Part shown: positions 1 to 64,000 of the stretch, piece by piece
Position numbering within the stretch: position 1 is the stretch's first letter
How the letters are laid out: each line of letters begins with the position of its first letter
The notes under the pieces: generated by a model
Seen by the model: the letters and a program-made list of their open reading frames with translations, nothing else
Databases searched by the model: none
Told to the model about the DNA's origin: nothing
Translations under genes and position numbers: made by a program
Source: Candidatus Enterousia sp.
GTDB taxonomy: Bacteria; Pseudomonadota; Alphaproteobacteria; Rs-D84
DNA: 64,000 bases
Assembly: GCA_045648925.1 (NCBI GenBank)
Contig: JAZROY010000004.1
Coordinates: 74,913 to 138,912 of the forward strand
Reading direction: 5' to 3'

Positions 1-1
1 T

Positions 2-97
2 GATGAAATCGGAACATTTGTTTTGGGACTTTATAAAAATCAACGCAATGCAACAGATAGAATTTATATTCCGACCACAGATATAGTCAGTTATTAA
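2..97 (+). CDS. 3' end (31 codons) of a gene running in from the window edge; product unknown
   Basis: Open frame from the window edge to TAA at 95-97 (..DEIGTFVLGLYKNQRNATDRIYIPTTDIVSY*). No recognisable motif. Confidence 0.2.
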   Translation, partial: DEIGTFVLGLYKNQRNATDRIYIPTTDIVSY

Positions 98-106
98 AAT
101 ACCAAT

Positions 107-433
107 TTAATGTCCATGCGCAAAAACATGTAATACGATACTGATAATAAAAACGATTGTTATAACAGATAAAATAATTTTCTGTGTTTTATGAGATTTT
201 TCTTCTTCACATTCTGCGCAAGGGCAATCACGCAATACCAAAACCCAAGATAAAACCAACATCAATGCAGAAAACACAAATATCCAGGGTTCTATCCATT
301 CTGGTATAAAAGATGTGTGTGCTATTTCTGGCGCGAACAAACCAATCAAAGATAATACAATCGGCAACACACAACAAAACAAGTGTGGCAAAAGTGATGC
401 AATTATCCCAATTTTTACGGCACGATTTTTCAT
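107..433 (-). CDS. MerT-like heavy-metal transport membrane protein (3 TM)
   Basis: 108 aa with three hydrophobic segments. TM1 has the vicinal Cys pair (LPHLFCCVLPIVLSLIGL, compare MerT SACCLGPLVLIALG). The cytoplasmic loop has a Cys cluster (DCPCAECEEE). No merP or merA adjacent. Confidence 0.5.
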   Translation of the reverse strand: MKNRAVKIGIIASLLPHLFCCVLPIVLSLIGLFAPEIAHTSFIPEWIEPWIFVFSALMLVLSWVLVLRDCPCAECEEEKSHKTQKIILSVITIVFIISIVLHVFAHGH

Positions 434-456
434 TTATGTTTGTCCTTTGATTTTAG

Positions 457-574
457 TGTGCGCTTTGCGCGCAATAACGAAAACCACCTTTTGTGCTTTC
501 CGTCCGCCTTCGCCCGATGGGCTACGGTGGACACTCGATTTTCTTAATTGTGCGCTTTGCGCGCAATAACGAAA
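457..574. repeat. Two direct copies of a 26-bp repeat gtgcgctttgcgcgcaataacgaaaa (457-482 and 549-574), each with an internal dyad tgcgc-N5-gcgca
   Basis: Exact 26/26 direct repeat seen in the sequence. It lies between the 3' end of tRNA-Arg and the merT-like start. Confidence 0.7.
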
Positions 575-579
575 ATCGG

Positions 580-655
580 TGGCGTCCCCAGCAGAATTCG
601 AATCTGCATCTAATCCTTAGGAGGGATTTGTTCTATCCTGTTGAACTATGAGGAC
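580..655 (-). tRNA. tRNA-Arg (anticodon CCT), CCA encoded
   Basis: Manual fold. Acceptor stem GTCCTCA/TGGGGAC (one G-U pair), D-arm GTTC-AACAGGATA-GAAC, anticodon stem AATCC/GGATT with loop CTCCTAA (U33-CCT-A37), T-arm GCAGA-TTCGAAT-TCTGC, discriminator G, then CCA. Confidence 0.85.
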
Positions 656-747
656 ACGAACCAGATTCTACAACAATAAAAAAATAAATCAATATTTAGT
701 AATTGCAATATCTAAAACCTTTTGTATAATATGAATCAAAGGATTTT

Positions 748-1038
748 ATGATGGCAACAATAACCCGCCTTGATTTGGCAAATGCAATTAAAAACCGTTT
801 TGGTTTGACGGTTGCGGATTCGTATAAAATGATAGATATTATTTTCGATGAAATCGAACAATCTTTGGTTAACGGCGAAGATGTTAAAATAGCTGGTTTC
901 GGAACATTTAAAATATTGTCTAAATCTGCGCGTATTGGTCGCAATCCAAAAACCGGAATTCCTGCGGTAATATCTGCGCGCCGTGTCGCATCTTTCCGCC
1001 CAAGTGCAGAATTTCGTAAAACCGTTTCCGGAAAATAA
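748..1038 (+). CDS. ihfA: Integration host factor alpha subunit (HU/IHF family DNA-binding protein)
   Basis: 96 aa with GFGTF...RIGRNPKTGIPAVISARRVASFRP, the beta-arm signature of IHF/HU. The N-terminus resembles the alpha subunit. Likely start is the second ATG at 751 (Shine-Dalgarno spacing). Confidence 0.85.
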   Translation: MMATITRLDLANAIKNRFGLTVADSYKMIDIIFDEIEQSLVNGEDVKIAGFGTFKILSKSARIGRNPKTGIPAVISARRVASFRPSAEFRKTVSGK

Positions 1039-1087
1039 TACCCACCTTTAGCTAGGATAAAAATTTTATCCCGCGATGAAATTAAAT

Positions 1088-1218
1088 ATTCCCCGCCCGG
1101 GGCGGGGTGGATTGCTGGAACGACAGAGACAGCAAGACGGGGAGGGTTGAAAATTCATGGTTTGTTTTTTCACAACCCTCCCCACCGCAAGCGGTCCCCC
1201 CCGCCCCAGGCGGGGAAT
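1088..1218. repeat. GC-rich composite palindromic element (three nested or adjacent hairpins), REP/RPE-like
   Basis: ccccgcccggggcgggg (1091-1107), ggggagggttg...caaccctcccc (1139-1183), ccccgccccaggcgggg (1199-1215), flanked by aatatt/aattt. Near-identical modules occur at 15511-15531 and 32674-32765. Confidence 0.65.
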
Positions 1219-1577
1219 TTATAATGCAGCAAGAATAATAATACGCATACGTTCCCATACATATTTTGCATAAAATTTGATAATTATAATTTTACCGTTG
1301 ATAAACGATGTTTTTTGTGATACCATAAGAATTGAATCCAAGAGATTGGGTTCGGGGCTGTAGAAAGCCCAGCATATTCGGTGCGAAAGCATCGTTAAAA
1401 TGATGTATTCGGTGTCTTTTGCACCGTTATCATCCCCGATGTTAGTCGGGGGGCCGTTGGTTATAAAATACGGGCGACCGAAAAACCGCGGAATCAATAA
1501 TATGCTGATTTTCTAACTCCCCGACTGCCTTTTCTTGGTGGTCAATTTTTTTTATAAGAAGAAAAAGGAGAAAAACA

Positions 1578-1958
1578 ATGAAAAAAACTTTTTTAATTGC
1601 GGGCCTGATTGCTGGTCTAACTGCAACAAATGGATATGCCGTACAGTCACAAACCGTTGTGGTTACATTTGTGTGTCCACCAGGATGTGAGCTTTATACT
1701 AGTATGAGTACTTCTGGTTACACTTATGCTAGGTGTGATTGTGGTAAGTTTGATACAGATCCTGAAGTCGTAATTCAAGATACTCAACCTTCGCCAAGTG
1801 AAATACAGAACATAATGGGTCAAAGTGCTTTAAATCAGGCGGCCATCAAAGACGCAAAGAAAATGAAAACGACTTCTGCACGTGTAGCAACTATATCACC
1901 AAAGGTGGTAAAAAAGGTTGTTTATGAAGAAATCGTTAAAGATAACGATGCGGAATAA
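1578..1958 (+). CDS. Small secreted Cys-containing protein, paralog A (unknown function)
   Basis: Signal peptide MKKTFLIAGLIAGLTATNGYA. Shares CPxGCEL, C..DPEVVI and a C-terminal SAR...VKKVVYEE motif with the ORF immediately downstream. Strong Shine-Dalgarno (aaaaaggagaaaaacaATG). Confidence 0.6.
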   Translation: MKKTFLIAGLIAGLTATNGYAVQSQTVVVTFVCPPGCELYTSMSTSGYTYARCDCGKFDTDPEVVIQDTQPSPSEIQNIMGQSALNQAAIKDAKKMKTTSARVATISPKVVKKVVYEEIVKDNDAE

Positions 1959-1992
1959 TTTAAATGAATTTAATAAAACAAAAGGATGACAA

Positions 1993-2340
1993 ATGAAAAA
2001 AGTATTTTTAATTTTGGGAATGGTGGGTGGTTTATCTGCGAATAATGCTAATGCAACTCAATCTCAGGCGATAGTAGATTATATTTGTCCAGATGGATGT
2101 GAACTTCATTTTTCTTACAATGGTAGTTCTGTCCATGCCAGTTGTGCAAAGCCAAGTGGCGAAGCCTGTGCAGATCCAGAAGTAGTTATAAGCTCTATTG
2201 CACCAAATGTTAATCAACCAATGTCAGAAATAAACAAAGTAAAAGCAAAGAAAAAAACTGTTTCTGCACGTAGCGCGGAAACACCGCGTATGGTAAAAAA
2301 GATTGTTTATGAACAGGTTGTCGAAGAAGACGAAGAATAA
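1993..2340 (+). CDS. Small secreted Cys-containing protein, paralog B (tandem duplicate of 1578-1958)
   Basis: Signal peptide MKKVFLILGMVGGLSANNANA. Same Cys framework as paralog A and an acidic C-terminus. Followed by a terminator. Confidence 0.6.
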   Translation: MKKVFLILGMVGGLSANNANATQSQAIVDYICPDGCELHFSYNGSSVHASCAKPSGEACADPEVVISSIAPNVNQPMSEINKVKAKKKTVSARSAETPRMVKKIVYEQVVEEDEE

Positions 2341-2351
2341 CAAAAACAAAA

Positions 2352-2380
2352 GCCCGGATTTTATTCCGGGTTTTTATTTT
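2352..2380 (+). terminator. Rho-independent terminator
   Basis: cccgga-ttttat-tccggg followed by a T-run. Confidence 0.7.
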
Positions 2381-2492
2381 TCTTTATACTTTATGGTTTG
2401 TAAATTCACAAACCTTGAAGTTTTAACTTGATTTTTGTTTCTTTTTACTTTATAGTTGTAAAAAATATAAACCTTAAAGTAAAAGGTAAAAA

Positions 2493-3377
2493 ATGAACGA
2501 ATTATTAAAAGACATTTTAAAAAACAAAGCCGCGTTATCTAAATTATTAAAAAACAAAGATAACCGGGATGTTTTGTATAACTGGCTGAAAACAGAATTG
2601 GCATATACTTCCAATGCTATCGAAGGCAACACATTAACCCGTCGTGAAACTACATTGGCGATAAACGAAAATATCACCAGCGGTTCAAAACCGATTTCGC
2701 ATTATGTTGAGGCAACAAATCATGCCAAGGCATTTGAGTTGGTTATGGAATTGTCCAAAAAGAAACATATAACAGACAACCGGGATATTTTACAAATTCA
2801 TAAATGTATATTGTCTGGTTTGGATGATGCTAATGCTGGATGTTTCAGACGGGTTTCTGTCCGACTTTCTGGTTCAAGGACGGTGTTACCAAATCCGATT
2901 AAGGTTCCCGACCTTATGGAACAATTCAACCATTGGTTGATAAGTACAGATGAAAACACATTATTCAAAGCGATAAATGCTCACTATCGATTGGTTACAA
3001 TTCATCCGTTCAAAGATGGTAATGGCAGAACGGCACGATTGCTGATGAACCTTATACTGATGCAAAATGGTTTTACACCAACAATCATCAGAAAAATTGA
3101 CCGTAAACGTTATCTGGATGCATTGGAAAAATACCAGACCACGGGCAATGCTGATTCTTATAACCGTTTTATGTTGTCTGCGTTGAATCGTTCTTTGAAA
3201 ATGGCGCTGGATATACTTGATACGAATAAACCAGATACAAAGTTAGTCACTATATCAAAATATGCAAAGATAAAAGGTGTTCCAACATCAACGATTCGTT
3301 ACTGGGTGCAATCTGGCAAGATAAAGCCAACAACATACACAGATGCTGGTTATATGATGTTCGACCCAAACAATTAA
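2493..3377 (+). CDS. Fic-family AMPylase (class II, intramolecular inhibitory helix) with C-terminal HTH domain
   Basis: Fic motif HPFKDGNGRTARLL. N-terminal inhibitory motif TSNAIEGN ((S/T)xxxE(G/N)). C-terminal LVTISKYAKIKGVPTSTIRYWVQSGKI resembles a MerR/excisionase-type HTH. Confidence 0.85.
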   Translation: MNELLKDILKNKAALSKLLKNKDNRDVLYNWLKTELAYTSNAIEGNTLTRRETTLAINENITSGSKPISHYVEATNHAKAFELVMELSKKKHITDNRDILQIHKCILSGLDDANAGCFRRVSVRLSGSRTVLPNPIKVPDLMEQFNHWLISTDENTLFKAINAHYRLVTIHPFKDGNGRTARLLMNLILMQNGFTPTIIRKIDRKRYLDALEKYQTTGNADSYNRFMLSALNRSLKMALDILDTNKPDTKLVTISKYAKIKGVPTSTIRYWVQSGKIKPTTYTDAGYMMFDPNN

Positions 3378-3403
3378 AAAACCGCCGTTTCGGCGGTTTT
3401 TTT
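3376..3403. terminator. Bidirectional rho-independent terminator shared by the fic gene and the convergent M13 peptidase gene
   Basis: aaaaaaccgccgtttcggcggttttttt. Confidence 0.75.
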
Positions 3404-3404
3404 A

Positions 3405-5387
3405 TTACCATAATTTCACGCGTTTTTCGGGGGCGATGTATAACTTATCATTTGGCTTTATATCGTAAACATCATACCATGCCTCTACATGTGGCAAGAT
3501 TCCATTTACGCGCCAACGCGATAATGAATGTTCATCAACCTTTGTTCTGCGCAAGATTTCTTCATCGCGAATATTGCCTGCTTCGGTCATAGCATACGCA
3601 ACAAAAAATCTTTGGTCACTTGTTAAACCGATTGCATCTTCGCTTTTTTCACCATATTTTTTATACGCGTCAAATGCGATTGTTATTCCGCCATAATCTG
3701 CCAGATTTTCACCCAATGTAAATTCACCATTTGCATGTGTATCTGGGGCAACCAAAATATTATTAAAATGATTCTTCATTAAATTAGTGCGTTCTTCAAA
3801 AAGTTTCGCATCAGTTTCTGTCCACCAATCTTTCATATTACCCGCGCTGTCAAAATGTCTTCCCTGGTCATCAAAGCCGTGTGTCATTTCATGTCCAATC
3901 ACAGAACCAATCGCACCGTAATTAAATGCGTCATCAGATTCCATATCAAAAAATGGATACTGTAAAATTCCAGCCGGAAAACAAATTTCATTTGTTGATG
4001 GGTCGTAATATGCGTTAACTTCGTGTGCATTCATATACCATATGGTTGGGTCTTTTTCCTTACCAACCTTATCCAACCAGAACGCATCTTCAAATTCAGA
4101 AACGCGCATCATATTTTCATAAAGCGAATCGTTTTTAATTTCCAGTTTTGAATAATCGCGCCATTTATCTGGGTATCCGATTTTCGCATGAAAAGTATTT
4201 AATTTTTTAAGCGCTTGTTTTTTTGTATCATCACTCATCCAAGTTAAATTATTAATTCGTGATTCATATGCGCGCTGTAAATTTTTTACCAGATTTTCCA
4301 TACGCTTTTTTGCTTCCTTTGGAAAATATTTTTTTACATAAATTTGACCGACCATTTCACCAAGTGAGCCATCAATCATACCAACCGCCCTTTTCCAACG
4401 CGGTTTCTTTTCTTTTTGTCCGGACATTTCGCGATTATAAAAATCAAATGCGATACCATATGTTTTATCATCTAAAAATGAAGTTGCTCCATTTACAATT
4501 TTATATTTCAAATATGTTTTTATTAAATTCAAATCCGAATCATTTATAATTGCAATCGATTCCGCAATCGGTTCAATTTGCGCAACATTTATAAATTCTG
4601 GCTTTGCCCCACGCGCATCAAAATATGTATCCCAATCAAAACCGGATAATTCTTTCTTTAATTCCGCGTAAGATTTTTTGTGATAATTCGCCAATGGGTC
4701 ACGCAGTTTTTCTTTTTTATAAAAAGATTTTGCCATTCTTTCTTCAAGTGCATATAATTTTTCCGCATCAACATTGATGCCAAAATTATTCATTATGTCT
4801 TTGATATATTTTTTATATTGTTTTCTGATTAGTTTTGATTTTGCATCATCATCGAAATAATAATCTCTGCTTAAACCAATACCACCTTGTCCTATATTAT
4901 AAAGATAATGTTCGCTGTCCATTTCGTCCAACCCAACACCATCGCCCCAAAAGGCAGAAGAGAAACGATGCATTTTTCCCAAATATTTTGGCAAATCATT
5001 TTTTGTTTTTATGTTATCTATTTCATCAATATATTTTTGAACAGGTTTTGTTTTATCCGCGTTTAATTTTTCTTCGTCCATCGCAATTTTATAAAGCATG
5101 CCTATTTTACCATTATCGTTTTCTACAATATCACGAACGCGTTTATTATTGTCTTCAATTAATACTTCAAACGAACCGAATCGTGTATAATCGTTTGGAA
5201 GTGGATTATTGTTGCGCCAACCAATTGTTGCAAAATCATAAAAATCTTTTCCTGGATTAACACCGATGTCCATATTTTCAATTTTAATTCCAACCTGCAT
5301 AATTTTCTCCTTTTTAATAAACACAGCAATCAATACCGCAATACACACGGCAACTATTCCAATTAAGTTTAAAAATTTATTTTTCAT
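3405..5387 (-). CDS. M13-family zinc metallopeptidase (neprilysin/PepO-like), N-terminal membrane anchor
   Basis: HExxH (VIGHEMTHGFDD), GENLADYGG (ExxxD), NAYY. N-terminal TM segment. 660 aa. Confidence 0.9.
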   Translation of the reverse strand: MKNKFLNLIGIVAVCIAVLIAVFIKKEKIMQVGIKIENMDIGVNPGKDFYDFATIGWRNNNPLPNDYTRFGSFEVLIEDNNKRVRDIVENDNGKIGMLYKIAMDEEKLNADKTKPVQKYIDEIDNIKTKNDLPKYLGKMHRFSSAFWGDGVGLDEMDSEHYLYNIGQGGIGLSRDYYFDDDAKSKLIRKQYKKYIKDIMNNFGINVDAEKLYALEERMAKSFYKKEKLRDPLANYHKKSYAELKKELSGFDWDTYFDARGAKPEFINVAQIEPIAESIAIINDSDLNLIKTYLKYKIVNGATSFLDDKTYGIAFDFYNREMSGQKEKKPRWKRAVGMIDGSLGEMVGQIYVKKYFPKEAKKRMENLVKNLQRAYESRINNLTWMSDDTKKQALKKLNTFHAKIGYPDKWRDYSKLEIKNDSLYENMMRVSEFEDAFWLDKVGKEKDPTIWYMNAHEVNAYYDPSTNEICFPAGILQYPFFDMESDDAFNYGAIGSVIGHEMTHGFDDQGRHFDSAGNMKDWWTETDAKLFEERTNLMKNHFNNILVAPDTHANGEFTLGENLADYGGITIAFDAYKKYGEKSEDAIGLTSDQRFFVAYAMTEAGNIRDEEILRRTKVDEHSLSRWRVNGILPHVEAWYDVYDIKPNDKLYIAPEKRVKLW

Positions 5388-6439
5388 TTTATCAAATCCG
5401 TTATTATATCATCTAATACTAATAACCCACGCGTGGTAGTATGCAAATATTCAGAATTTAATTCAACCAAATCTTTGTGCAATTCCACCCAATCAAAATT
5501 TATTTGATTTTTAACATCATCTGTTAATTTTACCCCACTCATTGTCCGCATGCCTGTTAAGATTTTTTCTGTTGAGCGCGTTTCATTACTGATTGGTTTA
5601 AATAATTCATTTGCACCCTTTTGTTCATACCAAACATTATCAATGAAAACACGCCCCGCTGCACCGCGTCCAATGCCGATATAAGGCTCCCCATCCCATA
5701 CATTTTGATTATGTCTACATTCTTGTCTCGAAACCGCATAATTCGAAACTTCGTATCGTGGCAAAGACAAATGTTCACCAATCACCATATACATATCTGC
5801 CATTGTTTCATTGTCTGGCATTTTCAGATTCATTTTTCCAAACGGAGTATTTGATTCAATTGTCAATTCATATAACGACACATGTTTTAATTCCAATTTA
5901 TTTATGTCTTTACACAAATCAATCACAGATTGTGCATTCTGATTCGGCAGACCATAAATAAAATCAGCCGAAACACGCAAATTCATATTTTGTGCTAGTG
6001 TTAATAAATTCAATGCTTGTTTAACATTGTGTCGGCGACCCAAAAATTTTAATTCCGTGTCATTTAATGATTGCACACCGACAGACAAACGATTTACACC
6101 ATTTGATACAAATTCAGATAATTTGTCTTTATCAATTGTTCCTGGATTGGATTCCAAAGTGATTTCACAATTTTCTTTAATACAAAAACACTCACGAACA
6201 CAATTCATTATTTGTTCAAAAACATTAACCGGCATCAAGGATGGTGTCCCGCCACCAAAAAACACTGTCGGGACATTTACTTTGCCCAACTTTCCAGACC
6301 AAAATTTTAATTCGCTACATATACCATTTGCGTATTTTTTCCAATCTGGATTTGCACACGCAGTCGAATAAAAAGCGCAATAATTGCATTTAGACATGCA
6401 AAAAGGGACATGTATATAAATATTGTGTGAAAAAGCCAT
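5384..6439 (-). CDS. hemW: Radical-SAM heme chaperone HemW (HemN-like)
   Basis: CxxxCxxC (CMSKCNYCAF) near the N-terminus, YIHVPFC, about 350 aa. 4-bp overlap with the downstream peptidase gene. Confidence 0.85.
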   Translation of the reverse strand: MAFSHNIYIHVPFCMSKCNYCAFYSTACANPDWKKYANGICSELKFWSGKLGKVNVPTVFFGGGTPSLMPVNVFEQIMNCVRECFCIKENCEITLESNPGTIDKDKLSEFVSNGVNRLSVGVQSLNDTELKFLGRRHNVKQALNLLTLAQNMNLRVSADFIYGLPNQNAQSVIDLCKDINKLELKHVSLYELTIESNTPFGKMNLKMPDNETMADMYMVIGEHLSLPRYEVSNYAVSRQECRHNQNVWDGEPYIGIGRGAAGRVFIDNVWYEQKGANELFKPISNETRSTEKILTGMRTMSGVKLTDDVKNQINFDWVELHKDLVELNSEYLHTTTRGLLVLDDIITDLIK

Positions 6440-6534
6440 AGAAGGAATAGTAATTATAAAAAAATGAAATTCAATCTAAATTAATGCTTTACTTAAAAAT
6501 ACTTTTTATACTATAATGGTTCCAAGAAAGAAAT

Positions 6535-8040
6535 ATGAAAAGGAATTTTTTAGCTTTTTTACTTGCATTTGTGCCGTCTTTCGCTTGCGCTGCATCGAAT
6601 GAGGGTGTGCCTGCGTATTATGCTGACCCTGGTCGTCCAAACGCGAATAAAATCGGTTATGGCAAATATCAAGATTATGGATATACGGGATATGTTGGAA
6701 CTTCTGGTAAAAAACAGGTTATTGGAACACGTCAATATTCTTACCAAGTGCCGCGTCAACAAACAACTTATACTTATGATGTGAAACAATATGATGTGCG
6801 CGGGACACAGACAACAAATGGTATCGCGAAACCTACAGATGAACATAATACGAATATCTATGCCAGATACGGGGTTCGGTTCGCAGATTTTGAATTTAAA
6901 ACCGGTGTTAATTCTGTTCTTGAATGGGACGATATGTGGTTTCACGAATTTAATGTCGGATTAAAACATATATTTGATGTGCGCGGTTTTGATTTGGCTG
7001 TTTATGGCGATTATACTTATGGTTCCATGTTTGCGGGTGGTATGTCTATGGACTATGATTTGGAACCATATGATTATTCTATACCTACCGAAGGGATATT
7101 TACTATTTCCATGGGCGACCAAACTGGTTATACCAACAAATTAAAACTTGGTGTATCTGCGCATCATATTTGGAATTTGGGTGGCTGGAAAATCAGCCCG
7201 CATATTGGATACGAAATATTCAAACACAATTTAAAGATGTCTAATCATCTGTATCCAAATCCTGGGGTATATCTGCCTTTGATGACCAGTTCCGGCGATT
7301 ATGTATTTGGGGACACATTGGGTAATTATTATGCTGTTCCAACGGATGTATATGTTTCTGATGATTCCGAATTGCGCCAGGTTTGTATGGGTCCCGAAGA
7401 TATCAAGGTTGTATTGGCACCTTCTGGCGGAACAGCTATTGATGGTGTTTTATATCCATTGGGAACATCTTTGACAACTGTTGATTATTCTTCCAGTATG
7501 GGCAATTTACCGTGGGGTGTGGTCGAAGGTGACTGTGTTGTTATCGGTGGTGACGGCGCAATCACTGTAGAAGGAACGACCCATATTTATAATACTACGT
7601 GGAGTGGTTTCTATCTTGGACTGGAAGTGGAAAAACAAATGACTTTGTCTGATAAACTTCGTTTTTATGCCCAGGTCAGCATGCCAAAGTATTCATCCAA
7701 AGGAACATGGCCTAATCGTGACGATTGGCAACAAAACCCCAGTTTCTTGGACGAAGGCGACAATGGTGCTTTTGCCTATGAAGCGGAAATAGAATATTCC
7801 TATCAATTGTCAGACCGCATGCAAATATCGTTAAAGGCGGATACAAATTATTTCCACGTTGGAAAAATTTCTGGTGAATTGTATGTTGCTAAATCTGTTG
7901 TGTATTACGAAGATGAATTGAACCCAGGGAACTGGTACGCAGAAGAAATACCTGCGTATACGGAACATGTAAACGAAGCATTAAAGGAAGCAAATTGGCG
8001 TTCGTTTGGTTTGCACCTTGGGTTGACATATTCGTTTTAA
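6535..8040 (+). CDS. Secreted protein, probable outer-membrane beta-barrel (unknown family)
   Basis: Signal peptide MKRNFLAFLLAFVPSFACA. Rich in Tyr/Gly/Thr. C-terminus ...FGLHLGLTYSF ends in Phe, typical of OM beta-barrels. Confidence 0.5.
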   Translation: MKRNFLAFLLAFVPSFACAASNEGVPAYYADPGRPNANKIGYGKYQDYGYTGYVGTSGKKQVIGTRQYSYQVPRQQTTYTYDVKQYDVRGTQTTNGIAKPTDEHNTNIYARYGVRFADFEFKTGVNSVLEWDDMWFHEFNVGLKHIFDVRGFDLAVYGDYTYGSMFAGGMSMDYDLEPYDYSIPTEGIFTISMGDQTGYTNKLKLGVSAHHIWNLGGWKISPHIGYEIFKHNLKMSNHLYPNPGVYLPLMTSSGDYVFGDTLGNYYAVPTDVYVSDDSELRQVCMGPEDIKVVLAPSGGTAIDGVLYPLGTSLTTVDYSSSMGNLPWGVVEGDCVVIGGDGAITVEGTTHIYNTTWSGFYLGLEVEKQMTLSDKLRFYAQVSMPKYSSKGTWPNRDDWQQNPSFLDEGDNGAFAYEAEIEYSYQLSDRMQISLKADTNYFHVGKISGELYVAKSVVYYEDELNPGNWYAEEIPAYTEHVNEALKEANWRSFGLHLGLTYSF

Positions 8041-8044
8041 ATAA

Positions 8045-9100
8045 ATGTGGGGTAATATGAAATATAAATTGCCTGTATTTTGTGGGTTATTTTTTTTATC
8101 TGTTGTAACTGCGACTTTTGCAGAACGCGGTTCTTTTGATTTGGATAGATGGGAAAAAGTTATGCAAGATATTCGCACCAAGGCAACCGCGGAAAACATA
8201 GATAAATCTGTTATTGATGCAACATTAAAATCACCTGTGTTTATTCCTGGAATTGTAAAATCAGACAGAAATCAGTCCGAATTTAAATTGACACTGGAAC
8301 AATATTTAAATCGCACGGTAAGTGATGCCCGCGTAAGTAACGGAAAGAAGCAACGCGCAACATATCCAACATTGCTATCAAATGTTGAAAACAAATTTGG
8401 TATTCCACGCAATGTGACATTGGCTTTTTGGGGAATGGAATCTAATTATGGAGAGGTTAAATCCAAATATCAATTAACCAATGCGTTTATAACTTTGATT
8501 TACGAAGGGCGGCGCGAAGAATTCTTTTCAAAACAATTAATCGCGTTGATGAAAATCGCAGACAAAAACAAATTATCAATAAATAATATTTATGGTTCTT
8601 GGGCGGGCGCAATGGGACATTTTCAATTTATACCAACAACCTTGGCGCAATATGGTATGGACGGTAACAATGATGGACGCGTTGATATTATTCACAGTGT
8701 TGGTGATGCGATGTATAGTGCCGGAAATTATTTGAACAAATTGGGATGGAACCAAGACGAACCAATTGTTCATCGTGTTATTTTGCCGGCTGATTTCGAC
8801 AGGGATTTAATGGGTGGCGATGCAAAGAAAACCTTTACAGAATGGGCAAAACTGGGTGTGATGAATATGGACGGAACACCGGTGGATGCAAATGATACAG
8901 TTGTTGGTTTGGTTGCAGATGTAAAGAATATTGATAAAATGTTGGAAGCCCAAGCAGATGAAAACCTGGATTCAGATGTTGCGCCAGCCCCTGTGATAAA
9001 GGCATATTTAACATACCCTAATTTTTACAGAATAAAAAAATGGAACAATTCATCTTGGTATGCAATTGCAATTGCCGAGTTGTCTGATAAATTAAAGTAA
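8045..9100 (+). CDS. Lytic murein transglycosylase, MltB/Slt35 family
   Basis: WGMESNYG and GAMGHFQFIPTTLAQYGMDGNNDGRVDI match the MltB signature region. Signal peptide starts at the second ATG (8057). Confidence 0.8.
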   Translation: MWGNMKYKLPVFCGLFFLSVVTATFAERGSFDLDRWEKVMQDIRTKATAENIDKSVIDATLKSPVFIPGIVKSDRNQSEFKLTLEQYLNRTVSDARVSNGKKQRATYPTLLSNVENKFGIPRNVTLAFWGMESNYGEVKSKYQLTNAFITLIYEGRREEFFSKQLIALMKIADKNKLSINNIYGSWAGAMGHFQFIPTTLAQYGMDGNNDGRVDIIHSVGDAMYSAGNYLNKLGWNQDEPIVHRVILPADFDRDLMGGDAKKTFTEWAKLGVMNMDGTPVDANDTVVGLVADVKNIDKMLEAQADENLDSDVAPAPVIKAYLTYPNFYRIKKWNNSSWYAIAIAELSDKLK

Positions 9101-9211
9101 AAAACTTCCCCCCTATACCAATTTTTCCAAAAGTCCAGAAGAAATAAAAACAATTGATTGTGAAGTTTTTCTTTGGTAATATTACCTGTATCATTATAAA
9201 GGAATTATGTT

Positions 9212-10171
9212 ATGGCTATAAAAGTTCGTGATTTCGAAGTGCGATTAACTCGCAACAAAGAAGAAAGAAAAATGGTGCGCCAGTTGCGTTACGAAGTTTT
9301 CTGTTTGGAAGAAGGTGCATCTGCAACCGAAGAACAAAAAAACCTGGGCGAAGAATATGATGCCTATGATACATATGCCGATTATATGGCGGTTTTCCAC
9401 GATGGTAAAATTGTTGGAACATATCGTATTATTGACAAAGATGCTGCCGACAAAATGGGTGGTTTTTACACAGAAAGCGAATTTAATTTATCCAAAATAA
9501 AAAAGGTAAAGGGCAATATTGCAGAAATGTCACGCGCCTGTGTAAAAAAAGAATATCGCGATGACGGTTTGGTTATTCGTTTGCTTTGGGCGGGATTATG
9601 CGAATATGTCGTAAAGCGCAAAGTTGTTCTTTTATTCGGTGTTCCATCTTTTGTTGGAACAAATCCTGCACAATCGGCCCAGGCATTATCTTATCTTTAT
9701 TACAACTGTTTATCACCTTCGCATTTATTGGCAACTGTGTTAAAAGAAAACCTGGACCCAAGTGTTGATCCGCGTATGACCCAGATGAATATTTTGCCAC
9801 GCGCTTTTGTTAACGAAGACGAAGCAAGAAAACAAATGACACCTTTGATTAAGGGGTATTTGCGCCTGGGGGCGACATTTGGACGCGGGGTGTTTATTGA
9901 TAAACCTTTTGGAACATATGATGTGTTTGTTTTGGTTCAAACGAAAAAAATTGACAAAGTATTCCAAAAACATTTTGCTGGTTCTGAAACTGCTTTTGAT
10001 GAATTCGATATCAAAGAAGGGCCATTACATCTTTTGACCCGCATAATTATGTCACCGTTTACCGGCACCGCTAAGGCAATAAGGGCATTTGGCGAATTGT
10101 TTATGCGTGAAGATGCAGACGATATCGAATACATTGACAAAGAAGAAACCGAAGAAGAGAATAACCAATAA
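9212..10171 (+). CDS. olsB: Ornithine lipid N-acyltransferase OlsB-like (GNAT/hemolysin-like acyltransferase)
   Basis: About 319 aa. N-terminus LRYEVFCLEEGA..YDAYDTYADYMAVFHDGKIVGTYRII resembles the OlsB family. Immediately followed (1-nt overlap) by a PlsC-type acyltransferase, the olsBA arrangement. Confidence 0.65.
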   Translation: MAIKVRDFEVRLTRNKEERKMVRQLRYEVFCLEEGASATEEQKNLGEEYDAYDTYADYMAVFHDGKIVGTYRIIDKDAADKMGGFYTESEFNLSKIKKVKGNIAEMSRACVKKEYRDDGLVIRLLWAGLCEYVVKRKVVLLFGVPSFVGTNPAQSAQALSYLYYNCLSPSHLLATVLKENLDPSVDPRMTQMNILPRAFVNEDEARKQMTPLIKGYLRLGATFGRGVFIDKPFGTYDVFVLVQTKKIDKVFQKHFAGSETAFDEFDIKEGPLHLLTRIIMSPFTGTAKAIRAFGELFMREDADDIEYIDKEETEEENNQ

Positions 10172-10980
10172 TGAAAATTCGCAAACCAAATATTTTTATT
10201 AAAATTGTGAAATTTTTTTGGCTGATGCTGGCGTGCCTTATGGTGCTTGTTAATGCCTTTATACTTTGCTTTATTCCAAAGGGTAAATTGTCTGTTAAAT
10301 ACATGCAATTTTTTATGCGTCAATTTAACTTTATGACTGGTGTGAAGTATAAGGTAAAGGGCAAGTTAACAAACAAACGACCCCTGCTCTGTGTTTGCAA
10401 CCATATTTCGATATTTGAAATTTCTACTATGGCGGTGGCATTTGGCGGTTCTTTCTTTGGTAAGAAAGAAATCGGAGAATGGCCTTTGGTTGGCTGGATT
10501 GCAAAAAAGTTTGGTGTAGTATTTATTGACCGCCGTCCTTCACACGCGATTGAAGCATTGGGGGCGATAAAATCTGAATTGGACACTGTTGATTATCCAA
10601 TGTTTATATTTCCCGAAGGGACATCGACAAACGGCGCATATGTAAAACAATTCAAAAGTTCTATGTTTGATATCGTTGAAAAAACGGGCATTACCGTACA
10701 ACCAATCGTTATTCATTATCGTTTAAAAGACGGCACAAAAATAAGCGATGAAGACATGGCAAATCATTTTGCTTACTTTTCTAATGCGAAAATGGATTGT
10801 GGCCCATATTGTAACAAAGAACGCGATGCTTTTATGCAGGTTTTCCATATAATGTGCTTGGGCGGTTTCTTGGTTGAAATCAAAGTTTTGCCAGTTCCCG
10901 ATTTGTCGGGTATGGATAGAAAACAAATGGCAGAAACCCTGCATGAAACAATTTCAAAAGAATATATGAAAAATAAATAA
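10171..10980 (+). CDS. olsA: Lysophospholipid/lyso-ornithine lipid O-acyltransferase (PlsC family), OlsA-like
   Basis: N-terminal TM. Acyltransferase motifs CNHISIFE (HX4-acidic) and FPEGTSTNG. Confidence 0.7.
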   Translation: MKIRKPNIFIKIVKFFWLMLACLMVLVNAFILCFIPKGKLSVKYMQFFMRQFNFMTGVKYKVKGKLTNKRPLLCVCNHISIFEISTMAVAFGGSFFGKKEIGEWPLVGWIAKKFGVVFIDRRPSHAIEALGAIKSELDTVDYPMFIFPEGTSTNGAYVKQFKSSMFDIVEKTGITVQPIVIHYRLKDGTKISDEDMANHFAYFSNAKMDCGPYCNKERDAFMQVFHIMCLGGFLVEIKVLPVPDLSGMDRKQMAETLHETISKEYMKNK

Positions 10981-10998
10981 TAGAAAAGAGTAGAAAAA

Positions 10999-12435
10999 AT
11001 GAAAACAGCGATTACACCAACAAGAAGTGAAAATTTTAGTGAATGGTATCAAAATTTAATTGTGGCAGCGGATTTGGCCGAAAATTCACCTGTGCGTGGT
11101 TGTATGACAATTAAACCATACGGTTGGGCAATTTGGGAACTGATGCGTGATGAAATGGATAAACGAATAAAAGCAAGCGGGGTATTAAATGCAAATTTTC
11201 CTTTGTTGATACCTATTAATTTTTTCAATAAAGAAGCAGAACATGTCGCGGGCTTTGCCAAAGAAGCAGCCGTTGTCACACATTATCGTTTAAAAATGAT
11301 TGACGGAACATTGCAACCAGACCCAGAAGCAAAACTGACTGAGCCATACATAATTCGTCCAACTTCTGAAACGATTATCGGCGAAGCAATGTCAAGATGG
11401 GTTCAATCTTATCGTGATTTACCATTAAAATTAAATCAGTGGGTAAATGTTATGCGTTGGGAAATGCGTCCAAGATTGTTCTTGCGCACCGCTGAATTTA
11501 ACTGGCAAGAAGGACACAATGTTTTTGCCACGCATGATGAGGCAAATGAAGACGCGCGTAAAATGCATAAAATGTATGCCGAATATATGGCTAATGTTTT
11601 GGCGATACCTGTTATTATGGGCGAAAAAACAGTCGAGGAAAGATTTGCAGGTGCAGACCACACTTATACAGTTGAACAAATTATGCAAGACGGCAAGGCA
11701 CTGCAGGCCGGGACTTCACACGATTTGGGACAACATTTTGCAAAATCTTTTGGTATTCAATATCTGGGGACAGATGGGAAATTAACACACGGTTGGACAA
11801 CATCTTGGGGGACCTCAACCCGCATGATGGGTGGTTTGTTTATGACACATTCTGATGACGATGGTTTAATTTTACCCCCAGCGGTTGCACCGTATCAAAT
11901 TGTTGTTATTCCAATAACTCGTGAAGAAAATGAAAAAGAATTAAATGCTTGTGCGAATAAATTAGCAGAACAATTACGCACCAAGGGTATTCGTGTTTTG
12001 GTTGATGATACAGATGCGCGTGCACCTGATAAAATGTGGAAATGGATAAAACGCGGTGTTCCATTGCGCGTTGAAATTGGTGCAAAAGAAATGGCGGATA
12101 ATACATTGACCGTAACGCGTCGCGATTTGGGTAAATCATCCAAAATAACTGTTGCAGCAGAACATTTTATAAACGATGCGCAAAATATGTTGGAGACAAT
12201 TCAACACGATATGTTGATTGCTGTTGAAAAACGAAACAAAACAATGATTCACGATGTCAAAGATTTAAAAGAATTAGAATCCGCATTGGAATCTGGAAAG
12301 ATTGGATTTTTCCGTATCAAATACGATTTAACCACAAACGAAGAATTTGATGGATTGGTTGAAAAATATAAAATATCCCGACGTTGTCTTGACGATAAAG
12401 ACCCAAGTTTTGTATTTGTTGCAAAATCATATTAA
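10999..12435 (+). CDS. proS: Prolyl-tRNA synthetase, archaeal/eukaryotic-type (short class IIa ProRS, no INS editing domain)
   Basis: 478 aa, MKTAITPTRSENFSEWYQNLIVAADLAENSPVRGCMTIKPYGWAIWE, class II motifs, C-terminal anticodon-binding plus ProRS-C1-like region. Confidence 0.9.
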   Translation: MKTAITPTRSENFSEWYQNLIVAADLAENSPVRGCMTIKPYGWAIWELMRDEMDKRIKASGVLNANFPLLIPINFFNKEAEHVAGFAKEAAVVTHYRLKMIDGTLQPDPEAKLTEPYIIRPTSETIIGEAMSRWVQSYRDLPLKLNQWVNVMRWEMRPRLFLRTAEFNWQEGHNVFATHDEANEDARKMHKMYAEYMANVLAIPVIMGEKTVEERFAGADHTYTVEQIMQDGKALQAGTSHDLGQHFAKSFGIQYLGTDGKLTHGWTTSWGTSTRMMGGLFMTHSDDDGLILPPAVAPYQIVVIPITREENEKELNACANKLAEQLRTKGIRVLVDDTDARAPDKMWKWIKRGVPLRVEIGAKEMADNTLTVTRRDLGKSSKITVAAEHFINDAQNMLETIQHDMLIAVEKRNKTMIHDVKDLKELESALESGKIGFFRIKYDLTTNEEFDGLVEKYKISRRCLDDKDPSFVFVAKSY

Positions 12436-12436
12436 A

Positions 12437-12465
12437 CAAAAAAACCGGCAATGCCGGTTTTTTTA
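12437..12465. terminator. Bidirectional rho-independent terminator
   Basis: aaaaaaaccggcaatgccggtttttttt. Confidence 0.75.
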
Positions 12466-13209
12466 TTTAACCGCCAGCACAATATTTCTTATCAAGGCAT
12501 CTTCTGTTGCGCCGCGCGAATTTAATATAACTGTATTTTTACCGCCCATCAAAAAACATGCTGGTTCCCAATTTCCCAAGACTGATAAAGATTTGAATAT
12601 CGCGTTGCCTGTATTGATATTATCAACAACAATGATGTCTGCGATTTCGCCAGATAGATGTTTTTCATGTCGAATATCTTTATCCAGCGCAACATCTAAC
12701 TGTTCAATACGCAATGTGTTTTCCGGGAATTCGTTTTTATGTATTTCGTGCCAATCGTGCAAAAGTGGTGCTATTTTTGTATTTGTATCACCACCCGCCG
12801 AAATCAACGATATAAACGGTACGCGCGTATTACCGAAAACTTTACCGAACAAAGCGACTGCATTATTCACAATGTGTGTTAATTGATTTTCATCTGGCAT
12901 CGGGATACACGCGGCATCAGTCAAAATAAAAGGTGGCCGCACACCCGCTTTATCAAAAAACACCGCGCAATGTGTTAAATAAAATTTTGCCCCACCCGTT
13001 TGTTTTTTATTTATTGCAATTATACGGCGCAAGAAATCATCAGAATGAATATCACATTTCATTAAAATATATTCAAAATTCCCAATTGGCAATTCATCAC
13101 CCATTGGCGCAGTTTCCCAGCCCACCAAGTCCGGACATTCGCGCATAGCAGATTCAATTGCATTTTTATATTTTTCAGAAACTTCACCAAAGCATAAAAA
13201 TTTTTTCAT
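12463..13209 (-). CDS. Phosphate acetyl/butyryl-transferase family protein (PTA_PTB superfamily)
   Basis: YILMKCDIHSDDFLRRI (alMKG...lR core) and C-terminal NTGNAIFKSLSVLG...SRGATEDALIRNIVLA match the PTA/PTB C-terminal region. Short at 248 aa. Confidence 0.55.
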   Translation of the reverse strand: MKKFLCFGEVSEKYKNAIESAMRECPDLVGWETAPMGDELPIGNFEYILMKCDIHSDDFLRRIIAINKKQTGGAKFYLTHCAVFFDKAGVRPPFILTDAACIPMPDENQLTHIVNNAVALFGKVFGNTRVPFISLISAGGDTNTKIAPLLHDWHEIHKNEFPENTLRIEQLDVALDKDIRHEKHLSGEIADIIVVDNINTGNAIFKSLSVLGNWEPACFLMGGKNTVILNSRGATEDALIRNIVLAVK

Positions 13210-13311
13210 TTCCTATTCCCTTTTTATCGGTGGGAATCTTAGCAAAATATAAATATTTTTATCAAATACTTTTTTGTGATATAATTATTACAACAAATTC
13301 AGGAGAGATAA

Positions 13312-14241
13312 ATGAAAATAGCAATTATCGGTGTTGGCACAGTTGGTTCTGCGATTGCAACGGCTGTTCAAAAGACAGGTTTAGTACATGAAATTGTTTT
13401 ATTCGATACAGACGGTGTTCGCGCACGCGCCGCCGCAGAAGATTTAGGACACGCGTCTGCTTTTTCTTATGATATAAAAATAAATGCGGTATCTAATTAT
13501 CGCGCAATCAAAGGGTCCGAGATAGTCATTATTGCAGCAGGTGCGAATCAAAAGCCCGGCGAAACGCGCACTGATTTATTACATAAAAATTCAGAAGTTA
13601 TCAAAGATATTGTTCCACGCGTTATGGCAAATGTTGATAACAAAAATGTAAAGTTAATTATTGTCACAAATCCGTTGGATGTTATGGTTATGTTGGCACA
13701 AAAGTTATCTAAATTACCCACATCACGTGTTATAGGAACCGGAACTATGCTGGATTCTGCACGTTTAAAGATTATTCTATCACGACAATTAAATGTATCT
13801 ACGCGTTCAATTACTTCTTATGTATTGGGCGAACACGGCGATTCGTCTGTTGTAAATTGGTCCGCAATTTGTATTGGTGGAATTGGAATTGATGATTTTT
13901 GCAAACAGGCAAAAATTTCAATGCCACAAACGACACGCAAAACTATTGAACACCGCGTAAAAAATGCAGCATATGAAATTATCAAAGGACGTGGTGCAAC
14001 ATGGGACGGAATTGGCGCGGCTGTTGTTGATTTGTTATACGCGATTGTGAACGATGAAAAACGAATTTTAACAACATCTATACTTGGTGGCACTGGCAAA
14101 GACGCAGTTGCTATGTCTATGCCACGCATAGTCGGTGCAAATGGTGTCATTATGAATCTGCAACCAAAGATGGATACAAATGAAAAAAATGCTTTGCGCA
14201 AAAGCGCGAAAATCATACGCAAAAACTTTGATTCGATTTAG
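13312..14241 (+). CDS. ldh: L-lactate dehydrogenase (LDH/MDH family, Gln at the specificity position)
   Basis: MKIAIIGVGTVGSA Rossmann, GANQKPGETR (Q as in LDH rather than the R of MDH), LGEHGDS active-site signature. Confidence 0.8.
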   Translation: MKIAIIGVGTVGSAIATAVQKTGLVHEIVLFDTDGVRARAAAEDLGHASAFSYDIKINAVSNYRAIKGSEIVIIAAGANQKPGETRTDLLHKNSEVIKDIVPRVMANVDNKNVKLIIVTNPLDVMVMLAQKLSKLPTSRVIGTGTMLDSARLKIILSRQLNVSTRSITSYVLGEHGDSSVVNWSAICIGGIGIDDFCKQAKISMPQTTRKTIEHRVKNAAYEIIKGRGATWDGIGAAVVDLLYAIVNDEKRILTTSILGGTGKDAVAMSMPRIVGANGVIMNLQPKMDTNEKNALRKSAKIIRKNFDSI

Positions 14242-14311
14242 AAAGAAATCAATCTTATAGCCATAAAAAAATCCTGTGTTATATTGAAAATCAAATACTC
14301 AGGATTTTTTT

Positions 14312-14617
14312 ATGAACAGGAAAGATATAACTTTTATAATCAAAGATAACGGTTGTCGGCTTTGCGCGATATGTAATGGCACACAAATCGGCAGTTTGTT
14401 TTTTGTTCGTACAGGTTCAGATAAAATCCTTATTTCTGATGCGGAAATAGATTCAAATTATAACGCAGATGAAATCGAATTGTATTTGGTTCAAGAAATA
14501 ATTTCTATGGCGCGCAATCAGCACCGCAAAATAATTTCAATCTGCCCGTATATTTCTGAAATATTTATGCAGCATCCAGAATTTGATGATGTTCGTATGC
14601 TGAATCACGGAAGATAA
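14312..14617 (+). CDS. Small GNAT-like acetyltransferase (Acetyltransf_CG/YjdJ-like)
   Basis: 101 aa. Layout resembles the 90-100 aa CG-type GNAT proteins. Terminator hairpin ccgccacaaaaattcatctgtggcgg follows. Confidence 0.45.
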   Translation: MNRKDITFIIKDNGCRLCAICNGTQIGSLFFVRTGSDKILISDAEIDSNYNADEIELYLVQEIISMARNQHRKIISICPYISEIFMQHPEFDDVRMLNHGR

Positions 14618-14682
14618 AAGAACCGCCACAAAAATTCATCTGTGGCGGGGCTCCCTTCCTTCCGCAATAGCGGAAACTGTTA

Positions 14683-15018
14683 TTATGCGGCCATGCGATT
14701 TGCAGATTTAGTTTCTGATTTTTCTGCATCCATAATCTTTTTCGCTTCGGCAAATACCATTTCTTTGACACGCAGTGCCAAATCTGGTGTTTCCAAAGTT
14801 TCAGCAGCCACATCAAAATTGTCTGTTCTGATTTGCAACGAAACATATGCGCCAATCAGTGCAGCACGTGACAAATCTTCGATAGACCGTGGCGCATTGT
14901 TTTTCCCAATATGCAATTCGTCACTAAGCGATACTATCTGTCTGTCTGCGTTGACCCATACAGTCGTTGTCAAAACTTTATCCAGAGCAATCATAATCTC
15001 TTTTATGTTTTTTGACAT
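14683..15018 (-). CDS. Conserved hypothetical protein (111 aa from the internal ATG with strong Shine-Dalgarno)
   Basis: ATG at 15018 is preceded by gggagga. The longer 128-aa ORF extension lacks a Shine-Dalgarno. No recognisable motif. Confidence 0.4.
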   Translation of the reverse strand: MSKNIKEIMIALDKVLTTTVWVNADRQIVSLSDELHIGKNNAPRSIEDLSRAALIGAYVSLQIRTDNFDVAAETLETPDLALRVKEMVFAEAKKIMDAEKSETKSANRMAA

Positions 15019-15487
15019 TGGTTCCTCCCTTCCAGTCATTTGTTTTATGAGAAAAAATAAACCTTTCATTGTATTTACTGTTGTATTTACAATTTTTTAC
15101 TTTTATTTTTTCCCAGTTGTTATTTTTTCCCAGATTTCCGGTTTTTACCAGATTTCTGGGGGTTTACAGGTTCCTCCACCTTGTCTATACAAACATCTTA
15201 AAACAAAAACGAATCGCGGGTCAAGTATAAATTTTGATTATTTTTAAAAAAATTAAAAAATGGCTGATTTGTAACGGTTTTATCCTCAAATATGCAGGAA
15301 AAGAATTAAAAGTCCCCATCTTTGCTTTTGTGTCATTCCGAGCGAATCGTGGGAATCCATATATACCAAAGTATCAGCAATGCAAAAATATATGGATGCT
15401 CATGCTCGTTCACACTCGCTCAGCATGACCACCTTTCGCTAAAGCTTCGGGTGGCAGGCACAGACACTTTGGGTTGAAAACTTCAAT

Positions 15488-15531
15488 CCTCCCCATTCGC
15501 TTCGCGTCCACCCCGCCCCAGGAGGGGAATT
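15488..15531. repeat. GC-rich palindromic element, partial copy of the 1088-1218 family
   Basis: cctcccc...ccccgccccaggaggggaatt, nearly identical to ccccgccccaggcggggaattt at 1198-1218. Confidence 0.55.
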
Positions 15532-15680
15532 ATCTATTTCCTGTTACAGTATAAATTTTCCCGCATTATTAATTCCACTTTGATACATAATCAGGAAAAT
15601 TTTTTGTTTAAACTTTATTTTTGTGCTTGCGCGATTTTTGATATTGTGATAAAATGATAGAAAAAGGAAAGGGAAATCTC

Positions 15681-18374
15681 ATGAAAAGATTTATTAGTGT
15701 GTTAAGTGGTTTGCTGGTTTTGCCTGCTTTTGCAGAGGTTGCACCGGTTTATTACGACGAAGTTGTCGAATATTCTGATGATGCAGCAGTGGCAGAAGAT
15801 TCTGCTGAATCTGTTGCACAAAAAAATGGTGGGCAACGAACAAATATAAATCGTTCGACATCTGCCACGCGTGCAATATCATCCGGAACAAATACATCTT
15901 CGCGGACAAATACGGCTTCACGTGCGGTTGCTTCTTCGCCAAGAACGGCGACATCTGGGACAACCCGTGGCACTGTGGCGCGTACTGCGACAAAAACATC
16001 TGGGACTGCAACACGAACCAACCAGACCGCTTCACGTGCAGTTACTTCGCGTAACGCCCAAACTTCTAAACCTGTGACGGCGCGTGTCGGTGTGTATAAC
16101 AGCCAGGTTATGTCTGGCGATCGCACTGGTGGTGGTATAACGGTCATCCCTGCCTCTGGTAACACTGCATTATATAACCCAAGTGCATCGTCCCGTATTG
16201 GTGTTGCAAGTCGTCGTGCATCTTCGCGTATTTCTACTCCGGTTGCACCTGTGACAACAACGACAACTATTACCCAAGAAGATGTCACTTCTACAACCAA
16301 CAATTTAACAAATATTGCCGAATTGACCGATTATTGCAAGGCACAATATGCGGCTTGTATGGATAATTATTGTAATATATTGGATGATAATCAGGGCAGA
16401 TGTTCTTGTTCTAAAAACATCAAAAATTATGAAAAAACAGAACAAACATTGGCCCAGGCAACCGAAGATTTCCAAAATGTCGTTCAACAAATAAGATATA
16501 TCGGTTTAACATCTGACCAGATTGAAGCATTATTCACAGAAACCGAGGCAGAACTTACCATGAAATCCACAACTGATTCTTCGCGTTTGAAAAACAGTTT
16601 GGACAGCATTAAAAAGAAAATTGTTGATGTTTCAACACCATCTGCGGCAAGTAATGTCACAAGTGGTTTGACATTGGACATGAATGGTTTGTTGACGGCT
16701 GACTTTTCTGCTGGGTTTGATTTGAATTCATTCTTGAATATGAATAACAATTCATCAAGTGTTTCCAATCAACGCGGCGAACAATTATATAAAACTGCGG
16801 CAAACAGATGTAAAACAGCGGTGCTGAATTCCTGTACAACCCAGGGTATTGATGCCAATATTATAACAAATGCTTATGATTTGGAAATTGATAAGCAATG
16901 TGTGTTATATGAACGTTCTTTGAATGATGCAAATGCTGAAATGAAACAAAATGTGACAAATGCAACCACAATTTTGCAACAGGCGCGTTTGCTTTTGGCA
17001 CAAAACAAGAATTCATATGATTTACGTGGATGTATCGCGGCAATTGATTCTTGTATGCAGGACGAATATATCTGTGGAACCGATTATGAATTATGTTTGG
17101 ACCCAACTGGTAAATATTTGGCGAACGGCGAAATTGTAAAGGGTGGAACACCTGGTGTTTCTGGTGGTCAACCAAGAACAGACGATATAATGTGTGCAAC
17201 GGCTTGCGGCAACTGGGACGATTTGGGGTATGGCACAAATTATGATGATAATGATTTAGACCAATACTGCCCTGATGGTTGTGTAGATAAGGATAAATGG
17301 GTCAGTGAAGGTATGTATAATTTATATTCCACATGGGATTATAGCAACAAAAACTATAATGCGTGGAGTATGGGTGAAAAAGAAAATCTTGGTGGATATA
17401 TTGATGAAAATTTAACTAAATGGAAATCAAATTACAAAAAATCCAAAGATACTACTTATACAGACAATATGGCAATGTATTTATTGCAAAAAATTGGCTA
17501 TATCGATGATAATGACAAGGTTCACGGGATGTGTGCATCTGTCTTTAAACAATGTCAAGATTACACATATTCATCTTCGTCCAGTCGTAAATCGACCAAA
17601 AAGTATGTTCCAGATAACGAAGTTGTTCGTCAATATCTGAACAATACACTGGCCAAAATAAAGGTACAGCAAGATGCAATCATCGCCGATTATGCAGAGG
17701 GTTGCCGTAACGATGTTACATCATGTTTGTCCACAAATGGATATGATGAAACAGCACCAAATTCAACCGCCACAAAAACAGCGATTAACGCGTGTGCTGC
17801 GGAAATCACAACATGTATGTCTGTGGGCGGATATCAAATTACAGATGGTGTGAAATTGACATTGCGTGCGATGTCCGACTGGGTTGCAAGTATTATGTTA
17901 ACATGTCCAGAAAATCAATATTTGGCTGATGATGGCGCTGGTCACGTATATTGCGCATCATGTCCATCAACTACTGTGATTTTTGATGCAAATGTGGCAT
18001 GGGCTGCAAATAATCCAGATGCCCCATACGAAGCGGCTAACGCAAGTACTAAGTATGTTACAGTGTTTGGCGGGAGTTCTACTGTCCAATTAGTTTCCGC
18101 TGGTGGACGTATAACGAGTTGTTCCTGCCCAGAGGGATATGTAGATTATAGTTCTAAAGGCGATTGTCTTATAGGTTCAAATGGTGAAGTAAGAACAACA
18201 TGTACTACTGATCCTGGGACAGCCTTGGTTTCTAATGTTCATAAGGGAGACACGTTGTGTTTAGATGCCAGTGTAAGATGTATATATACCATTGGTAATC
18301 AAAATGGATACTGTGGCACCAGTCAGGCAGATGCGGAACGTATTTATAACTTATATAATAGTTCTGGAAATTAA
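15681..18374 (+). CDS. Large secreted protein: signal peptide, S/T/R-rich low-complexity region, Cys-rich C-terminal domains (unknown family)
   Basis: ATG at 15681 with aaaggaaagggaaatctcATG. Signal peptide MKRFISVLSGLLVLPAFA. Residues about 60-200 are S/T/R/A-rich (TSATRAISSGTNTSSRTNTASRAV...). More than 40 Cys in the remainder. Terminator at 18400-18430. Confidence 0.6.
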   Translation: MKRFISVLSGLLVLPAFAEVAPVYYDEVVEYSDDAAVAEDSAESVAQKNGGQRTNINRSTSATRAISSGTNTSSRTNTASRAVASSPRTATSGTTRGTVARTATKTSGTATRTNQTASRAVTSRNAQTSKPVTARVGVYNSQVMSGDRTGGGITVIPASGNTALYNPSASSRIGVASRRASSRISTPVAPVTTTTTITQEDVTSTTNNLTNIAELTDYCKAQYAACMDNYCNILDDNQGRCSCSKNIKNYEKTEQTLAQATEDFQNVVQQIRYIGLTSDQIEALFTETEAELTMKSTTDSSRLKNSLDSIKKKIVDVSTPSAASNVTSGLTLDMNGLLTADFSAGFDLNSFLNMNNNSSSVSNQRGEQLYKTAANRCKTAVLNSCTTQGIDANIITNAYDLEIDKQCVLYERSLNDANAEMKQNVTNATTILQQARLLLAQNKNSYDLRGCIAAIDSCMQDEYICGTDYELCLDPTGKYLANGEIVKGGTPGVSGGQPRTDDIMCATACGNWDDLGYGTNYDDNDLDQYCPDGCVDKDKWVSEGMYNLYSTWDYSNKNYNAWSMGEKENLGGYIDENLTKWKSNYKKSKDTTYTDNMAMYLLQKIGYIDDNDKVHGMCASVFKQCQDYTYSSSSSRKSTKKYVPDNEVVRQYLNNTLAKIKVQQDAIIADYAEGCRNDVTSCLSTNGYDETAPNSTATKTAINACAAEITTCMSVGGYQITDGVKLTLRAMSDWVASIMLTCPENQYLADDGAGHVYCASCPSTTVIFDANVAWAANNPDAPYEAANASTKYVTVFGGSSTVQLVSAGGRITSCSCPEGYVDYSSKGDCLIGSNGEVRTTCTTDPGTALVSNVHKGDTLCLDASVRCIYTIGNQNGYCGTSQADAERIYNLYNSSGN

Positions 18375-18502
18375 TTTCGGTTATGTTTGGAATTACATAA
18401 AAAAAGCGTTGGAAACAACGCTTTTTTATTTTATTTATTCTATAAATTGTGGGCAATAATAACTGGGTGATTATCAATAAAAAAAATGCCATTGGCATTT
18501 TT

Positions 18503-19567
18503 TTATTCCGTTTTCTTTAATTCTTCTTTGATATTTGATAATGAATTAGTTAATTCTCTTATCTTGCCGTAAAAGTCAGATTTACACAAATTTGCCGCAT
18601 ATTCCAATGCATGCGACCAGGCAAGTGCATCAGAATTTCCATGTGTTTTTATCGAAAATCCGTTAAGACCCAAAAATACCGCCCCAGCATAAGAACGTGG
18701 ATCTATTTTATTCTTTAACCTTTTGAACAAATGAATAAGGAAAAAGGTGCCAAGAATTGCCAACAGAGAACGTTTATAATTTGCCTTTACAATGCGGGAA
18801 ATTAATTTTGCGGTACCTTCTACTGTTTTTAACATTACATTGCCTGTAAAGCCATCTGTGACGACAACTTGAACCTTGCCCGATGTGACATCATTACCCT
18901 CAACAAAGCCAATGTATTCATAAGGCAATTCATCAATGTGTTCTGTCAAAACCTTATTCAATCTTTGCAGTGTGTCACTGCCCTTGGTATCTTCTTCGCC
19001 GATATTTAAAATACCAACGCGTGGACGTGTCATACCGCCGATGATTTCGGCATAGACACTGCCCAAAATTGAAAAATCAAACAAAATTTCTTCGTCACAT
19101 TGAACATTTGCACCTAAATCAAGCCCCACAACCCGGCTGTCCCCATCACCAGACGGCAACATCGTTGTTATCGCAGGTCTGGAAATTCCATCAACCGTTT
19201 TTAATGCCAATTTAGAAAGCGCCATTAAAACACCAGTATTTCCGGCAGACACAACCGCCGCAGAGTTTCCTTCGCGGACATCCTTAATCGCCATATACAT
19301 AGATGTCCCCTGGGCATGGCGGATAACATCGCGAATTTTATCGGTGCCAGAAATTACTTCATCAGCATTAATGATTTCGCAATTACGCGCGACACGCGGG
19401 AATTTCTTTAATAAATTGCGTAACTTTTGTTCTGGGCCAAAAACACGAAAGAAAGCGCTGTCTTCGCCATATTGATACAAAAACTGGTTCATACCACCAA
19501 ATACAGCAGTCGGGGCATGGTCGCCGCCCATTGCATCAATTGAAATAATTTTTTTGGTTTCTGCCAT
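18503..19567 (-). CDS. plsX: Phosphate acyltransferase PlsX
   Basis: MAETKKIISIDAMGGDHAP. Downstream of rpmF as usual. Confidence 0.9.
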   Translation of the reverse strand: MAETKKIISIDAMGGDHAPTAVFGGMNQFLYQYGEDSAFFRVFGPEQKLRNLLKKFPRVARNCEIINADEVISGTDKIRDVIRHAQGTSMYMAIKDVREGNSAAVVSAGNTGVLMALSKLALKTVDGISRPAITTMLPSGDGDSRVVGLDLGANVQCDEEILFDFSILGSVYAEIIGGMTRPRVGILNIGEEDTKGSDTLQRLNKVLTEHIDELPYEYIGFVEGNDVTSGKVQVVVTDGFTGNVMLKTVEGTAKLISRIVKANYKRSLLAILGTFFLIHLFKRLKNKIDPRSYAGAVFLGLNGFSIKTHGNSDALAWSHALEYAANLCKSDFYGKIRELTNSLSNIKEELKKTE

Positions 19568-19633
19568 CTTTCAATGTAAAAAGGGCAAGTGAAAATTCAC
19601 ACCCATGCCCTTTCTATCCCATATATCCCAAGA

Positions 19634-19783
19634 TTATTTTGAACCGCACGCAGGGCAAACATGATGTGGACGTTTCTTTTCGCCACATTTTTTGCATACC
19701 GACACAGGCATCACAGACAAAGCATCATGTGAACGACGTTGTGCAGAACGTGCTTTACTTGTTTTACTTTTTGGAGTTGCCAT
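19634..19783 (-). CDS. rpmF: 50S ribosomal protein L32
   Basis: Not in the ORF track (49 aa). Manual translation MATPKSKTSKARSAQRRSHDALSVMPVSVCKKCGEKKRPHHVCPACGSK*. Confidence 0.85.
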   Translation of the reverse strand: MATPKSKTSKARSAQRRSHDALSVMPVSVCKKCGEKKRPHHVCPACGSK

Positions 19784-19896
19784 TTTACAATCCTTTTATT
19801 TAACTTTTTCTATTCTATTCTTTTATCGCCCATTTGCAAGTAAAATTTTAAATGCCCAACATTTCACAAAAGTGATTTATTGGGCATTTGCATATT

Positions 19897-22800
19897 TTAT
19901 ATATCCAACAATTGTTGTTGTTTGCCACCTTCGCGGGCCAGTTTTTCCGCGCGTTCCTCTTCTTTTGCGATTTCACGAACGCGGCGAACATAGGCACCTG
20001 TTCCGATTGGTATCAATCGACCAACAATCAGGTTTTCATTTACACCGACCAATTTATCGGTTGAGCCACTGATTGCAGCATCTACCAACACCTTGGTTGT
20101 CTGTTGGAACGAAGCATTGGATATAAATGAACGCGAAGTCAATGATGCACGTGTCAAACCAACCAAAACCTGAGAAGCCGTAGCAACACGACCATTATCT
20201 TTGGCAACACGAGCATTTTCTTCTTCGAAATCAACACGGTCAACCACAGCACCACTAAGGAATGTTGTATCACCCGGATCGCTTATTTCTACACGACGCG
20301 TCATTTCACGTATCAATATTTCAATATGTTTATCGTTAATGGACACACCCTGTAAACGATAAACCTGTTGAACTTGTTCGACCATAAATTGTGCCAATGC
20401 TTTTTGACCCAAGATTCGCAAGATGTCTTGTGGCACAGGGTCACCATCAACCAATTTATCGGCTTTGCGAACAACATCGCCACTGCGAACCAATAGGTTA
20501 GTTCCCTTTGGCACAGCATATTCAACCGGTGCAGTTCCATCCGTTGGTTCAATGCGAATAATGATTTTAGATTTCGCATCTTCCAATTCAATTGTTCCAT
20601 CAATTTCTGCCAACAAAGCAGGATTCGCAGGACGGCGGATTTCCAACAGTTCTTCAACGCGTGGAAGTCCCCCAGTAATATCGCCTGTCTTTTTGGTTTG
20701 CACAGGGATACGCGCCAAAACATCACCCGCATGTATTTTGTCGCCATTAGACACATTTAATGTCGAATATGTTGGCAACAGATATTCTGCGATCTTTTTG
20801 CCACCCAATGATATCACATTACCCTTGTCATCAACCAATCTTATTGACGGATTTAATGCTTTCTTGGTATTTGTTTTCCAATTTATAACTTTGCGCGAAA
20901 CGATACCAGTAATTGCATCAACTTCTTCTTGGTAAGAAACATCTTCAATCAAATCATTGAACGAAACAATACCGTCTTTTTCCGCAATAATTGTATTGGA
21001 ATAAGGATCCCATTCCGCAACCTTTTGCCCCTTTTCAACAGTATCACCATCGTTAACCAGTAACATAGATGCATAAGGCAATGCGACCGAGAACAATTCT
21101 TTGCCGTCTTTATCTACAACACCAATCTTACCAGTACGCGACAACACAACCACACGACCAGCAGAATTTTTAATTGTGTTAACATTGTCCAACTTGATTT
21201 TTCCACCAACTGGCATTTCAATAAAGTGAGATTCAGAATTACCCTCTGCAATACCACCAATGTGGAAAGTACGCAAAGTCAACTGAGTTCCAGGTTCACC
21301 AATTGATTGACCAGCAATCAAACCGACCGCTTCACCAACATGAACCAGCGCATTTCTTGACAAATCCATACCATAACATTTTGCACATAAACCGTCACTT
21401 TGACAGGTCAACACACTGCGTACATCAACACTTGGCAAACCAGATTCATTGATTTGACGCGCAGCAGCCTTGGTTACCAATTCGCCTGCTTTCACGATAA
21501 CTTCCTTAGTAAGCGGATGAACAATGTCATGCGCTGCAGTGCGTCCCAAAACCACATCACCCAATGGAACAGACAATGTAGAACCTTGATATACTGGTTT
21601 CGCAGTAATAAATTCATGTGTTCCACAATCATGTTCTGTGATAACTGTGTTAATTGCCAAATCAACCAAACGACGCGTCAAATATCCAGCCGTAGCAGTC
21701 TTTAACGCAGTATCTGACATACCTTTACGCGCACCGTGGGTGGATGTAAAGTATTCAGACATGGTTAAACCTTCTTTAAAGTTCGAAATAATTGGAACCT
21801 CGATAATTGAACCGTCTGGTTTCTGCATCATACCACGCATACCTGCCAACTGCTGAATCTGCCCCTTGGATCCACGAGCACCTGACAAAGCCATCATATG
21901 TATGGAATTCCAATTATCACCTGTTGTATTACCAAGTGATGCGTATGCTTTATCACCCAATTCATCAGTTGTATGTTGCCACAAATCAATCAATTTATTA
22001 TGACGTTCACCACTGGAAAGCAAACCGTTTTGATATTGATTTTCGATTTCCGCTGCTGCTTTTTCAGATTTTTCAATGATTGATTCTTTGTCACTTGGCA
22101 CAACAATATCATCAAATCCGATTGAAATACCACTGCGTACAGCCTGTTCAAAACCAGTATCTTTTAATGCATCAGCCAATAAAATCATCGCTTTATCACC
22201 ACATTTTTCGTATGTAGCAGCCAACAATTTTCTGATTTCTTTCACTGGCATTACTTTGTTCACAGAATCAAAAGGCATACCATCTGGCAACAATTCACCC
22301 AATATCATACGACCAGCCGTGGTGGCATATTTTTTACCATTTACACGCGCATAAATTGGTGTATGCAAAGTGATTGTTTTGTTTTCCAAAGCCAATTTGA
22401 CTTCGTCCATATTCACGAATTTTGGTGATTTCTTTTCATCGTGTTCACCGTTTATCAAAGATATATAGTAAACACCCAACACCATGTCTTGGGAAGGAAC
22501 AGTCATTGGTTCACCATTTGCAGGCGACAACACATTATTCGTTGACAACATCAATGTGCGCGCTTCCAATTGTGCTTCCAAAGAAATAGGAACGTGCACA
22601 GACATCTGGTCGCCGTCAAAGTCCGCATTGAAACCTTTACAAACCAATGGATGTAAACGAATTGCCTTGCCTTCGATTAAAACCGGTTCAAACGCGATAA
22701 GTGACAATCTGTGCAAAGATGGCGCACGGTTTAACAACACAGGATGTTGATATATAACCTTTTCCAAAATTTCCCACACGATATCTTCGCCATTTTCAAC

Positions 22801-24003
22801 CATTTTGCGTGCTGTCTTTAAAGTATTAGCATAATCACCAGCCAATAATTTTGCATAAACAAATGGTTTAAATAATTCGAGTGCCATTGTTTTTGGTAAA
22901 CCAACCTGGTGCATGCGCAATGTTGGACCAGGTGTAATAACGCTTCGTCCAGAATAATCCACACGTTTACCCAACATATTCATACGGAAGCGACCTTGTT
23001 TACCGCGCAAAGAATCAGACAAAGATTTCAATGGACGACGGTTTTGTGAAACCATTGGACGTGCTTTGTGTCCATTATCAAATAATGAATCAACCGCTTC
23101 TTGTAACATGCGTTTTTCATTACGAACGATGATTTCAGGTGCGTGCATTTCCATAAATCTTTTCAAACGATTGTTACGAATAATTACACGACGATACAAA
23201 TCGTTCAAATCAGAAGCCGCAACATGACCCGCATCCAAATTTACCAATGGGCGCATATCTGGTGGAATAACCGGAATAATATCAGGCAACATCCATTGTG
23301 GTTCTGTTTTAGAATCTAAAAATGATTCAACCAATTTTAATTGTTTTATGATGGATTTGCGTTTTGCTTCGGATTTGGTTTCTGCCAATTCAGCGCGCAA
23401 ACGCGTTCTTTCATCACCCATGTCTAAATTTGCGATGATGGAACGAATACCTTCGGCACCAATACCAACATGGAAAGAATCTTCACCAAATTCTTCAACA
23501 GCTGCCTGGTATTCATCTTCACTGATAACATCATATTGTTTCAAACTGGTAAGACCTGGTTCTGTCACAATATATGCATCGTATGAAATAACCTGCTCTA
23601 ATTTCTTTTGTGGCAAATTGTTCAATAGTGTAGCAATTTTACCTTCGCGTAAAAACCAAGTATGCGCGACAGGAATCGCCAATTTAATATGCCCCATACG
23701 TTCACGACGCACAGCCGAAGACCCAACTTCGACACCGCAACGTTCGCAAACAACACCGCGGAATTTAATACGTTTATATTTTCCGCAAGCACATTCGTAA
23801 TCTTTGACCGGTCCAAAAATTTGCTGACAAAACAAACCTTCGGCTTCGGGTTTCAAGGAATGATAATTTATTGTTTCTGGCTTTTTCACTTCACCATGCG
23901 ACCAGGAAAGAATTTCTTCTGGGGACGCAATAGAAATACGCAAAGCATCAAATTGTTCCTTGGTTTCTATTTGTCCAAATATCTTTTGCAACATATTTGT
24001 CAT
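19897..24003 (-). CDS. rpoC: DNA-directed RNA polymerase beta' subunit
   Basis: 1368 aa. NADFDGDQM catalytic motif. Canonical position after rpoB. Confidence 0.97.
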
Positions 24004-24039
24004 TTGTTTTTGCTCCTTTTAAGTCACTAAAAGTGCCTT

Positions 24040-24080
24040 GTGGCCGGCGGGTGATTTTGCTCACCCGATGGCCCGGCCAC
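24040..24080. promoter_or_regulatory. GC-rich bulged hairpin filling the rpoB-rpoC intergenic spacer
   Basis: gtggccggcgggtga-ttttgc-tcacccgatggcccggccac. The right arm abuts the rpoB TAG stop (24080-82), and the rpoC Shine-Dalgarno aaaaggag follows on the mRNA strand. Confidence 0.6.
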
Positions 24081-27000
24081 TAGTCCATTTTTTTCGGGTT
24101 TAACGCCAAACCGAGTCCGCGCAATTCACGCACAAGCACGTTAAATGCTTCTGGTGTTCCCATTTGAATATCGTTGTTTCCAGAAATAATTGCTTCATAC
24201 ATCTTATTTCTTCCAACGATATCGTCAGATTTAACCGTCAACATTTCGCGCAACAGGTGTGCTGCACCGTGTGCTTCCAATGCCCAAACTTCCATTTCTC
24301 CAAGTCGCTGACCACCCATGTGTGCCTTTCCAGACAATGGTTGTTGTGTGACCAGAGAATAATTACCGGTTGAACGTGCATGAATCTTTTCGTCCACCAA
24401 ATGATGCAACTTCATCATATACATCACACCAACAGTCACAGGACGGGCAAATTTTTCACCAGTAACACCATCATACAATGTGAATTGTCCAGATTCTGGT
24501 AATTTAGCCAATTTCAACATTGATTTGATTTCAGCCGGTGTTGCACCATCAAATGTTGGTGTTGCCATTGGAACACCGTCACGCAAAAGTGCTGCCTCTG
24601 CACGAACATCTGTATCTGTCATTTTTTCTAATTTCTCAGCAACTGCTTTGCCATAGATTTTACCCATCACGGCACGCAAATCATCCGTTACTGCACGTTT
24701 CTGTTTTACTTCGTCCAGCACATCACCGATTTGTTTACCCAATGCTCTTGCTGCCATCCCAAGGTGAGTTTCAAATATCTGACCGATATTCATACGGCTT
24801 GGCACACCCAATGGATTCAAAACGATATCAACAGGTGTTCCATCTTCCATATGTGGCATATCTTCGATTGGAACAACACGAGATACAATACCTTTGTTTC
24901 CGTGACGACCAGCCATTTTATCACCAGGCTGCAGTTTCATTTTATGTGCGATATACACTTTGACTTCTTTTAAAACGCCCGCAGCCAAAGATGTGCTTTC
25001 GGTTGCCTTGGCAATTTCAGCATCAGCACGTTCGTTCAATTCTTGCAATTTCAAAACATGTTGTTCACGCAATTCATCAATCTTTGATTGAATTTCCTTA
25101 TTAGAAACAACCAGTTTTTTCATGTCAGACGCACGAATACCTTCGAATACTTCGGCGGTTAATTTCTTACCAATAAATGGTTTCAAACTACCGGTTCCTG
25201 CGGAAACAGTTGCGTTTTCAGCCAATTGGAATATTTGATCTGCAAAACCTTTTTCAACAATAGCTGTTTCTTCATCACGATCTTTGTTGATTTTTTCAAT
25301 TTTTTGCAATTCAATCATCTGTGTTCTTTCGTCTTTTTTGACACCATGTCTTGTCAAAACATTAACACCGATAACAGTTCCTTCTTCGTTTGGCCCGACC
25401 TTTAACGAAGTGTCTTTGACATTCAATGCCTTTTCACCAAAGATGTTACGCAACAATGCTTCTTCTGGGGTCAATAATGTTTCAGATTTTGGCGAAACAC
25501 GACCAACCAAAATATCACCCTGCTTTACGCGCGCACCAACATAAATCATACCAGATTCATCCAAATTTTTAAGTGCTTCTTCACCAACATTTGGAATGTC
25601 ACGGGTAAAACTTTCTGGTCCCAATTGTGTATCACGCAATTTGATTTCTTTTTCAACAATCTTGATAGATGTGTAAACATCATCACGAGAAATGCGTTCA
25701 GAAATCACAATAGCATCTTCATAGTTATATCCACGCCATGGCACAAAAGCAACCAAGACATTGCGACCCAATGCCAATTCACCATAATTCATTGATGAAC
25801 CGTCTGCGATGATATCACCTGCGGAAATTCTGTCGCCAACATGAACAAGCGGTTTTTGATGAACCAATGTTTCACCGTTCGAACGACCAAATTTTTCAAG
25901 GTTGTAAATATCAACACCTGTCACAACATTACGTGAATTCATACATTTAACCACAATACGATTTGCATCAACAGATTCAACGATACCGCTGTGTTTTGCA
26001 ACCTTACCTGTTCTTGAATCACGCGCAACTTCGCGTTCGATACCGGTTCCAACCAATGGTGCTTCTACACGCATCAATGGGACACCTTGACGTTGCATGT
26101 TTGAACCCATCAAAGCACGGTTCGCGTCATCGTTCGCAACAAATGGAATTAATCCAGTTGCAATGGACACAACCTGACGAGGTGCCACGTCAATTAAATC
26201 AATTTCGCCCTTTGGCACCATAACGAATTCGCCATCTACACGCGCAGTTACCATATCTTCTGCCAAAACACCAGATGAAGTTGTTGGTGTGTTCCCTTGG
26301 GCAATTTTGTGACCCAATTCTTCATCAGCAGTTAAATACACCATTTCATCTGTGATTTTACTGTTTTTAACAACATAGTATGGTGTTTCAATAAATCCGT
26401 ATGGATTAACACGTGCATATGCAGACAAGTGTGAAATCAAACCAATATTTGCACCTTCGGGTGTATGAATTGGACACAATCTTCCATAGTGCGTTGGATG
26501 CACGTCACGTACATCAATCCCAGCGCGTTCACGATTCAATCCACCAGGCCCCAATGCAGATACAAGACGTTTATGTTCAACCTCTGCCAATGGGTTATAA
26601 GAATCCATAAACTGAGATAATTGTGAAGTTCCCAAGAATTCAGAAACCAAAGACATCAATGGTTTTGCATTGATAACATCTTGGGGTTGCATAGTTGCAA
26701 TATTTGGCGAAGTCAAACTTTCACGAACCAATCTTTCAATACGCAACATACCTGTGCGGAAAGTTTGTTCAAACAATTCACCAACTGCACGTACACGACG
26801 ATTAGACAAATTATCAATATCATCGATTACATCTTTGTGATCGATGATGTTTGTCAATGTCTTTAACACAGCCAGGAAATCTGCCTTGGTCAAAGTGCGT
26901 TCATCTTCTGGTTTTTTGCCAGAATCTATTTTCAAACGTTTGTTCATTTTGAAACGACCAACCGCAGACAAATCGTAATACGCAGGGTCAAAACCTTGAC

Positions 27001-28150
27001 GCAAGAACAAATTCAATGCTGCCTCGACAGTTGGTCTTTCACCTGGACGAATCAAATCATAGATAGCAATCAATGCTTCTTCGCGATTTGATGTTTTATC
27101 TGCCATCAAAGTATTGCGCATATGTGCAGTAATTGTAGTGTTATCAATCGCAATCAAAGAAATATTTTTAACACCCAATTTTTCCAATTCGTTTAATACT
27201 TCTTCGGTGATTTCTGTTCCCTCACTAAACAAAACATCATCGCCATTTTTCACAGCACTGAACAAATATTCACCAATCAAAGAATCACGTTCCACACCAA
27301 ACTTTTTGGATACAGATGCGATTTTTGACAAACGTTTAGCATTTAAACGATCACCCTTTGATGCCAAAGCTTTTTTATCTTTTGGGTTAATCAAATCATA
27401 ATTCAAACGATATTTTTCCAAACCTTCAAAGCAAGAAACATCACCAACCCACAATTTGCCATCAAAAGACAATGGGATTTGTTTATAAAACGCGCCCAGA
27501 ATTTCTTCGCCACTCATACCGACAATGTTTGCCTTGCGTGGGTCCGCAGCAAATTTCTTTTCTTCGCCAGCCGCTGGCAAACAACGCAACAAAACTGTCG
27601 CAGGTATCTTGCGTCTGCGGTCAATACGAACATAAATAATTCCTTTGGATTCTTCGAAATCAATCCATGAACCATGTTCTGGGATTATACGACCAGTATA
27701 AGTTTCCGGATTGCCGGCAATTTTTGCTTCTTTTGTTGTTCCAAAAACAACACCTTGGGCGCGATGCATTTGCGATACAACGACACGTTCCACACCAGCC
27801 GCGATAAAACTTCCACGCTCTGTCATCAACGGAACATCGCCCATAAATATTTCTTGTTCTTTGATATCGCGCAAAGTTTTTTTACCATCTTCTGCGATAT
27901 CCCATAATATCAATCTCAGCTTCAATTTCAGTTTGCTGGAATAAGTCAAATTACGCAGCATACATTCTTGAACATTATATACAGGTTTATCCAATGTATA
28001 TTCAATAAATTCCAAATCCGCAATTCCGGCATAATCTTTAATTGGGAACATAGATTTGAACACATTTTGCAGACCCATATTTTTTCTATTTTCTGGGGCC
28101 ACATCTGCCTGTAAGAAATCTCTGTAAGAATTGTACTGAATTTCAACCAA
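24080..28150 (-). CDS. rpoB: DNA-directed RNA polymerase beta subunit (as ORF-tracked from TTG; the conserved N-terminus continues upstream to ATG 28216 but is interrupted by an in-frame TAA at 28166-28168)
   Basis: 1356 aa in the ORF track. Upstream in the same frame: ATG(28216) MAIIQELRKSFGKSFL-TAA-TPLPDLVEIQYNSY, which is the conserved rpoB N-terminal RKSFGK...P.L.EIQ motif. Confidence 0.9.
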   Translation of the reverse strand: MVEIQYNSYRDFLQADVAPENRKNMGLQNVFKSMFPIKDYAGIADLEFIEYTLDKPVYNVQECMLRNLTYSSKLKLKLRLILWDIAEDGKKTLRDIKEQEIFMGDVPLMTERGSFIAAGVERVVVSQMHRAQGVVFGTTKEAKIAGNPETYTGRIIPEHGSWIDFEESKGIIYVRIDRRRKIPATVLLRCLPAAGEEKKFAADPRKANIVGMSGEEILGAFYKQIPLSFDGKLWVGDVSCFEGLEKYRLNYDLINPKDKKALASKGDRLNAKRLSKIASVSKKFGVERDSLIGEYLFSAVKNGDDVLFSEGTEITEEVLNELEKLGVKNISLIAIDNTTITAHMRNTLMADKTSNREEALIAIYDLIRPGERPTVEAALNLFLRQGFDPAYYDLSAVGRFKMNKRLKIDSGKKPEDERTLTKADFLAVLKTLTNIIDHKDVIDDIDNLSNRRVRAVGELFEQTFRTGMLRIERLVRESLTSPNIATMQPQDVINAKPLMSLVSEFLGTSQLSQFMDSYNPLAEVEHKRLVSALGPGGLNRERAGIDVRDVHPTHYGRLCPIHTPEGANIGLISHLSAYARVNPYGFIETPYYVVKNSKITDEMVYLTADEELGHKIAQGNTPTTSSGVLAEDMVTARVDGEFVMVPKGEIDLIDVAPRQVVSIATGLIPFVANDDANRALMGSNMQRQGVPLMRVEAPLVGTGIEREVARDSRTGKVAKHSGIVESVDANRIVVKCMNSRNVVTGVDIYNLEKFGRSNGETLVHQKPLVHVGDRISAGDIIADGSSMNYGELALGRNVLVAFVPWRGYNYEDAIVISERISRDDVYTSIKIVEKEIKLRDTQLGPESFTRDIPNVGEEALKNLDESGMIYVGARVKQGDILVGRVSPKSETLLTPEEALLRNIFGEKALNVKDTSLKVGPNEEGTVIGVNVLTRHGVKKDERTQMIELQKIEKINKDRDEETAIVEKGFADQIFQLAENATVSAGTGSLKPFIGKKLTAEVFEGIRASDMKKLVVSNKEIQSKIDELREQHVLKLQELNERADAEIAKATESTSLAAGVLKEVKVYIAHKMKLQPGDKMAGRHGNKGIVSRVVPIEDMPHMEDGTPVDIVLNPLGVPSRMNIGQIFETHLGMAARALGKQIGDVLDEVKQKRAVTDDLRAVMGKIYGKAVAEKLEKMTDTDVRAEAALLRDGVPMATPTFDGATPAEIKSMLKLAKLPESGQFTLYDGVTGEKFARPVTVGVMYMMKLHHLVDEKIHARSTGNYSLVTQQPLSGKAHMGGQRLGEMEVWALEAHGAAHLLREMLTVKSDDIVGRNKMYEAIISGNNDIQMGTPEAFNVLVRELRGLGLALNPKKMD

Positions 28151-28280
28151 ATCAGGAAGCGGAGTTTACAAAAAACTTTTACCAAAAGATTTTCTAAGTT
28201 CCTGGATAATTGCCATTTTCTGAACCCTTTTATTCTTCTGTTTTTTTATTTTGCAAACGAAAAAAGTTTATCACCTTTTT

Positions 28281-28312
28281 ACGCCTGTGTGCCCGCCACA
28301 GATTTTTTCAAT
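28281..28312 (-). terminator. rplL-rpoB intergenic attenuator/partial terminator hairpin
   Basis: gcccgccacagattttttcaatcttggcgggc in the 165-bp rplL-rpoB spacer. A partial terminator is established at this position in the rplKAJL-rpoBC operon. Confidence 0.5.
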
Positions 28313-28380
28313 CTTGGCGGGCGGCGAAATTGCATTAGATGCAATTTGATTTTTCGGAATCTTTTGATTCCAAGTAGAAA

Positions 28381-28749
28381 TTATTTCATTTCTACTTTTG
28401 CGCCAGCTGCTTCTAATGTTGCTTTCATTTTTTCAGCTTCATCTTTTGCAACTGCTTCTTTAACAGCTTTTGGTGCAGATTCGACCAAAGCCTTGGCTTC
28501 GCCCAAACCTAAACCAGTGATGTCTTTGACAGCTTTGATAACAGCCAATTTGTTTGCGCCTGCTTCTGCCAAGATAACATCAAATTCTGTTTTTTCTTCT
28601 GCCGCAGCACCGGCCGCTGGACCCGCAGCAACTGCAACAGCCGCAGCAGCGCTTACGCCCCATGTTTCTTCCAATGCTTTTGATAATTCAACTGCTTCTT
28701 GAACAGTCAATTTTGACAATTCTTCAACTATTTTTTGAATATCTGCCAT
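28381..28749 (-). CDS. rplL: 50S ribosomal protein L7/L12
   Basis: [32 protein letters not shown]..., Ala-rich hinge. Confidence 0.95.
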
Positions 28750-28771
28750 TTTTTACTCCTTATTGAGTTTA

Positions 28772-29251
28772 TTAATTTTGTTTTTTTCCATACTCTGCTG
28801 AAACACGTGCCAAACGTGATGCTGGCTCTATCAATATACGTGCGATAGTTCCACGAATTTCAAGCAATGATGGAAGCTTGGATAATTGCACAATGCCGTT
28901 CACATCCAGAAGTTCTGCATCCATTTTACCACCAACGATGGTCAATTTTTGATGTTCTTCGGCAAATTTTGCCAAAACTTTGGTCACAGCCAACGCATCA
29001 GTTGCCACAGCAACCGCAGTTGGATGTTTCATCAAATCGGATACAGCTTCAAAATTGGTATCTTTTAATGCCAATTTCATCAAACGGTTTTTGACAACTT
29101 TGAAAACGGACACCTTGTCACGCAATTCATTACGCAGGCCTTCCATTTCTTTTACTGTCAAACCATGGTTTTCAACGACGAAAACACCGTCTGCTTCTTT
29201 CAAGGACGACTGCAACGCTGAAATCAAATCTGATTTTTCTTCGCGTCTCAT
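28772..29251 (-). CDS. rplJ: 50S ribosomal protein L10
   Basis: Start placed at the internal ATG 29251 (MRREEKSDLISALQ...) preceded by aagga. The ORF-track N-terminal extension is probably leader sequence. Confidence 0.85.
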   Translation of the reverse strand: MRREEKSDLISALQSSLKEADGVFVVENHGLTVKEMEGLRNELRDKVSVFKVVKNRLMKLALKDTNFEAVSDLMKHPTAVAVATDALAVTKVLAKFAEEHQKLTIVGGKMDAELLDVNGIVQLSKLPSLLEIRGTIARILIEPASRLARVSAEYGKKQN

Positions 29252-29426
29252 TTTTATATATCCTTTTAAGCTTTTTGTTAACTTTCCATCTGTGGTTTCC
29301 CACGGGTGGGGCTTTGTTTTCTGCCCCAAAGAATTTTTCTTTGTCTATGATGGGAATTAAGTGATTTTCTTCACACCATCAGTCTCGGACAGAAATCTTT
29401 TGTTATGGTGGGGGGCCCACCATAAA
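29252..29426 (-). promoter_or_regulatory. rplJ (L10) leader region with GC-rich hairpins
   Basis: Hairpins cccacgggtggg, ggggc-N10-gcccc and atggtggggggcccaccat in an otherwise AT-rich 175-bp leader between rplA and rplJ. The L10(L12)4 autoregulatory leader is established at this position. Confidence 0.5.
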
Positions 29427-30101
29427 TTATTTTACTTCGACCTTTAAACCTGGGCCTTGGGTCGTAGCAACACTGCACCCAAGGATATATTGACCCTTGG
29501 TGGACGCAGGTTTAACTTTTTTCAATTGTTCAATCAATGCGTTTGCATTTTCGACCAATTTATCCGTTGCGAAAGACATTTTACCAATGCCAGCGTGGAT
29601 AATACCTTTCTTTTCAGCACGGTATTCAATTTGTCCCGCTTTGGCATTTGCAATTGCTTCGGCTACATTGTTTGTGACAGTACCTAATTTTGGATTTGGC
29701 ATCAAACCTTTTGGTCCCAAAACACGTGCAACCTTGGACATCTTTGGCATCATATCAGGTGTTGCGATAACACGATCAAAATCCAAAAATCCATTTGCAA
29801 CTTTTTCAATCAATTCTTCGCCACCAACAACATCAGCGCCAGCTTTTTTTGCTTCGTCTTGGCTGTTGACTGTGAACACAGCAACACGAACTTTTTTACC
29901 AGTTCCATTTGGCAAAGACAACATACCACGAATATTTTGGTCTGCTTTTGTAACATCAATACCTAATTTAACAGCAATTTCCAAACTTTCATCGAATTTC
30001 TTAGAACAAAAACCGCGCAAAGTTTCGATTGCTTCATTTAATGTATAAACTTTCTTTGGGTCTAATGTGGACCAAGTTTGTTTTCTTTTTGTAACTTTCA
30101 T
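29427..30101 (-). CDS. rplA: 50S ribosomal protein L1
   Basis: 224 aa, canonical L1 sequence and position. Confidence 0.95.
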   Translation of the reverse strand: MKVTKRKQTWSTLDPKKVYTLNEAIETLRGFCSKKFDESLEIAVKLGIDVTKADQNIRGMLSLPNGTGKKVRVAVFTVNSQDEAKKAGADVVGGEELIEKVANGFLDFDRVIATPDMMPKMSKVARVLGPKGLMPNPKLGTVTNNVAEAIANAKAGQIEYRAEKKGIIHAGIGKMSFATDKLVENANALIEQLKKVKPASTKGQYILGCSVATTQGPGLKVEVK

Positions 30102-30104
30102 GAC

Positions 30105-30536
30105 TTAGCCCTCCACCTTTACGCCCATAGAACGACATTGACCCGCAACGATATTCATTGCAGATTCAATTGTTGAACAATTCAAATCAGGCATTTTGTT
30201 TTTTGCAATTTCTTCAATTTGTGCCTTGGTAATAGTACCAACAAATTCACGACCTGGCTTATGAGAACCAATTTTCAATTTCAATGCTTTCTTGATATAA
30301 TAAGACACAGGTGGCAATTTCATAATGAATTCGAAACTGCGGTCTGTGTAAACAGTAATTATACAAGGAATTGGCATTCCTGGTTCTTTGTCTGCTGTTT
30401 TATCATTAAATTGTTTGCAGAATTCTGCGATATTAACACCAGCAGCACCCAATGCAGGTCCAATAGGAGGCGCAGGGTTAGCTTGTTTTGCAGGGACGAC
30501 AAGTTTAACAATCCCTTTTAATTCTTTTTTTGCCAT
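30105..30536 (-). CDS. rplK: 50S ribosomal protein L11
   Basis: [30 protein letters not shown]. Confidence 0.95.
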
Positions 30537-30631
30537 AACTTCACTCCGTTTTTTTGTGATGTTTTTTCAACATCTGGTTAGTGTTGTGGTGCGATGTGGC
30601 GCATCTACCACGTTTTTATTTAGTATTTCTA

Positions 30632-31177
30632 CTAAACTCTTTCGACCTGAGAGAAATCAAGTTCAACGCTTGTTTCACGGCCAAATACCAAAATGGTCAC
30701 TGTCATTTTCTGTTTTACATTATCAACATTTGATGCAATACCATTGAAATTCGCAAAAGGACCATCGATAACATGAACCTCTTGACCTTCTTCATAGACA
30801 GTGTCTTCTGTGACAACAGAACCTTCTTCGACCTGTTTCAATAATCTGCGGGCTTCTGCTTCACTGATAGGAATTGGTTTAGATTGATTTTTAACCTTTT
30901 GCCCCAAAAACATAACAACCTGGGGCATCAATTTTACCAAAGAAAAAGTTTCATTATTCATAACCATTTGAACAACGATATAGCCCGGAAAGAATTTCTT
31001 TTCTGTTTTAACGCGTTTTCCGCCTTTGATTTCAGAAACTTCACGGGTTGGAACCAAAATCTCTCCAAAATAAGCATTTAATTTGCGTTTATCAATTTGT
31101 TCACGCAATTCACGTGCAACCTTGTCTTCGCACGAAGTATGAACATTTACAACAAACCACTGCATTTTATCTTCCAT
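30632..31177 (-). CDS. nusG: Transcription termination/antitermination factor NusG
   Basis: 181 aa. NGN domain WFVVNVHTSCEDKV. KOW motif near the C-terminus. Confidence 0.95.
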   Translation of the reverse strand: MEDKMQWFVVNVHTSCEDKVARELREQIDKRKLNAYFGEILVPTREVSEIKGGKRVKTEKKFFPGYIVVQMVMNNETFSLVKLMPQVVMFLGQKVKNQSKPIPISEAEARRLLKQVEEGSVVTEDTVYEEGQEVHVIDGPFANFNGIASNVDNVKQKMTVTILVFGRETSVELDFSQVERV

Positions 31178-31200
31178 TGCTTAATCCCCTTCGGTTTTTT

Positions 31201-31380
31201 TTAGAAAATCCAGTTCACCAAAGCATTCAAAATGCTGTCGATTATGAAAAAGAATAACGCGGCAAGACCAGAAAACACCAATATCATAATAGTAGTATGA
31301 ACAACTGTTTCACGCGTTGGCCAAACGATTTTAAACCATTCGGAACGCACAGATTTGATAAATTCAATTATTTTTTTCAT
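31201..31380 (-). CDS. secE: Preprotein translocase subunit SecE
   Basis: Start at the internal ATG (MKKIIEFIKSVRSEWFKIVWPTRE...). Single C-terminal TM. Canonical position between tRNA-Trp and nusG. Confidence 0.8.
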   Translation of the reverse strand: MKKIIEFIKSVRSEWFKIVWPTRETVVHTTIMILVFSGLAALFFFIIDSILNALVNWIF

Positions 31381-31413
31381 ATTTTCCGCTCTTTTCACAT
31401 TTTTTCTGGTTTC

Positions 31414-31487
31414 TGGCAGGGGCTGAAGGAATCGAACCCTCATCCGCGGTTTTGGAGACCGATATTCTACCGTTGAACTAAGCCCCT
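31414..31487 (-). tRNA. tRNA-Trp (anticodon CCA), CCA encoded
   Basis: Manual fold. Acceptor stem AGGGGCT/AGCCCCT, anticodon loop CTCCAAA, T-arm GGGTTCGATTCC, discriminator G plus CCA. Canonical position upstream of secE. Confidence 0.9.
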
Positions 31488-31703
31488 TTAAAATCGCTTT
31501 TCGTTAATCTGTACCCATAAAAACACCCCAGCATTTTTGCCATTTTACCCATAATCGGTGCTAAGCATAGCACACCGATATCAAAAATCAAGCGGAAAAA
31601 TTATAATGTTTTGAAAAAATTAAAGCAAGTGAAAAAATGTTATTGCGACACCCCGAACACCGCCCGATGAAAATTAACACCGTGATTAAATTCAGTTTTA
31701 ATT

Positions 31704-32570
31704 TTATTGCACACTGAAAAATGGTGCACGAAAACCATCAGAATAAGAATGAAGATAACTAGAACAAGACGCAGCGCAATTGGCTAGGCACTCCTGTGTA
31801 TCATTATCATACCCTGTTGGATGTAACACCCACACAGAACCAGATAATACGCACGATGGACCACCATTTGACGTATAATTGGTTGCCTTGCACCAACAAT
31901 ATTCTCCATCTTGCGTCGAAGTTATTTCACTGTCTGTCGCTGTCCAATTTGAACTGTTATTATCGTATGCACCATCATTAGTATTCCCCGCTTTGGTACT
32001 GCATTTTGAAATACCTTTTATCGTACCATAATTAAATCCTATTGCCCATTCACCGGCACTAAAGCCATCAAAATAACTATCGCTACAATCATTACTGCCT
32101 ACCTCTGTATCATTGTTCCAATAGCTACACAGGTATTGCCAATTCCATTGGACAGAGTAGTTCATACCAAGTTCCCATATTCCTTCTATTGTTGCATCCA
32201 AACTTGATAAACTGCATTGTTGTACCTGTTGACCAGCACCAGCTTGTCTTACCCGCCAGCCCTTAAATGTATATCCTGTTTTTGTCGGTATTGTTGATGG
32301 TGGGGTTAATGTTCCGTCATATACGCAACTTTGTGATACACTTGGCACATTTTGTATTTCCGTGTCACCATTATACCAATGAAGTTGTATTGTGTTTGCC
32401 TGCCAATTTGCTTGCAGGTTTGATGTGCCAGAATATGTTTGTAATGGATTATTTCTACAATTCGCTGTGGATGCACTTGATGGGATATCTGGGTCGGCAA
32501 AACTTGGGGCGGAAAAAATAAAAGAAATTGCAAAACAAATCGTTCCGATTTGTTTTATGCTTAGCAACAA
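31704..32570 (-). CDS. Cys-rich secreted protein with a (CA)16 tract in its 5' region. Probable phase-variable surface or secreted protein. Contains a GYTFKGW motif reminiscent of Listeria-Bacteroides (Flg_new) repeats
   Basis: The ORF track starts at TTG 32570 with no Shine-Dalgarno. The hydrophobic signal-peptide core is SLLLSIKQIGTICFAISFIFSAPSFA. The only Shine-Dalgarno plus ATG (aaaggagaaataaaATG, ATG 32641-32639) is upstream of the repeat and currently out of frame. Confidence 0.6.
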   Translation of the reverse strand: MLLSIKQIGTICFAISFIFSAPSFADPDIPSSASTANCRNNPLQTYSGTSNLQANWQANTIQLHWYNGDTEIQNVPSVSQSCVYDGTLTPPSTIPTKTGYTFKGWRVRQAGAGQQVQQCSLSSLDATIEGIWELGMNYSVQWNWQYLCSYWNNDTEVGSNDCSDSYFDGFSAGEWAIGFNYGTIKGISKCSTKAGNTNDGAYDNNSSNWTATDSEITSTQDGEYCWCKATNYTSNGGPSCVLSGSVWVLHPTGYDNDTQECLANCAASCSSYLHSYSDGFRAPFFSVQ

Positions 32571-32572
32571 AC

Positions 32573-32611
<39 letters not shown>

Positions 32612-32673
32612 GTTTCTGCGGGTTTCAGCGTTTTTGACCATTTTATTTCTCCTTTCTTTGTTTCATTTTTTTA

Positions 32674-32765
32674 TTCCCCGCCCGGGGCGGGGGGGACCAC
32701 GAAGTGGTGGGGAGGGTTCACCCCCCTCCCCGACTTCGTCGGTACTCCCCCACTGGGGGGAGAAT
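32674..32765. repeat. GC-rich composite palindromic element (same family as 1088-1218)
   Basis: ttccccgcccggggcggggg, then nested gaccacgaagt...acttcgtcggtac and ggggaggg...ccctcccc, then ctcccccactggggggag. Confidence 0.65.
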
Positions 32766-32823
32766 TTTTTATCGATATGAATATTATACCATATTTTAAT
32801 TTTTATGAAAAGTGTTTTTTTAG

Positions 32824-32958
32824 TTCCCCTCTATGGAGGGGCCTGTCCACAGTAGCCTTTGGCGAAGGCGGATGGCGCGAAGCGACGGGGTGGTTTACAT
32901 AAAAACGAATTATCTGACCACCTCCCCGGCTCCGCCGGTACTCCTCCAACGGAGGAGA
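32824..32958. repeat. Second GC-rich hairpin cluster in the same divergent intergenic region
   Basis: cccctctatggagggg, ccggctccgccgg and ctcctccaacggaggag hairpins. Confidence 0.55.
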
Positions 32959-33037
32959 ACTGTTTTTGCAGGGAATTATTATCGTTTTTGATTTAAAAAT
33001 TTTTATGTAATTTTTTACTTGCGCTTGATAAATAAAA

Positions 33038-33778
33038 TTGTCTAGAATCAAATTGAATAATGTGGGAGATAATGTGGCAAAAGTAATACAACCGCCGGTT
33101 TTGTTGTCACGCGTGTTGACGTTCGTGTTCGCAACGTCTGTTGTTGTTTTGGCAACTTTGATTATTACATTGGTAAAAATTATGCCACTGGAACGACCAG
33201 AAGTTTTCTTTTTATCAACGCACACACTGTCTGTAAATGCCACAATTGAACCATTGGTTCCAAATTCGGCAAATCAACAGGCACTGGAACAATATGAAAA
33301 GGGCTTTGTTCGTGAATATATAATCGCACGAAATACTTTGATGCCAAATTCTGGATTGACATTGAAAAATTGGGCAAATGTGGTAAAACCTTGGTCAAAT
33401 AATCGTGTATATTCCGCATTTACACGCACCACATTATACAAAGAATATAGTGATAGTGGTGTTTCATCGGCAATTTCTTGTTCTGTCAATTTTTCTGACA
33501 AAAACAAAGAGCAGCCCGTCGTAAAAACCGGACACAATTCTCAATACGATGAATATACTGTCACTTTTGCGTGGGTTTGTAAAAATAGTGGTGGACAAGC
33601 CACACAAAAAAATTATAAGATACGATTAAGAATACAATCTGTTTTGGATGACAAAGTGTCGGACACATTGGAAAACCTGAACAAATTGCGTGACAATCCT
33701 TTGGGAATACGGGTTGTAGAATACACAATTTTGGATGGCGATGGCGACCCTTTGAATTCTGACAAATACTCTTTGTAA
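33038..33778 (+). CDS. virB8: Type IV secretion system protein VirB8 homolog
   Basis: Short N-terminus, one TM (VLTFVFATSVVVLATLIITLV), periplasmic domain with the conserved NPLG(I/F)xV motif (LRDNPLGIRVVEY). The probable true start is GTG 33077, preceded by gggaga. Confidence 0.75.
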   Translation: MSRIKLNNVGDNVAKVIQPPVLLSRVLTFVFATSVVVLATLIITLVKIMPLERPEVFFLSTHTLSVNATIEPLVPNSANQQALEQYEKGFVREYIIARNTLMPNSGLTLKNWANVVKPWSNNRVYSAFTRTTLYKEYSDSGVSSAISCSVNFSDKNKEQPVVKTGHNSQYDEYTVTFAWVCKNSGGQATQKNYKIRLRIQSVLDDKVSDTLENLNKLRDNPLGIRVVEYTILDGDGDPLNSDKYSL

Positions 33779-33815
33779 AAGGGTTGGGTAATTCATAAGG
33801 AAAGGATTATAAAAG

Positions 33816-35306
33816 ATGACTTTTATAAATTTTTGCAAAATAAATGTTTCATTACTGGCAATTTTGTGCTGTGTGTCCCCTGCGGCGGCTGTTTATCAGA
33901 TGGCATGGGACAACCCAAACATGAATATGGCAAGCGGTTCTTTGAAGCCAGGATATGCGAATTTAACTTGGTCTACGGGAACAGTATTACCGATAAAAAC
34001 CCGCGCTGGGATGGCAACTTTGGTGACTTTACCAAACGGTGAAAAGATTGCGGACATTGTTGCTGGAAACGAAGCATTGTTCCATATTGATGCGAATCCT
34101 GGCGATTCGTATATGTATATAACCCCAACCGATGAAAACAATGGTAATGATACCAATATGATTGTGACCGGTGAATCTGGGAACAAATATATTTTCTATT
34201 TGCGCGCTTATCCTATTAATTCCAGCGATATCACATATTCCCAGGTTGATGTTTCCGCGGGCTCTGGGGCAAATGTTGTTATTTCAAACAGTGTACCCGC
34301 GCCATCTGGATCTATGGGGTCTATATTCAAAAAGTCTACATCAAAAACATCAACTATTGGTGTTGATGGTGAAGATTATGGTTGGATAAAAACAATGAAA
34401 ATCGACCCTTCGGAATTCCGTTTTGATTTGGATATATTTGTTCCAAACCCAGACGATTATGTAATTGCACCAGAACGCGTATGGCGCGACAGAATCTTTA
34501 CATACATTGATTTCGGGGACAAGGTTATATCTATGACACAAAGACCGGTTGTATCATTATTGGTCGAAGGTGGCGAAAGCCCTGTTGGTTTCCGCACAGA
34601 CGGTGAAGACGGTCGTTTATTGATTGTCGAAGCGGTCGGCGATTTGGTTTTGCGTAGTGGTCAAAGAATTGTTTGTATCAAAAAACGTGCTAAACCTTTC
34701 TTGATTGCCGATACCGCATCTGTTATGGCACTGGCTGAGGCAAATGTTGCACAATCATTGGCGGCGAATCAATCTTTGAATACGATTGCGTATAATGATG
34801 AAATGTATGCGATAAACGCAAATGTCAATGATTATTACAGCACTACACCAACATATGTTTATAATCAACCAACTGATTTGATGTATGCAACTGGTGGGAT
34901 GCAATCTGTTTCTGTATCTGGTGGTCCAAATATGATTCCATCAGAACGCGCAACCGCTGGTTCTTATTTACCGCAATCAAATATACCACTGATTACCAGC
35001 AATCAAACCGGGGTTGCGGTCGAATTGAAATCAGATACTTCGGTAAAGGCATTAAATGATTACTGGACAGAATTGCTGGCTAAATTCAGCGGCGAAGATG
35101 GTGATGGTATACTGACACCTTATAAGAACAGTGTATTTTTTGCGGTTGATGAACAAGGTGTTGGTGATTTGGGTTCAGAATCTGCAACAGCGCGTCTGTA
35201 TCGCTTGCGTATTGGACCTTTGTCTGATATAGATGCCGCACAAAAATTGTGCGACCAGTTGTTAAAGTTCAGTGGTGCCAGTTGCTATGTAGTCAGGATA
35301 CAATAA
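33816..35306 (+). CDS. virB9: VirB9/TrbG/CagX-family T4SS outer-membrane core protein with extra C-terminal SPOR (peptidoglycan-binding) domain
   Basis: Signal peptide. N-terminal domain GMATLVTLPNGEKIADIVAGNEALFHIDANPGDSYMYITPTDENNGNDTNMIVTGESGNKYIFYLRA (TrbG/VirB9 pattern). C-terminal beta-domain DRIFTYIDFGDKV...LRSGQRIVCI. Then about 200 extra aa ending in a SPOR-like YRLRIGPLSDIDAAQKLCDQLLKFSGASCYVVRI. Confidence 0.75.
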   Translation: MTFINFCKINVSLLAILCCVSPAAAVYQMAWDNPNMNMASGSLKPGYANLTWSTGTVLPIKTRAGMATLVTLPNGEKIADIVAGNEALFHIDANPGDSYMYITPTDENNGNDTNMIVTGESGNKYIFYLRAYPINSSDITYSQVDVSAGSGANVVISNSVPAPSGSMGSIFKKSTSKTSTIGVDGEDYGWIKTMKIDPSEFRFDLDIFVPNPDDYVIAPERVWRDRIFTYIDFGDKVISMTQRPVVSLLVEGGESPVGFRTDGEDGRLLIVEAVGDLVLRSGQRIVCIKKRAKPFLIADTASVMALAEANVAQSLAANQSLNTIAYNDEMYAINANVNDYYSTTPTYVYNQPTDLMYATGGMQSVSVSGGPNMIPSERATAGSYLPQSNIPLITSNQTGVAVELKSDTSVKALNDYWTELLAKFSGEDGDGILTPYKNSVFFAVDEQGVGDLGSESATARLYRLRIGPLSDIDAAQKLCDQLLKFSGASCYVVRIQ

Positions 35307-35309
35307 AAA

Positions 35310-37721
35310 ATGAAATATATCAAAGAACAATATGATGATTTTAGAAATAACACGCCGACATATGTCCAATGGCTGTTGTTGGCTGTGGCTTTCTTGATTG
35401 TGATTATATTGTTGACTTTGCTGTTGTCGCACAAAAAAGAAGACAATACACCAGAGGTGGAAAATCAACATATTGAATTTAATGTCACACCACAAAATAT
35501 AAAATTTGATAATGTCAAAGTTGGCGAATCAGAACATGCAAAAGTTAATATTTCTGTGAATGTGCCTGTTATCATAGAAAGTGTGAAAATATATAATAAC
35601 GATTTCACAACACCTAATAATTGTGTGTATGACGAAGTAGATTCATGTAATATAAATATAATTTATACACCAACTGCGCCACAAAAATTATCAAATACAA
35701 CTTTGGTAATCACATGGTATGATGTAGATTCAGAAGATACCGTAAACACCGAAGAAATCCCTGTGGTGTTCAGTTCTTATAAAGAACCAGCAAAAGTGGT
35801 TGAACCAGAAGTAATACCAGAACCAGAACCACCTTTTGTTGATGAACCAGAACCGGAACCTGTGACACCTGTGGAAGAAATAAAAACTATCGCAATACCA
35901 AACCCAATAAGACAGCCAGAGCCAGAACCAGAACCAATTGTTCGTGCGAATCCTTGTTCTGAATTTGCTATACCAGGGTATGATGCATCTGGTCATCAGA
36001 TTGGTTGGATAAAACCAGAACGCGGAACAAATTATTTCTATCCTTTTTCGGATAAAACTTGTTCAAATCCGACTGGCAAATACGATATGGCAACCGGGGT
36101 TATTTTATCTTTGAAAGATGGTTCCAGAATCGGAACAGATTCAGACCATATCGGATACAGAAATGTTCGTGACAGAAATCTTAGTATGCCAAAATTATCA
36201 ATGCCTGGCTCGTCTTCTGTTTCTGCAAGAAATGGCGAATTCGATAGTTCCGCAAAATGGGTCGCAACAGGCAGTAATGGTCGCACAATCGCAACAAAAC
36301 ATGATGATAGTAGAAAATTCGACAGAAATCGTAAAAATACAGCAAACGAGGCTTTACTGGTTGGCTCTGGATTTGGTGCTGGGGAATCTGTAACTTCTTC
36401 TTTACCGTATGACAGAACATTTATCCTTCGGCAATTTAAACCTATTCCAGCAACCATTGTTTCAGAAGTGCGCGCAGACCCAAGTGTATACGGATGCACA
36501 AAGGCGGGCGATAAATGTGACCCAAAGAAAAATTACAGCATCCCTGTGCGTGCAACAGTTGACAGAAATGTTTATTCTGATGATGGGCGCACAATAATAT
36601 TACCAACAGGGACATTGTTAATGGGATATTTGGATGGTGATTTGCCCGGTCCGTACCAAGCATTTGGTCGTATGAGTATAAAGTGGTATCAATTCATCCG
36701 CCCAGATGGTGTTGAATTTAATTTCGCCGATGGTCAAGATCCGTATTCTGCTGATGCCCAGGGGCGTATGGGGGTCCCAGGTCACGGCAGCACTGATTAT
36801 ATCGAACAGATGGTTATGCCGTTGTTAACATCATTGGTCCCCGCGGCTGTAAATATGATTGCACCTATTGCTGATACAGTCATAAATCAAATAGATTTGG
36901 ATAATAACACTATCGTTCAATCTGGAACGATTCGTTCATCGGAAATGGCAAAACAAGATGTTATCAATACATGGAATAAAATCACACAAAAATTGTTGGT
37001 TGATGCGATTGATAATACTGTGCCACCGTTTTCTATTGCTGCTGGAACGCGTATAAATGTGTTTTCACCGGTCGATTTGATTGTGTCTTGCCAAGACAAA
37101 GGTATAAATGGAAAATGTTCTGTTATAACACCTGGCTCTGATAAACGTCGTAAATGGTCTGATTTAAAGGGCAAAGCAAGTTTTGATCCAAATGATGGTT
37201 CATGGGTTGGTCAGGTGCGTTCGTTTGATTTGATGCAATATTGCGACCAAGACAGCAAAGACAAATGGACAATCAAAAACGATGGATCTTGGACAGAATC
37301 TGGATACGAATACAGAACAGTCCTGTTATATTGCGAATCCTTGAATTACGCAGCTGTAAACAACGCGAAACAATCTGTGTATAACCAAAATGTTCAACAG
37401 CAAGCGACCAAGAAATATGGCACAGCAGAATATGATCAAAAAACAAACACTTTGAAACAATACGGGACAGAAGAACAGACCAAGGCATATAATACCGAAG
37501 TACTTGGGTTGGAATACGATGATGAAGGCAATATAAAGAATCCATTTGCAAAACCAGACGCTACTGTTGACACCCAAGATATTTTGACCTGTGATGACGG
37601 GTTGGCACCTGATACCAATGGTTGTTGCCCCGGCGAAACATTTACTGATATGGGTGAAGATGGATGGAATTGTTGCCCGGATACTGGTGGTGATTGTTTC
37701 CCACCAATAACAGTTGAATAA
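35310..37721 (+). CDS. virB10: VirB10/TrbI-family T4SS core protein, unusually long (803 aa) with an inserted region and a Cys-rich C-terminal extension
   Basis: N-terminal TM (WLLLAVAFLIVIILLTLLL). Pro-rich linker (PEVIPEPEPPFVDEPEPEPVTP...QPEPEPEP). TrbI barrel domain (ILPTGTLLMGYLDGDLPGPYQAFGRMSIKWYQFIRPDGVEFNFADGQDPYSADAQGRMGVPGHGSTDYIEQ...). About 230 extra C-terminal aa with a CC..CC..C cluster. Confidence 0.75.
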   Translation: MKYIKEQYDDFRNNTPTYVQWLLLAVAFLIVIILLTLLLSHKKEDNTPEVENQHIEFNVTPQNIKFDNVKVGESEHAKVNISVNVPVIIESVKIYNNDFTTPNNCVYDEVDSCNINIIYTPTAPQKLSNTTLVITWYDVDSEDTVNTEEIPVVFSSYKEPAKVVEPEVIPEPEPPFVDEPEPEPVTPVEEIKTIAIPNPIRQPEPEPEPIVRANPCSEFAIPGYDASGHQIGWIKPERGTNYFYPFSDKTCSNPTGKYDMATGVILSLKDGSRIGTDSDHIGYRNVRDRNLSMPKLSMPGSSSVSARNGEFDSSAKWVATGSNGRTIATKHDDSRKFDRNRKNTANEALLVGSGFGAGESVTSSLPYDRTFILRQFKPIPATIVSEVRADPSVYGCTKAGDKCDPKKNYSIPVRATVDRNVYSDDGRTIILPTGTLLMGYLDGDLPGPYQAFGRMSIKWYQFIRPDGVEFNFADGQDPYSADAQGRMGVPGHGSTDYIEQMVMPLLTSLVPAAVNMIAPIADTVINQIDLDNNTIVQSGTIRSSEMAKQDVINTWNKITQKLLVDAIDNTVPPFSIAAGTRINVFSPVDLIVSCQDKGINGKCSVITPGSDKRRKWSDLKGKASFDPNDGSWVGQVRSFDLMQYCDQDSKDKWTIKNDGSWTESGYEYRTVLLYCESLNYAAVNNAKQSVYNQNVQQQATKKYGTAEYDQKTNTLKQYGTEEQTKAYNTEVLGLEYDDEGNIKNPFAKPDATVDTQDILTCDDGLAPDTNGCCPGETFTDMGEDGWNCCPDTGGDCFPPITVE

Positions 37722-37724
37722 CAT

Positions 37725-37810
37725 AAAAAATCCGCCTTGGCGGATTTTTTAATATGAGATAAAAACCGATTCGCTTTGTATAGAACAAAAACGATTAGCG
37801 AATCGGTTTT
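37725..37810 (+). terminator. Two tandem rho-independent terminators after virB10
   Basis: aaaaaatccgccttggcggatttttt (37725-37750) and aaccgattcgct-N-agcgaatcggttttt (37761-37810). Confidence 0.75.
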
Positions 37811-37926
37811 TCGATTCGGTTTTCTATTTATAGTTGTATTGTTTTACACGATTCAATTTTTATTTTATTTTTCATTGTATCTTTGAATAGGTACAAATAC
37901 TTAATAAAAATAAAAAGGAGAAAAAC

Positions 37927-38280
37927 ATGAATACTAATACATTACAAAACACAAATATATCAACATCTGAAAAATTTCAAAATGCAGAACAATTATGGTT
38001 TTGGTTTTTATATTCAAAATCTATTCAAAACGGATTTAATCGAAATTGTTCTTCGATTCGCAGACCATGTGAATTATTGGATGTAGAAACATTAATAACA
38101 AAATTGTATTTATGTGGAAAATTATCAGAAGAACAATTAAATGTTATGAAAAAATTCGGCGACAAAAGACGCGCACCACACCAATATATTTATTCTGAAA
38201 ATCGCGCAGCCGCGCTTTGGAAATCCGCGATGGATGTATTGACTGAATATGCGCATAAAAAAGACTGGTTGATCGATTAA
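37927..38280 (+). CDS. Hypothetical protein (117 aa)
   Basis: Good Shine-Dalgarno (aaaaaggagaaaaacATG). No recognisable motif. Confidence 0.35.
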   Translation: MNTNTLQNTNISTSEKFQNAEQLWFWFLYSKSIQNGFNRNCSSIRRPCELLDVETLITKLYLCGKLSEEQLNVMKKFGDKRRAPHQYIYSENRAAALWKSAMDVLTEYAHKKDWLID

Positions 38281-38347
38281 TATTATTTTCTGATTTATGG
38301 GTATGGGAGATAAATCAGAATCTATATTTTTAAAAAAGGTTGTTATT

Positions 38348-38695
38348 ATGATTATATACATTGGTTTTTCAACGAAAACTCATAAAATTTTGGTACGTAT
38401 TTTTTGTCGTCATTTTAAACACTGTGCGCCCATTGTTATTAAAAAAAACAACTATAAAATATATCAATTCACAAACAGAAAAACCATTAACATCATCACA
38501 ATAAAAAGACACGATATAAAAATTCTGGAACAATATGGCTGGCGATTCATCAAATACAACATTAAATCTGTCCCACAAAACGCGTTAAGCATACATACAT
38601 TAACATGTGTTCAATTTACAAAAAAATTTTGCAGAATTAAAAAAATCACGATACAAACCCCAGATGCACTTTTGAAATATTTGATACAAAAATAA
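38348..38695 (+). CDS. Hypothetical protein (about 115 aa from the internal ATG)
   Basis: ATG 38348 is preceded by aaaaagg. Basic protein, no recognised motif. A bidirectional terminator (aaaaatgcccatttgggcatttttt) follows. Confidence 0.3.
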   Translation: MIIYIGFSTKTHKILVRIFCRHFKHCAPIVIKKNNYKIYQFTNRKTINIITIKRHDIKILEQYGWRFIKYNIKSVPQNALSIHTLTCVQFTKKFCRIKKITIQTPDALLKYLIQK

Positions 38696-38716
38696 AAATG
38701 CCCATTTGGGCATTTT

Positions 38717-40273
38717 TTATTTCATTGTTTTTTTGATAATATACATTTGTAATATTCCAAACAGATTAGATACTGTCCAATACAATACCAATCCCGCCGG
38801 CATCCAAGCAAACATTATCGTAAACAGCACAGGCAACCATTTCATAACGCGCTGGGTCGATGCAAGCGCATCATTTGAATTGTTTGATGTTTGTGGTGTT
38901 TGTAAATACTGTTGCAACCACATTGTTGCGCCCATTAAAATCGGCAATATGAAATAAGGGTCCATCGCAGCCAAATCAGATACCCACAAAAAGTGCGCAG
39001 ACCGCATTGGAACAGATATTAACAACGCCTTGTACAATGCAAAGAATATTGGAATTTGAATTAACATTGGTAAACACCCAGACATAGGCGAAGTTTTATG
39101 CGATTGATACACCTTCATCATTTCGATTTGAAGGCGCGCTTTATCATTGGCATAAAGTTTTTGTACGCGCTGTAATTCTGGCTGCATACTTTGCATTTTC
39201 ATTGTCGACACATACGATTTGCGTGTTAATGGCCATATCAAAATTCGCAAAATAAGTGTCATCAAAATAATCGCAACACCATAATTGCCAACCAACCAAT
39301 TCAGCCAATTTATTAACCATAACATCGGCTGGGCAAAGAACCAGAACCAACCATAATCCATAGTTTTATTTATCCCTGGGATTTTATCGGCCGCACTATT
39401 TAAAAGATTTGACATACGGGGGCCTGTAAAGACATAAGTTTTTATTTCCTTTTCGGACCTGGCAGCAATTTTTATTGGTGCAGCACTTGTTTGTGAAAAA
39501 TACAAATCACCAGATTTTTTCAAACTGATTGTTTGGTCATTTGTATCAATAGAAGCAACCGTTTCCCAATATTGATCTGCGAATCCAAAAGAACCACGCA
39601 CTGTGGAGTATGCAACAGATTTTTTATCTAATTTATTCCAACTTGTATAATCTAATTTTGAATTTGCGTAAACCATACCACCACTATCCACAACAGAAGA
39701 CATTTTGTCCCCTGCACCACGAACTATGTTTGCATATGGTGCAACAGATATTTCCCGCGCAGAATTATTTTTAATCAAATCAGAAATTGTTATAACATAA
39801 CCATCCACCGATATTTTACGCGTAAAATTCACACCAGAACCATTATTCCACGACATAGAATTTGAATTTTGTTTCCAATTGGTATTAACATTTGGAATCT
39901 GGGTATCTTGGGACACATAACCCATTTCTATAAAATTATTTTCCGCGTTCAGCAAAGAAATTTTTTCATCACTTTTGGAATCTTTTTTGTGTTTATCCAA
40001 AATAATATTTGATATACGAAGCCCCTGGACATCCAGAGAAATTTCATCAGAATTGATATTTTGTTTTGTCACATTTGATTGTTCAATAGTCACGGGTTGT
40101 GTTGCGACAACTTCTGTATTTTGTGGTTTAAACCACGCACCCATTATCCACCAAGCAAATAAAAACAAAATCATCCACCAAAAAAAACTGCCGAATCGTG
40201 AAGGTTTTCGTTGTGATTGTTGTGACGACATCCATTGATTAAAACCAGAATTATTATCCAAATATTTTACCAT
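38717..40273 (-). CDS. yidC: Membrane protein insertase YidC
   Basis: 518 aa, N-terminal TM plus periplasmic domain, conserved core GVAIILMTLILRILIWPLTRKSYVSTMKMQSMQPELQRVQKLY. Confidence 0.9.
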   Translation of the reverse strand: MVKYLDNNSGFNQWMSSQQSQRKPSRFGSFFWWMILFLFAWWIMGAWFKPQNTEVVATQPVTIEQSNVTKQNINSDEISLDVQGLRISNIILDKHKKDSKSDEKISLLNAENNFIEMGYVSQDTQIPNVNTNWKQNSNSMSWNNGSGVNFTRKISVDGYVITISDLIKNNSAREISVAPYANIVRGAGDKMSSVVDSGGMVYANSKLDYTSWNKLDKKSVAYSTVRGSFGFADQYWETVASIDTNDQTISLKKSGDLYFSQTSAAPIKIAARSEKEIKTYVFTGPRMSNLLNSAADKIPGINKTMDYGWFWFFAQPMLWLINWLNWLVGNYGVAIILMTLILRILIWPLTRKSYVSTMKMQSMQPELQRVQKLYANDKARLQIEMMKVYQSHKTSPMSGCLPMLIQIPIFFALYKALLISVPMRSAHFLWVSDLAAMDPYFILPILMGATMWLQQYLQTPQTSNNSNDALASTQRVMKWLPVLFTIMFAWMPAGLVLYWTVSNLFGILQMYIIKKTMK

Positions 40274-40277
40274 GATT

Positions 40278-40877
40278 TTATTCCCCTAAATTTCTTAAAC
40301 ATTTTCTTCTATTAATAAACATATTTATCAGATACAAAATAACACCAAAGGTTATAAACACATCCCCAACATTAAATATCGCTGGGAAAGTCCAAAGCCC
40401 ACCAATATGCCATTGAATAAAGTCCGCAACAGCGCCAAAGCGAACACGGTCCACCAAATTACCAAAAGCCCCACCAATTATCATCGCAAGTGGCAAGCGT
40501 TCATAAAGCGCGGACTTTTTGAACAAATAATAAAGCAACCATAAAACAATCAATGCGGTTAAAACACTTAACACAATTGGCATTACAAAATTAAATGCGG
40601 AAAAAGAAACACCACGATTCCAAATAAAATGAATATTGAATAAACTAGAAAGTCCGTAATCGCCACCGATTAAATCAGTCCACGATGCAATGATTCCATT
40701 TATACGACATTTAGCGCAAATAACATTTGGATCATATATGGAATCGCCCCATTTATTTGCGAAAAAACCGAGCAAATATGCCTTTGACCAAAAGTCCGCC
40801 GCGAAAACAGCAATTATAATCGCTATATATTTGAAATACTTTTTCATGAACAACCTCATTTCAGATGAATATAGCAA
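40278..40877 (-). CDS. lspA: Lipoprotein signal peptidase (signal peptidase II)
   Basis: 4 TM. Conserved FNVGDVFITFGVIL and NRGVSF regions. Confidence 0.85.
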   Translation of the reverse strand: MLYSSEMRLFMKKYFKYIAIIIAVFAADFWSKAYLLGFFANKWGDSIYDPNVICAKCRINGIIASWTDLIGGDYGLSSLFNIHFIWNRGVSFSAFNFVMPIVLSVLTALIVLWLLYYLFKKSALYERLPLAMIIGGAFGNLVDRVRFGAVADFIQWHIGGLWTFPAIFNVGDVFITFGVILYLINMFINRRKCLRNLGE

Positions 40878-40907
40878 TTACAGATGATAAAATCAAATGG
40901 AATATCT

Positions 40908-42611
40908 TTATTTTACTTCCAATGGTTTATTAACATTTGCGTATCCTTTTTCACGCAAATATTCCATCAATGAATTGATTTTATTTTCAGACAAACCGAT
41001 ACTTTCCAAAACCGCAGAACCCAATATAAATGAAGATTCAATGATTTCAGGTGTTGCATATTTCACCCCAACATCTAATAATTCTTTCGCGGATTTCAAA
41101 CTGTGCGCACGCGCAAATATTTTCATTTTTGGTGATATAGTATGAACCGTATGAACAATTTCATGTGCAGCAACTTCGTCATTTAACGATATTACTACCG
41201 CCCGCGTTTTACGCGGTTTTAAACCTGCTGCCAACAAAATAGATTCTTTGTTAGATTCACCATAAATCACATTATATCCATTTTCGCGCGCCACAATAAC
41301 CTGGTCTACATTACCATCAATCGCGACATAAGAAATATGTTCAGAATCTAACATTTGTGCAATAATTTGCCCCATACGACCAAATCCACAAATTATTACT
41401 TCTGGAATTTCTTCAGAAATTCTTTCAGACAGTTTTGTGTGTCGTGTATGTTTGAATAATTTACCCATCCTTAAAATCTTGTCGTAAATCGCCAACAATA
41501 TCGGGGTTAACATAATTGATACTATGATTACCGCTGTCAAAATTTCTTGGTGTTCCATCGGTATCGCACTTATTCCATTTGTTTTCATGGTCTGTAAAAT
41601 CAATAAACCAAATTCACCGCCTTGCGCCAAGATAAGCGACATCAAAAACGCCTCACGACCCGCAACATGGCGAACACGCGCAACCATATAAAGCGCAAAG
41701 AATTTGATAAGGACCAGTCCCACAACCCCCATCAAAACCGTCCACTTGTGCGCCATCAAAAACGGTAAGTTTATCCCCATACCGAGCACTATAAAGAAAA
41801 ATGCCAAGAATAATGTTGCATATGGTTCTATGGATGCATTGATTTGATGTCTGTAAACCGTTTCAGACATTAACATACCCGCCAAGAACGCGCCAAGTGC
41901 CGGTGGCAATCCCATTAAATTCAACACAACCGCCCATACCGCGATATTCACCATTATCGCCAAAACCAATGCTTCGTGAGATTGCACCTTGGCCACAACA
42001 TGCAAAAGCGGATTCAAAATAAATTTAGCAACAATAACAACGCCCAAAATCAAACCTGCCGACATCACCAAAATATCAATTGCCGATGCCCCAAGATTGA
42101 TTGATTTTCCAGCCATAACCGGCAACATCGCCAACAACGGAATTGATAATAAATCTTGGAATAACAAGATTGAAAAGGTCTGTCGCCCCATATTTGTTTG
42201 TAATTGATTTCTGTCTATTAAAATTTGTAAATCTTCAGAAGTACTGGACATCGCAAGAATCAAGGAAATCATTATCGTTCCAATCAATGTCCATTGTGTT
42301 ACACCCGCCAATATTGGAAACAGCATAATCGCAACCATTAAAACCTGAGAAGCGCCAAGACCAAATATAGTGCGCCGCAATTGCCATAATCTTTTCATAT
42401 TGATTTGCAAACCAATATTAAACCATAAAAACATTATGCCCATTTCACCCAAAAAATTCCAAGTGCCGGACAATTCAAACAGCCCAAAAACATGCTGACC
42501 CGCCAAGATACCTGTTAATAAAAACGCAAGTAATGTTCCCATTTTCAGATATCGCATAAAAAATACCGAAATAAATGCGATTACAAAAAATACAAGTGTT
42601 GCTGTTGACAT
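40908..42611 (-). CDS. Kef-type K+/H+ antiporter (CPA2 family) with C-terminal TrkA-N/KTN domain
   Basis: Multi-TM Na_H exchanger domain followed by a Rossmann VIICGFGRMGQIIAQML. Confidence 0.85.
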   Translation of the reverse strand: MSTATLVFFVIAFISVFFMRYLKMGTLLAFLLTGILAGQHVFGLFELSGTWNFLGEMGIMFLWFNIGLQINMKRLWQLRRTIFGLGASQVLMVAIMLFPILAGVTQWTLIGTIMISLILAMSSTSEDLQILIDRNQLQTNMGRQTFSILLFQDLLSIPLLAMLPVMAGKSINLGASAIDILVMSAGLILGVVIVAKFILNPLLHVVAKVQSHEALVLAIMVNIAVWAVVLNLMGLPPALGAFLAGMLMSETVYRHQINASIEPYATLFLAFFFIVLGMGINLPFLMAHKWTVLMGVVGLVLIKFFALYMVARVRHVAGREAFLMSLILAQGGEFGLLILQTMKTNGISAIPMEHQEILTAVIIVSIMLTPILLAIYDKILRMGKLFKHTRHTKLSERISEEIPEVIICGFGRMGQIIAQMLDSEHISYVAIDGNVDQVIVARENGYNVIYGESNKESILLAAGLKPRKTRAVVISLNDEVAAHEIVHTVHTISPKMKIFARAHSLKSAKELLDVGVKYATPEIIESSFILGSAVLESIGLSENKINSLMEYLREKGYANVNKPLEVK

Positions 42612-42633
42612 GTTTTCCCTCTCCGTTATTTTA

Positions 42634-43461
42634 TCATAGTAAATTTACATCAATTTTATCTGCGATTTCAAGAAATTTTTTCGCATCAATTTCTTCGGCA
42701 CGCTCGGTCCCCAATAATCCAAATTTTTCCCAATCTATTTTGATAATTCCGCGTATCATTTTGCGGCGCTGACCAAATAATTTCGCCGTTAATTTTTCAA
42801 GTTTTTTTATATCTTTGATTTGTTTAATTTTTTTTGCATTTGGAATAATTTGAACAACCGCAGATTGAACCTTTGGACGCGGAACAAAAGCAGTATTTGG
42901 CACATCAAATAAAATTTTAGTATCCGCAATTAAATTTGATAACACAGCCAATCGCCCATATTGTTTATCACCAACATGTGCAACGATGCGTTCTGCAACT
43001 TCCTTTTGAAACATCAATGTTAGTGATTTTATTTTTTCGCCGCTTGCAATTTTTTGAAGCCAACCTGTTAACAATTCTGTACCAACATTATAAGGTAAAT
43101 TAGAACAAATCGCGTAACCCGTTTTATTTTCTAAATTCACCTTTAACGCATCAGCGAAAATTACTTCTAATCTTTCATCAGACGCGTCAATAATTTGTGA
43201 TAAAATCGCACCAGCAGTTTTATCTTTTTCTATTGCAATCACTTTTTTTGCGCCAGCAATCAGTAATGCGCGTGTAAGACCACCCGGTCCCGGTCCAACC
43301 TCAACCACTGTTGTTTTTTCTATATCAGGCACAGACCGCGCGATACGACCAGTTAAATTCAAATCAAACAAAAAATTCTGTCCGAATTGTTTTTTGGGTT
43401 CCAATCCTGATGCGCGCATCATTTCAGACACAGGTGGCAAAGATAAAATCTTGTTTATCAT
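42634..43461 (-). CDS. rsmA: 16S rRNA (adenine1518/1519-N6)-dimethyltransferase RsmA/KsgA
   Basis: FGQNFLFD, VVEVGPGPGGLT SAM motif. Confidence 0.9.
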   Translation of the reverse strand: MINKILSLPPVSEMMRASGLEPKKQFGQNFLFDLNLTGRIARSVPDIEKTTVVEVGPGPGGLTRALLIAGAKKVIAIEKDKTAGAILSQIIDASDERLEVIFADALKVNLENKTGYAICSNLPYNVGTELLTGWLQKIASGEKIKSLTLMFQKEVAERIVAHVGDKQYGRLAVLSNLIADTKILFDVPNTAFVPRPKVQSAVVQIIPNAKKIKQIKDIKKLEKLTAKLFGQRRKMIRGIIKIDWEKFGLLGTERAEEIDAKKFLEIADKIDVNLL

Positions 43462-44048
43462 AATTTTTTGCGACCCCCAAAAGCCAATGTTAATGTACCA
43501 TCATCAATATAATCTAAATCACCACCAAGTGGCACACCAGATGCCAATTCTGAAAAAGATATATTCGCATTGTTTATTGTTGAAATTATATATTGCTGGG
43601 TCGTTTTACCTTCGACAGTATTTGGCAAAGCAAAAATAATTTCATTTATTTTTTCTTTTTCAATGCGCCCCTTTATATTCGCAATATTCAAATCAGACGG
43701 TGTGATTCCGTCAACCCCAGAAAGTGTCCCGCCCAGCACATGGTATCTTCCACGAAAAACACCTGATTTTTCAATTACCAAAACATCTGATAAATCACGA
43801 ACGATACATAATTCACCATTTTGACGCGCCGTGTCAGAACAATATTCGCAAATTTTAGAATCTGTTAACACACCACAATTTGGACATGGATGAATATGTT
43901 CTGCCGCATCAATCAACGCATGCGCCAAAGATTCGGATTTACCAGTTTTATCTTGCAATAAACTAATCACTATACGCGTTGCCGCCCGCGTTCCGACACG
44001 TGGTAATTTAGCAAATTGTTTAATAAGTTTTTCTATTTTTATATTCAT
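43458..44048 (-). CDS. recR: Recombination protein RecR
   Basis: HhH, CPNCGVLTDSKICEYC zinc finger, Toprim. 4-bp overlap with rsmA. Confidence 0.9.
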   Translation of the reverse strand: MNIKIEKLIKQFAKLPRVGTRAATRIVISLLQDKTGKSESLAHALIDAAEHIHPCPNCGVLTDSKICEYCSDTARQNGELCIVRDLSDVLVIEKSGVFRGRYHVLGGTLSGVDGITPSDLNIANIKGRIEKEKINEIIFALPNTVEGKTTQQYIISTINNANISFSELASGVPLGGDLDYIDDGTLTLAFGGRKKL

Positions 44049-44057
44049 ATTTTTTAT

Positions 44058-45170
44058 CTAGTGAAATGTATAGCAATCTATACCATTGGCACCAGCCATA
44101 CTTTTTGTGCTTTGCGCGGCACTTTCAGAAAGCCCATTTATGCGAACCCGATAAAGCCCAGCATCATTTCTTTCAACATTTGCAGTCATACCGGTCACTT
44201 GGTAGACACGCGCCGCCTGTTTATTGGCAGATTCATACGAAGAAAACGCACCACACTGCACCCCAACACTTCCAGAAGAATAAGAAACCGTTTTCGTTTC
44301 ATTTGTTGCATATTTTACCATTGGATTAGATTGCGTTGGCGCGACCTTATGCGCGGATTCTGTATAATTTGTTCCACCAACACCTAATTTTTTAAAACCA
44401 ATATTTAACATTTTTGCAGCCGTATTTGCGCGAACATCTTTGTTTTCAGCACCCAATACCACAGCAATAAGATGATAACCATCGCGATTCGCCGTCGCAA
44501 CAAGCGAATATTTTGATTTATTGGTGAACCCTGTTTTCATACCATCGCATCCCGGATATGACCCCAACAACCGATTGCCATTTGTATATGTTTTCCCATT
44601 ATATGTCCAAGTTTTTATACCAAAATATTTCCAATACTGTGGAAAATGTTTATATACCGCCATGGACAATAACGCAATGTCACGCGCAGTCGACATATGG
44701 TCATCGTTTGGTAAACCCGAAGAATTTTCAAAATTAGTATGTTCCAGCCCAATCTCATTCGCGACACGCGTCATCAATGTTGCAAAATTGCCTTCTTTGC
44801 CACCTTTTAAATTTTCCGCCAATACACGCGCAACATCATTTGCAGAATGCACAGCAACCGCCTTAATCGCATCTTCAACCTTTATCTTGCTACCCGCGGT
44901 CAGTCCCAGTTTCACAGGCTGAGCCTCTGTGGCATATTTTGACACAATTAAATAATCATCCAAATGAAGCCGACCATGTTCCAATGCATCAAAAGTCAAA
45001 TAAAGCGTCATTATTTTTGTTAAACTGGCCGGATAATTCATTTGATTTGCGTTTTCTTGATAAAGGACACGACCAGAATCTATATCTGCGACCAACACAG
45101 CCCTATAATCTGCGGCATTTGCAGCACATAATGTGAATACCGATATAAAAAACGCAAAAACTCTCTTCAT
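44058..45170 (-). CDS. D-alanyl-D-alanine carboxypeptidase (PBP5/6-like, S11) with C-terminal SPOR domain
   Basis: Signal peptide. SLTKIMT (SxxK), SANDVA (SxN), KTGFT (KTG). C-terminal GLYRVRINGLSESAAQSTKSMAGANGIDCYTF resembles SPOR. Confidence 0.85.
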   Translation of the reverse strand: MKRVFAFFISVFTLCAANAADYRAVLVADIDSGRVLYQENANQMNYPASLTKIMTLYLTFDALEHGRLHLDDYLIVSKYATEAQPVKLGLTAGSKIKVEDAIKAVAVHSANDVARVLAENLKGGKEGNFATLMTRVANEIGLEHTNFENSSGLPNDDHMSTARDIALLSMAVYKHFPQYWKYFGIKTWTYNGKTYTNGNRLLGSYPGCDGMKTGFTNKSKYSLVATANRDGYHLIAVVLGAENKDVRANTAAKMLNIGFKKLGVGGTNYTESAHKVAPTQSNPMVKYATNETKTVSYSSGSVGVQCGAFSSYESANKQAARVYQVTGMTANVERNDAGLYRVRINGLSESAAQSTKSMAGANGIDCYTFH

Positions 45171-45224
45171 AATAGAGAATCATAGTAAAAAAATTACAAT
45201 TCGGTCAACAGTAAAAAATATTTA

Positions 45225-46592
45225 TTATTCCAGTGTGGTTAAACTGATTTTATCATCATCCACAATTACTAATTTGCCAACACCGATACCAAATTGATGC
45301 GCTGAAGCGAACGCATCGCGTTGTCCGAATAAATATTTATCACAAATTGAGAACACGCCACGAAGTAAACATAATTGATTTGCGATTATTTCTTCATCAC
45401 ACACAGCGATAATTGGAATATCTGGGCGGCGACACGAAATCTGGGTAGCAATATCTGTATCACGAGCAAAGACCACAATGGCCACAGCCTTGTTCAAATG
45501 CGCCATTGATGACACAGAACGCGACCAATCATTTTCAGGGATATTATCTATGCGCGACCAATCGTATGGATTTTCAATAGTGTCTTTATCCGAATAAGAC
45601 AATATTTTATTCATTGTTTCAATCACATTTACCGGATTATCACCAATGGTCGTTTCTTCGGATGTCATCGTGGAATCAGCCCTTAAATACGCGGCATTTG
45701 CAACATCAGAAATTTCTGCACGTGTTGGAAATTCACTGTGCACCATACTTGACAACATTTGTGTCGCCATAATAACTGGACGATTTAATTTTCTACACTC
45801 ACGAATTATATGTCGCGAAATTGCGGGAACTTGTTCAAACGGAACCTCTACTGCCAAATCGCCACGCGCAATCATAATACCATCCGCCGCAGTAGCAATA
45901 TCCGTGATTCTTTCCACTGCATTTGGGCGCTCTATCTTTGCAATTATTTTTATTGGGCGGGAAGTCCGCATCGTTATAAAATCACGCACATATGCAACAT
46001 CTTCGGCACATTGAACAAAGGACAATGCCACAAAATCAGGATTTTTAGTAATCGCGTATTCTAAATCTTGTTTATCTTTTTCGGTCAAAATATCTGTATC
46101 AACATCTGTGTCTGGCAGATTAAATCCGCGACGCGACCAAATTTCATCGCCACGAACAACAGTCGTTTCAATTTTATCATCAAAAACTGCATCAACACGC
46201 AATTCTATTTTACCATCGTTTAATAAAACCCTATCGCCGACAGATAATGAACGCATAACATCCATATCTGGCAAATATACACGATGCTCATCGCCTGGCG
46301 TTTCATCAGAATCAAGAATAAATTTTTGTCCGACTTTTAATGGGTAATGTTCTTCGGTTTTAAAATCACCAATTCTGTGTTTTGGACCCTGAATATCAAT
46401 CATAACCGCCACAGGGGTTCCAAGTTTTTTAGATATTGAACGAACCATATCAATTTTAGCGCCCTGGACATCGCCGGTATCATGACTAAAATTCAAACGA
46501 CATACATTTACACCAGCCCGAACCATCTCGGTCAAAATCTTTTTATCTTCACAATTTGGTCCGATTGATGCCGTAATCTTTGTAAATTTCAT
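45225..46592 (-). CDS. pyk: Pyruvate kinase
   Basis: MKFTKITASIGPNCEDKKILTEMVRAGVNVCRLNFSHD. Start at the internal ATG. Confidence 0.9.
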   Translation of the reverse strand: MKFTKITASIGPNCEDKKILTEMVRAGVNVCRLNFSHDTGDVQGAKIDMVRSISKKLGTPVAVMIDIQGPKHRIGDFKTEEHYPLKVGQKFILDSDETPGDEHRVYLPDMDVMRSLSVGDRVLLNDGKIELRVDAVFDDKIETTVVRGDEIWSRRGFNLPDTDVDTDILTEKDKQDLEYAITKNPDFVALSFVQCAEDVAYVRDFITMRTSRPIKIIAKIERPNAVERITDIATAADGIMIARGDLAVEVPFEQVPAISRHIIRECRKLNRPVIMATQMLSSMVHSEFPTRAEISDVANAAYLRADSTMTSEETTIGDNPVNVIETMNKILSYSDKDTIENPYDWSRIDNIPENDWSRSVSSMAHLNKAVAIVVFARDTDIATQISCRRPDIPIIAVCDEEIIANQLCLLRGVFSICDKYLFGQRDAFASAHQFGIGVGKLVIVDDDKISLTTLE

Positions 46593-46677
46593 ATCTACAT
46601 TCCCCCAAAATAAAAACATTTGCTTTTTATATTTGATAATATATCATATATCTTGCAAAAAAAACAAGGGGAAGAAT

Positions 46678-46926
46678 ATGAAAAATGCAAACCATGGCGC
46701 AATTGATAACGCTCAATTAATCAGTATTATTGAAAGAATTGAAAAATTAAACGAAGATACTGCGGCAATCGCGGCTGATATAAAAGAAGTGTATAGCGAG
46801 GCTAAATCTGCAGGATACGACCCAAAATATATTCGTCAGATGATAAGATTGCGCAAACTGGATCCAGATGAATTGGATGAAGCAGACGAATTAACAAAAA
46901 TGTATCGTGACGCATTGGGTTTATAA
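46678..46926 (+). CDS. DUF2312/GapR-like alphaproteobacterial nucleoid-associated protein
   Basis: NAQLISIIERIEKLNEDTAAIAADIKEVYSEAKSAGYDPKYIRQMIRLRKLDPDE matches the GapR/DUF2312 pattern. ATG 46678 is preceded by aaggggaag. Confidence 0.7.
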   Translation: MKNANHGAIDNAQLISIIERIEKLNEDTAAIAADIKEVYSEAKSAGYDPKYIRQMIRLRKLDPDELDEADELTKMYRDALGL

Positions 46927-46927
46927 A

Positions 46928-47242
46928 ATGAAGAAATTTACAAAACAAGTTGAAAATTTTACCTGCGCCCATTGTGGCGCAGAAGTTTTAGGCAATGGAT
47001 ATACCAACCATTGTCCAAAATGTTTATGGTCGCGACATGTTGATAATAACCCGGGCGACAGACAATCAAATTGCGGTGGTATGATGCGACCAATATCCGT
47101 TGAACAAAAAGGTGGCGAATTTATAATCACTCATAAATGTGAAAAATGCAGAAAAACCATAAAACAAAAAACATCTGAAAATGATGATATGGATACAATT
47201 ATCGCAATATCATCAAATCCAGATTTTATTTTTGGAAAATAA
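46928..47242 (+). CDS. RNHCP-domain zinc-ribbon protein
   Basis: CAHCGAEV...YTNHCPKCLWSRHVD...CGGMMRP (RNHCP motif). Confidence 0.6.
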   Translation: MKKFTKQVENFTCAHCGAEVLGNGYTNHCPKCLWSRHVDNNPGDRQSNCGGMMRPISVEQKGGEFIITHKCEKCRKTIKQKTSENDDMDTIIAISSNPDFIFGK

Positions 47243-48811
47243 TTATTTCTTTTTAGCAGCGGCAACAAATGCATTAAACATGGGATGCCCAGTAAAAGGG
47301 TTGCTTTGGAATTCTGGATGGAATTGTCCCGCAATAAAAAATTTATGCGATGGGATTTCAACCATTTCTGGCAATTTTCCATCTGGTGAAATTCCAGATA
47401 TTATCATCCCATTTTTTTCCAGTGCATCTTTGTATTTAATGTTAACTTCGTACCTATGACGATGTCGTTCTGAAATATGTTGCGCGCCATAAATTTGTTC
47501 CGCCAGTGTCCCAGGTTTTATATTACACGGATATGCGCCAAGTCTTAATGTTCCGCCCATATCTTCCCTGTCACAATCAGACATAATATCTATCACAGGG
47601 GTACAATTTTTTACAAATTCAGTTGAATTAGCATTTTCATCACCAACTACATCACGCATAAATTCGATAACCGCGACTTGCATTCCAAGACATATTCCCA
47701 TATATGGAATATTGTTTTCACGTGCATATTTTGCGGCTGATATTTTACCTTCGATGCCACGTTGTCCAAAACCGCCCGGAACCAAAATTCCATCAACATC
47801 GGAAAAATCTTCTTGTTCAACAGTTTCAGCATTTATCTTTTTGATTTTTACATGTACATTATTTTGAATACCAGAATGAAACAACGCTTCGTTCAGCGAT
47901 TTATAAGCATCAGCGATATCAAAATATTTTCCAACCACACCGATTGTACAGGTTGACAAATCTGCATTCAAATGATTTTCTATTTTTTGAATTTTTGACA
48001 TATCGCCTGCTGCATTTGGTAAACCAAAATGTTCCGCCATTATATCGAAAACATGTTGAGAATCATAAACCAATGGAATTTTATAAATATTATCAACATC
48101 CATACTGGTAATAACATTTTTCGCAGGTAAATTACAAAACATCCCGATTTTTGCACATTCGTCAGAAGTTAACATACGCGGAGAACGAACAAATAAAATA
48201 TCCGCCTGGATACCATTTTCCAATAATCTTCGCACAGACATTTGTGTCGGCTTGGTTTTTAATTCACCACTTTGTTCCAAATATGGTGCCAAAGTTAAAT
48301 GCGCAAACATAACATTTCTTCGACCGACATCATTTGCAAACTGACGAATTGATTCAAGAAAAATCTTACCTTCGATATCGCCAACTGTGCCACCTATTTC
48401 GCAAATTACAAAATCAGTGTTTGTTGGCGCAGAAATATATTCTTTGATTTTATTCGTAACATGCGGAATCATTTGAACCGTAGAGCCAAGATAATCCCCC
48501 CTTCTTTCCGCATTCAAAACATCCCAATAAATACGACCACCAGAAACAGAATCGTTGCGCGATAATTTCACCCCTAAAAATCGTTCGTAATATCCCAAAT
48601 CTAAATCAGTTTCGAAACCATCATTGGTAACATATACTTCGCCATGCTGTAATGGCGACATAGTCCCAGGGTCAATATTTAAATATGGGTCAAATTTCCG
48701 TGCATGCACAGAATATCCACGGGATTGAAGAAGGGCGCCCAGTGAAGCCGCTGAAACGCCCTTGCCTAAACTCGATACAACACCACCAGTCACAAATATA
48801 TACTTTGACAT
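47243..48811 (-). CDS. pyrG: CTP synthase
   Basis: Start at MSKYIFVTGGVVSSLGKG (ATG 48811, Shine-Dalgarno aaggag). C-terminal glutamine amidotransferase domain. Confidence 0.95.
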   Translation of the reverse strand: MSKYIFVTGGVVSSLGKGVSAASLGALLQSRGYSVHARKFDPYLNIDPGTMSPLQHGEVYVTNDGFETDLDLGYYERFLGVKLSRNDSVSGGRIYWDVLNAERRGDYLGSTVQMIPHVTNKIKEYISAPTNTDFVICEIGGTVGDIEGKIFLESIRQFANDVGRRNVMFAHLTLAPYLEQSGELKTKPTQMSVRRLLENGIQADILFVRSPRMLTSDECAKIGMFCNLPAKNVITSMDVDNIYKIPLVYDSQHVFDIMAEHFGLPNAAGDMSKIQKIENHLNADLSTCTIGVVGKYFDIADAYKSLNEALFHSGIQNNVHVKIKKINAETVEQEDFSDVDGILVPGGFGQRGIEGKISAAKYARENNIPYMGICLGMQVAVIEFMRDVVGDENANSTEFVKNCTPVIDIMSDCDREDMGGTLRLGAYPCNIKPGTLAEQIYGAQHISERHRHRYEVNIKYKDALEKNGMIISGISPDGKLPEMVEIPSHKFFIAGQFHPEFQSNPFTGHPMFNAFVAAAKKK

Positions 48812-48891
48812 AAGTTTTTTCTCCTTATGTAAAATTATCATACAAAAATTATCGGTTGCAGGGCAAGTATAAAATCTTGTAATGTTAAAAT

Positions 48892-50847
48892 ATGAAAGAA
48901 ATCTTAGGAAATCAATATAAAAACATATTTCTTTGGTCGCCATTTATTATGGCTTTTGGCGCAGCATTATACTTTTCATATGGGACTGAGCCAAATTTTC
49001 ATTTCCCAATTTTAATCACGATTTTATCGGCAGCCATTATATGGAAAAAGAAAAATATTTTGACGCGCGCGATTGCCATATTTTTATTTGGGTTCTTTTA
49101 CGCGATGTCTTTTACTCATATTATTGATACACCTGTTGCACGCGATTCTTTTGGTGCAATTCCAATTTCTGGTAAAATCAAAGATATAGATTATACGACA
49201 GACAAAACGCGTTTAACTATTCGTATTCCAACAGAACAAATAAAAACTAATTCATCCAAAAAATTTGCAAATATTCGTATATCTATATCTGATGATACCA
49301 AGGACATAAATATTGGCGATACAATCACTGGAAATGCGATATTATTTCATCCATCATCAAAATATGTTCCGTCATCTTTTGATTATGCGCGTTGGGCATA
49401 TTTTAATGGTATTTCTGCAACTGGATTTTTTGAAAATTATGAAATAACGAAATCTGCTGATAATCCAAACACCAGAGCATATATTCATAACAAAGCGAAT
49501 TCATTTTTAACCGACTCTCTGGTTTTGGGATATAAAAAAACAATCCCAGAAAATGAAAGTAATATTTGGAAATCTGTTGGCATTGGGCATGTATGGTCAA
49601 TCAGTGGTTTTCATATGACCTTGGTCGGTGGGTGGTTGTTTGCAATATTCTATTTAATATTCAGATTATTTCCATACATTACAAAACGCGTGCCAGCAAA
49701 ATATCCCGCCATTATTTGCGCATGGATTGGTTTATTGTTTTATTTGTTTATTTCTGGAATCAGTGTTGCCACGGTTCGTGCATTTTTAATGACAACTTTA
49801 ATTTTTATCGCGATACTTTTGGGACGTGGTGTTTTATCTTTGCGTAACGCAGCATTGGCATTTTTGATAATATTTTTAATAAACCCTTTTTATGTGATGA
49901 ACGCAGGATTTCAATTATCATTTGCGGCGATATTTGGTCTGCTTTGGTTCTTTGGAGATACAGAATATAAAAAGCGCACATTTATAATGCGACATTTACA
50001 TATTTTATATCTATCTTTGATGACTGCAGTAATCGCAACAATTTTCACAATGCCTTTTATAATCGCCCATTTTGGATATATTCCATTATATGGTCTGATT
50101 GGGAATTTGATTTTACTGCCCATATTTTCAATTTTAATTATGCCGTTGATTATGATTGGAACAATTTGTGCATTGTTTAATTATCATTTTTTAATAGATT
50201 GTGCGCACAATATTTATCGATTAAGTTTATCTTTGGCAACACATATAACCAATATGCCGTACGCAAACATACATATACCGCATATTTCTAATACAGTTTT
50301 AATGTTATGTATAATCGGTTTATTATGTTTAATTTTAATTGTTAAAACAGATTCAAAGAATTTGTTCATCAAAAACCTAAACTATGTTTTATGTGTTTTA
50401 TTTGTCGGAACAGCAATTTTAATAAATGTTTCAACACCGCGACCACTATTTTATGCGACAGACGACCACCAACTGGTTGGATTTGTTGTTAATGATAAAT
50501 TACAATTTAATCATGCAAAGATGTCTAAACATTATTTTGCTTTTTCCAGTTGGTATGAATTTAATAATGAAAAAATACCAGATAAAAATAAAAGATACAA
50601 ATGCGATCACGGACTCTGCAAATACAATACACCAAAATGGAATTTGGTTTACATGCAAAATTTTACAGCATTAATGAATAATATTGAAGATGTGTGTCGC
50701 GATAAATCTGTCGATTATATAGTCACTACATTTGAAACAAGTGCACCGAATTGTCATGCCAAAATTTTAACAGATGGAATTATCATTTATCCAAACGGCA
50801 AATTCACAAAAATCATTAATCGCCGTCCTTGGCATATTCAGCACTGA
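48892..50847 (+). CDS. comEC: ComEC/Rec2-family DNA internalization competence protein
   Basis: Multi-TM. DUF4131-like N-terminus. Competence domain ...GHVWSISGFHMTLVGGWLF. Confidence 0.85.
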   Translation: MKEILGNQYKNIFLWSPFIMAFGAALYFSYGTEPNFHFPILITILSAAIIWKKKNILTRAIAIFLFGFFYAMSFTHIIDTPVARDSFGAIPISGKIKDIDYTTDKTRLTIRIPTEQIKTNSSKKFANIRISISDDTKDINIGDTITGNAILFHPSSKYVPSSFDYARWAYFNGISATGFFENYEITKSADNPNTRAYIHNKANSFLTDSLVLGYKKTIPENESNIWKSVGIGHVWSISGFHMTLVGGWLFAIFYLIFRLFPYITKRVPAKYPAIICAWIGLLFYLFISGISVATVRAFLMTTLIFIAILLGRGVLSLRNAALAFLIIFLINPFYVMNAGFQLSFAAIFGLLWFFGDTEYKKRTFIMRHLHILYLSLMTAVIATIFTMPFIIAHFGYIPLYGLIGNLILLPIFSILIMPLIMIGTICALFNYHFLIDCAHNIYRLSLSLATHITNMPYANIHIPHISNTVLMLCIIGLLCLILIVKTDSKNLFIKNLNYVLCVLFVGTAILINVSTPRPLFYATDDHQLVGFVVNDKLQFNHAKMSKHYFAFSSWYEFNNEKIPDKNKRYKCDHGLCKYNTPKWNLVYMQNFTALMNNIEDVCRDKSVDYIVTTFETSAPNCHAKILTDGIIIYPNGKFTKIINRRPWHIQH

Positions 50848-51562
50848 CAAAATACAGACCGCACGCCGGCGCATTTATACCCGCCGCGCTGCGATTTTTC
50901 GCATCAAAAATTTCATCAATGTCTAATGGTTTACCCATACCAATTTCAACCAATGTTCCGACCATATTTCGAACCTGGTGATGTAAAAAAGAACGCGCCG
51001 AAAATTCAAAAATTATTTCATCACCATTTTGTGTTATTGTAACAGAATCAAGTGTTTTTATTGGCGATTTAGCCTGACACTGGGCGGCACGAAATGAAGT
51101 AAAATCATGTTTACCAATTAACTTTTTTGCTGCCGCGCGCATGGCATCAATATTCAATTTTTGTGGCACCCACCAAACGCGATTTTTATTCAAAACAACC
51201 GGTGCAGAACGATTTAAAACGATGTATTTGTAATTTCTTTTTGTACATGAAAAACGCGCATGAAAATCATCACTAACTTTTTCACAATTTAATACAGCGA
51301 CAGGTTTTTCGGTTAAATAAAAATTCATTGCGCGCATAACAGTTTCTGGATTTTGTTCTTTTTCTAAATCAAAATGCGCGACCATAGAAATCGCATGAAC
51401 ACCTGCGTCTGTGCGACCGGCAGAGAAAACATCTACCTTTTCACCACAAAATTGAAATATTGCGTCCGTAACCAGTGATTGCACAGAAGGCCCGTTAGCA
51501 TTTTCTTGCCATCCAATTAAATCAGTTCCATCATATTCAAGATTTATTTTGTATCGCGTCAT
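50816..51562 (-). CDS. truA: tRNA pseudouridine(38-40) synthase TruA
   Basis: YDGTDLIGWQ, GRTDAGVHA catalytic Asp motif. Start at the internal ATG. Confidence 0.85.
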   Translation of the reverse strand: MTRYKINLEYDGTDLIGWQENANGPSVQSLVTDAIFQFCGEKVDVFSAGRTDAGVHAISMVAHFDLEKEQNPETVMRAMNFYLTEKPVAVLNCEKVSDDFHARFSCTKRNYKYIVLNRSAPVVLNKNRVWWVPQKLNIDAMRAAAKKLIGKHDFTSFRAAQCQAKSPIKTLDSVTITQNGDEIIFEFSARSFLHHQVRNMVGTLVEIGMGKPLDIDEIFDAKNRSAAGINAPACGLYFVSAEYAKDGD

Positions 51563-51563
51563 T

Positions 51564-51749
51564 TTATCTGGCATCACGATTTTTGCATATACCACAGATT
51601 ACCTGTTGCACCACCGCCCTGTGTTCATCATGCAATAATTCACAATCTTTGATGTTTTTACCCAAACATCTTAAACATTTGCATTTTGGTTTTTTGCAAT
51701 CACCAACCGTGGCATTGCAATTATTTAAAAAACATTTTCTTTCTGACAT
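51564..51749 (-). CDS. Small Cys-rich (9 Cys of 61 aa) putative zinc-ribbon protein filling the fmt-truA gap
   Basis: ORF exactly bridges the fmt stop (51751) and the truA start (51562). The Shine-Dalgarno-like acggagattaa precedes the ATG. Not confirmed by homology. Confidence 0.3.
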   Translation of the reverse strand: MSERKCFLNNCNATVGDCKKPKCKCLRCLGKNIKDCELLHDEHRAVVQQVICGICKNRDAR

Positions 51750-51750
51750 T

Positions 51751-52563
51751 TTAATCTCCGTATTTTATATCTGCACCATGCAGACCATTTACAAAACTTT
51801 TCCAATCCATTGGACTTTTTCCAGATGGTTGAATTTTTACAATTCTCAACTCATTATTTTCAATTTTTGTTGCTAAGATTTTTACATCCACACCATTTAT
51901 TTTTGTTCGACCGCACCCCAGCGCACGAATTTGATTATGAATTCGAATTGGTGATTTTTTCCAATCTATGATTTCGTCCATACCAGTAAATTTTCTGGTA
52001 AAGGTTGGTTCGCCAGTTTGTGAAATCGGCGGATATTGATTTGGACTTTTTAAATATTCGTTCAACATTTCTATTGCGATTTGCGAAACCTTATTTTCAA
52101 TGTCTTCATTGGTATCATTTTCGCCAATTTCAATATTTTTGCGCATATAGACATCGCCCGCATCCAGTTCATCTGTCATATTCATTAAACAAACATCCAT
52201 ATTTTTATCACCGTTTAAAATCGCAGTCCTTATTGGCGATGGCCCACGATATTTTGGTAAAGAGCTGGGATGAATATTTATACACTTTGCACTATTTAAA
52301 ACATTATCACGCAAAATCACACCATAAGATATAACAACAATCATATCTGGTTTTTCATGAACAGAATCAAAATCTTTGATTGATGTGTAAACGGACAGCC
52401 CGCGTGATTGCGCCCATTGATGCACTGGCGATGGGGTTAAAATATGCTTACGCCCCATGGGTTTTGGCGCACGGGTAAAGACCGCGATAATATCGTGCTT
52501 ATTTGCCAAATCATCAAACACAGGCACAACAAAATCATTTGTTCCCATCAATATCAGTTTCAT
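51751..52563 (-). CDS. fmt: Methionyl-tRNA formyltransferase
   Basis: MKLILMGTNDFVVPVFDDLANKHDIIAVFTRAPKPMGRK. Follows def. Confidence 0.9.
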   Translation of the reverse strand: MKLILMGTNDFVVPVFDDLANKHDIIAVFTRAPKPMGRKHILTPSPVHQWAQSRGLSVYTSIKDFDSVHEKPDMIVVISYGVILRDNVLNSAKCINIHPSSLPKYRGPSPIRTAILNGDKNMDVCLMNMTDELDAGDVYMRKNIEIGENDTNEDIENKVSQIAIEMLNEYLKSPNQYPPISQTGEPTFTRKFTGMDEIIDWKKSPIRIHNQIRALGCGRTKINGVDVKILATKIENNELRIVKIQPSGKSPMDWKSFVNGLHGADIKYGD

Positions 52564-53063
52564 TTGTGCCCCCGATTAACCTTGCGCATCAACATTTCGC
52601 GTTTTACACCTGATAAATAGTCAATAAACAAAACCCCATCCAAATGATCTGTTTCATGTTGCACGATGCGCGCAATCGTTCCCGCCATTTCAACCATTTG
52701 TTTATCACCCTTTTCATCTGTCCATTCAACCACAACAGATTTTGGGCGACGAACATGCGCATATACAGGCAATCCATCCGCCCCAAGAACGGACAAGCAC
52801 CCTTCTTCCATCAAACATGTATCTTCGCTTTTTGATAATATTTTTGGGTTTATCATACGATATATTTCATTTGTATCGGGATTCATCATGACCAAGAATC
52901 TTTGTGTGATGCCAATCTGGGGCGCGGCAAGGCCAACCCCATTTTGTGACTCCATCATTTTAACCATTTCATTCATGGTGTTTAATAAATCCGGGGTTAT
53001 ATCAGACACCGGTGCGCACTTTTCACGCAAAATCAAATCACCACAAAGTTTCATTTGCAACAT
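52560..53063 (-). CDS. def: Peptide deformylase
   Basis: GLAAPQIG, EGCLS, HETDHLDG motifs. Confidence 0.92.
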   Translation of the reverse strand: MLQMKLCGDLILREKCAPVSDITPDLLNTMNEMVKMMESQNGVGLAAPQIGITQRFLVMMNPDTNEIYRMINPKILSKSEDTCLMEEGCLSVLGADGLPVYAHVRRPKSVVVEWTDEKGDKQMVEMAGTIARIVQHETDHLDGVLFIDYLSGVKREMLMRKVNRGHK

Positions 53064-53116
53064 TTATAAAACCCTTTTATAATCGTGTATATAGGATTGT
53101 AGCAAAGGATTTTCAA

Positions 53117-53995
53117 ATGACAACTTATATTTTTATTGTTTTGATGGTAATTGTATTCTTATTGCTGGTTCTGATTTTTCGCAAACCAAACATTGATATA
53201 TCTGCCCTGCGCGAAGATAACGCACGCCTTCGCGAAAGATTGGCAGAAAGGCTCGGTATGTTATCACAAAATGCAATTGAATTGAAAAATATCAGTTCTG
53301 ATATCGCAAATTTCAAAGATATTTTGATGGGCAATAAACAGGCACGTGGAACATTCGGTGAACGGCAACTGGCTGATTTGGTTGCGGATATTATGCCGCC
53401 AGAAACCTATGCCTTTCAAAGTGTTTTATCAACTGGGGTGCGCCCAGATTGCATAATTCGCCTGCCCTATCCACCGGGGGATATGATTATCGACAGTAAA
53501 TTCCCATTGGAAAGTTATAATCGAATTTTACAAAATCCAAACGATATTGGTTTTAAAAAGCAATTTGAATTAGATGTTCGAAAACATATTGATGCAATCG
53601 CCGAAAAATACATTATTCCTGGGGTTACCGCGGAAAGTGCGATGATGTTTATTGCGTCTGAATCTATATTTGAAAAATTGCACAGTGATTTTCCAAACAC
53701 TATTGAATACGCAGCGCGCAAAAAAGTATTTATCGTATCCCCGGCGACACTTTGGGCAACATTAAATACCATACGTGCGGTGTTATCAGATATAAAAATC
53801 AAAAGGGTTGCGACAAAAATAAAACGCGAACTAGATTTATTATTAACGGACCTTTCGCGCCTTAATGACCGCACAACACGCGTGGCCCAGCATTTTAATT
53901 CTGCACAAACGGATATCGAACAAATACAAACATCGATTTCGAAAATCAGCCCACGTGCAGAAAAATTACGCGATATGGATTTCGGTGAAGATTGA
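53117..53995 (+). CDS. rmuC: DNA recombination protein RmuC
   Basis: N-terminal TM, coiled coil, RmuC C-terminal domain (YPPGDMIIDSKFPLESY). Start at ATG 53117 (Shine-Dalgarno aaagga). Confidence 0.85.
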   Translation: MTTYIFIVLMVIVFLLLVLIFRKPNIDISALREDNARLRERLAERLGMLSQNAIELKNISSDIANFKDILMGNKQARGTFGERQLADLVADIMPPETYAFQSVLSTGVRPDCIIRLPYPPGDMIIDSKFPLESYNRILQNPNDIGFKKQFELDVRKHIDAIAEKYIIPGVTAESAMMFIASESIFEKLHSDFPNTIEYAARKKVFIVSPATLWATLNTIRAVLSDIKIKRVATKIKRELDLLLTDLSRLNDRTTRVAQHFNSAQTDIEQIQTSISKISPRAEKLRDMDFGED

Positions 53996-53996
53996 T

Positions 53997-54071
53997 TGGC
54001 AGTCCCAACGGGAATTGAACCCGTGTTACCGGAATGAGAATCCGATGTCCTGACCGCTAGACGATGGGACC
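53997..54071 (-). tRNA. tRNA-Glu (anticodon read as CTC), CCA encoded
   Basis: Manual fold. GGTCCCA acceptor (G1-U72), GTCTAGCGGTCAGGAC D-arm and GGTAACA-CGGGTTCAATTCCCG T-arm, typical of tRNA-Glu. Anticodon loop TTCTCAT. Confidence 0.75.
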
Positions 54072-54191
54072 ATGATTTCCCTGTATTTTATATGCGCCTT
54101 TGCCGTTTTGCAATAAAAATTATACTGACTTTTCTCTTGTTGTTTTTTATGTCATAAAATGGTACAATTATATCCAAGAGAGATTTATATC

Positions 54192-55040
54192 ATGAAATCA
54201 AAAGTATCATTTTGCATCTTTGCCATGGTTGCATGTTTTAGTGCAAATGCCCAAGATATTGAATTGGACAATGCCTTGCGTGAAACTTATGTAAACTGTG
54301 TTGGTATCGATGATGCACTGCACGATATGAAAGTCAAAGCAGGCATTAATACCGCCGTAACTGGTGTTGGGACTGTCGCTGGGGGCGCTGCTTTGGTTGT
54401 TGGAATTAAAAAAGCACACTTGATGGATAAATTACCCAGTATTGAAGATAAATATCTTGATCAATATCCGCAACAAACTTCTGATGATTTGAACATAACA
54501 AGAAATCCAAATTTTAAACCAGATTTGAAATCAAAAAGAAAAAAATTGGGTAATTGGCGCACAGGTTTGTTGGCTGTTAATACTGCGACCAATGTAGCTG
54601 GCGCGACAATTGCTGGGACAAACAAAGTAAAAAAGCCATTAGAAGAACAAATAGATAATTGTAAAACATCTGTGAAAAATTTAAAAAATGAAATAACCCG
54701 TGCAAAATTTAATGGCGAAGATGTAAGTGAGGCCCAAAATATAGCATCTGCTTGTGGCGAATTTGAATACACAGACCTTAGCAAGATAAACAATCGTGCC
54801 AAAGGTGCAGAAATTTCATCTATTGTTGGTGCCGGAACTGGTTTTGTTGGAACAATAACAAGTGCGGTTGCAAATAAATCTTCGGGTGAAAAAGAAAGAA
54901 AATTGGATACAGCATCTAATGTCTTGGCTGGTGGCGCAACAGTAGCCACAGGAACCGCGACAGTATTTAATGCAACGCAAATTGCCGCTATAAAAAAAGT
55001 TGTCGATGTAGCACAAAAATGTGAGAGTTTATTAAAATGA
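54192..55040 (+). CDS. Secreted protein with three Gly/Ala/Thr-rich hydrophobic segments (unknown family)
   Basis: Signal peptide MKSKVSFCIFAMVACFSANA. Segments TAVTGVGTVAGGAALVVGI, VNTATNVAGATIAGT, SIVGAGTGFVGTITSAVA and LAGGATVATGTATVF. Stop overlaps the start of the next gene (ATGA). Confidence 0.5.
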   Translation: MKSKVSFCIFAMVACFSANAQDIELDNALRETYVNCVGIDDALHDMKVKAGINTAVTGVGTVAGGAALVVGIKKAHLMDKLPSIEDKYLDQYPQQTSDDLNITRNPNFKPDLKSKRKKLGNWRTGLLAVNTATNVAGATIAGTNKVKKPLEEQIDNCKTSVKNLKNEITRAKFNGEDVSEAQNIASACGEFEYTDLSKINNRAKGAEISSIVGAGTGFVGTITSAVANKSSGEKERKLDTASNVLAGGATVATGTATVFNATQIAAIKKVVDVAQKCESLLK

Positions 55041-56134
55041 AAAAAACATTGTTGATTTTTTGCTTGGTATCACTTGCGAATTTGAATTCTGCATCTGGCG
55101 CGTATTTTTATGCTGATGTTGTTGAACAAGCAATACAAACATCTTTCCCATCAGAAGTCCAAGCAGATGTTGCCGCTGAATACGAAGCGCAAATGAATCC
55201 AGATACAGGTGAAATTGATACAAACGGAATCATGAATGTTTGTTATGCTGGCGGTTTTGATGTGACCACAGAAGATGGCGCAGCCGAATGTGCTAATTTT
55301 GTTCAAACAATGGCTGGAACATGTCCTTATACAATATCTGGGGCTGTATATGACGATAATGGCGACAAAATTTTAAAAGATACAGACCCCAGAAGTTTCA
55401 TTGATTATTATAACAATCCGCAAACGAATGAAGAAAAATTAAGAAAATGCGTTTTGGATAAAACTATTGATTGGGCGATAAAATCTGCCGCAGAAGGTGG
55501 CGGTAACGAAGGCGGTTTTCAACAAACGCGTTCTGACAAAGGCAATCGTATTTGTGATAAAAACGGAAATCCGTTAAAAGATGCCAAAGGAAATTATCTT
55601 TTGGGCGCGACTAATTTTGGTATTACAACTTGTGCATCAGGACTGTCTGTTGCATGCATAAAAAATATGACAAAAGCAGATGCGAAAAAATATTACTGGA
55701 CGCGTCATTTTATGAAGATGAGATATTATCGTTTACCCATAGAAATTCAAGCATTGGTAATGGAAATGTCTATTTCTGGGATCGGGAATGCTGGAAAAGC
55801 ATTCAGATGCACCCTTGATGGAAAACCTGCTTCGTGGGGCAATTATCCGGTCGTTACAAATGACCCGGTAAATGCACTTAGAGAATGGGAAACTTCGCAT
55901 TCAAATGGTGAAAGAGATGCGTTTAAACGCCGTTATACTGGCATGGATTTGGTCAACGGCAAAAATTGCGTTCCTGTTCATCAAGAAAGAAGAAAACGCG
56001 CATATGAACATTTGAAAGAAATATATAAAACATGTGCAAACGAGTTGGGCATCAGTTGGGTTAAACCTATCACTAAATATCCGTTTATGAAAGACCCATC
56101 AACACTAAAAATGACACCTTCTAAAGCAGGTTAA
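55037..56134 (+). CDS. Secreted GH108-family lysozyme-like peptidoglycan hydrolase with PG-binding-3-like C-terminus
   Basis: Signal peptide. EGGGNEGGFQQTRSDKGN...NFGITT...MTKADAKKYYWTRHF...LPIEIQALVMEMSISGIGNAGKAF matches the GH108 consensus (EGG..D.GG.T.yGI...lt..qA..iY...YW...lp...a...fD.avN.G...A). Confidence 0.6.
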   Translation: MKKTLLIFCLVSLANLNSASGAYFYADVVEQAIQTSFPSEVQADVAAEYEAQMNPDTGEIDTNGIMNVCYAGGFDVTTEDGAAECANFVQTMAGTCPYTISGAVYDDNGDKILKDTDPRSFIDYYNNPQTNEEKLRKCVLDKTIDWAIKSAAEGGGNEGGFQQTRSDKGNRICDKNGNPLKDAKGNYLLGATNFGITTCASGLSVACIKNMTKADAKKYYWTRHFMKMRYYRLPIEIQALVMEMSISGIGNAGKAFRCTLDGKPASWGNYPVVTNDPVNALREWETSHSNGERDAFKRRYTGMDLVNGKNCVPVHQERRKRAYEHLKEIYKTCANELGISWVKPITKYPFMKDPSTLKMTPSKAG

Positions 56135-56183
56135 AAAATTTACAGTTTTGATGCACCACAAAACATCCTCGATGTTTGTTATT

Positions 56184-57107
56184 TTATTCTTGACCGTCAA
56201 AAAGACCCGTGGTGCGCGCAACTTTCCACCAATATTCTGAAAATACTGGTCGTTTGCCCTTTTCGCCCCATGGTTTCATATAGTCAGAATAATGCAAACA
56301 AACCAAATTATGTTTCAAATCATCCAATTCTTTTTCTGGATAAATTTTAAATATACGTGAACCGTGCGAAAGTTGGAAATTATACCGCAACGGTAAAAAC
56401 TGAATTCTTCCGACAAGTGTCGCATTTAAAACATCTTGGTCTGGGTTTTTGAAATCGTTTTCTATCGAAGATTTTATCCATTTATCGTAAAATTTTTCCG
56501 AACGAATCTTGTCCAAATCCATCAATAAAAATCCAGAATTTATATATCCGTTTGTTCTGGTTGGCACTGCTGCAATGACATTTTTACCCAATTCCATTTC
56601 ATATACATCTATCAAGTCATTGAAAAACACCATATCCATATCTGCATAAATAATTCTGGAAACATTTGGCAACAACTTTGGCAGCATCAACCGATACCAC
56701 ATAGCCACAGGCCAATTACGGCGATTAGATTTATCAAAATCATGATTTCCATATACAAAATGAACCGTTGAGCCAGTTCCCTTTACAACACCGCGAATAA
56801 TATCTTGTGATTTTTTATCTACATCTTCATTGATTACACAATACACATCATAATCACAGCGATTTTCAGATGCGATTAACAAAGATTTTAATGTGACCGC
56901 CGCCTTGGCACAGCCGCGCGCATCAAAGCATAATGCAAAAGGAATTTTTGTTGGATATTTTATGCGAGGTATTCTTGTTTCACCAACCGTAGAAATCAAG
57001 CCATGATATCTGACCCGGTCGCGATTTAAACGGCGCGCAGCCCGATTGGTCCCGAACATCCCAGCCACAGTTGCACAAATTTGACGAAATTTACTGTATT
57101 TATACAT
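56184..57107 (-). CDS. Glycosyltransferase family 8 (LPS alpha-1,3-glycosyltransferase-like)
   Basis: DxD (YADMDMVF), NSGFLLMDL, HYSDYMKPW motifs. Confidence 0.8.
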   Translation of the reverse strand: MYKYSKFRQICATVAGMFGTNRAARRLNRDRVRYHGLISTVGETRIPRIKYPTKIPFALCFDARGCAKAAVTLKSLLIASENRCDYDVYCVINEDVDKKSQDIIRGVVKGTGSTVHFVYGNHDFDKSNRRNWPVAMWYRLMLPKLLPNVSRIIYADMDMVFFNDLIDVYEMELGKNVIAAVPTRTNGYINSGFLLMDLDKIRSEKFYDKWIKSSIENDFKNPDQDVLNATLVGRIQFLPLRYNFQLSHGSRIFKIYPEKELDDLKHNLVCLHYSDYMKPWGEKGKRPVFSEYWWKVARTTGLFDGQE

Positions 57108-57405
57108 ACAAATCTCCTTTTTAAATATATCATTTTAATCCTAGATAAAAAAGCAGCCCAAGGCAAGTGAAAATAAGATTATCATATCGCCTTAAATCAT
57201 ATTCAAATCACATAAAAAATAGGAATATTTCACCTTATCTAATTCTTCTATTTATACCTATTTCTGTTGATTTTCCGGCATTTTAACATTTTTTATTATC
57301 CACCTTTTACCCCTTTTTATATACCTGATTCATAAAAACAGGATAAAATAAAATTCCCAAAAATGAATATAATGAATATTGTCACAAGAAAAAAAGGAGT
57401 ACAAT

Positions 57406-57633
57406 ATGACACACCAAGAAGTATGGCAAGCAATTGATAATTTTGCATTTCAACAACAAATGTCTTGTTCTGGACTGGCAAGATTTTCTGGTCTGGACGC
57501 AACAACTTTTAACAAAAGTAAGCGGTGGTCAAAATATGGTCAACCAAGATGGCCTTCGACAGCCAGTATCGCAAAGATATTGAATTCTACTGGGAAAACG
57601 TTGGACGATTTTGTAAAATGTATTTATGAATAA
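57406..57633 (+). CDS. Ner/Nlp-like HTH DNA-binding protein (HTH_35 family)
   Basis: ATG 57406 with aaaaaggagtacaatATG. LARFSGLDATTFNKSKR...PRWPSTASIAKIL parallels Mu Ner/Nlp LSR..GLs.sTLaNAL.R.WPKGE.IIA.AL. Confidence 0.5.
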   Translation: MTHQEVWQAIDNFAFQQQMSCSGLARFSGLDATTFNKSKRWSKYGQPRWPSTASIAKILNSTGKTLDDFVKCIYE

Positions 57634-57676
57634 ATATTTTTATTTACAAATGCTTTTATCTGTATAAGATGTAAGT

Positions 57677-58579
57677 ATGTCAACGTTAAAAACAAAGATA
57701 CTTTTATTAAAAGAGTTATTGGCACTTAAAGAGGTTGTTGATAAGGGCAGTATTCAAATCGCCGCCAACGAGAACGGGATTAAAAATTCTAATTTGTCCC
57801 AACTGATTAAAGATTTGGAAGACAGATTTAATACTAAACTTATCAACAGAAATTTTGATGGAAGCCAACCAACAAATTCCGCCCAGATTATATATAATGA
57901 TATATGCGCCATAGAAGAATTACTGAATAAAATCGCAGAAAATTTTGTAGACATGGATGCTTTGTCTGGTTCTGTATCTGTTTGGACCGAAGAAGGTTTA
58001 TTTGGCAGTTTTATCATGAAAGATTTGTCTGAATTTTATGGAAAATATCCAAAACTTCGTTTGGAATTGTTGATGCGAAAAGACCCAGATATATCTAATA
58101 CAGATATTTTAATTATTAAACCAAAGGTGCACCCAAACATTCATGGAACGGTTTTATTTAAATTTAAAACACATTTAAAGTTTTATACCAGTAAAAAATA
58201 TTTGGAAACACACGGAACCCCACAAAACATAAACGATTTGTTGGAAAATCATAACTTGTGTATGGTTTATCGTTATATGAATCTCCCAGAATGTCAAAGT
58301 ATGATAAAACGCGCAAAACATTTAAATACTATTTCTGATTCATTGGCTTTGATATATAGACTGGTTAATGATGGTGATGGTATCACAGTTTTTCCATCAT
58401 GGTTTGAAGATAGCAGTAAAAATCTTGTTTGTTTAAACAATCTAGATTTTGAACACGAAATGGAAACTCAGTGTATGTGCAGGACCGAAATCGCTGAATC
58501 ACCAAAAATTCGTGCCTTTGTTGATTTCTTTATAAGTTTTTGCTCTGGGCATAATGTGCCTATTGATATTTATTATTGA
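57677..58579 (+). CDS. LysR-family transcriptional regulator
   Basis: N-terminal LysR HTH (LKTKILLLKELLALKEVVDKGSIQIAANENGIKNSNLSQLIKDLEDRFNTKLINR). C-terminal substrate-binding fold. Confidence 0.8.
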   Translation: MSTLKTKILLLKELLALKEVVDKGSIQIAANENGIKNSNLSQLIKDLEDRFNTKLINRNFDGSQPTNSAQIIYNDICAIEELLNKIAENFVDMDALSGSVSVWTEEGLFGSFIMKDLSEFYGKYPKLRLELLMRKDPDISNTDILIIKPKVHPNIHGTVLFKFKTHLKFYTSKKYLETHGTPQNINDLLENHNLCMVYRYMNLPECQSMIKRAKHLNTISDSLALIYRLVNDGDGITVFPSWFEDSSKNLVCLNNLDFEHEMETQCMCRTEIAESPKIRAFVDFFISFCSGHNVPIDIYY

Positions 58580-58584
58580 TTAAC

Positions 58585-58622
58585 CTTGGTTGTGGTACAT
58601 GGGCGAAACACGAGTTAGAATA
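58585..58622. repeat. Right-arm-type cassette boundary repeat cttggttgtggtacatgggcgaaacacgagttagaata
   Basis: About 30/39 identical to 59368-59406. Inverted relative to 59280-59305 and 60071-60097. Confidence 0.7.
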
Positions 58623-58715
58623 CTTTTTTATTGCTTTTTATACGAATTGTTGTTATTAATATCAACATAAAATCGGGAGTGTGTGAGATTTTGTTCAAAT
58701 GAAAGGGAAGTTCGA

Positions 58716-59237
58716 ATGCAAAAAACAATTTCTTACGAGCCGTTTTGTGTTGATGGTTATTTGATTGTACCACAAGAAGAAAAGAAAATTACATCTGTTT
58801 ATAATATCATTGGTGGTGCACCCATTATGAAAGCACATGTAGAAATTGGTGCGTTGCCTAAACAGGTTTCTTTCCGGCGTAATTTTGATAGACAGATATT
58901 TGATATATTGAATAAAAGCGGTTTATATAGAAGTGAAAAATCAGTAAGAAATAGTTTTTTTACACCGTTTGAAAATGGTAAATTGAGCAGTAAATTTGAT
59001 TCTTCGATTTTGCTTAGATTGACGACATCCCATTTCGTTCAATATTTGTTAAATTCAAAAAAAGGTGAAATTATTGGAATGTATTTTGAAGATTGGTCGT
59101 GCGGTTTGCTTGAAAGTGCAGTATTCCAACTAAATAATGGAAGAACAGTCGGGGGAATAAAAGAATTTGAAGAAGAGATTCAGAAATCGGCAGAATGGCA
59201 AAGAAAAGTAAAAGAATTTAATGAAAAAATCAAATAA
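58716..59237 (+). CDS. Hypothetical cytoplasmic protein (cassette gene 1)
   Basis: 173 aa from ATG 58716 (Shine-Dalgarno aagggaag). Followed by the terminator ccgccattaaatcggcgg plus T-run (59246-59273). No recognised motif. Confidence 0.45.
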   Translation: MQKTISYEPFCVDGYLIVPQEEKKITSVYNIIGGAPIMKAHVEIGALPKQVSFRRNFDRQIFDILNKSGLYRSEKSVRNSFFTPFENGKLSSKFDSSILLRLTTSHFVQYLLNSKKGEIIGMYFEDWSCGLLESAVFQLNNGRTVGGIKEFEEEIQKSAEWQRKVKEFNEKIK

Positions 59238-59279
59238 TTAGGATGCCGCCATTAAATCGGCGGTATTTTTTTATATCTT

Positions 59280-59394
59280 GCCCACACACCACAACCACAT
59301 TGAATAAAAATATTAAATTTTTTTGTTGTTTGTGGGCAAAATTTATTCGTTTCAAAGCCAGTTGAATCTTGGTTGTGGTGCGTGGGCAAAACGC
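59280..59394. repeat. About 115-bp imperfect palindrome between the two cassette genes (attC/MITE-like)
   Basis: Left arm gcccacacaccacaaccaca-ttgaat. AT-rich spacer containing a partial third copy (tgtgggcaaaa). Right arm ttgaat-cttggttgtggtgcgtgggc. The arms are reverse complements over about 18/19 nt. Confidence 0.7.
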
Positions 59395-59458
59395 AAGCTG
59401 AACAATTTGACTTTATAATAAAAATTATAATACACTTGAAATATACAAGGGTGAAAGT

Positions 59459-60067
59459 ATGGTTAAATTTATTAAAACTTATGCATTGGAAATTTTTACA
59501 GTAATATCTATGGCGATGTTGCTGGTTGGTGGATTGATTGGTGATTTGTCAGTTATTCAAAAATTTACTTTGGTTTATATATTTTTATTTGTTCTGCATG
59601 AATGGGAAGAAATGAAATATCCAGGTGGCTTTGCAGATTCTATTGCAAAAATGTTGGGTATAAAATTAAACAATAATATGAAACGTGCCAGTCGTATTCC
59701 AACCAGTATATTATTGCTAACATTTACTATTACACCGTTTGTTTTGCATGAATATCCAATAACAATATTACCAATTGCATGGCTGGGATTGTTTGAAGGT
59801 TTTGTTCATATATTTACAATCCGTTTGTTTAAATACCCAAGATTTTATTCTCCTGGGTTTGTAACTGCAGAAATACAGGCTGTATTTACGATATTTGTTT
59901 TTACATATTTTGTAAGAAATGATATTGTATCATGTGGTGAATTTTTGATTGGTTTTATGGTTATGTTTGTGTGCTTTGTAATTATGCAAAAGAGCCTGAC
60001 AGCAATGATAGGGTATAAATACAGCAATGTTTTCAAAGTAATAAAAAAACAATTTGCTAAGAAATAA
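59459..60067 (+). CDS. HXXEE-domain integral membrane protein (cassette gene 2)
   Basis: VLHEWEE motif, several TM segments, 202 aa. Confidence 0.55.
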   Translation: MVKFIKTYALEIFTVISMAMLLVGGLIGDLSVIQKFTLVYIFLFVLHEWEEMKYPGGFADSIAKMLGIKLNNNMKRASRIPTSILLLTFTITPFVLHEYPITILPIAWLGLFEGFVHIFTIRLFKYPRFYSPGFVTAEIQAVFTIFVFTYFVRNDIVSCGEFLIGFMVMFVCFVIMQKSLTAMIGYKYSNVFKVIKKQFAKK

Positions 60068-60070
60068 TTG

Positions 60071-60106
60071 TTTCACCCACACCCCATAACCACTTTGAAT
60101 AAAAAG
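60071..60106. repeat. Left-arm-type boundary repeat tttcacccacaccccataaccactttgaataaaaag
   Basis: Matches 59280-59310 (cccacacc.c..aaccac.ttgaataaaaa). Confidence 0.65.
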
Positions 60107-60359
60107 ACCTGTTAGAGCAGTTTTTTATTAGTTTTATAATATTATTGCTGGTTCGAATGTTTTTAAAGTGTTATAAGCAGTTCGAAAGTGTGGATAACGA
60201 CATAAAAATTCAAATCCAAACTTTCGAACTCGGTGAAACACTTGCTTTTCTAACACAAAACCGCTCTTTCGGGCAGGATTGCCTTCAACCCTTTTGGTTT
60301 TTCATGTTTGGCGATTTCTGGATCGCTTATTTCATCTATTCTTTGTGAACCTGCGCGAG

Positions 60360-60664
60360 CTAGCCATAACTTAAACGGTTCTGCTTTTTTGATGGTATTG
60401 ATTGAACCAGGCGCAAAATTTGTTCCACGTCACCAACATCAGTATTATAAAACTTACCATCAGATGATCGCATTTTCAGTTGTCCGATTTTTTCGGACAA
60501 CTCACTACCTTCTTGTTTAAATTTAGTTTTTAAATTGCTCCAATATTTTCTAGGTCTATCTGAACCTGTCAAAGCTGCAATAATATCAACGATGGAAAAA
60601 TACCACTATCCCAAAGTGTCCGGATGTCTTTGCTATCAAATAATTTAACCTGTGTATCTGGCAT
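60360..60664 (-). pseudogene. Frameshifted Bro-N/KilA-N-type phage antirepressor N-terminal domain remnant
   Basis: Frame 1: MPDTQVKLFDSKDIRTLWDSGIFPSLILLQL*. Frame -1 continues ..SIVDIIAALTGSDRPRKYWSNLKTKFKQEGSELSEKIGQLKMRSSDGKFYNTDVGDVEQILRLVQSIPS. The two halves join if one A is added at the A5 run at 60596-60600. Confidence 0.5.
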
Positions 60665-60667
60665 AAT

Positions 60668-61135
60668 TTAATCCTTTATATCAGTATCATTGTTTGCCTT
60701 TTGCCATTCTTCATATTCTGGGTTTGGTATATTCGCTGGTATAAAAGACAGTTTTCGTACTGTTTTTCGGCTGCCAAATGCGTTCAAATAAGAATATGTT
60801 CCTTTTGATACAGCACATTTATCTATCAACATTAATTTCATATCATCATACAAATTATCTGGACCAATCGTGCCAAATTCTTTTTTATCAACGGCAAACA
60901 AATTACCATTATCTTGCAAAGTTGCATAGCCAGAACTGCAACGTTTTTCCCAGTTAGGATAAGAAGTATCACAATAATACAATTTAACCAAAACAACATC
61001 ATCCGCAACTTGTGCTATTTTTATCATACGAGATGTAAAACACTGAGGGTCTCGTATAGTTTCTGCCGGCTTTTGCGGTGTAAAAAGACCAGCACAAGAA
61101 CATAATAATAAATTTATAAATATTATTTTTTTCAT
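60668..61135 (-). CDS. Putative lipoprotein (unknown function)
   Basis: MKKIIFINLLLCSCAGLF, signal peptide with lipobox-like LCSC. Start at the internal ATG. Confidence 0.45.
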   Translation of the reverse strand: MKKIIFINLLLCSCAGLFTPQKPAETIRDPQCFTSRMIKIAQVADDVVLVKLYYCDTSYPNWEKRCSSGYATLQDNGNLFAVDKKEFGTIGPDNLYDDMKLMLIDKCAVSKGTYSYLNAFGSRKTVRKLSFIPANIPNPEYEEWQKANNDTDIKD

Positions 61136-61398
61136 ATTCCATCCTTTGGTTCTCATTTATGTTAACCAAGAAACTAGGTATTTGCAATATCAATTATTAG
61201 TACTTTACATAAATTCTCTGGAATGCGCACGAGACCTTGATAAACAATAACCAACCGCTGGGCAAAAACTCTATTAAAAATATCCGTTTTTGCACGGTTG
61301 CTAATTGTTCATCTGCGTATTCGCCATGCGCTTCGCTCTGGCGTATCCGTGCGCCCAGGAATAAATAAAAACACCCAAAAGGGTGTTTTTGTTTATTC

Positions 61399-61472
61399 TG
61401 GTTGGAGCGCACGGATTCGAACCATGATAAAGAGAACCAAAATCTCTTGTCCTACCATTAGACGACGCTCCA
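61399..61472 (-). tRNA. tRNA-Gln (anticodon TTG), CCA encoded
   Basis: Manual fold. Acceptor TGGAGCG/CGCTCCA, anticodon stem AGAGA/TCTCT with loop TTTTGGT, T-arm CATGG-TTCGAAT-CCGTG, discriminator A plus CCA. Confidence 0.85.
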
Positions 61473-61633
61473 AGGACTCTCGTTATTATATATGCCTTTT
61501 TAACTTTTTCAATAATAAAATATAAAAATTACAATATTTTACGAATCTCTGCTTGACTTTATAAATCAATGTACATATAATCATTAAAGTTTTTAATGAT
61601 TTAATTTTTTAATATTTATCAAGGGGGTCAAAT

Positions 61634-62083
61634 ATGACACACGAAGAAGTGACACATTTGGTGGCTGAAAACATGCAGATTCTTGCGCGTTTTTCACGCA
61701 GATTACAATCTGTTTTTGAACACGGTTCCAAAAAATCTAGACAACAGATGTCTTTTTTAATCCGTCTTTATTTGGTTGGGAAAATCAAATTAAAAGATTT
61801 CGCCAATCGTGAGGCAATTTCTACTGCGGGGCTTTGTGGAATCTTGCGCAAACTGGAACAGGCAAAACTGGTTGTGCGCTCTGATGACCCAAATGACCAT
61901 CGCGATGTTTGGTACGAAGTTTCTAAATCTGGCAAAAATTTAGCAGAAAAGTTAATAGATAAACGCGTAAGCGCACTAAGCGAACTCTGCAAGGTTTTAC
62001 CCGAAGAAGAAGAAGACAAATTAGCGGAATCAATGCGGACCGTGAACGAAATTTTGAAAAAGATGGAGGCATTAAATGCGTAA
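61634..62083 (+). CDS. MarR-family transcriptional regulator
   Basis: Winged-helix core IRLYLVGKIKLKDFANREAISTAGLCGILRKLEQAKLVVRSDDPNDHRDVWYEVSKSG. Confidence 0.8.
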   Translation: MTHEEVTHLVAENMQILARFSRRLQSVFEHGSKKSRQQMSFLIRLYLVGKIKLKDFANREAISTAGLCGILRKLEQAKLVVRSDDPNDHRDVWYEVSKSGKNLAEKLIDKRVSALSELCKVLPEEEEDKLAESMRTVNEILKKMEALNA

Positions 62084-63389
62084 GTTTTTGTTTTATTGTT
62101 TATGCGCAATTTGCGCGATTTCAAATGCAAGTGCCTTGGATTTATCATTAAAAGACGCGACAGATAAGATTGTTGCAGAGTCCAATGATGTAAAAAAAGC
62201 CGAAGCAAATGTTAAAAAAGCAAAAGCACAACTAAGCGCTGTTAATGCAAATCGTTGGATGTCAGTTGATGGGACAGTTTCTTATATGAATTTGATAGAC
62301 CCAATTCGTCCACTGGATTCGAATGGGGTAAAAATACCATCTGAAATCGGTGCAATGTTGGAACATTCTTTGCCTGTGCCACTGGGTGAAATTCCAGATA
62401 ATATGTTTTCTGCGGGGGTTCAAATTACACAACCAATTTATACTTTTGGAAAAATCGGTAATGCAGTGGATGCAGTTCACGATGCAATTGATATGTCAAG
62501 ATCTGCCCGCGAATTAACCAAGCGAGAGGTAAAATATGCCGCGGCAAATCTTTATTGGACCGCGAAAATGACAGATGGTATTGTGGCGGCCGCGCAAAAA
62601 AACCTGGATAATGCACGTGCTGCACGCAAACATTTAACCGCTGCGGGACGCGCCAATAAAAGCAATTTGATTAAAATTGAATCTGATATCGCGACAAAAG
62701 AAATCAATTTATCTGATGCTGAATTTAACCGTGATACCGCATACAGAATGTTGAAAATTATGGCGGGAATTGATGAAAATGAAGAAATAGTTTTAACCGA
62801 TGAATTTCCAGATTCTTTTGAACCATTACCAGAAACAAAACTTAAATCCAATCCAGAATGGGACATTTATCAAAAACAAATTAAGATGTATGAAGCAAAT
62901 GCTTCGTCTAAACGCGCGGGTGCATATCCAACATTAGCGGCAGTGGGTTCGTATTCATACTATGCAATGGGCAACGACATAAATCATATCTTTGACAAAG
63001 AAGGCAGTCAATCTGCATATTGGGGACTGGCTTTACAGGTTCCTTTATTCAGTGGTGGTCTGCATTCTGCAAACGCGACTGTGGAAGCAATGAATGCAGA
63101 ATCTGCGCGTCAAGATTTGGACAAGTCAAAAAAATTAAAAACCGAAGAATATAATACTGCGGTTAATAAATACAAACATCTTTGTGACAATTTGGAAAAA
63201 TTAAACGAAGCGCACACCCTGGCACAAAAGGCATATGATGTTTCTGCAAATCGTTTTGCAGCCGGTCAAACATCTGCCATAGAATTATCTGATGTATCCA
63301 GCGCTTTGTATCAAATGGATATGGCGCTATTAAATGCGAAATACAATATTTTAATGTCGAAAGAATCTGTTAAAAAATTGGGTGAATAA
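62076..63389 (+). CDS. TolC-like outer-membrane efflux protein (OMF family)
   Basis: Signal peptide, two OEP repeats, 437 aa. Overlaps the marR stop. Confidence 0.8.
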   Translation: MRKFLFYCLCAICAISNASALDLSLKDATDKIVAESNDVKKAEANVKKAKAQLSAVNANRWMSVDGTVSYMNLIDPIRPLDSNGVKIPSEIGAMLEHSLPVPLGEIPDNMFSAGVQITQPIYTFGKIGNAVDAVHDAIDMSRSARELTKREVKYAAANLYWTAKMTDGIVAAAQKNLDNARAARKHLTAAGRANKSNLIKIESDIATKEINLSDAEFNRDTAYRMLKIMAGIDENEEIVLTDEFPDSFEPLPETKLKSNPEWDIYQKQIKMYEANASSKRAGAYPTLAAVGSYSYYAMGNDINHIFDKEGSQSAYWGLALQVPLFSGGLHSANATVEAMNAESARQDLDKSKKLKTEEYNTAVNKYKHLCDNLEKLNEAHTLAQKAYDVSANRFAAGQTSAIELSDVSSALYQMDMALLNAKYNILMSKESVKKLGE

Positions 63390-63390
63390 A

Positions 63391-64000
63391 ATGAATTACA
63401 AACAAAAAATTGATATTGTGATAAAAAAATTAAACACGAAAAAATCAAAAAATATAATTTATTTGATTATTGTGATTTCTGTTGTCGGCATATTCGGATA
63501 CAGATTTTATGCTGTCGCCAAAGAACACAATTTTCCGGTTTTTAACATTACTCGTAATAATCTTGATAACGGAACCCCGGTTGAAACAAAACTTATGAAA
63601 AAAACTAATGGTATTTTATATGAACCGTTAACAATCAAAAACAATACTGCATTTATATCTGGTGCGCGCCTTAATATTTTTAAACCAGGGCAAAAATCTG
63701 GCAATTGTAAAATAGTTTCTGTATCGCATAAGATTGATTTAGATTCAGGTATGCATATTATAAAAACATCTGGTTGCAAAAATGGGCTTCAATATATTGA
63801 AAAAGAAAAAATTGGTTTTTATGTTCCTGTATCGGCAACAAATGGAAACTCTGTATACATTGCAAACAACGGGGTTGCCGAGATTCGTGATGTTGTTATC
63901 GAAGATAGGGACGCACAAAATGTTTTAATAAAATCTGGTATCCAAGATGGCGATATTTTGATTTTATCCAAAGTAAAAAACAATGAAAAAATAAAAATCA
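63391..64000 (+). CDS. HlyD/EmrA-family membrane-fusion (periplasmic adaptor) protein, 5' part (runs off the window)
   Basis: ATG 63391. N-terminal TM (IIYLIIVISVVGIFGY) then a beta-rich periplasmic region. Sits in a MarR-TolC-MFP layout. Confidence 0.65.
   Translation, partial: MNYKQKIDIVIKKLNTKKSKNIIYLIIVISVVGIFGYRFYAVAKEHNFPVFNITRNNLDNGTPVETKLMKKTNGILYEPLTIKNNTAFISGARLNIFKPGQKSGNCKIVSVSHKIDLDSGMHIIKTSGCKNGLQYIEKEKIGFYVPVSATNGNSVYIANNGVAEIRDVVIEDRDAQNVLIKSGIQDGDILILSKVKNNEKIKI

Follow-up and report, generated by a model that had tools for sequence, protein, structure and literature searches.

Intergenic GC-rich hairpin repeats in an Enterousia-related rumen alphaproteobacterium as probable MITE-like derivatives of a DUF559-endonuclease-associated palindromic element

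What are the GC-rich nested palindromes that lie scattered in the AT-rich intergenic DNA of this bacterium, and how do such sequences spread? The window (the whole stretch of 64,000 nucleotides that was analysed) comes from an alphaproteobacterium of the rumen that is related to Candidatus Enterousia, a member of the order Rs-D84, and its relatives were found in rumen and gut metagenomes. Genomes of Rs-D84, the order of Enterousia, are smaller than 1 Mb (PMC12306168). We favour, with a probability of roughly 0.6, the reading that the window copies are non-autonomous, MITE-like derivatives of a DUF559-endonuclease-associated palindromic mobile element in Enterousia-related gut and rumen Alphaproteobacteria.

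The window holds three complete nested-hairpin elements and one decayed arm. The element sequences quoted by an earlier sequence-only reading were all found where it had placed them, and their ends were refined to 1089-1217, 32674-32764 and 32824-32959. Related sequence is also present at the 15.5-kb position that it had listed among further copies or partial copies; this proved to be a right arm only, refined to 15471-15529. The features are as follows.

Element 1, 1089-1217, + strand: complete ORF-less (MITE-like) copy, supported by sequence, motif statistics and fold z
Element 1, left end: TT at 1089-1090, then H1 (CCCCGCC-CGG-GGCGGGG) at 1091-1107
Element 1, 1108-1138: H2, the variable hairpin (tggaTTGCTG...CAGCAAgac)
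Element 1, 1139-1149: inner box GGGGAGGGTTG, followed by a 23-nt AT-rich loop at 1150-1172
Element 1, right half: CAACCCTCCCC at 1173-1183, then H2' (accgcaagcggtccc) at 1184-1198
Element 1, right end: H1' (CCCCGCC-CCA-GGCGGGG) at 1199-1215, then AA at 1216-1217
Element 2, 32674-32764, + strand: complete ORF-less copy with ends unlike each other
Element 2, left half: TT and H1 at 32676-32692, then H2 (gggACCACgaaGTGGT) at 32693-32708
Element 2, 32709-32731: inner hairpin GGGGAGGG-ttcaccc-CCCTCCCC
Element 2, right half: H2' (gacttcgtcggta) at 32732-32744, terminal hairpin CTCCCCC-actg-GGGGGAG at 32745-32762, then AA
Element 3, 32824-32959, + strand: complete ORF-less copy of a related subfamily
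Element 3, left half: TT and CCCCTC-tatg-GAGGGG at 32826-32841, an extra nested module (cctgtccacagtagcctttggcgaaggcgga), then H2 (tGGCGCgaaGCGAC)
Element 3, centre: GGGGTGGT...ACCACCTCCCC flanking an AT-rich loop, then ccggctccgccgg
Element 3, right end: terminal hairpin CTCCTCC-aac-GGAGGAG at 32941-32957, then AA
Remnant of a solo terminal hairpin (gcaGGGAAtt), 32966-32977, + strand: recognised in a four-way strain alignment
Decaying lone right arm, 15471-15529, + strand: GGGTTgaaaacttcAAtCC, tCCCC, attcgcttcgcgtcca, then CCCCGCC-CCA-GGaGGGG and AA

The GC content is 62.8% for element 1, 72.5% for element 2, 58.8% for element 3 and 61.1% for the relic at 15471-15529, compared with 37.6% for the window. 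The strong GC contrast that had been proposed therefore stands (elements at 59-73%, far above background), with the background corrected from about 35%. All four loci are intergenic, again as had been proposed. The HU gene (748-1038) precedes element 1; a surface-protein-like gene (31704-32570, minus strand) and virB8 (from 33038), which are transcribed divergently, enclose elements 2 and 3; and the relic arm lies between 15069 and 15654.

We found CCCCGCCCNNGGCGGGG, with up to two mismatches, at four sites in the window (1091-1107, 1199-1215, 15511-15527 and 32676-32692), and none was found in 100 shuffles. On its own, GGGGAGGGTT was weakly over-represented in the window, with 4 matches against 1.4 expected. 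A generic window scan for ends of the type 'TT + C-rich hairpin' or 'hairpin + AA' gave 7 such ends against 0.7 in Markov controls. Six of the seven fall within the four loci named by the sequence-only reading; the seventh, at 19386, lies within a gene and looks like a chance match. The predicted fold of element 1 is far more stable than those of its shuffles (z = -8.1 with RNA and -8.8 with DNA parameters), and elements 2 and 3 gave z values from -2.8 to -4.9. This predicted stability beyond shuffles holds on both strands and with either parameter set.

A complete copy runs in a fixed order: (A/G)TT, H1, H2, a G-rich inner box, an AT-rich loop, the C-rich complement of the box, H2', H1' and AA(T/C). 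The halves are inverted copies of each other, and self-complementary hairpins occur within each of them, so a single strand has two ways to fold: into local hairpins or into one long stem. In all DNA fetched, 55 arms carried 31 distinct H2 sequences, which were compared as a list of variants (a MAFFT alignment falls out of structural register where hairpin lengths differ). All of the 31 can fold as hairpins except the two shortest (5 and 7 nt). The stems vary by paired changes (GGCAC/GTGCC, GTCAC/GTGAC, ACCGC/GCGGT, ACCAC/GTGGT, TTGTGAC/GTCACAA), so the capacity to form a hairpin is kept as the sequence changes. Most loops read GAA or GCA, and a C-GAA-G triloop forms an unusually stable DNA mini-hairpin. 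Solo hairpins were found in four of the loci fetched for comparison (L049, L062, L099 and L104). Element 2 is a hybrid of unlike arms, and its combination of left and right arm recurs in L064, L066, L076 and L121.

Closely related strains differ at these positions. The site of element 2 is empty in L049 (MAG RUG11635), which is 91.8% identical to the window DNA in the neighbouring sequence; the Enterousia locus L107 is about 76% identical. At the same site L004 carries a different hairpin module of 34 nt between 8-bp direct repeats (CCTTTCTT), and CCTTTCTT is present as a single copy in L049. This is the one clean empty/filled pair, and it provides the insertion polymorphism between strains that had been set as a test beforehand; flank-to-flank BLAST over the fetched loci returned mostly filled orthologues or array-length variants. 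In more distant relatives the virB8 intergenic region is about 205 bp long and has no GC element. Element 3 of the window contains, nested between H1 and H2, a small module of the same kind as the 34-nt one in L004. The L049 version is without the nested module and has a compensated variant of H2 (tGGTGCgaaGCACC), the right half of the element is missing in L008 and L009, and both nested and free-standing copies of the small module are present in L004. L049 has an intact version (aTTCCCCGCCTGGGGCGGGGAAtt) of the solo hairpin that survives as a remnant at 32966-32977, and the versions in L004, L008 and L009 carry mutations.

Element 1 lies at the left edge of a segment of 2.3 kb (1039-3384), and L001 and L002 lack this segment. 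Beside the segment junction, L002 differs from the window at one base in 340 (99.7% identity). In L001 and L002 the HU stop codon stands directly before a canonical terminator, and the same terminator is found at 3385-3404 in the window. A database look-up returned no record elsewhere of the three proteins of the segment, and no strain was found that has the segment and lacks element 1. The 15.5-kb arm occupies the same place in five other strains, with an intact CCCCGCCCC(C)AGGCGGGG, suggesting that it is fixed and old; in the window strain its terminal hairpin stem is broken by a C-to-A change. Canonical hairpin-plus-T-run terminators adjoin the elements. The differences between strains (an empty site, another module at the same site, gain of a nested module, truncation and loss of a hairpin) argue that the elements are not conserved terminators, and in this respect the earlier proposal of a mobile modular repeat was borne out.

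A genome-wide motif search had been suggested as a check on the proposal; a scan across the genomes of many species revealed a dispersed family. Scanning one genome per species with TTCCCCKCCYGGGGCGGGG yielded at least 113 stretches. Among the matches listed, many are chance occurrences in high-GC actinomycetes; 40 are low-GC loci, mostly in Ca. Enterousia or in gut or rumen alphaproteobacterial MAGs. At least three Enterousia-like MAGs had several exact 19-mer matches each among the matches listed. The repeat family is thus enriched in Enterousia-like MAGs, with copy-number estimates biased by the choice of loci by motif.

Four of the loci (L051, L053, L072 and L088) carry a longer form, which consists of a left arm, a promoter-like TTGAAC-17-TATAAT, an ORF of 115 amino acids and a right arm. 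The ORF product is a DUF559 protein (Pfam, E = 1.8e-28), and its closest solved structure is 3HRL, an uncharacterised endonuclease-like protein of N. gonorrhoeae (E = 1.6e-17). Identity among the four proteins is 79-83%, and none of them departs from the others at the candidate catalytic positions D51, E62, D64 and H68. Each full-length arm has a terminal hairpin after TT (TTCCCCGCC-YGG-GGCGGGG), a second hairpin that is small and variable and whose triloop is usually GAA or GCA, and the inner box GGGGAGGGTTG, which always abuts the ORF. The ORF belongs to the VSR/DUF559 clade of PD-(D/E)XK proteins (PMC3424549). In the literature we found functional data on DUF559 only for VsrA of Caulobacter, a protein known to damage DNA in vivo; it triggers the SOS response once a cytosine methyltransferase is deleted (PMC12907096).

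Shortened forms lie between these elements and the copies in the window. L079, at a different locus of the same MAG, is the L051 element minus 182 bp internally. The identity between the two begins exactly at TTCCCCGCC and stops at GGCGGGGAA, which defines sharp ends at two loci of one genome. L021 and L091 keep only the last ~18 codons of the ORF. Element 1 keeps no ORF codons, and over 45-46 nt its right arm matches the right arms of the DUF559 elements in L072 and L136 at 100% identity. As judged from the sequences, this deletion series ties the full-length copies to the ORF-less copies of the window, in what is apparently the relationship of an autonomous element to its miniature derivatives. 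A tblastn search of the 64-kb window with the DUF559 protein gave no match, and Pfam identified no transposase, RAYT or DUF559 among the window ORFs that had not been annotated via relatives. It is mainly in one MAG (L051 and L079) that the ORF-bearing form was seen in more than one copy within a genome. The JAZROL MAG (L088, L096 and L103) was left uncounted as a multi-copy case; its copies may be a single locus split by strain variation.

The sequence next to the elements bears on how they insert. At three independent loci (L051/L131, L079 and L128) the element is flanked by direct repeats of 44-55 bp, made up of the last codons and the stop codon of the neighbouring gene. The gene-distal copy is drifting and is followed by the terminator of the gene. 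These repeats resemble a long target duplication placed just upstream of the terminator, with the gene left intact. Across the family the flanking repeats measure 44-55, 28 or 8 bp or are lacking altogether, and no clear target duplication was seen at the window copies. Such inconsistency does not fit a single classical transposase mechanism.

We infer a role for the DUF559 nuclease in mobility, and a possible course of events can be outlined. The nuclease, supplied in trans, would nick or cut at or near the hairpin arms or at targets, the hairpins acting perhaps as DNA recognition structures, either as cruciforms or in single strands. The element might then be copied in through host repair or replication. 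Insertion would sometimes duplicate 44-55 bp of the target, typically a gene 3' end upstream of its terminator, and leave the gene intact. The self-similarity of the arms would allow recombination between them to delete the interior, and internal deletion of this kind would remove the DUF559 gene and produce arm-loop-arm units like those of the window. Breaks or nicks at hairpin-forming DNA that are repaired by copying would fit the variable duplications, the nested modules, the hybrids of unlike arms and the solo hairpins. As DUF559 is absent from the 64-kb window, trans-mobilisation is assumed for this genome. No DUF559 protein is known to act biochemically on such arms, and the family has no known transposase activity.

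In a reverse test, metagenome contigs were searched by similarity to the DUF559 protein, independently of any DNA motif, which gave 80 loci. Inverted repeats on either side, scoring beyond the 95th percentile of position-matched controls, were found for 44 of the 74 testable DUF559 genes, where about 4 were expected. Small DUF559 genes and hairpin arms thus go together generally, across many taxa. Arm sequences differ by DUF559 subfamily and follow a shared plan: ATT, a C-rich/G-rich hairpin, often a small GAA-loop hairpin, and a (T)AGGGGGTGTG-type box beside the ORF. This plan was seen in genomes of 30-55% GC, and by their sequences the arms appear to track the nuclease subfamily. The subfamily studied here numbers 1358 proteins at E <= 1e-20; they form over 120 clusters with 69-100% identity and come mostly from short contigs. 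Identical DUF559 proteins had one genomic context each across many samples, suggesting that movement is rare.

A wider proposal, which we put forward tentatively and at somewhat less than even odds, is that a widespread and as yet undescribed class of prokaryotic mobile elements has small stand-alone DUF559 (PF04480) proteins as its nucleases. Such elements would have multi-hairpin inverted arms around the nuclease gene, give rise to MITE-like offspring such as the window copies, insert beside gene 3' ends or terminators with long and variable target duplications, and promote local inversions and gene conversion.

Among known systems, the window copies share with MITEs such as the Correia elements of Neisseria that they are short, non-autonomous, dispersed, strain-polymorphic and able to affect transcription, and that they have terminal inverted repeats. 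They also derive from a longer form by internal deletion, and both shared terminal repeats and presence/absence polymorphism were found. However, the longer form here encodes no recognised transposase, only a DUF559 nuclease; there is no target duplication of fixed length, the ends are hairpins themselves and the modules are nested. The ORF falls in the same PD-(D/E)XK clade as the Vsr-like nucleases (E. coli Vsr, I-Bth0305I and Caulobacter VsrA), a clade that includes a homing endonuclease. Unlike these, it lies neither in an intron or intein nor beside a methyltransferase and is bracketed by hairpin inverted repeats. Elements with the nuclease ORF occur at several unrelated sites (L051, L053, L072, L079 and L128), a distribution that gives no evident sign of classical homing to one target. 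The idea that the C/T in the H1 loop marks a CCWGG-type Vsr site was dropped, as CAG, CTG and TTG loops also occur.

The palindromes might instead have spread without a dedicated enzyme, by stalled replication, template switching and ectopic recombination, with DUF559 as a separate selfish or repair gene that landed or was kept inside them. Yeast mitochondrial GC clusters offer a precedent, being short GC-rich palindromic modules in AT-rich intergenic DNA that are modular, occur in arrays and are strain-polymorphic; spread by template switching or ectopic recombination at replication-stalling hairpins has been proposed for them. The elements described here differ in their bacterial host, have no known sequence relation to the yeast clusters and carry a specific nuclease gene inside the arms. 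Spread of this kind would account for duplications of variable length (none, 8, 28 or 44-55 bp), which suit errors of repair or replication better than a fixed staggered cut, and for modules that are nested in each other and recombined into hybrids. It would also suit the lack of an ORF in most copies, with no nuclease gene in the window, and ordinary recombination is seen at work in an inversion of 1.8 kb between the inverted repeats that surround one DUF559 element. The DUF559 gene could then be a passenger that inserts into pre-existing palindromes or is insulated by them. A passenger, however, would not be expected to have arms whose layout co-varies with the DUF559 subfamily in distant taxa with the order of parts preserved, and the sharp ends common to copies at different loci and the inner box that always abuts the ORF also count against enzyme-free spread, which we judge unlikely. 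A less probable view is that the repeats are not mobile DNA and are of use to the host in transcription, as bidirectional terminators, insulators, mRNA-stabilising hairpins or small RNAs. All of the ends have terminator-like scores (for element 1 this holds in either direction, and T-runs follow the 3' hairpins of elements 2 and 3), the structure is strongly conserved via compensatory changes, and element 1 follows the HU gene. Yet elements 2 and 3 lie between divergent genes, where there is nothing to terminate, and they are absent or different in relatives; close strains lack copies or have them replaced while the neighbouring genes are unchanged. The HU gene of relatives ends at the canonical terminator that still stands separately downstream in the window (3385-3404), and the structure is equally good on both strands. 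Triloops of the d(C-GAA-G) type are, moreover, a motif of DNA stability. At gathering score, Rfam 15 reported only tRNAs, and permissive scans of three regions gave only spurious miRNA-type matches; neither Rfam nor ARAGORN identified a known RNA at the elements. If the copies are mobile DNA, as we prefer to think, GC-hairpin ends followed by A/T-rich DNA may still incidentally terminate or insulate transcription, a plausible side effect of terminator-like ends.

The sequence-only reading had labelled the repeats REP/RPE-like. REP/REPIN-RAYT does come closest, both in its architecture and because its repeats flank a gene. Both systems are intergenic, place inverted palindromic units in one long hairpin, comprise many gene-less copies with few copies of a small repeat-flanked gene, and apparently persist largely by vertical descent. 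Pairing of the REPIN type was found here, as the inverted units form a larger hairpin (arm-loop-arm, with z about -8 for element 1), and REPINs (PMC3116915, PMC3337134) likewise have two inverted palindromic units, a long hairpin, intergenic positions and many copies. That the window copies are REPs or REPINs moved by a RAYT tyrosine transposase whose gene lies elsewhere in the genome is nevertheless very improbable. A REP unit is an imperfect palindrome of 20-40 bp, one end of which carries an unpaired GTAG or CGTC (TGTC/CCTC) tag; the GTAG or CGTC tag defines the two REP superfamilies, and RPE-4 and RPE-6 are of the CGTC type (PMC3733652). Both the tag and the CCA tail are absent from all 41 distinct arms, where the terminal hairpins have (A/G)TT before them and AA(T/C) after them. 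The arms are in three parts (~45-60 nt) and very GC-rich, and the gene between them in related loci encodes a DUF559 PD-(D/E)XK nuclease in place of an HUH/Y1 transposase. Internal-deletion derivatives of the gene-bearing form make the relationship one of the IS/MITE type. No RAYT is present in the window, and neither the window proteins that were scanned nor the annotations in relatives include a Y1 transposase. Homology to Rickettsia palindromic elements is the least probable alternative of all. The host is an alphaproteobacterium with a reduced genome and the palindromic repeats are ~90-135 bp long, as would suit RPEs; these, however, typically lie in frame within protein-coding (or RNA) genes, and the window copies are intergenic, strongly GC-rich and untagged, with full-length relatives that carry an ORF. 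The REP/RPE-like label was therefore not retained, with no tag, no RAYT or transposase in the window and no copies inside genes. Stop-free spans at other loci are no guide to in-gene copies, since GC-rich DNA is stop-free anyway.

Our searches of the literature on DUF559/PF04480/COG2852, Vsr-like proteins, palindromes and Enterousia found no published account of hairpin-armed DUF559 elements, and the combination of hairpin arms with a DUF559 gene points to a type of selfish DNA that has not been described in it. If the link holds, DUF559, a large family of 'unknown function' with only a Vsr-like repair lead, would gain a biological context and a testable substrate. A nuclease of 115 amino acids that recognises structured GC-rich DNA could then serve as a reagent. 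The very small (<1 Mb) genomes of gut Alphaproteobacteria would still carry actively remodelling repeat families. Repeat families of this sort break assemblies and make promoter and terminator regions differ between strains. The link would also explain the enrichment of 'DUF559 domain-containing protein' (odds ratio 14) among predicted inversion targets, which was reported without comment (PMC9881135).

One of the DUF559 elements lies at a locus that has itself been rearranged. Paralogous genes converge on the L072/P0001 element from either side and are identical in their final 87 nt. We considered whether the perfect inverted flanks of L072 could be an assembly artefact, and this was ruled out; the flanks are real convergent paralogues that are also present in independent assemblies. 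It is between independent assemblies of this locus that the 1.8-kb segment around the element is found inverted.

Element 1, the ORF-less nested GC-rich hairpin copy that follows the HU gene (748-1038), was found to be part of a 2.3-kb strain-specific segment (1039-3384) lying between the HU stop codon and the HU terminator. Near-identical strains L001 and L002 have 8 bp (tgttattt) in place of this segment, which encodes the following proteins:

1578-1958 and 1993-2340: two small secreted Cys-containing proteins, paralogous to each other
2493-3377: Fic/DOC + MerR-HTH protein

Two stretches of the segment (1316-1551 and 2247-2340) showed ~75-79% identity to the Enterousia locus L097, where an arm, the inverted hairpin unit of the repeat family, is also found nearby. 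On the plus strand at 1445-1533, upstream of the gene for the first small secreted protein, Rfam gave a sub-threshold match to sRNA-Xcc1 (39.1 bits, E = 2.4e-5; gathering score 53), and the 250 nt around it are conserved in L097.

Further upstream, at 455-575, a 65-nt insert of 54% GC lies between copies of a 28-bp direct repeat, tgtgcgctttgcgcgcaataacgaaaa, and adjoins tRNA-Arg (580-655). Repeat and insert are identical in L002. The arrangement has the signature of a long flanking duplication in common with some DUF559 elements (full-length forms whose arms enclose a Vsr-like endonuclease ORF), but the insert differs.

Among independent rumen assemblies, a 1.8-kb segment with a DUF559 element at its centre is inverted between L223 (1811-3616) and L224 (also L225-L227 and L072). 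At its boundaries are 133-bp inverted repeats within convergent paralogous genes, encoding an 890-930-aa protein and a partial copy of 169-209 aa; such an inversion would exchange the C-terminal portion of the large protein.

The minus-strand gene 31704-32570, which encodes a Listeria-Bacteroides repeat protein, has a perfect (TG)16.5 microsatellite (32577-32609) directly upstream of its start. The tract has ~10 units in L049 and ~7 in L004; it is therefore length-variable across strains and a candidate slipped-strand phase-variation switch.

Other repeat-like or hairpin sequences were also seen. With a T before it and an A after it, the sequence GTCATTCCGAGCGAATCGTGGGAATCC (15332-15358) looks like a degenerate member of the CGTC/TGTC-tagged REP superfamily, which includes Rickettsia RPE-4 and RPE-6; it occurs once in the window and is conserved in five strains. 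Adjoining tRNA-Gln, GCGTATTCGCCATGCGCTTCGCTCTGGCGTAT (61316-61347) is a further small repeated module: it shares an exact 22-mer with Enterousia loci L039 and L063, where the 22-mer lies beside hairpin elements. An imperfect GC-rich hairpin in the rpoB-rpoC spacer (24033-24086; gtggccggCGGGTG...CACCCGatggcccggccac) is not a member of the palindromic repeat family. The exact terminal hairpin TTCCCCGCCTGGGGCGGGG was found in the unrelated MAG 'bacterium FK3.bin69' (L077:5484-5600), directly upstream of a tRNA gene.

What the first reader, a model, noticed from the sequence alone, without database searches (positions are those of the whole stretch)
15070..18374. Orphan 897-aa secreted protein with S/T/R-rich low-complexity region and Cys-rich domains behind a 600-bp repeat-laden control region
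The protein has a signal peptide. An about 140-aa serine/threonine/arginine-rich segment follows (potential O-glycosylation or mucin-like stalk), then about 650 aa with more than 40 cysteines and no recognisable catalytic motif. That suggests a disulfide-rich extracellular adhesin or effector.

The upstream region holds these tandem direct repeats:
- ttattttttcccag x2 (15103-15133)
- ccagatttc x2
- gtatttac x2

It also holds a partial GC-palindrome, and is shared divergently with a small conserved hypothetical gene.

The antisense high-GC ORF (15752-16303) is an artefact of the S/T/R-rich codons.
Basis: seen in the sequence. Interest (0 to 1): 0.55.

Follow-up and report, generated by a model that had tools for sequence, protein, structure and literature searches.

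The report
Hypervariable disulfide-rich secreted protein family
This gene is not an orphan: it belongs to a large, uncharacterised family of exported, disulfide-rich proteins found across a group of tiny-genome gut bacteria (Candidatus Enterousia / order Rs-D84). Its core is strongly conserved, and two segments are swapped wholesale between otherwise near-identical strains, as in variable surface proteins that contact other cells.

Summary
The ORF is real: 897 aa from ATG 15681, with a Sec-type signal peptide and a 160-aa S/T/R-rich basic segment. It has 32 cysteines, not more than 40. It is not an orphan. It has over 1,300 homologs, relatives in 276 species genomes and 601 clusters at 50% identity, all in uncultured gut or rumen Alphaproteobacteria (Ca. 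Enterousia / Rs-D84 and allies). There is no Pfam, NCBIfam, PDB-sequence or Foldseek match.

Cysteine counts are even in 339 of 353 members (range 18-120), so the cysteines are almost certainly all disulfide-paired and the protein is extracytoplasmic. The core is under strong purifying selection (dN/dS 0.03). Two segments (about 17172-17400 and 17916-18371) fall to 30-50% DNA identity between strains that are otherwise 97-100% identical. They change independently of each other, which points to recombinational cassette exchange.

Most likely it is a cell-envelope or surface contact protein with a conserved helical stalk and variable tips. That function is inferred, not shown.

The "600-bp control region" is composite. 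All three tandem repeats lie in the leader of the divergent 111-aa gene; two are conserved order-wide (one forms a covarying hairpin). The middle is non-conserved spacer with REP-like GC hairpins. The gene's own conserved extended -10 promoter lies within 55 bp of its start codon.

The parts
15681..18374 (+). Coding sequence of the Cys-rich secreted protein (897 aa plus stop). The true start is ATG 15681 (MKRF...).
   Evidence: ORF list. The start is conserved as ATG or GTG with the SD AAGGAAGG in all 27 loci inspected. The upstream ATG 15654 lies inside the -10 region and is not conserved. 72 of 80 orthologous loci hold an intact ORF of at least 600 aa; 7 run off a contig end and one (L035) reads through only 503 aa.
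15627..15655 (+). Own sigma-70-type promoter: -35 TTGCGC (15627-15632), 17-nt spacer, extended -10 TGaTAAAAT (15647-15655).
   Evidence: The motif CTTGTA/TTGCGC-N17-TGATAAAAT is conserved at the same distance from the start codon in window plus 26 loci. Function is inferred; the transcription start was not mapped.
15664..15673 (+). Shine-Dalgarno AAGGAAAGGG
   Evidence: Conserved AAGGAAGG 7-10 nt before the start codon in all loci.
15681..15734 (+). Signal peptide, residues 1-18 (MKRFISVLSGLLVLPAFA | EVAP), SPase I type.
   Evidence: Only hydrophobic window in the protein, AXA site, no lipobox. Nearly invariant in close relatives and of the same type in distant ones. No predictor was available.
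15735..15845 (+). Conserved acidic segment, residues 19-55 (EVAPVYYDExVEYxD..., net charge -7).
15846..16325 (+). S/T/R-rich basic low-complexity segment, residues 56-215 (net charge +14, no Cys, repeated S/T-R dipeptides). Predicted disordered.
   Evidence: Composition. Arg positions are conserved. pLDDT is below 35 with no secondary structure. dN/dS is 0.21-0.31.
16326..17171 (+). Conserved core 1, residues 216-497: long helices with 12 invariant or near-invariant Cys (CKAQYAACMDNYCNxLDDNQGRCSCS ... Cx6C motifs).
   Evidence: Alignments A1 and A4. dN/dS is 0.03 against L001 and L002. Helical in the AF2 model.
17172..17400 (+). Hypervariable segment 1 (residues about 498-573; 4 Cys in the window allele).
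   Evidence: dN 0.50 against L001 while the neighbouring core has dN 0.004. DNA identity drops to 36-51% in L086, L087 and L001 between flanks of 88-100%. Protein identity is 27-53% in strains whose core 1 is 100% identical (core 2: 78-99%).
17401..17915 (+). Conserved core 2, residues about 574-745: helices with three Cx6C pairs (618/625, 675/682, 705/712).
   Evidence: dN/dS is 0.11-0.16.
17916..18371 (+). Hypervariable C-terminal segment 2, residues 746-897 (9 Cys, beta-rich). Contains CSCPEGYVDYSSKGDC at residues 814-829, which matches the EGF_2-type pattern.
   Evidence: dN 0.62 and dS 1.9 against L001. DNA identity is 8-68% in L085, L087 and L001, returning to 89-97% right after the stop codon. 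Pairs exist with core below 85% but C-terminus 95-98% identical. Pattern match.
18400..18427 (+). Terminator-like hairpin followed by a T-rich tail, 26 nt after the stop codon.
   Evidence: Consensus scan only.
15752..16303 (-). Antisense ORF of 183 aa: not a gene.
   Evidence: It overlies the GC-richer S/T/R codons. The longest antisense open stretch varies from 74 to 194 aa among orthologs.
14683..15018 (-). Divergent neighbour: a highly conserved 111-aa protein of unknown function (MSKNIKEIMIAL...). The true start is 15018, not 15069.
   Evidence: Start codon with SD AGGGAGGA/AAGGGGGG conserved in 48 loci. dN is 0 against L001. No Pfam, NCBIfam or PDB hit. Called as 111 aa in public records.
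15019..15194 (-). Conserved leader of the small gene (inferred 5' UTR).
   Evidence: 70-85% DNA identity in more than 50 genomes. It travels with the small gene even where that gene is not next to the Cys-rich gene.
15069..15092 (-).
   Evidence: Nearly invariant in 49 of 49 leaders. Not enriched elsewhere in the window. Role unknown.
15129..15160 (-). Conserved stem-loop CCCAGA-AA-UCUGGU-AAAA-ACCGGA-AA-UCUGGG.
   Evidence: The same hairpin is predicted in 49 of 49 leaders. 6 of 12 pairs show compensatory changes, 0 of 500 shuffles reach the covariation score, and slid controls are far lower.
15103..15133 (.). TTATTTTTTCCCAG x2: a local duplication of the hairpin's 3' arm plus A-tract.
   Evidence: Exact 14-mers. 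The second copy is present only in the window, L001 and L002.
15195..15224 (-). Promoter of the small gene: -35 TTGACC (15224-15219), 18-nt spacer, -10 TAAGAT (15200-15195). An AT-rich tract lies upstream (about 15225-15265).
   Evidence: Consensus scan. Nearly invariant across 49 leaders.
15270..15600 (.). Non-conserved spacer. It holds a stable hairpin (about 15340-15410) and a REP-like GC-rich element (15476-15531, including the "partial GC palindrome" 15508-15531).
   Evidence: Replaced by unrelated sequence in L002 and L085. Folding z-score is -2.9. Related GC hairpins occur at 1091-1111, 1196-1219 and 32675-32698.

Best explanation
The gene encodes a member of a large, lineage-specific and so far undescribed family of Sec-exported, fully disulfide-bonded envelope or surface proteins. 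The family occurs in reduced-genome gut Alphaproteobacteria (Ca. Enterousia / order Rs-D84 and allied 'Rickettsiales' MAGs).

Proposed working, step by step:
1. Transcription starts from the gene's own compact extended -10 promoter. The sequence conservation is shown; promoter function is inferred.
2. The protein is exported by Sec and cleaved after AFA18. This is inferred from sequence rules and conservation.
3. The 32 cysteines fold oxidatively into 16 disulfides. This is inferred from cysteine-count parity across the family. Many of them probably link helices that carry Cx6C pairs.
4. The strongly conserved helical core and the basic S/T/R-rich disordered segment form the invariant stalk or anchor. 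This is inferred.
5. Two Cys-containing segments, HVR1 and the C-terminal HVR2, form the exposed variable part. They are replaced as cassettes by homologous recombination between strains. The mosaic is shown; the recombination mechanism is inferred.

The variable part most likely determines, or escapes, recognition at the cell surface. That could be attachment to a partner or host cell in this partner-dependent lineage, or evasion of phage or antibody.
For: Real and constrained:
- 72 of 80 orthologous loci hold an intact ORF of at least 600 aa; 7 run off a contig end and one (L035) reads through only 503 aa.
- Core dN/dS is 0.03, comparable with the neighbouring PlsX and MDH.

Family size:
- 1,354+ hits.
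- Relatives in 276 GTDB species genomes.
- 601 clusters at 50% identity, 680-2,338 aa long.
- The architecture of signal peptide, SR-rich region, Cys core and variable C-terminus is kept down to 25-30% identity.

Export and disulfides:
- The signal peptide is conserved.
- The Cys count is even in 339 of 353 members, and in 99 of 110 diverse representatives, over a range of 18-120 Cys.

Variable modules:
- Against L001, dN is 0.50 in HVR1 and 0.62 in HVR2, while the core has dN 0.004.
- Strains with 97-100% DNA identity across the gene and its flanks fall to 30-50% in one or both segments, independently.
- 51 of 110 pairs with more than 93% core identity have less than 50% C-terminal identity. 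Some pairs show the reverse discordance.

Surface hints:
- A long homolog carries Listeria-Bacteroides surface repeats.
- An EGF_2-type Cys pattern recurs in C-termini far above shuffle expectation.

Lifestyle context:
- Rs-D84 genomes are under 1 Mb and lack standard transporters. The authors suggest a partner-dependent lifestyle (PMC12306168).
Against: - No direct evidence of localisation exists. How a Sec-exported protein would cross the outer membrane is unknown. The organism appears diderm, with a Pom-like porin and TolC in the window.
- There is no autotransporter barrel, lipobox or known sorting signal.
- The lineage is reported to lack respiratory chains, which raises the question of how periplasmic disulfides are formed. 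No Dsb gene is present in the window.
- An Arg-rich disordered segment would be protease-sensitive if exposed in the gut.
- No ligand, partner or conserved gene neighbourhood is known.
- The structure model is only moderate (pLDDT 68) and its coordinates could not be inspected.
Confidence: 0.5

Rival explanations
1. Envelope structural protein. On this view it is a periplasmic or outer-membrane-associated, disulfide-cross-linked scaffold, functionally like the chlamydial cysteine-rich envelope proteins. The basic S/T/R segment would bind peptidoglycan or anionic lipids. The hypervariability would reflect phage or predator pressure on an exposed loop rather than ligand specificity.
For: - It is a core gene of a reduced genome with a very conserved helical core.
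- All cysteines appear to be paired.
- The conserved basic segment has fixed Arg positions.
- It has its own conserved promoter and strong SD.
- Peptidoglycan-related genes are present in the window (SLT, PBP5, SPOR domains).
Against: - Two long segments are replaced as cassettes, and C-terminal extensions reach 2,338 aa with surface-type repeats. Neither is typical of an internal scaffold.
- There is no similarity to OmcB/DUF11 or any peptidoglycan-binding domain.
Confidence: 0.17
2. Polymorphic toxin or bacteriocin-like effector. A conserved N-terminal delivery part would carry a variable C-terminal toxic domain exchanged between strains.
For: - It has a conserved N-terminal two thirds with an abruptly divergent C-terminal region of about 150 aa that is exchanged between lineages.
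- In one distant member the gene follows a TolC-MFP-MacB-type exporter operon.
Against: - There is no downstream immunity gene. The stop codon is followed by a terminator-like hairpin and then the convergent plsX.
- No toxin domain was found in Pfam.
- The variable parts are Cys-rich and disulfide-paired, as in extracellular binding modules.
- A second, internal hypervariable segment exists.
- It is one copy per genome in 75 of 80 loci.
Confidence: 0.08
3. Contact or stabilisation factor of the type IV secretion system. It would be a functional analogue of F-plasmid TraN, a Cys-rich, Sec-exported outer-membrane protein whose variable part selects the partner cell's surface protein.
For: - virB8, virB9 and virB10 homologs lie 15 kb away in the window.
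- The overall logic is shared: signal peptide, many disulfides, conserved base and variable specificity region. What is said here about TraN is from my own knowledge, not a tool result.
Against: - Pfam TraN does not hit.
- Profile comparison with F TraN aligns only the signal peptides (probability 0.7%).
- The gene is never seen next to T4SS genes in the loci examined.
Confidence: 0.07
4. One reading: an orphan secreted protein governed by a 600-bp repeat-laden regulatory region shared with the neighbour.
For: The repeats and the long intergenic region exist.
Against: - The gene is not an orphan.
- The repeats lie in the neighbour's conserved leader and stay with that gene when the two genes are apart.
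- The central 330 bp is not conserved.
- The gene's own promoter is conserved within 55 bp of the ATG even where the intergenic region is only 300 bp.
Confidence: 0.02

Closest known systems
Recombining variable surface proteins with a conserved anchor (e.g. Campylobacter fetus SapA S-layer proteins, Neisseria pilin and Opa) - from my own knowledge
   Same: An invariant part sits next to sharply bounded hypervariable segments that are exchanged by homologous recombination. Near-identical strains therefore differ only in those segments.
   Different: - There is no sequence or fold similarity.
- No silent cassettes were found in the 64-kb window, so exchange appears to be between strains rather than from an internal archive.
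- This protein is Cys-rich, unlike S-layer proteins and pilins.
F-type TraN mating-pair stabilisation protein (Pfam PF06986)
   Same: It is Sec-exported, has many conserved disulfide-forming cysteines, and combines a conserved framework with a variable region that sets partner specificity. A T4SS is present in the genome.
   Different: - There is no homology: Pfam is negative and hhalign probability is 0.7%.
- It is predicted to be mainly long helices.
- It is not encoded with T4SS genes.
Chlamydial cysteine-rich envelope protein OmcB - from my own knowledge
   Same: It is a Cys-rich, signal-peptide-bearing envelope protein of a reduced-genome, host-dependent bacterium, with a basic N-terminal segment ahead of the Cys-rich body.
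   Different: - OmcB is beta-rich (DUF11 repeats), whereas this core is helical.
- There is no Pfam hit.
- OmcB is not known for cassette-type hypervariability.
Helicobacter cysteine-rich proteins / Sel1-like repeat proteins - from my own knowledge
   Same: They are secreted helical proteins in which regularly spaced cysteine pairs staple helices. Here seven Cx6C pairs lie in predicted helices.
   Different: - There is no Sel1 profile match.
- There is no 36-residue repeat periodicity.
- This protein is far larger and carries hypervariable inserts.
EGF-like / furin-like Cys-rich modules of eukaryotic surface proteins (PROSITE EGF_2 pattern)
   Same: C-x-C-x2-G-Y-x8-C occurs at residues 814-829. 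The pattern recurs in the C-termini of 25 of 125 representatives, against about 0.01 per sequence expected.
   Different: It is a pattern-level match only. No Pfam EGF, hEGF or Ephrin_rec_like hit appears even at E<=1.

Membership tests
Sec (SPase I) secreted proteins | N-terminal positive n-region, hydrophobic h-region of 10-15 residues, small residues at -3 and -1 of the cleavage site, and no lipobox cysteine. | tested here: met
   MKR / FISVLSGLLVLP / AFA|E. It is the only hydrophobic window in the protein and there is no lipobox. It is conserved family-wide. No dedicated predictor was available.
Disulfide-bonded extracytoplasmic proteins | Cysteines occur in pairs, giving even counts across homologs with different totals. 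| tested here: met
   339 of 353 members and 99 of 110 diverse representatives have even counts, over a range of 18-120 Cys. The bonds themselves were not observed.
EGF-like domain | Match to the EGF profile (Pfam EGF/hEGF), beyond the short PROSITE pattern. | tested here: not met
   The pattern is met at residues 814-829, but there is no Pfam hit at E<=1.
TraN (PF06986) | Sequence or profile similarity to TraN. | tested here: not met
   No Pfam hit. hhalign of the family profile against F TraN gives probability 0.7%, with only the signal peptides aligned.
TraN (PF06986) | Encoded within a conjugative or type IV secretion gene cluster. | tested here: not met
   The neighbours are housekeeping genes in all loci examined. 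The virB8-10 genes are 15 kb away.
Polymorphic toxin systems | A recognisable C-terminal toxin domain and an adjacent immunity gene that co-varies with it. | tested here: not met
   No toxin domain was found. A terminator-like hairpin and the convergent plsX follow the stop codon.
Autotransporter adhesins | A C-terminal beta-barrel translocator domain. | tested here: not met
   No Pfam autotransporter hit. The C-terminus is the least conserved part.
Diversity-generating retroelement targets | A template repeat near-identical to the variable region, a nearby reverse transcriptase, and adenine-specific substitutions without indels. | tested here: not met
   There is no second copy of the variable segments in the window. 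Variants differ by indels and have 30-50% identity. No reverse transcriptase was found among the annotated window ORFs.
Sel1-like / Helicobacter Cys-rich proteins | Sel1 repeat profile matches. | tested here: not met
   No Pfam hit at E<=1, and none in distant members.
Known protein folds (PDB, viral BFVD) | A significant structural match to the AF2 model of the core. | tested here: inconclusive

The most novel reading that the evidence does not exclude
This would be the founding member of a new class of bacterial cell-contact proteins. It would consist of a disulfide-stapled helical stalk with a basic disordered tether, topped by recombining, Cys-knotted specificity modules. Obligately partner-dependent gut Alphaproteobacteria (Rs-D84) would use it to attach to their host or partner cells, making it the key host-range determinant of an as yet uncultured episymbiotic lineage.
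Probability: 0.3. Interest if true: 0.7.

Novelty: new variant of a known kind. Interest (0 to 1): 0.5.

Why it matters
Ca. Enterousia / Rs-D84 are widespread, uncultured gut and rumen bacteria with genomes under 1 Mb. How they obtain nutrients is unknown, and dependence on a partner has been suggested (PMC12306168).

In such a small genome this gene stands out. It encodes about 900 aa, is kept in relatives from 276 species genomes, matches no known domain, and has all its cysteines paired. It also has two segments that strains swap as cassettes. That makes it a prime candidate for the molecule facing the outside world: the partner cell, phage or host immunity.

It gives a concrete handle for several things:
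- strain typing;
- finding the partner, using the variable domains as bait;
- testing how a lineage without respiratory chains oxidises 16 or more disulfides.

The family also deserves a domain definition, because none exists in Pfam or NCBIfam.

Tried and rejected
- Pfam, NCBIfam and PDB sequence searches with the single protein, with the family profile and with distant members found nothing.
- An AF2 model of the full-length protein from 23 close sequences was unusable (pLDDT 42). A second model of residues 196-897 from 44 more diverse sequences reached pLDDT 68. It had no Foldseek match in PDB or BFVD.
- A profile search with distant members was largely wasted: only 7 hits, probably because low-complexity words dominated the candidates.
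- The TraN homology idea was rejected by hhalign.
- The DGR and silent-cassette idea was rejected, because there are no extra copies in the window.
- Conserved gene neighbourhood was rejected. Synteny holds only among close relatives, and distant members sit in unrelated contexts.
- Rfam found nothing in the intergenic region, at gathering or permissive thresholds.
- RNAalifold on the whole leader found only an invariant weak stem. The hairpin emerged only from per-sequence folding and a local alignment.
- The central spacer was searched against phage genomes and JGI metagenome contigs, with no match.
- The twin-box motif is not enriched elsewhere in the window.
- No Dsb-type gene was found in the window.


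Full report
**What is at the coordinates**

An uninterrupted ORF runs from 15654 to 18374 on the + strand. It has 32 cysteines, not more than 40, and all lie between residues 219 and 878.

The N-terminus (MKR / FISVLSGLLVLP / AFA|EVAP) is the only hydrophobic segment. It has an AXA cleavage site and no lipobox. Three regions follow:
- Residues 19-55 are acidic.
- Residues 56-215 are T/S/A/R-rich (T 22%, S 16%, R 10%), with net charge +14 and no cysteine.
- The remaining 680 residues carry the cysteines, seven times as Cx6C.

The antisense ORF 15752-16303 overlies the GC-richer S/T/R codons (GC 0.50 against 0.38). Its length is not conserved in orthologs (74-194 aa), so it is an artefact.

**Not an orphan**

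A search with residues 200-897 returned 1,354 proteins at E<=1e-3. The best 120 are 59-95% identical. None has a Pfam domain, and the few that are named are "hypothetical protein [Alphaproteobacteria bacterium]".

A scan of one genome per GTDB species found relatives in 276 stretches. Nearly all are MAGs labelled Candidatus Enterousia, Alphaproteobacteria or "uncultured proteobacterium", from rumen, horse, pig, chicken and human gut.

An exhaustive profile search of 1.84 billion cluster representatives gave 601 clusters at E<=1e-3 and 201 at E<=1e-30. Their lengths are 680-2,338 aa. Distant members (25-30% identity) come from termite-gut "Rickettsiales bacterium" MAGs.

The same architecture is kept throughout: signal peptide, SR-rich basic region, the motif C-x2-QY-x2-CMD-x-FC-x-V-x-D-x-NQ-x-RCSCS, further invariant cysteines, then a variable Cys-rich C-terminus.

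Ca. Enterousia belongs to the order Rs-D84. Its genomes are under 1 Mb and lack the TCA cycle, respiratory chains and standard transporters. The authors suggest dependence on a partner organism (PMC12306168). The window agrees with this picture: GC is 0.38 and housekeeping genes are densely packed. It also carries a Pom-like porin, an SLT transglycosylase, PBP5, TolC, ComEC and virB8, virB9 and virB10 homologs.

**The gene is functional and the core is strongly constrained**

Of 80 orthologous loci, 72 hold an intact ORF of at least 600 aa. Seven run off a contig end. One (L035), whose match begins 14 bases from its contig edge, reads through only 503 aa from the assumed start.

Against the closest genome (L001), core residues 216-497 have dN 0.004 and dN/dS 0.03. 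That is as low as the neighbouring plsX (0.04) and mdh (0.07). Against L002 the core is again at 0.03.

**All cysteines are probably disulfide-bonded**

The number of cysteines in the mature part ranges from 18 to 120 across the family. It is even in 339 of 353 full-length members, and in 99 of 110 representatives of 50% clusters. About half would be even if there were no pairing constraint. The minimum of 18 equals the set of conserved core cysteines seen in the alignments. This is indirect but strong evidence for an oxidising, extracytoplasmic location.

**Two hypervariable cassettes**

Against L001, residues 498-540 have dN 0.50. Residues 746-897 have dN 0.62 and dS 1.9, whereas dS elsewhere in the gene and in its neighbours is 0.07-0.47.

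Protein comparisons show strains whose signal peptide and core 1 are at least 96% identical to the window (core 2: 78-99%). Those strains still differ sharply in the two variable segments:
- P0004 is only 33% identical in the C-terminal segment.
- P0001 is only 53% identical in HVR1.
- P0015 and P0011 are about 30% identical in both segments.

At the DNA level, contigs L085, L086 and L087 and locus L001 are 92-100% identical to the window along almost all of the gene (more than 97% in most 100-nt windows). They are 89-100% identical just past the stop codon. Identity drops abruptly to 30-50% at about 17200-17400, at about 17900-18390, or at both. The two segments change independently: L086 differs only in HVR1 and L085 only in HVR2.

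Among 110 sequence pairs with more than 93% core identity, 51 have less than 50% C-terminal identity. Conversely, pairs exist with 83-85% core identity but 95-98% C-terminal identity. This is the signature of cassette exchange by homologous recombination, not of point-mutation drift.

No silent copies of either segment exist in the window. Exchange between strains is therefore the simplest source. A ComEC homolog is present, but that is only a hint.

**Structure and similarity**

With 44 sequences spanning 24-91% identity, AF2 gave pLDDT 68 and pTM 0.48 for residues 196-897. The model has long helices (up to 50 residues) through both core parts and short strands in the C-terminal region. HVR1 and the loop at residues 310-363 have low confidence.

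Other similarity tests gave the following:
- A profile search of PDB sequences was negative.
- One 1,845-aa homolog carries Listeria-Bacteroides surface repeats.
- The C-terminus contains an EGF_2-type pattern (residues 814-829). The pattern recurs in 25 of 125 representatives, far above shuffle expectation, but no EGF profile matches.
- F-plasmid TraN seemed a good functional analogue, but it is not homologous.

**Genomic context**

The gene stands alone. It has its own promoter and a terminator-like hairpin at 18400-18427. Its neighbours are housekeeping genes: PTA, MDH, GNAT and the 111-aa gene on one side, and PlsX, RpoC and RpoB on the other. This synteny holds only among closer relatives. 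Distant members sit in unrelated contexts, one of them downstream of a TolC-MFP-MacB operon. Five of 80 loci carry tandem duplicates.

**The upstream region is composite**

(a) The small divergent gene starts at 15018 (M-x-KNIKEIMIAL, with SD AGGGAGGA), not at 15069. It encodes 111 aa.

(b) Positions 15019 to about 15265 are conserved at 70-85% DNA identity in more than 50 genomes. This block stays with the small gene even where that gene is not next to the Cys-rich gene. It contains:
- a near-consensus promoter, TTGACC-18-TAAGAT at 15224-15195 on the minus strand, behind an AT-rich tract;
- a leader of about 170 nt.

- "ccagatttc x2" are the two half-arms of a stem-loop at 15129-15160. The stem-loop is predicted in all 49 leaders examined. 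It shows compensatory changes in 6 of 12 pairs; 0 of 500 shuffles reach the covariation score, and slid controls are far lower.
- "gtatttac x2" is a nearly invariant twin box, TTGTAAATACA-N3-GTAAATACAA, at 15069-15092.
- "ttattttttcccag x2" is a clade-specific duplication of the hairpin's 3' arm.

(c) Positions 15270-15600 are not conserved. L002 and L085 have unrelated sequence there. This stretch holds a stable hairpin and a GC-rich palindromic element. Related copies of that element lie in other intergenic regions of the window, at 1091-1111, 1196-1219 and 32675-32698.

(d) The Cys-rich gene's own promoter is CTTGTA/TTGCGC-17-TGaTAAAAT, at 15627-15655. Together with the SD it is conserved in all 27 loci inspected.

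**Interpretation**

Shown:
- The gene is real and strongly constrained.
- It belongs to a large family specific to this lineage.
- It carries a conserved Sec-type signal.
- Cysteine-count parity implies complete disulfide pairing.
- It has two independently exchanged hypervariable segments.

Inferred:
- The conserved helical core and basic tether form an invariant stalk or anchor.
- The variable segments form the exposed part that meets a partner cell, phage or antibody.

I put 0.5 on this envelope/surface contact-protein reading. The rivals are an internal disulfide-cross-linked scaffold (0.17), a polymorphic toxin (0.08) and a T4SS-linked TraN-like factor (0.07).

**Open problems**

- The route across the outer membrane is unknown.
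- The source of oxidising power in a lineage without respiratory chains is unknown.
- The role of the Arg-rich segment is unknown.
- The ligand is unknown.

Noticed in passing
window 14683-15265 (minus strand): A 111-aa protein with no known domain is extremely conserved (dN = 0 against L001; 75-100% identity across the order). It is preceded by a near-consensus promoter and an order-wide conserved leader of about 170 nt. The leader holds a covarying stem-loop (15129-15160) and an invariant twin box (15069-15092). Neither the protein's function nor the leader's role is known. No Rfam family matches.
   Followed up: partly
window 32578-32610: A (GT)16 microsatellite lies immediately upstream of ORF 31704-32570 (minus strand). 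That ORF encodes another signal-peptide-bearing, Cys-rich protein (288 aa, 13 Cys) with a weak Listeria-Bacteroides repeat hit. It is divergent from the virB8-like gene. This could be a slipped-strand phase-variation switch.
   Followed up: no
window 33038-37721: VirB8, VirB9 (CagX, with a C-terminal SPOR domain) and VirB10 (TrbI) homologs are present. This reduced genome therefore keeps part of a type IV secretion system, as Rickettsiales do.
   Followed up: no
window 1091-1111, 1196-1219, 15476-15531, 32675-32760: A dispersed family of GC-rich palindromic intergenic elements occurs in an otherwise AT-rich genome. The core is CCCCGCCC-nGG-GGCGGGG, often paired with GGGAGGGTT...CCCTCCCC. It looks REP-like, and a similar element sits upstream of the orthologous gene in L002.
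   Followed up: partly
L048, L051, L054, L065, L079: These loci carry tandem duplicates of the Cys-rich gene, each copy 43-46% identical to the window protein.
   Followed up: partly
P0162, P0159, P0132 (representative-search hits): Giant family members of 2,094-2,338 aa, two of them (P0159, P0162) with 115-121 cysteines. The conserved N-terminal module is followed by long Cys-rich extensions, and the Cys counts in the mature part are still even.
   Followed up: partly
L081 5109-12391: In a termite-gut "Rickettsiales" MAG the family member lies directly downstream of a TolC / membrane-fusion / ABC / MacB-FtsX operon, on the same strand. This may be a hint about export, or it may be coincidence.
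   Followed up: no
window 55037-56134: A third signal-peptide ORF with 11 Cys carries a glycosyl hydrolase 108 (lysozyme-like) domain.
   Followed up: no
L014 (JAFZOY010000098.1): A 3.7-kb contig carrying the MDH-GNAT-111aa-Cys-rich gene block is binned in a "Bacteroidales" MAG. This is probably a binning error.
   Followed up: no
window 9212-10980: Adjacent N-acyltransferase (Acetyltransf_5) and acyltransferase genes resemble the OlsB/OlsA pair for ornithine-lipid synthesis. This may bear on the envelope chemistry that the basic S/T/R segment would face.
   Followed up: no

What the first reader, a model, noticed from the sequence alone, without database searches (positions are those of the whole stretch)
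33038..37721. virB8-virB9-virB10 T4SS core operon with non-canonical architecture: VirB9-SPOR fusion and an 803-aa VirB10 with Cys-rich C-terminal extension
Three co-directional, tightly packed genes. virB10 starts 4 nt after the virB9 stop.
- VirB8: TM plus the NPLG(I)xV motif.
- VirB9: N- and C-terminal TrbG/VirB9 domains.
- VirB10: TM, Pro-rich EPEPEP linker and TrbI barrel.

Two unusual things:
- The VirB9 homolog is about 200 aa longer than usual and ends in a SPOR-like peptidoglycan-binding domain (YRLRIGPLSDIDAAQKLCDQLLKFSGASCYVVRI).
- The VirB10 homolog is roughly twice the usual size. It has about 220 aa inserted between the Pro-rich linker and the barrel, and about 230 extra C-terminal residues ending in a CC..CC..C cluster (CDDGLAPDTNGCCPGETFTDMGEDGWNCCPDTGGDCFPP).

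No virB7 lipoprotein, virB11 ATPase or virD4 follows. Two terminators close the operon at 37725-37810.

My inference is that a SPOR domain tethering the outer-membrane core to peptidoglycan could replace VirB7. I do not know of that as a described arrangement.
Basis: partly seen in the sequence, partly recalled or inferred. Interest (0 to 1): 0.75.

Follow-up and report, generated by a model that had tools for sequence, protein, structure and literature searches.

The report
Scattered T4SS core genes, gut symbiont
These three genes encode the membrane-spanning scaffold (VirB8, VirB9, VirB10) of a type IV secretion machine in a tiny-genome gut bacterium (Candidatus Enterousia). Their odd extra domains are typical of a large, undescribed alphaproteobacterial branch of these machines, not a one-off invention.

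Summary
Window 33038-37721 carries intact virB8 (246 aa), virB9 (496 aa) and virB10 (803 aa), each above Pfam's curated cut-off. VirB9 ends in a SPOR-like domain, also above cut-off.

The host is Candidatus Enterousia (order Rs-D84, genomes of about 0.9 Mb). The trio sits between secE/tRNA-Trp and yidC in all 85 related loci. VirB9 is under stronger purifying selection than YidC (dN/dS 0.03 against 0.08-0.10).

The interpretation needs correcting. The SPOR-like tail on VirB9 and an Ig-like (ASH/PapD-like) domain on VirB10 are shared by a broad alphaproteobacterial T4SS lineage. That lineage includes an Erythrobacter aureus plasmid with a full gene set: relaxase, VirB2-B11 and VirD4. Nine distinct relatives with the SPOR-like tail still encode a VirB7-like lipoprotein just upstream of virB8, so SPOR did not arise to replace VirB7.

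Three things are specific to Enterousia:
- the trio is separated from all other T4SS genes
- no VirB7-like gene sits at the ancestral position
- VirB10 has a Cys-rich C-terminal extension

I could not test whether VirB4 and the other partners lie elsewhere in the genome. This is a new variant of a known kind, of moderate interest.

The parts
33038..33778 (+). virB8 homologue (246 aa): bitopic inner-membrane protein with a TM helix at about residues 22-47 and a periplasmic VirB8 domain. The NPLG motif is at residues 220-223 (nt 33695-33706). The true start may be an internal TTG or GTG a few codons downstream.
   Evidence: Pfam VirB8 33.9 bits, above the 23.2 cut-off. Present in all 85 related loci at 33-83% identity. 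dN/dS about 0.15.
33816..35306 (+). virB9 homologue (496 aa): signal peptide (about 1-25), N-terminal domain (about 41-145), low-complexity linker, C-terminal beta domain (about 181-295), helix and variable linker (296-380), then the SPOR-like domain.
   Evidence: Pfam CagX at residues 49-290, 73.6 bits. NCBIfam VirB9 55 bits, below its equivalog cut-off. Weak PDB sequence match to X. citri VirB9, 6gyb. Residues 181-320 are 86-100% identical to the window sequence, per 20-residue block, across 80 sequences. dN/dS 0.03 overall and below 0.01 in the C-terminal domain.
35001..35303 (+). SPOR-like C-terminal domain of VirB9 (residues about 396-496). Predicted to bind peptidoglycan. It has two family-wide conserved Cys (C479, C490).
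   Evidence: Pfam SPOR 24.8 bits in the whole protein and 27.7 bits in the isolated C-terminus, against a 21-bit cut-off. The match covers only profile positions 39-76. All 39 of 39 members hit. In relative L088 a sub-threshold match spans profile positions 5-76. AlphaFold2 secondary structure is beta-alpha-beta-beta-alpha-beta, at low confidence. hhalign against bona fide Dac-SPOR domains gives P 2e-4 and probability 45%. dN/dS about 0.01.
35310..37721 (+). virB10 homologue (803 aa): short cytoplasmic tail, TM helix (18-40), Ig-like domain, Pro-rich linker (about 161-215), small beta domain (216-283), variable linker, TrbI barrel (about 361-595), C-terminal extension.
   Evidence: Pfam TrbI 57.6 bits, above the 35 cut-off. 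NCBIfam VirB10 59.8 bits and ComB10 42.7 bits, both below their cut-offs. Weak PDB sequence matches to ComB10, CagY and TrwE. Present in all 85 loci, cut short by a contig end in a few.
35463..35789 (+). Ig-like (ASH/PapD-like/MSP-fold) domain of VirB10, residues 52-160, just outside the inner membrane. It has two conserved Cys (C105, C113).
   Evidence: AlphaFold2 pLDDT 73-89 for this segment. Foldseek PDB hits to CEP192 ASH and HYDIN PapD-like domains, E 5e-5 to 6e-4. Weak NCBIfam 'choice-of-anchor D' hit. Homologous N-domains are visible in VirB10 of L086, L088, L089, L090, L092 and E. aureus.
36798..37019 (+). Antenna projection of the VirB10 barrel: two long helices (residues 497-528 and 541-570) predicted to line the outer-membrane pore.
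   Evidence: AlphaFold2 secondary structure. 65-88% column identity across 75 sequences. The role is inferred from solved VirB10/TraF/TrwE structures (established knowledge).
37095..37709 (+). Enterousia-specific C-terminal extension of VirB10 (residues about 596-800). It ends in a Cys knot, T-C-x2-G-x2-PD-x-NGCC-x-GE-x2-TDMGE-x-G-x-NCCP-x2-GGDCFPP (residues 760-799).
   Evidence: Invariant Cys at 594, 603, 645, 675, 761, 772, 773, 788, 789 and 796 in 48 sequences. pLDDT 60-79. Absent from VirB10 of L086, L089, L090 and L092, and the E. aureus tail has no Cys cluster. No paralogue in the window.
37724..37818 (+). Two hairpin plus T-run sites that close the operon (37724-37751, which is bidirectional, and 37799-37818).
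   Evidence: These are consensus matches only.
37927..38695 (+). Two conserved small ORFs downstream (117 aa and about 115-132 aa). They have their own ribosome-binding site and no known domain. They travel with the trio in Enterousia but not in outgroups. Whether they belong to the system is unknown.
   Evidence: Found in 77 and 74 of 85 loci. No Pfam or NCBIfam hit. d117 dN/dS 0.08-0.10. Different genes follow virB10 in L090.

Best explanation
The three genes encode the envelope-spanning scaffold of a chromosomal, vertically inherited P-type (VirB/Trb-like) type IV secretion system. The host is a Candidatus Enterousia bacterium (Alphaproteobacteria, order Rs-D84), a gut or rumen organism with a genome of about 0.9 Mb that is predicted to depend on partner cells.

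Proposed mechanism:
- VirB10 is anchored in the inner membrane by one helix. It rises through an Ig-like domain, a Pro-rich linker and a small beta domain to the TrbI barrel. The barrel's two-helix antenna forms the outer-membrane pore.
- VirB9 (N- and C-terminal beta domains) builds the ring around the barrel.
- VirB8 forms the periplasmic and inner-membrane collar.
- VirB9's C-terminal SPOR-like domain ties the ring to peptidoglycan. Because SPOR domains prefer denuded glycan, it may place the machine at septa or new poles.

The SPOR-like tail and the Ig-like domain are hallmarks of a whole alphaproteobacterial T4SS lineage. That lineage also includes complete conjugative plasmid systems.

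Enterousia-specific features:
- the trio is isolated among housekeeping genes (secE/tRNA-Trp on one side, yidC on the other)
- no VirB7-like gene lies next to virB8
- VirB10 carries a Cys-rich, probably disulfide-bonded, extension that would decorate the periplasmic face of the outer ring

Shown: family membership, domain map, conservation, synteny, and the gene sets of relatives. Inferred: peptidoglycan binding, assembly geometry, and that VirB2/3/4/6 (and possibly VirB11) are encoded elsewhere in the genome, as in the scattered Rickettsiales rvh system. The substrate (effectors, or DNA uptake or release) is unknown.
For: Family and domain assignments above curated cut-offs.

Host identity and lifestyle: 286 GTDB species genomes carry a relative, the best 80 being gut or rumen alphaproteobacterial MAGs, many named Ca. 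Enterousia. Genome size and predicted dependence come from PMC12306168.

Synteny is invariant in 85 loci.

Purifying selection is strong. VirB9 dN/dS is 0.03, against 0.08-0.10 for YidC. The VirB9 C-terminal and SPOR-like domains are at or below 0.01, with dS of 0.35-1.2. This rules out decay.

Relatives place the same VirB9 and VirB10 architecture inside T4SS gene sets:
- L088 has VirB2, VirB3, VirB4, four unannotated genes (239, 245, 220 and 605 aa), then VirB8, VirB9 and VirB10.
- L086 and L089 have VirB7-like, VirB8, VirB9-SPOR, a giant VirB10 and VirB11.
- The E. aureus plasmid has a MobA/L relaxase, VirB2 to VirB11 and VirD4.

The nearest outgroups also keep isolated islands among housekeeping genes: B8-B9-B10 in L090/L091 and B9-B10 in L092.

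A low-GC ruminant alphaproteobacterial lineage carries a lone virB3-virB4 island between parAB and ileS/gidA. Its VirB4 belongs to the L088-like subfamily (52-54% identity). This shows that scattering occurs in this T4SS lineage.
Against: No VirB4, VirB2/3/6, VirB11 or VirD4 gene was shown in any Enterousia genome. Only about 7% of this genome (the window) and 10 kb either side of the trio in relatives could be read.

The metagenome scan with a VirB4 profile returned few low-GC hits, and none could be tied to Enterousia. They share no genes with the window, and tetranucleotide signatures did not discriminate.

The published genome survey of Rs-D84 does not mention a T4SS.

The SPOR assignment rests on half of the Pfam profile. 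The VirB9 structure model was poor (pLDDT 39.7) and its fold search found no SPOR structure.
Confidence: 0.68

Rival explanations
1. Stand-alone, ATPase-less complex. Enterousia has lost VirB4 and the rest and keeps only VirB8/9/10 as a T4SS-derived, envelope-spanning channel or outer-membrane-to-peptidoglycan-to-inner-membrane tether. It would have been co-opted for another essential role, such as envelope integrity, passive uptake or cell-cell contact.
For: No other T4SS gene lies in the 64-kb window or within 10 kb of the trio in 85 loci. VirB9 is more conserved than YidC, as expected for a core housekeeping role. Few VirB4 relatives of suitable GC turned up in the metagenome scan. The Rs-D84 genome paper lists no T4SS.
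Against: No functional T4SS-type machine without VirB4 is known (established knowledge). All relatives read far enough show VirB4 and/or VirB11. Absence was never tested genome-wide. The scan patterns were narrow: two peptide motifs only.
Confidence: 0.13
2. ComB-like DNA-uptake T4SS. The trio corresponds to comB8-comB9-comB10 and works with ComEC to import DNA as a nucleotide source, in an organism that cannot make nucleotides and reportedly lacks type IV pili.
For: The operon content (B8-B9-B10 with no B11 or D4) mirrors the H. pylori comB8-10 layout (own knowledge). The best PDB sequence match of VirB10 is ComB10, 2bhv, E 0.008. ComEC is encoded at 48892-50847. Rs-D84 lacks nucleotide biosynthesis.
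Against: NCBIfam ComB10 scores 42.7 bits against a 300-bit cut-off and is weaker than the generic VirB10 model. The closest relatives are alphaproteobacterial systems with VirB11, and in plasmids with a relaxase and VirD4, not the epsilonproteobacterial ComB. No ComB4, ComB2, ComB3 or ComB6 was found.
Confidence: 0.1
3. In Enterousia specifically, the pre-existing SPOR-like tail made VirB7 dispensable, so the lipoprotein was lost.
For: There is no VirB7-like ORF upstream of virB8 in 72 of 73 Enterousia loci, none in the window, and none in the nearest outgroup L090. The VirB9 C-terminal domain, which is the VirB7-binding domain in model systems, is almost invariant.
Against: In nine distinct relatives the SPOR-like tail and VirB7 coexist (plus L088), so the tail does not make VirB7 redundant in general. 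A 60-aa gene could simply have moved, like the other T4SS genes. A near-invariant VirB9 C-terminal domain argues for a conserved partner rather than a lost one.
Confidence: 0.2
4. Decaying remnant of an integrated conjugative element.
For: The set is incomplete. Variable DNA lies just upstream: a Cys-rich secreted protein gene, a (GT)16 repeat and GC-rich palindromic elements.
Against: The ORFs are intact and syntenic in 85 loci from many species. dN/dS is 0.03-0.16. There is no integrase, relaxase or tRNA-flanked island structure, and GC is the same as the surroundings.
Confidence: 0.01

Closest known systems
Unstudied P-type T4SS on alphaproteobacterial megaplasmids, for example Erythrobacter aureus YH-07 plasmid NZ_CP031358.1. 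VirB4 relatives also occur on Microvirga sp. VF16 and Sphingosinicella sp. BN140058 plasmids.
   Same: VirB9 has the homologous C-terminal SPOR-like domain (432 aa; iterative HMM E 3e-25). VirB10 has a TM helix plus an Ig-like N-domain before the barrel. The gene order is VirB8-VirB9-VirB10.
   Different: The plasmid system is complete and contiguous: MobA/L relaxase, VirB2, B3, B4, B5-like, B6-like, a VirB7-like lipoprotein, B11 and VirD4. Its VirB10 is only 529 aa and has no Cys-rich tail. Enterousia has only the trio, on the chromosome.
Chromosomal T4SS of uncultured gut Alphaproteobacteria (loci L086/L087, L088, L089; NCBI name 'TrbG/VirB9 family P-type conjugative transfer protein')
   Same: This is the closest sequence subfamily. 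VirB9-SPOR is 493-547 aa, the VirB10 N-terminal Ig-like domain is present, and the setting is chromosomal.
   Different: These loci keep the VirB7-like lipoprotein and have VirB11 and/or VirB2-3-4 nearby. Their VirB10 is giant (at least 920 aa and up to 2213 aa) with 'DxNGNVIG' repeats rather than a Cys-rich tail.
Rickettsiales vir homolog (rvh) T4SS (PMC2653234)
   Same: A chromosomal T4SS of reduced-genome Alphaproteobacteria. Its genes are scattered in islands among housekeeping genes, vertically inherited and strongly conserved.
   Different: The rvh island is virB8-B9-B10-B11-virD4 with RvhB7 upstream and duplicated B4/B6/B8/B9 genes (own knowledge and PMC2653234). No SPOR tail or Ig-like VirB10 domain is known there. 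No particular sequence affinity was seen here.
Minimal VirB/D4 outer-membrane core complexes (pKM101 TraN/O/F, R388 TrwH/F/E, X. citri VirB7/9/10)
   Same: The same three protein families and the expected topology. There are weak direct sequence matches to X. citri VirB9 (6gyb) and TrwE (7o3j).
   Different: Those VirB9 proteins are about 250-300 aa with no peptidoglycan-binding domain. Their VirB10 is about 380-400 aa. A VirB7 lipoprotein is an obligate third core subunit.
Peptidoglycan-binding accessory subunits of other T4SSs (Legionella DotK and Brucella VirB12, both OmpA-like; own knowledge)
   Same: They would work alike, as a peptidoglycan-binding module attached to the outer-membrane core.
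   Different: Those are separate OmpA-like lipoproteins, not a SPOR-type domain fused to VirB9.
H. pylori ComB DNA-uptake T4SS (comB6-10 operon)
   Same: B8-B9-B10 are adjacent with no B11 or D4. ComB10 is the best PDB sequence hit for VirB10.
   Different: The NCBIfam ComB10 cut-off is far from met. The phylogenetic neighbourhood differs. ComB has a ComB7 lipoprotein and no SPOR tail.

Membership tests
VirB9/TrbG/CagX (PF03524) | Profile match above the curated cut-off, covering both beta domains | tested here: met
   73.6 bits against 34.2, residues 49-290, profile positions 5-197 of 198. The NCBIfam VirB9 equivalog is not met (55 against 217.7 bits), so this is a divergent member.
VirB9/TrbG/CagX (PF03524) | Two beta-sandwich domains seen in structure | tested here: inconclusive
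   The AlphaFold2 model is poor (pLDDT 39.7). Foldseek gave only weak, non-specific hits.
VirB10/TrbI (PF03743) | Profile match above cut-off, N-terminal TM helix, Pro-rich region, and a C-terminal barrel with a two-helix antenna | tested here: met
   57.6 bits against 35. TM helix at 17-39 and helices at 497-528 and 541-570 in the model. EPEPEP runs are read directly. NCBIfam VirB10 is below cut-off (59.8 against 220).
VirB8 (PF04335) | Profile match above cut-off, one TM helix, and the NPxG motif | tested here: met
   33.9 bits against 23.2. NPLG is at residues 220-223 and is conserved.
SPOR domain (PF05036) | Profile match above the gathering score | tested here: met
   24.8 and 27.7 bits against 21. 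All 39 of 39 Enterousia sequences hit. Only profile positions 39-76 are aligned. L088 gives positions 5-76 at 17.7 bits.
SPOR domain (PF05036) | Beta-alpha-beta-beta-alpha-beta (RNP-like) fold | tested here: inconclusive
   The predicted secondary structure has the right order, but pLDDT is 42-62. There was no SPOR hit in Foldseek PDB or in a PDB profile search. hhalign against Dac-SPOR gives 45% probability.
SPOR domain (PF05036) | Binds denuded peptidoglycan glycan strands | not testable with these tools
   This needs a sacculus pull-down with the purified domain.
Complete P-type T4SS | VirB4-family ATPase encoded in the same genome | not testable with these tools
   None in the window. Whole Enterousia genomes could not be read. 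The candidate low-GC virB3-virB4 islands found in ruminant MAGs could not be linked to Enterousia.
Complete P-type T4SS | VirB7 lipoprotein partner of VirB9 | tested here: not met
   Absent upstream of virB8 in 72 of 73 loci and absent from the window. Present at that site in most related systems read. The rest of the genome was not searched.
H. pylori-type ComB system | ComB10 equivalog score and a ComB4/2/3/6 set | tested here: not met
   ComB10 scores 42.7 bits against a 300-bit cut-off. No ComB partners are in the window.
Rickettsiales rvh T4SS | virB8-B9-B10-B11-virD4 island, with RvhB7 and duplicated B8/B9 | tested here: not met
   No B11 or D4 follows. A terminator and unrelated small ORFs come next, then yidC. 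No duplicate lies in the window. The resemblance is in organisation only.

The most novel reading that the evidence does not exclude
Enterousia, and perhaps its nearest relatives L090 and L092, may have discarded VirB4 and every other T4SS part. In that case they keep a peptidoglycan-anchored VirB8/9/10 ring as an ATPase-independent, essential envelope-spanning conduit or tether. It could serve, for example, for uptake from or attachment to a partner cell. That would be the first T4SS core co-opted as a stand-alone machine, and it would explain why VirB9 is more conserved than YidC.
Probability: 0.12. Interest if true: 0.8.

Novelty: new variant of a known kind. Interest (0 to 1): 0.45.

Why it matters
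It defines a large, apparently undescribed alphaproteobacterial T4SS lineage. In this lineage the core ring protein VirB9 carries its own peptidoglycan-binding-type domain, and VirB10 carries an Ig-like domain.

The lineage ranges from conjugative megaplasmids of cultured bacteria to the chromosomes of abundant gut and rumen symbionts with genomes below 1 Mb.

For T4SS structural biology, it offers a natural case of a core complex wired to the cell wall.

For gut microbiology, it flags a strongly selected secretion-type apparatus in Ca. Enterousia. That organism's partner-dependent lifestyle is unexplained and it lacks standard transporters (PMC12306168). The apparatus is a concrete candidate for how these cells interact with partners.

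Tried and rejected
- AlphaFold2 of VirB9 with a 41-sequence alignment gave pLDDT 39.7. Its Foldseek PDB search was uninformative.
- A PDB profile search with the SPOR-like region returned only spurious antibody hits.
- hhalign of the Enterousia-only C-terminal alignment against Dac-SPOR gave 13% probability. With the broader family alignment it gave 45%.
- Extending the window through the look-up of encoding contigs on edge genes failed, because the proteins are not on record.
- Linking the low-GC virB3-virB4 islands (L099-L104, L177) to Enterousia failed four ways: shared genes (none), cluster names (only '[Alphaproteobacteria bacterium]'), sample identifiers and tetranucleotide signature (not discriminating).
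- The Rs-D84 paper has no held supplements, and the earlier Enterousia paper is not held.
- Rejected as conserved partners: secreted Cys-rich proteins upstream of virB8. They occur in only a few species; most hits were antisense ORFs.
- Rejected: a frameshift artefact and a decaying remnant.

Full report
**What is there.** The window has three tightly packed + strand ORFs at 33038-33778 (246 aa), 33816-35306 (496 aa) and 35310-37721 (803 aa). Pfam places them in VirB8 (33.9 bits, cut-off 23.2), CagX/VirB9 (73.6 bits, cut-off 34.2, residues 49-290) and TrbI/VirB10 (57.6 bits, cut-off 35, residues 379-586). It also finds SPOR at VirB9 residues 457-494 (24.8 bits, cut-off 21). NCBIfam recognises VirB9 and VirB10 only below its equivalog cut-offs. 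PDB sequence matches are marginal: X. citri VirB9, ComB10, CagY and TrwE at E 0.008-0.06. These are therefore divergent members. Two hairpin plus T-run sites follow virB10.

**Host and context.**
- The surrounding genes are housekeeping. Upstream on the minus strand lie rpoC-rpoB-rplL-rplJ-rplA-rplK-nusG-secE-tRNA-Trp. Downstream lie yidC-lspA-kefB-rsmA-recR and a SPOR-bearing D,D-carboxypeptidase.
- A scan of GTDB species genomes found relatives of this VirB9 in 286 of them. The best 80 are gut and rumen MAGs, many named Candidatus Enterousia. They include a circular 958,618-bp MAG.
- Enterousia (order Rs-D84) has 0.75-1.0-Mb genomes, lacks most biosynthesis and standard transporters, and is predicted to depend on other cells (PMC12306168).
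- In all 85 loci fetched the order is secE // virB8-virB9-virB10 followed by two small ORFs // yidC.

**Conservation.** VirB9 is 68-97% identical across these loci, where YidC is 53-95%. Residues 181-320 (C-terminal domain) are 86-100% identical to the window sequence, per 20-residue block, in 80 sequences. The SPOR-like region is 81-90% identical, and the Cys-rich end of VirB10 is conserved. Pairwise dN/dS against three close relatives:

| Gene or region | dN/dS |
|---|---|
| VirB9 | 0.03 |
| VirB9 C-terminal and SPOR-like domains | at or below 0.01 (dS 0.35-1.2) |
| YidC | 0.08-0.10 |
| VirB10 | 0.12-0.16 |
| VirB8 | 0.15 |

The genes are functional and under protein-level selection. They are not remnants or frameshift artefacts.

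**Domain maps.**
- VirB9: signal peptide, N-domain, low-complexity linker, C-domain, helix and variable linker, then a roughly 100-aa C-terminal domain.
  - All 39 Enterousia C-termini hit Pfam SPOR, but only through the second half of the profile.
  - A relative (L088) gives a sub-threshold match over profile positions 5-76.
  - The predicted secondary structure is beta-alpha-beta-beta-alpha-beta, at low confidence.
  - Profile-profile comparison with genuine Dac-SPOR domains gives P 2e-4 and 45% probability.
  - I call it SPOR-like: supported by sequence, fold unconfirmed.
- VirB10 (model pLDDT 57, confident in parts):
  - TM helix, residues 17-39
  - Pro-rich linker
  - small beta domain, 216-283
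  - variable linker
  - barrel with antenna helices at 497-528 and 541-570
  - a C-terminal extension of about 205 aa ending in a Cys knot

**The wider family.**
- An exhaustive profile search found 515 representative relatives. Many are 430-630 aa. An iterated HMM shows the same C-terminal domain in 26 of 53 of them.
- L088 carries VirB2, VirB3, VirB4 and four unannotated genes (239, 245, 220 and 605 aa), then VirB8, VirB9 and a VirB10 of at least 920 aa.
- L086/L087, a very common gut lineage, and L089 carry a VirB7-like lipoprotein, VirB8, VirB9-SPOR, a giant VirB10 and VirB11.
- The nearest VirB4 relatives in plasmids of cultured bacteria lead to Erythrobacter aureus YH-07. Its plasmid has MobA/L, VirB2, B3, B4, B5-like, B6-like, a 68-aa lipoprotein, B8, B9 (432 aa, same SPOR-like tail), B10 (529 aa, same TM plus Ig-like N-domain), B11 and VirD4.
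- The two 'non-canonical' decorations are thus lineage traits of an alphaproteobacterial T4SS clade that includes ordinary conjugation systems.
- Only the Cys-rich VirB10 tail is Enterousia-specific.

**VirB7.** A small lipoprotein lies immediately upstream of virB8 in most systems of this clade. It has a lipobox followed by G-x-G ... LK-x-SPCAC or a degenerate Cys-containing variant of that motif. This holds whether or not VirB9 has the SPOR-like tail. Tail and lipoprotein coexist in nine distinct relatives: L086, L088, L089, L093, L130/131, L134/149, L143 and L165. So the tail did not evolve as a VirB7 substitute. In Enterousia, no such ORF lies upstream of virB8 (72 of 73 loci) or anywhere in the window. 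The nearest outgroup L090 also lacks it there. Loss and relocation cannot be told apart with the data I could reach.

**Partners.**
- No other T4SS gene is in the window.
- The closest outgroups also keep isolated islands among housekeeping genes: B8-B9-B10 in L090/L091 and B9-B10 in L092.
- A metagenome scan with a VirB4 profile of this clade recovered low-GC (0.29-0.31) contigs, including a 270-kb rumen scaffold. There virB3-virB4 sit alone between parAB/DUF2062 and ileS/gidA. Cluster members come from ruminant alphaproteobacterial MAGs.
- This shows Rickettsiales-like scattering (PMC2653234) within the clade. I could not link these contigs to Enterousia.

**Verdict.** The locus is most likely the core-scaffold island of a scattered, chromosomal T4SS of Ca. 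Enterousia (confidence about 0.68).
- The SPOR-like tail probably anchors the ring to peptidoglycan, perhaps at septa or poles. This is an inference.
- The stand-alone, ATPase-less reading remains possible (about 0.12) and would be much more interesting.
- No paper in the searchable library mentions both VirB9 and 'SPOR domain'. None of the listed papers that mention both type IV secretion and 'SPOR domain' appears relevant. The lineage therefore appears undescribed, although databases already annotate its proteins as TrbG/VirB9.
- This is a new variant of a known kind. Interest 0.45.

Noticed in passing
window 32578-32610 (repeat); gene at 31704-32570, minus strand: A (GT)16 microsatellite lies immediately 5' of the start of a 288-aa secreted, Cys-rich protein gene with a weak Listeria-Bacteroides repeat hit. 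This is a candidate slipped-strand phase-variable promoter or 5' region. The gene is absent from this position in most related genomes.
   Followed up: partly
window 1078-1111, 1193-1218, 15507-15540, 32673-32698; hairpins at 32745-32762 and 32941-32957: A dispersed GC-rich palindromic element (ATTCCCCGCCCGGGGCGGGG...) occurs in AT-rich intergenic DNA. It looks like a REP or MITE. Two copies or related hairpins sit just upstream of virB8.
   Followed up: no
window 15654-18374, + strand: A 906-aa secreted protein with a Ser/Thr/Arg-rich N-region and many Cys has no Pfam hit. It is probably a surface protein.
   Followed up: no
window 37927-38280 and 38297-38695, + strand: Two small ORFs (117 aa and about 115-132 aa) with no known domain accompany the trio in 77 and 74 of the 85 Enterousia loci. 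The first is under strong purifying selection (dN/dS about 0.09). Outgroups have different genes here.
   Followed up: partly
window 48892-50847, + strand: A ComEC competence channel gene lies in a genome reported to lack nucleotide biosynthesis. This bears on a possible DNA-uptake role for the T4SS.
   Followed up: no
window 44058-45170, minus strand: A D,D-carboxypeptidase (Peptidase_S11) is fused to a canonical SPOR domain (31.4 bits). It is conserved next to recR in related loci. I used it as the SPOR reference.
   Followed up: partly
L086 11641-20761; L089 9072-15713; L088 11483-14242: Related gut Alphaproteobacteria have giant VirB10 proteins, from at least 920 aa up to 2213 aa, filled with 'D-x-NGNVIG-x-V' tandem repeats between the Ig-like domain and the barrel. 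In L086 the gene is split into two overlapping ORFs.
   Followed up: no
L177 9693-12436 (also L099-L104, L178): A low-GC ruminant alphaproteobacterial lineage has a lone virB3-virB4 island between parAB/DUF2062 and FYDLN/hsp20/ileS/gidA on contigs up to 317 kb. It could be the missing ATPase module of Rs-D84 bacteria. It remains unlinked.
   Followed up: partly
window 2493-3377, + strand: A Fic domain protein is fused to a MerR-type HTH.
   Followed up: no
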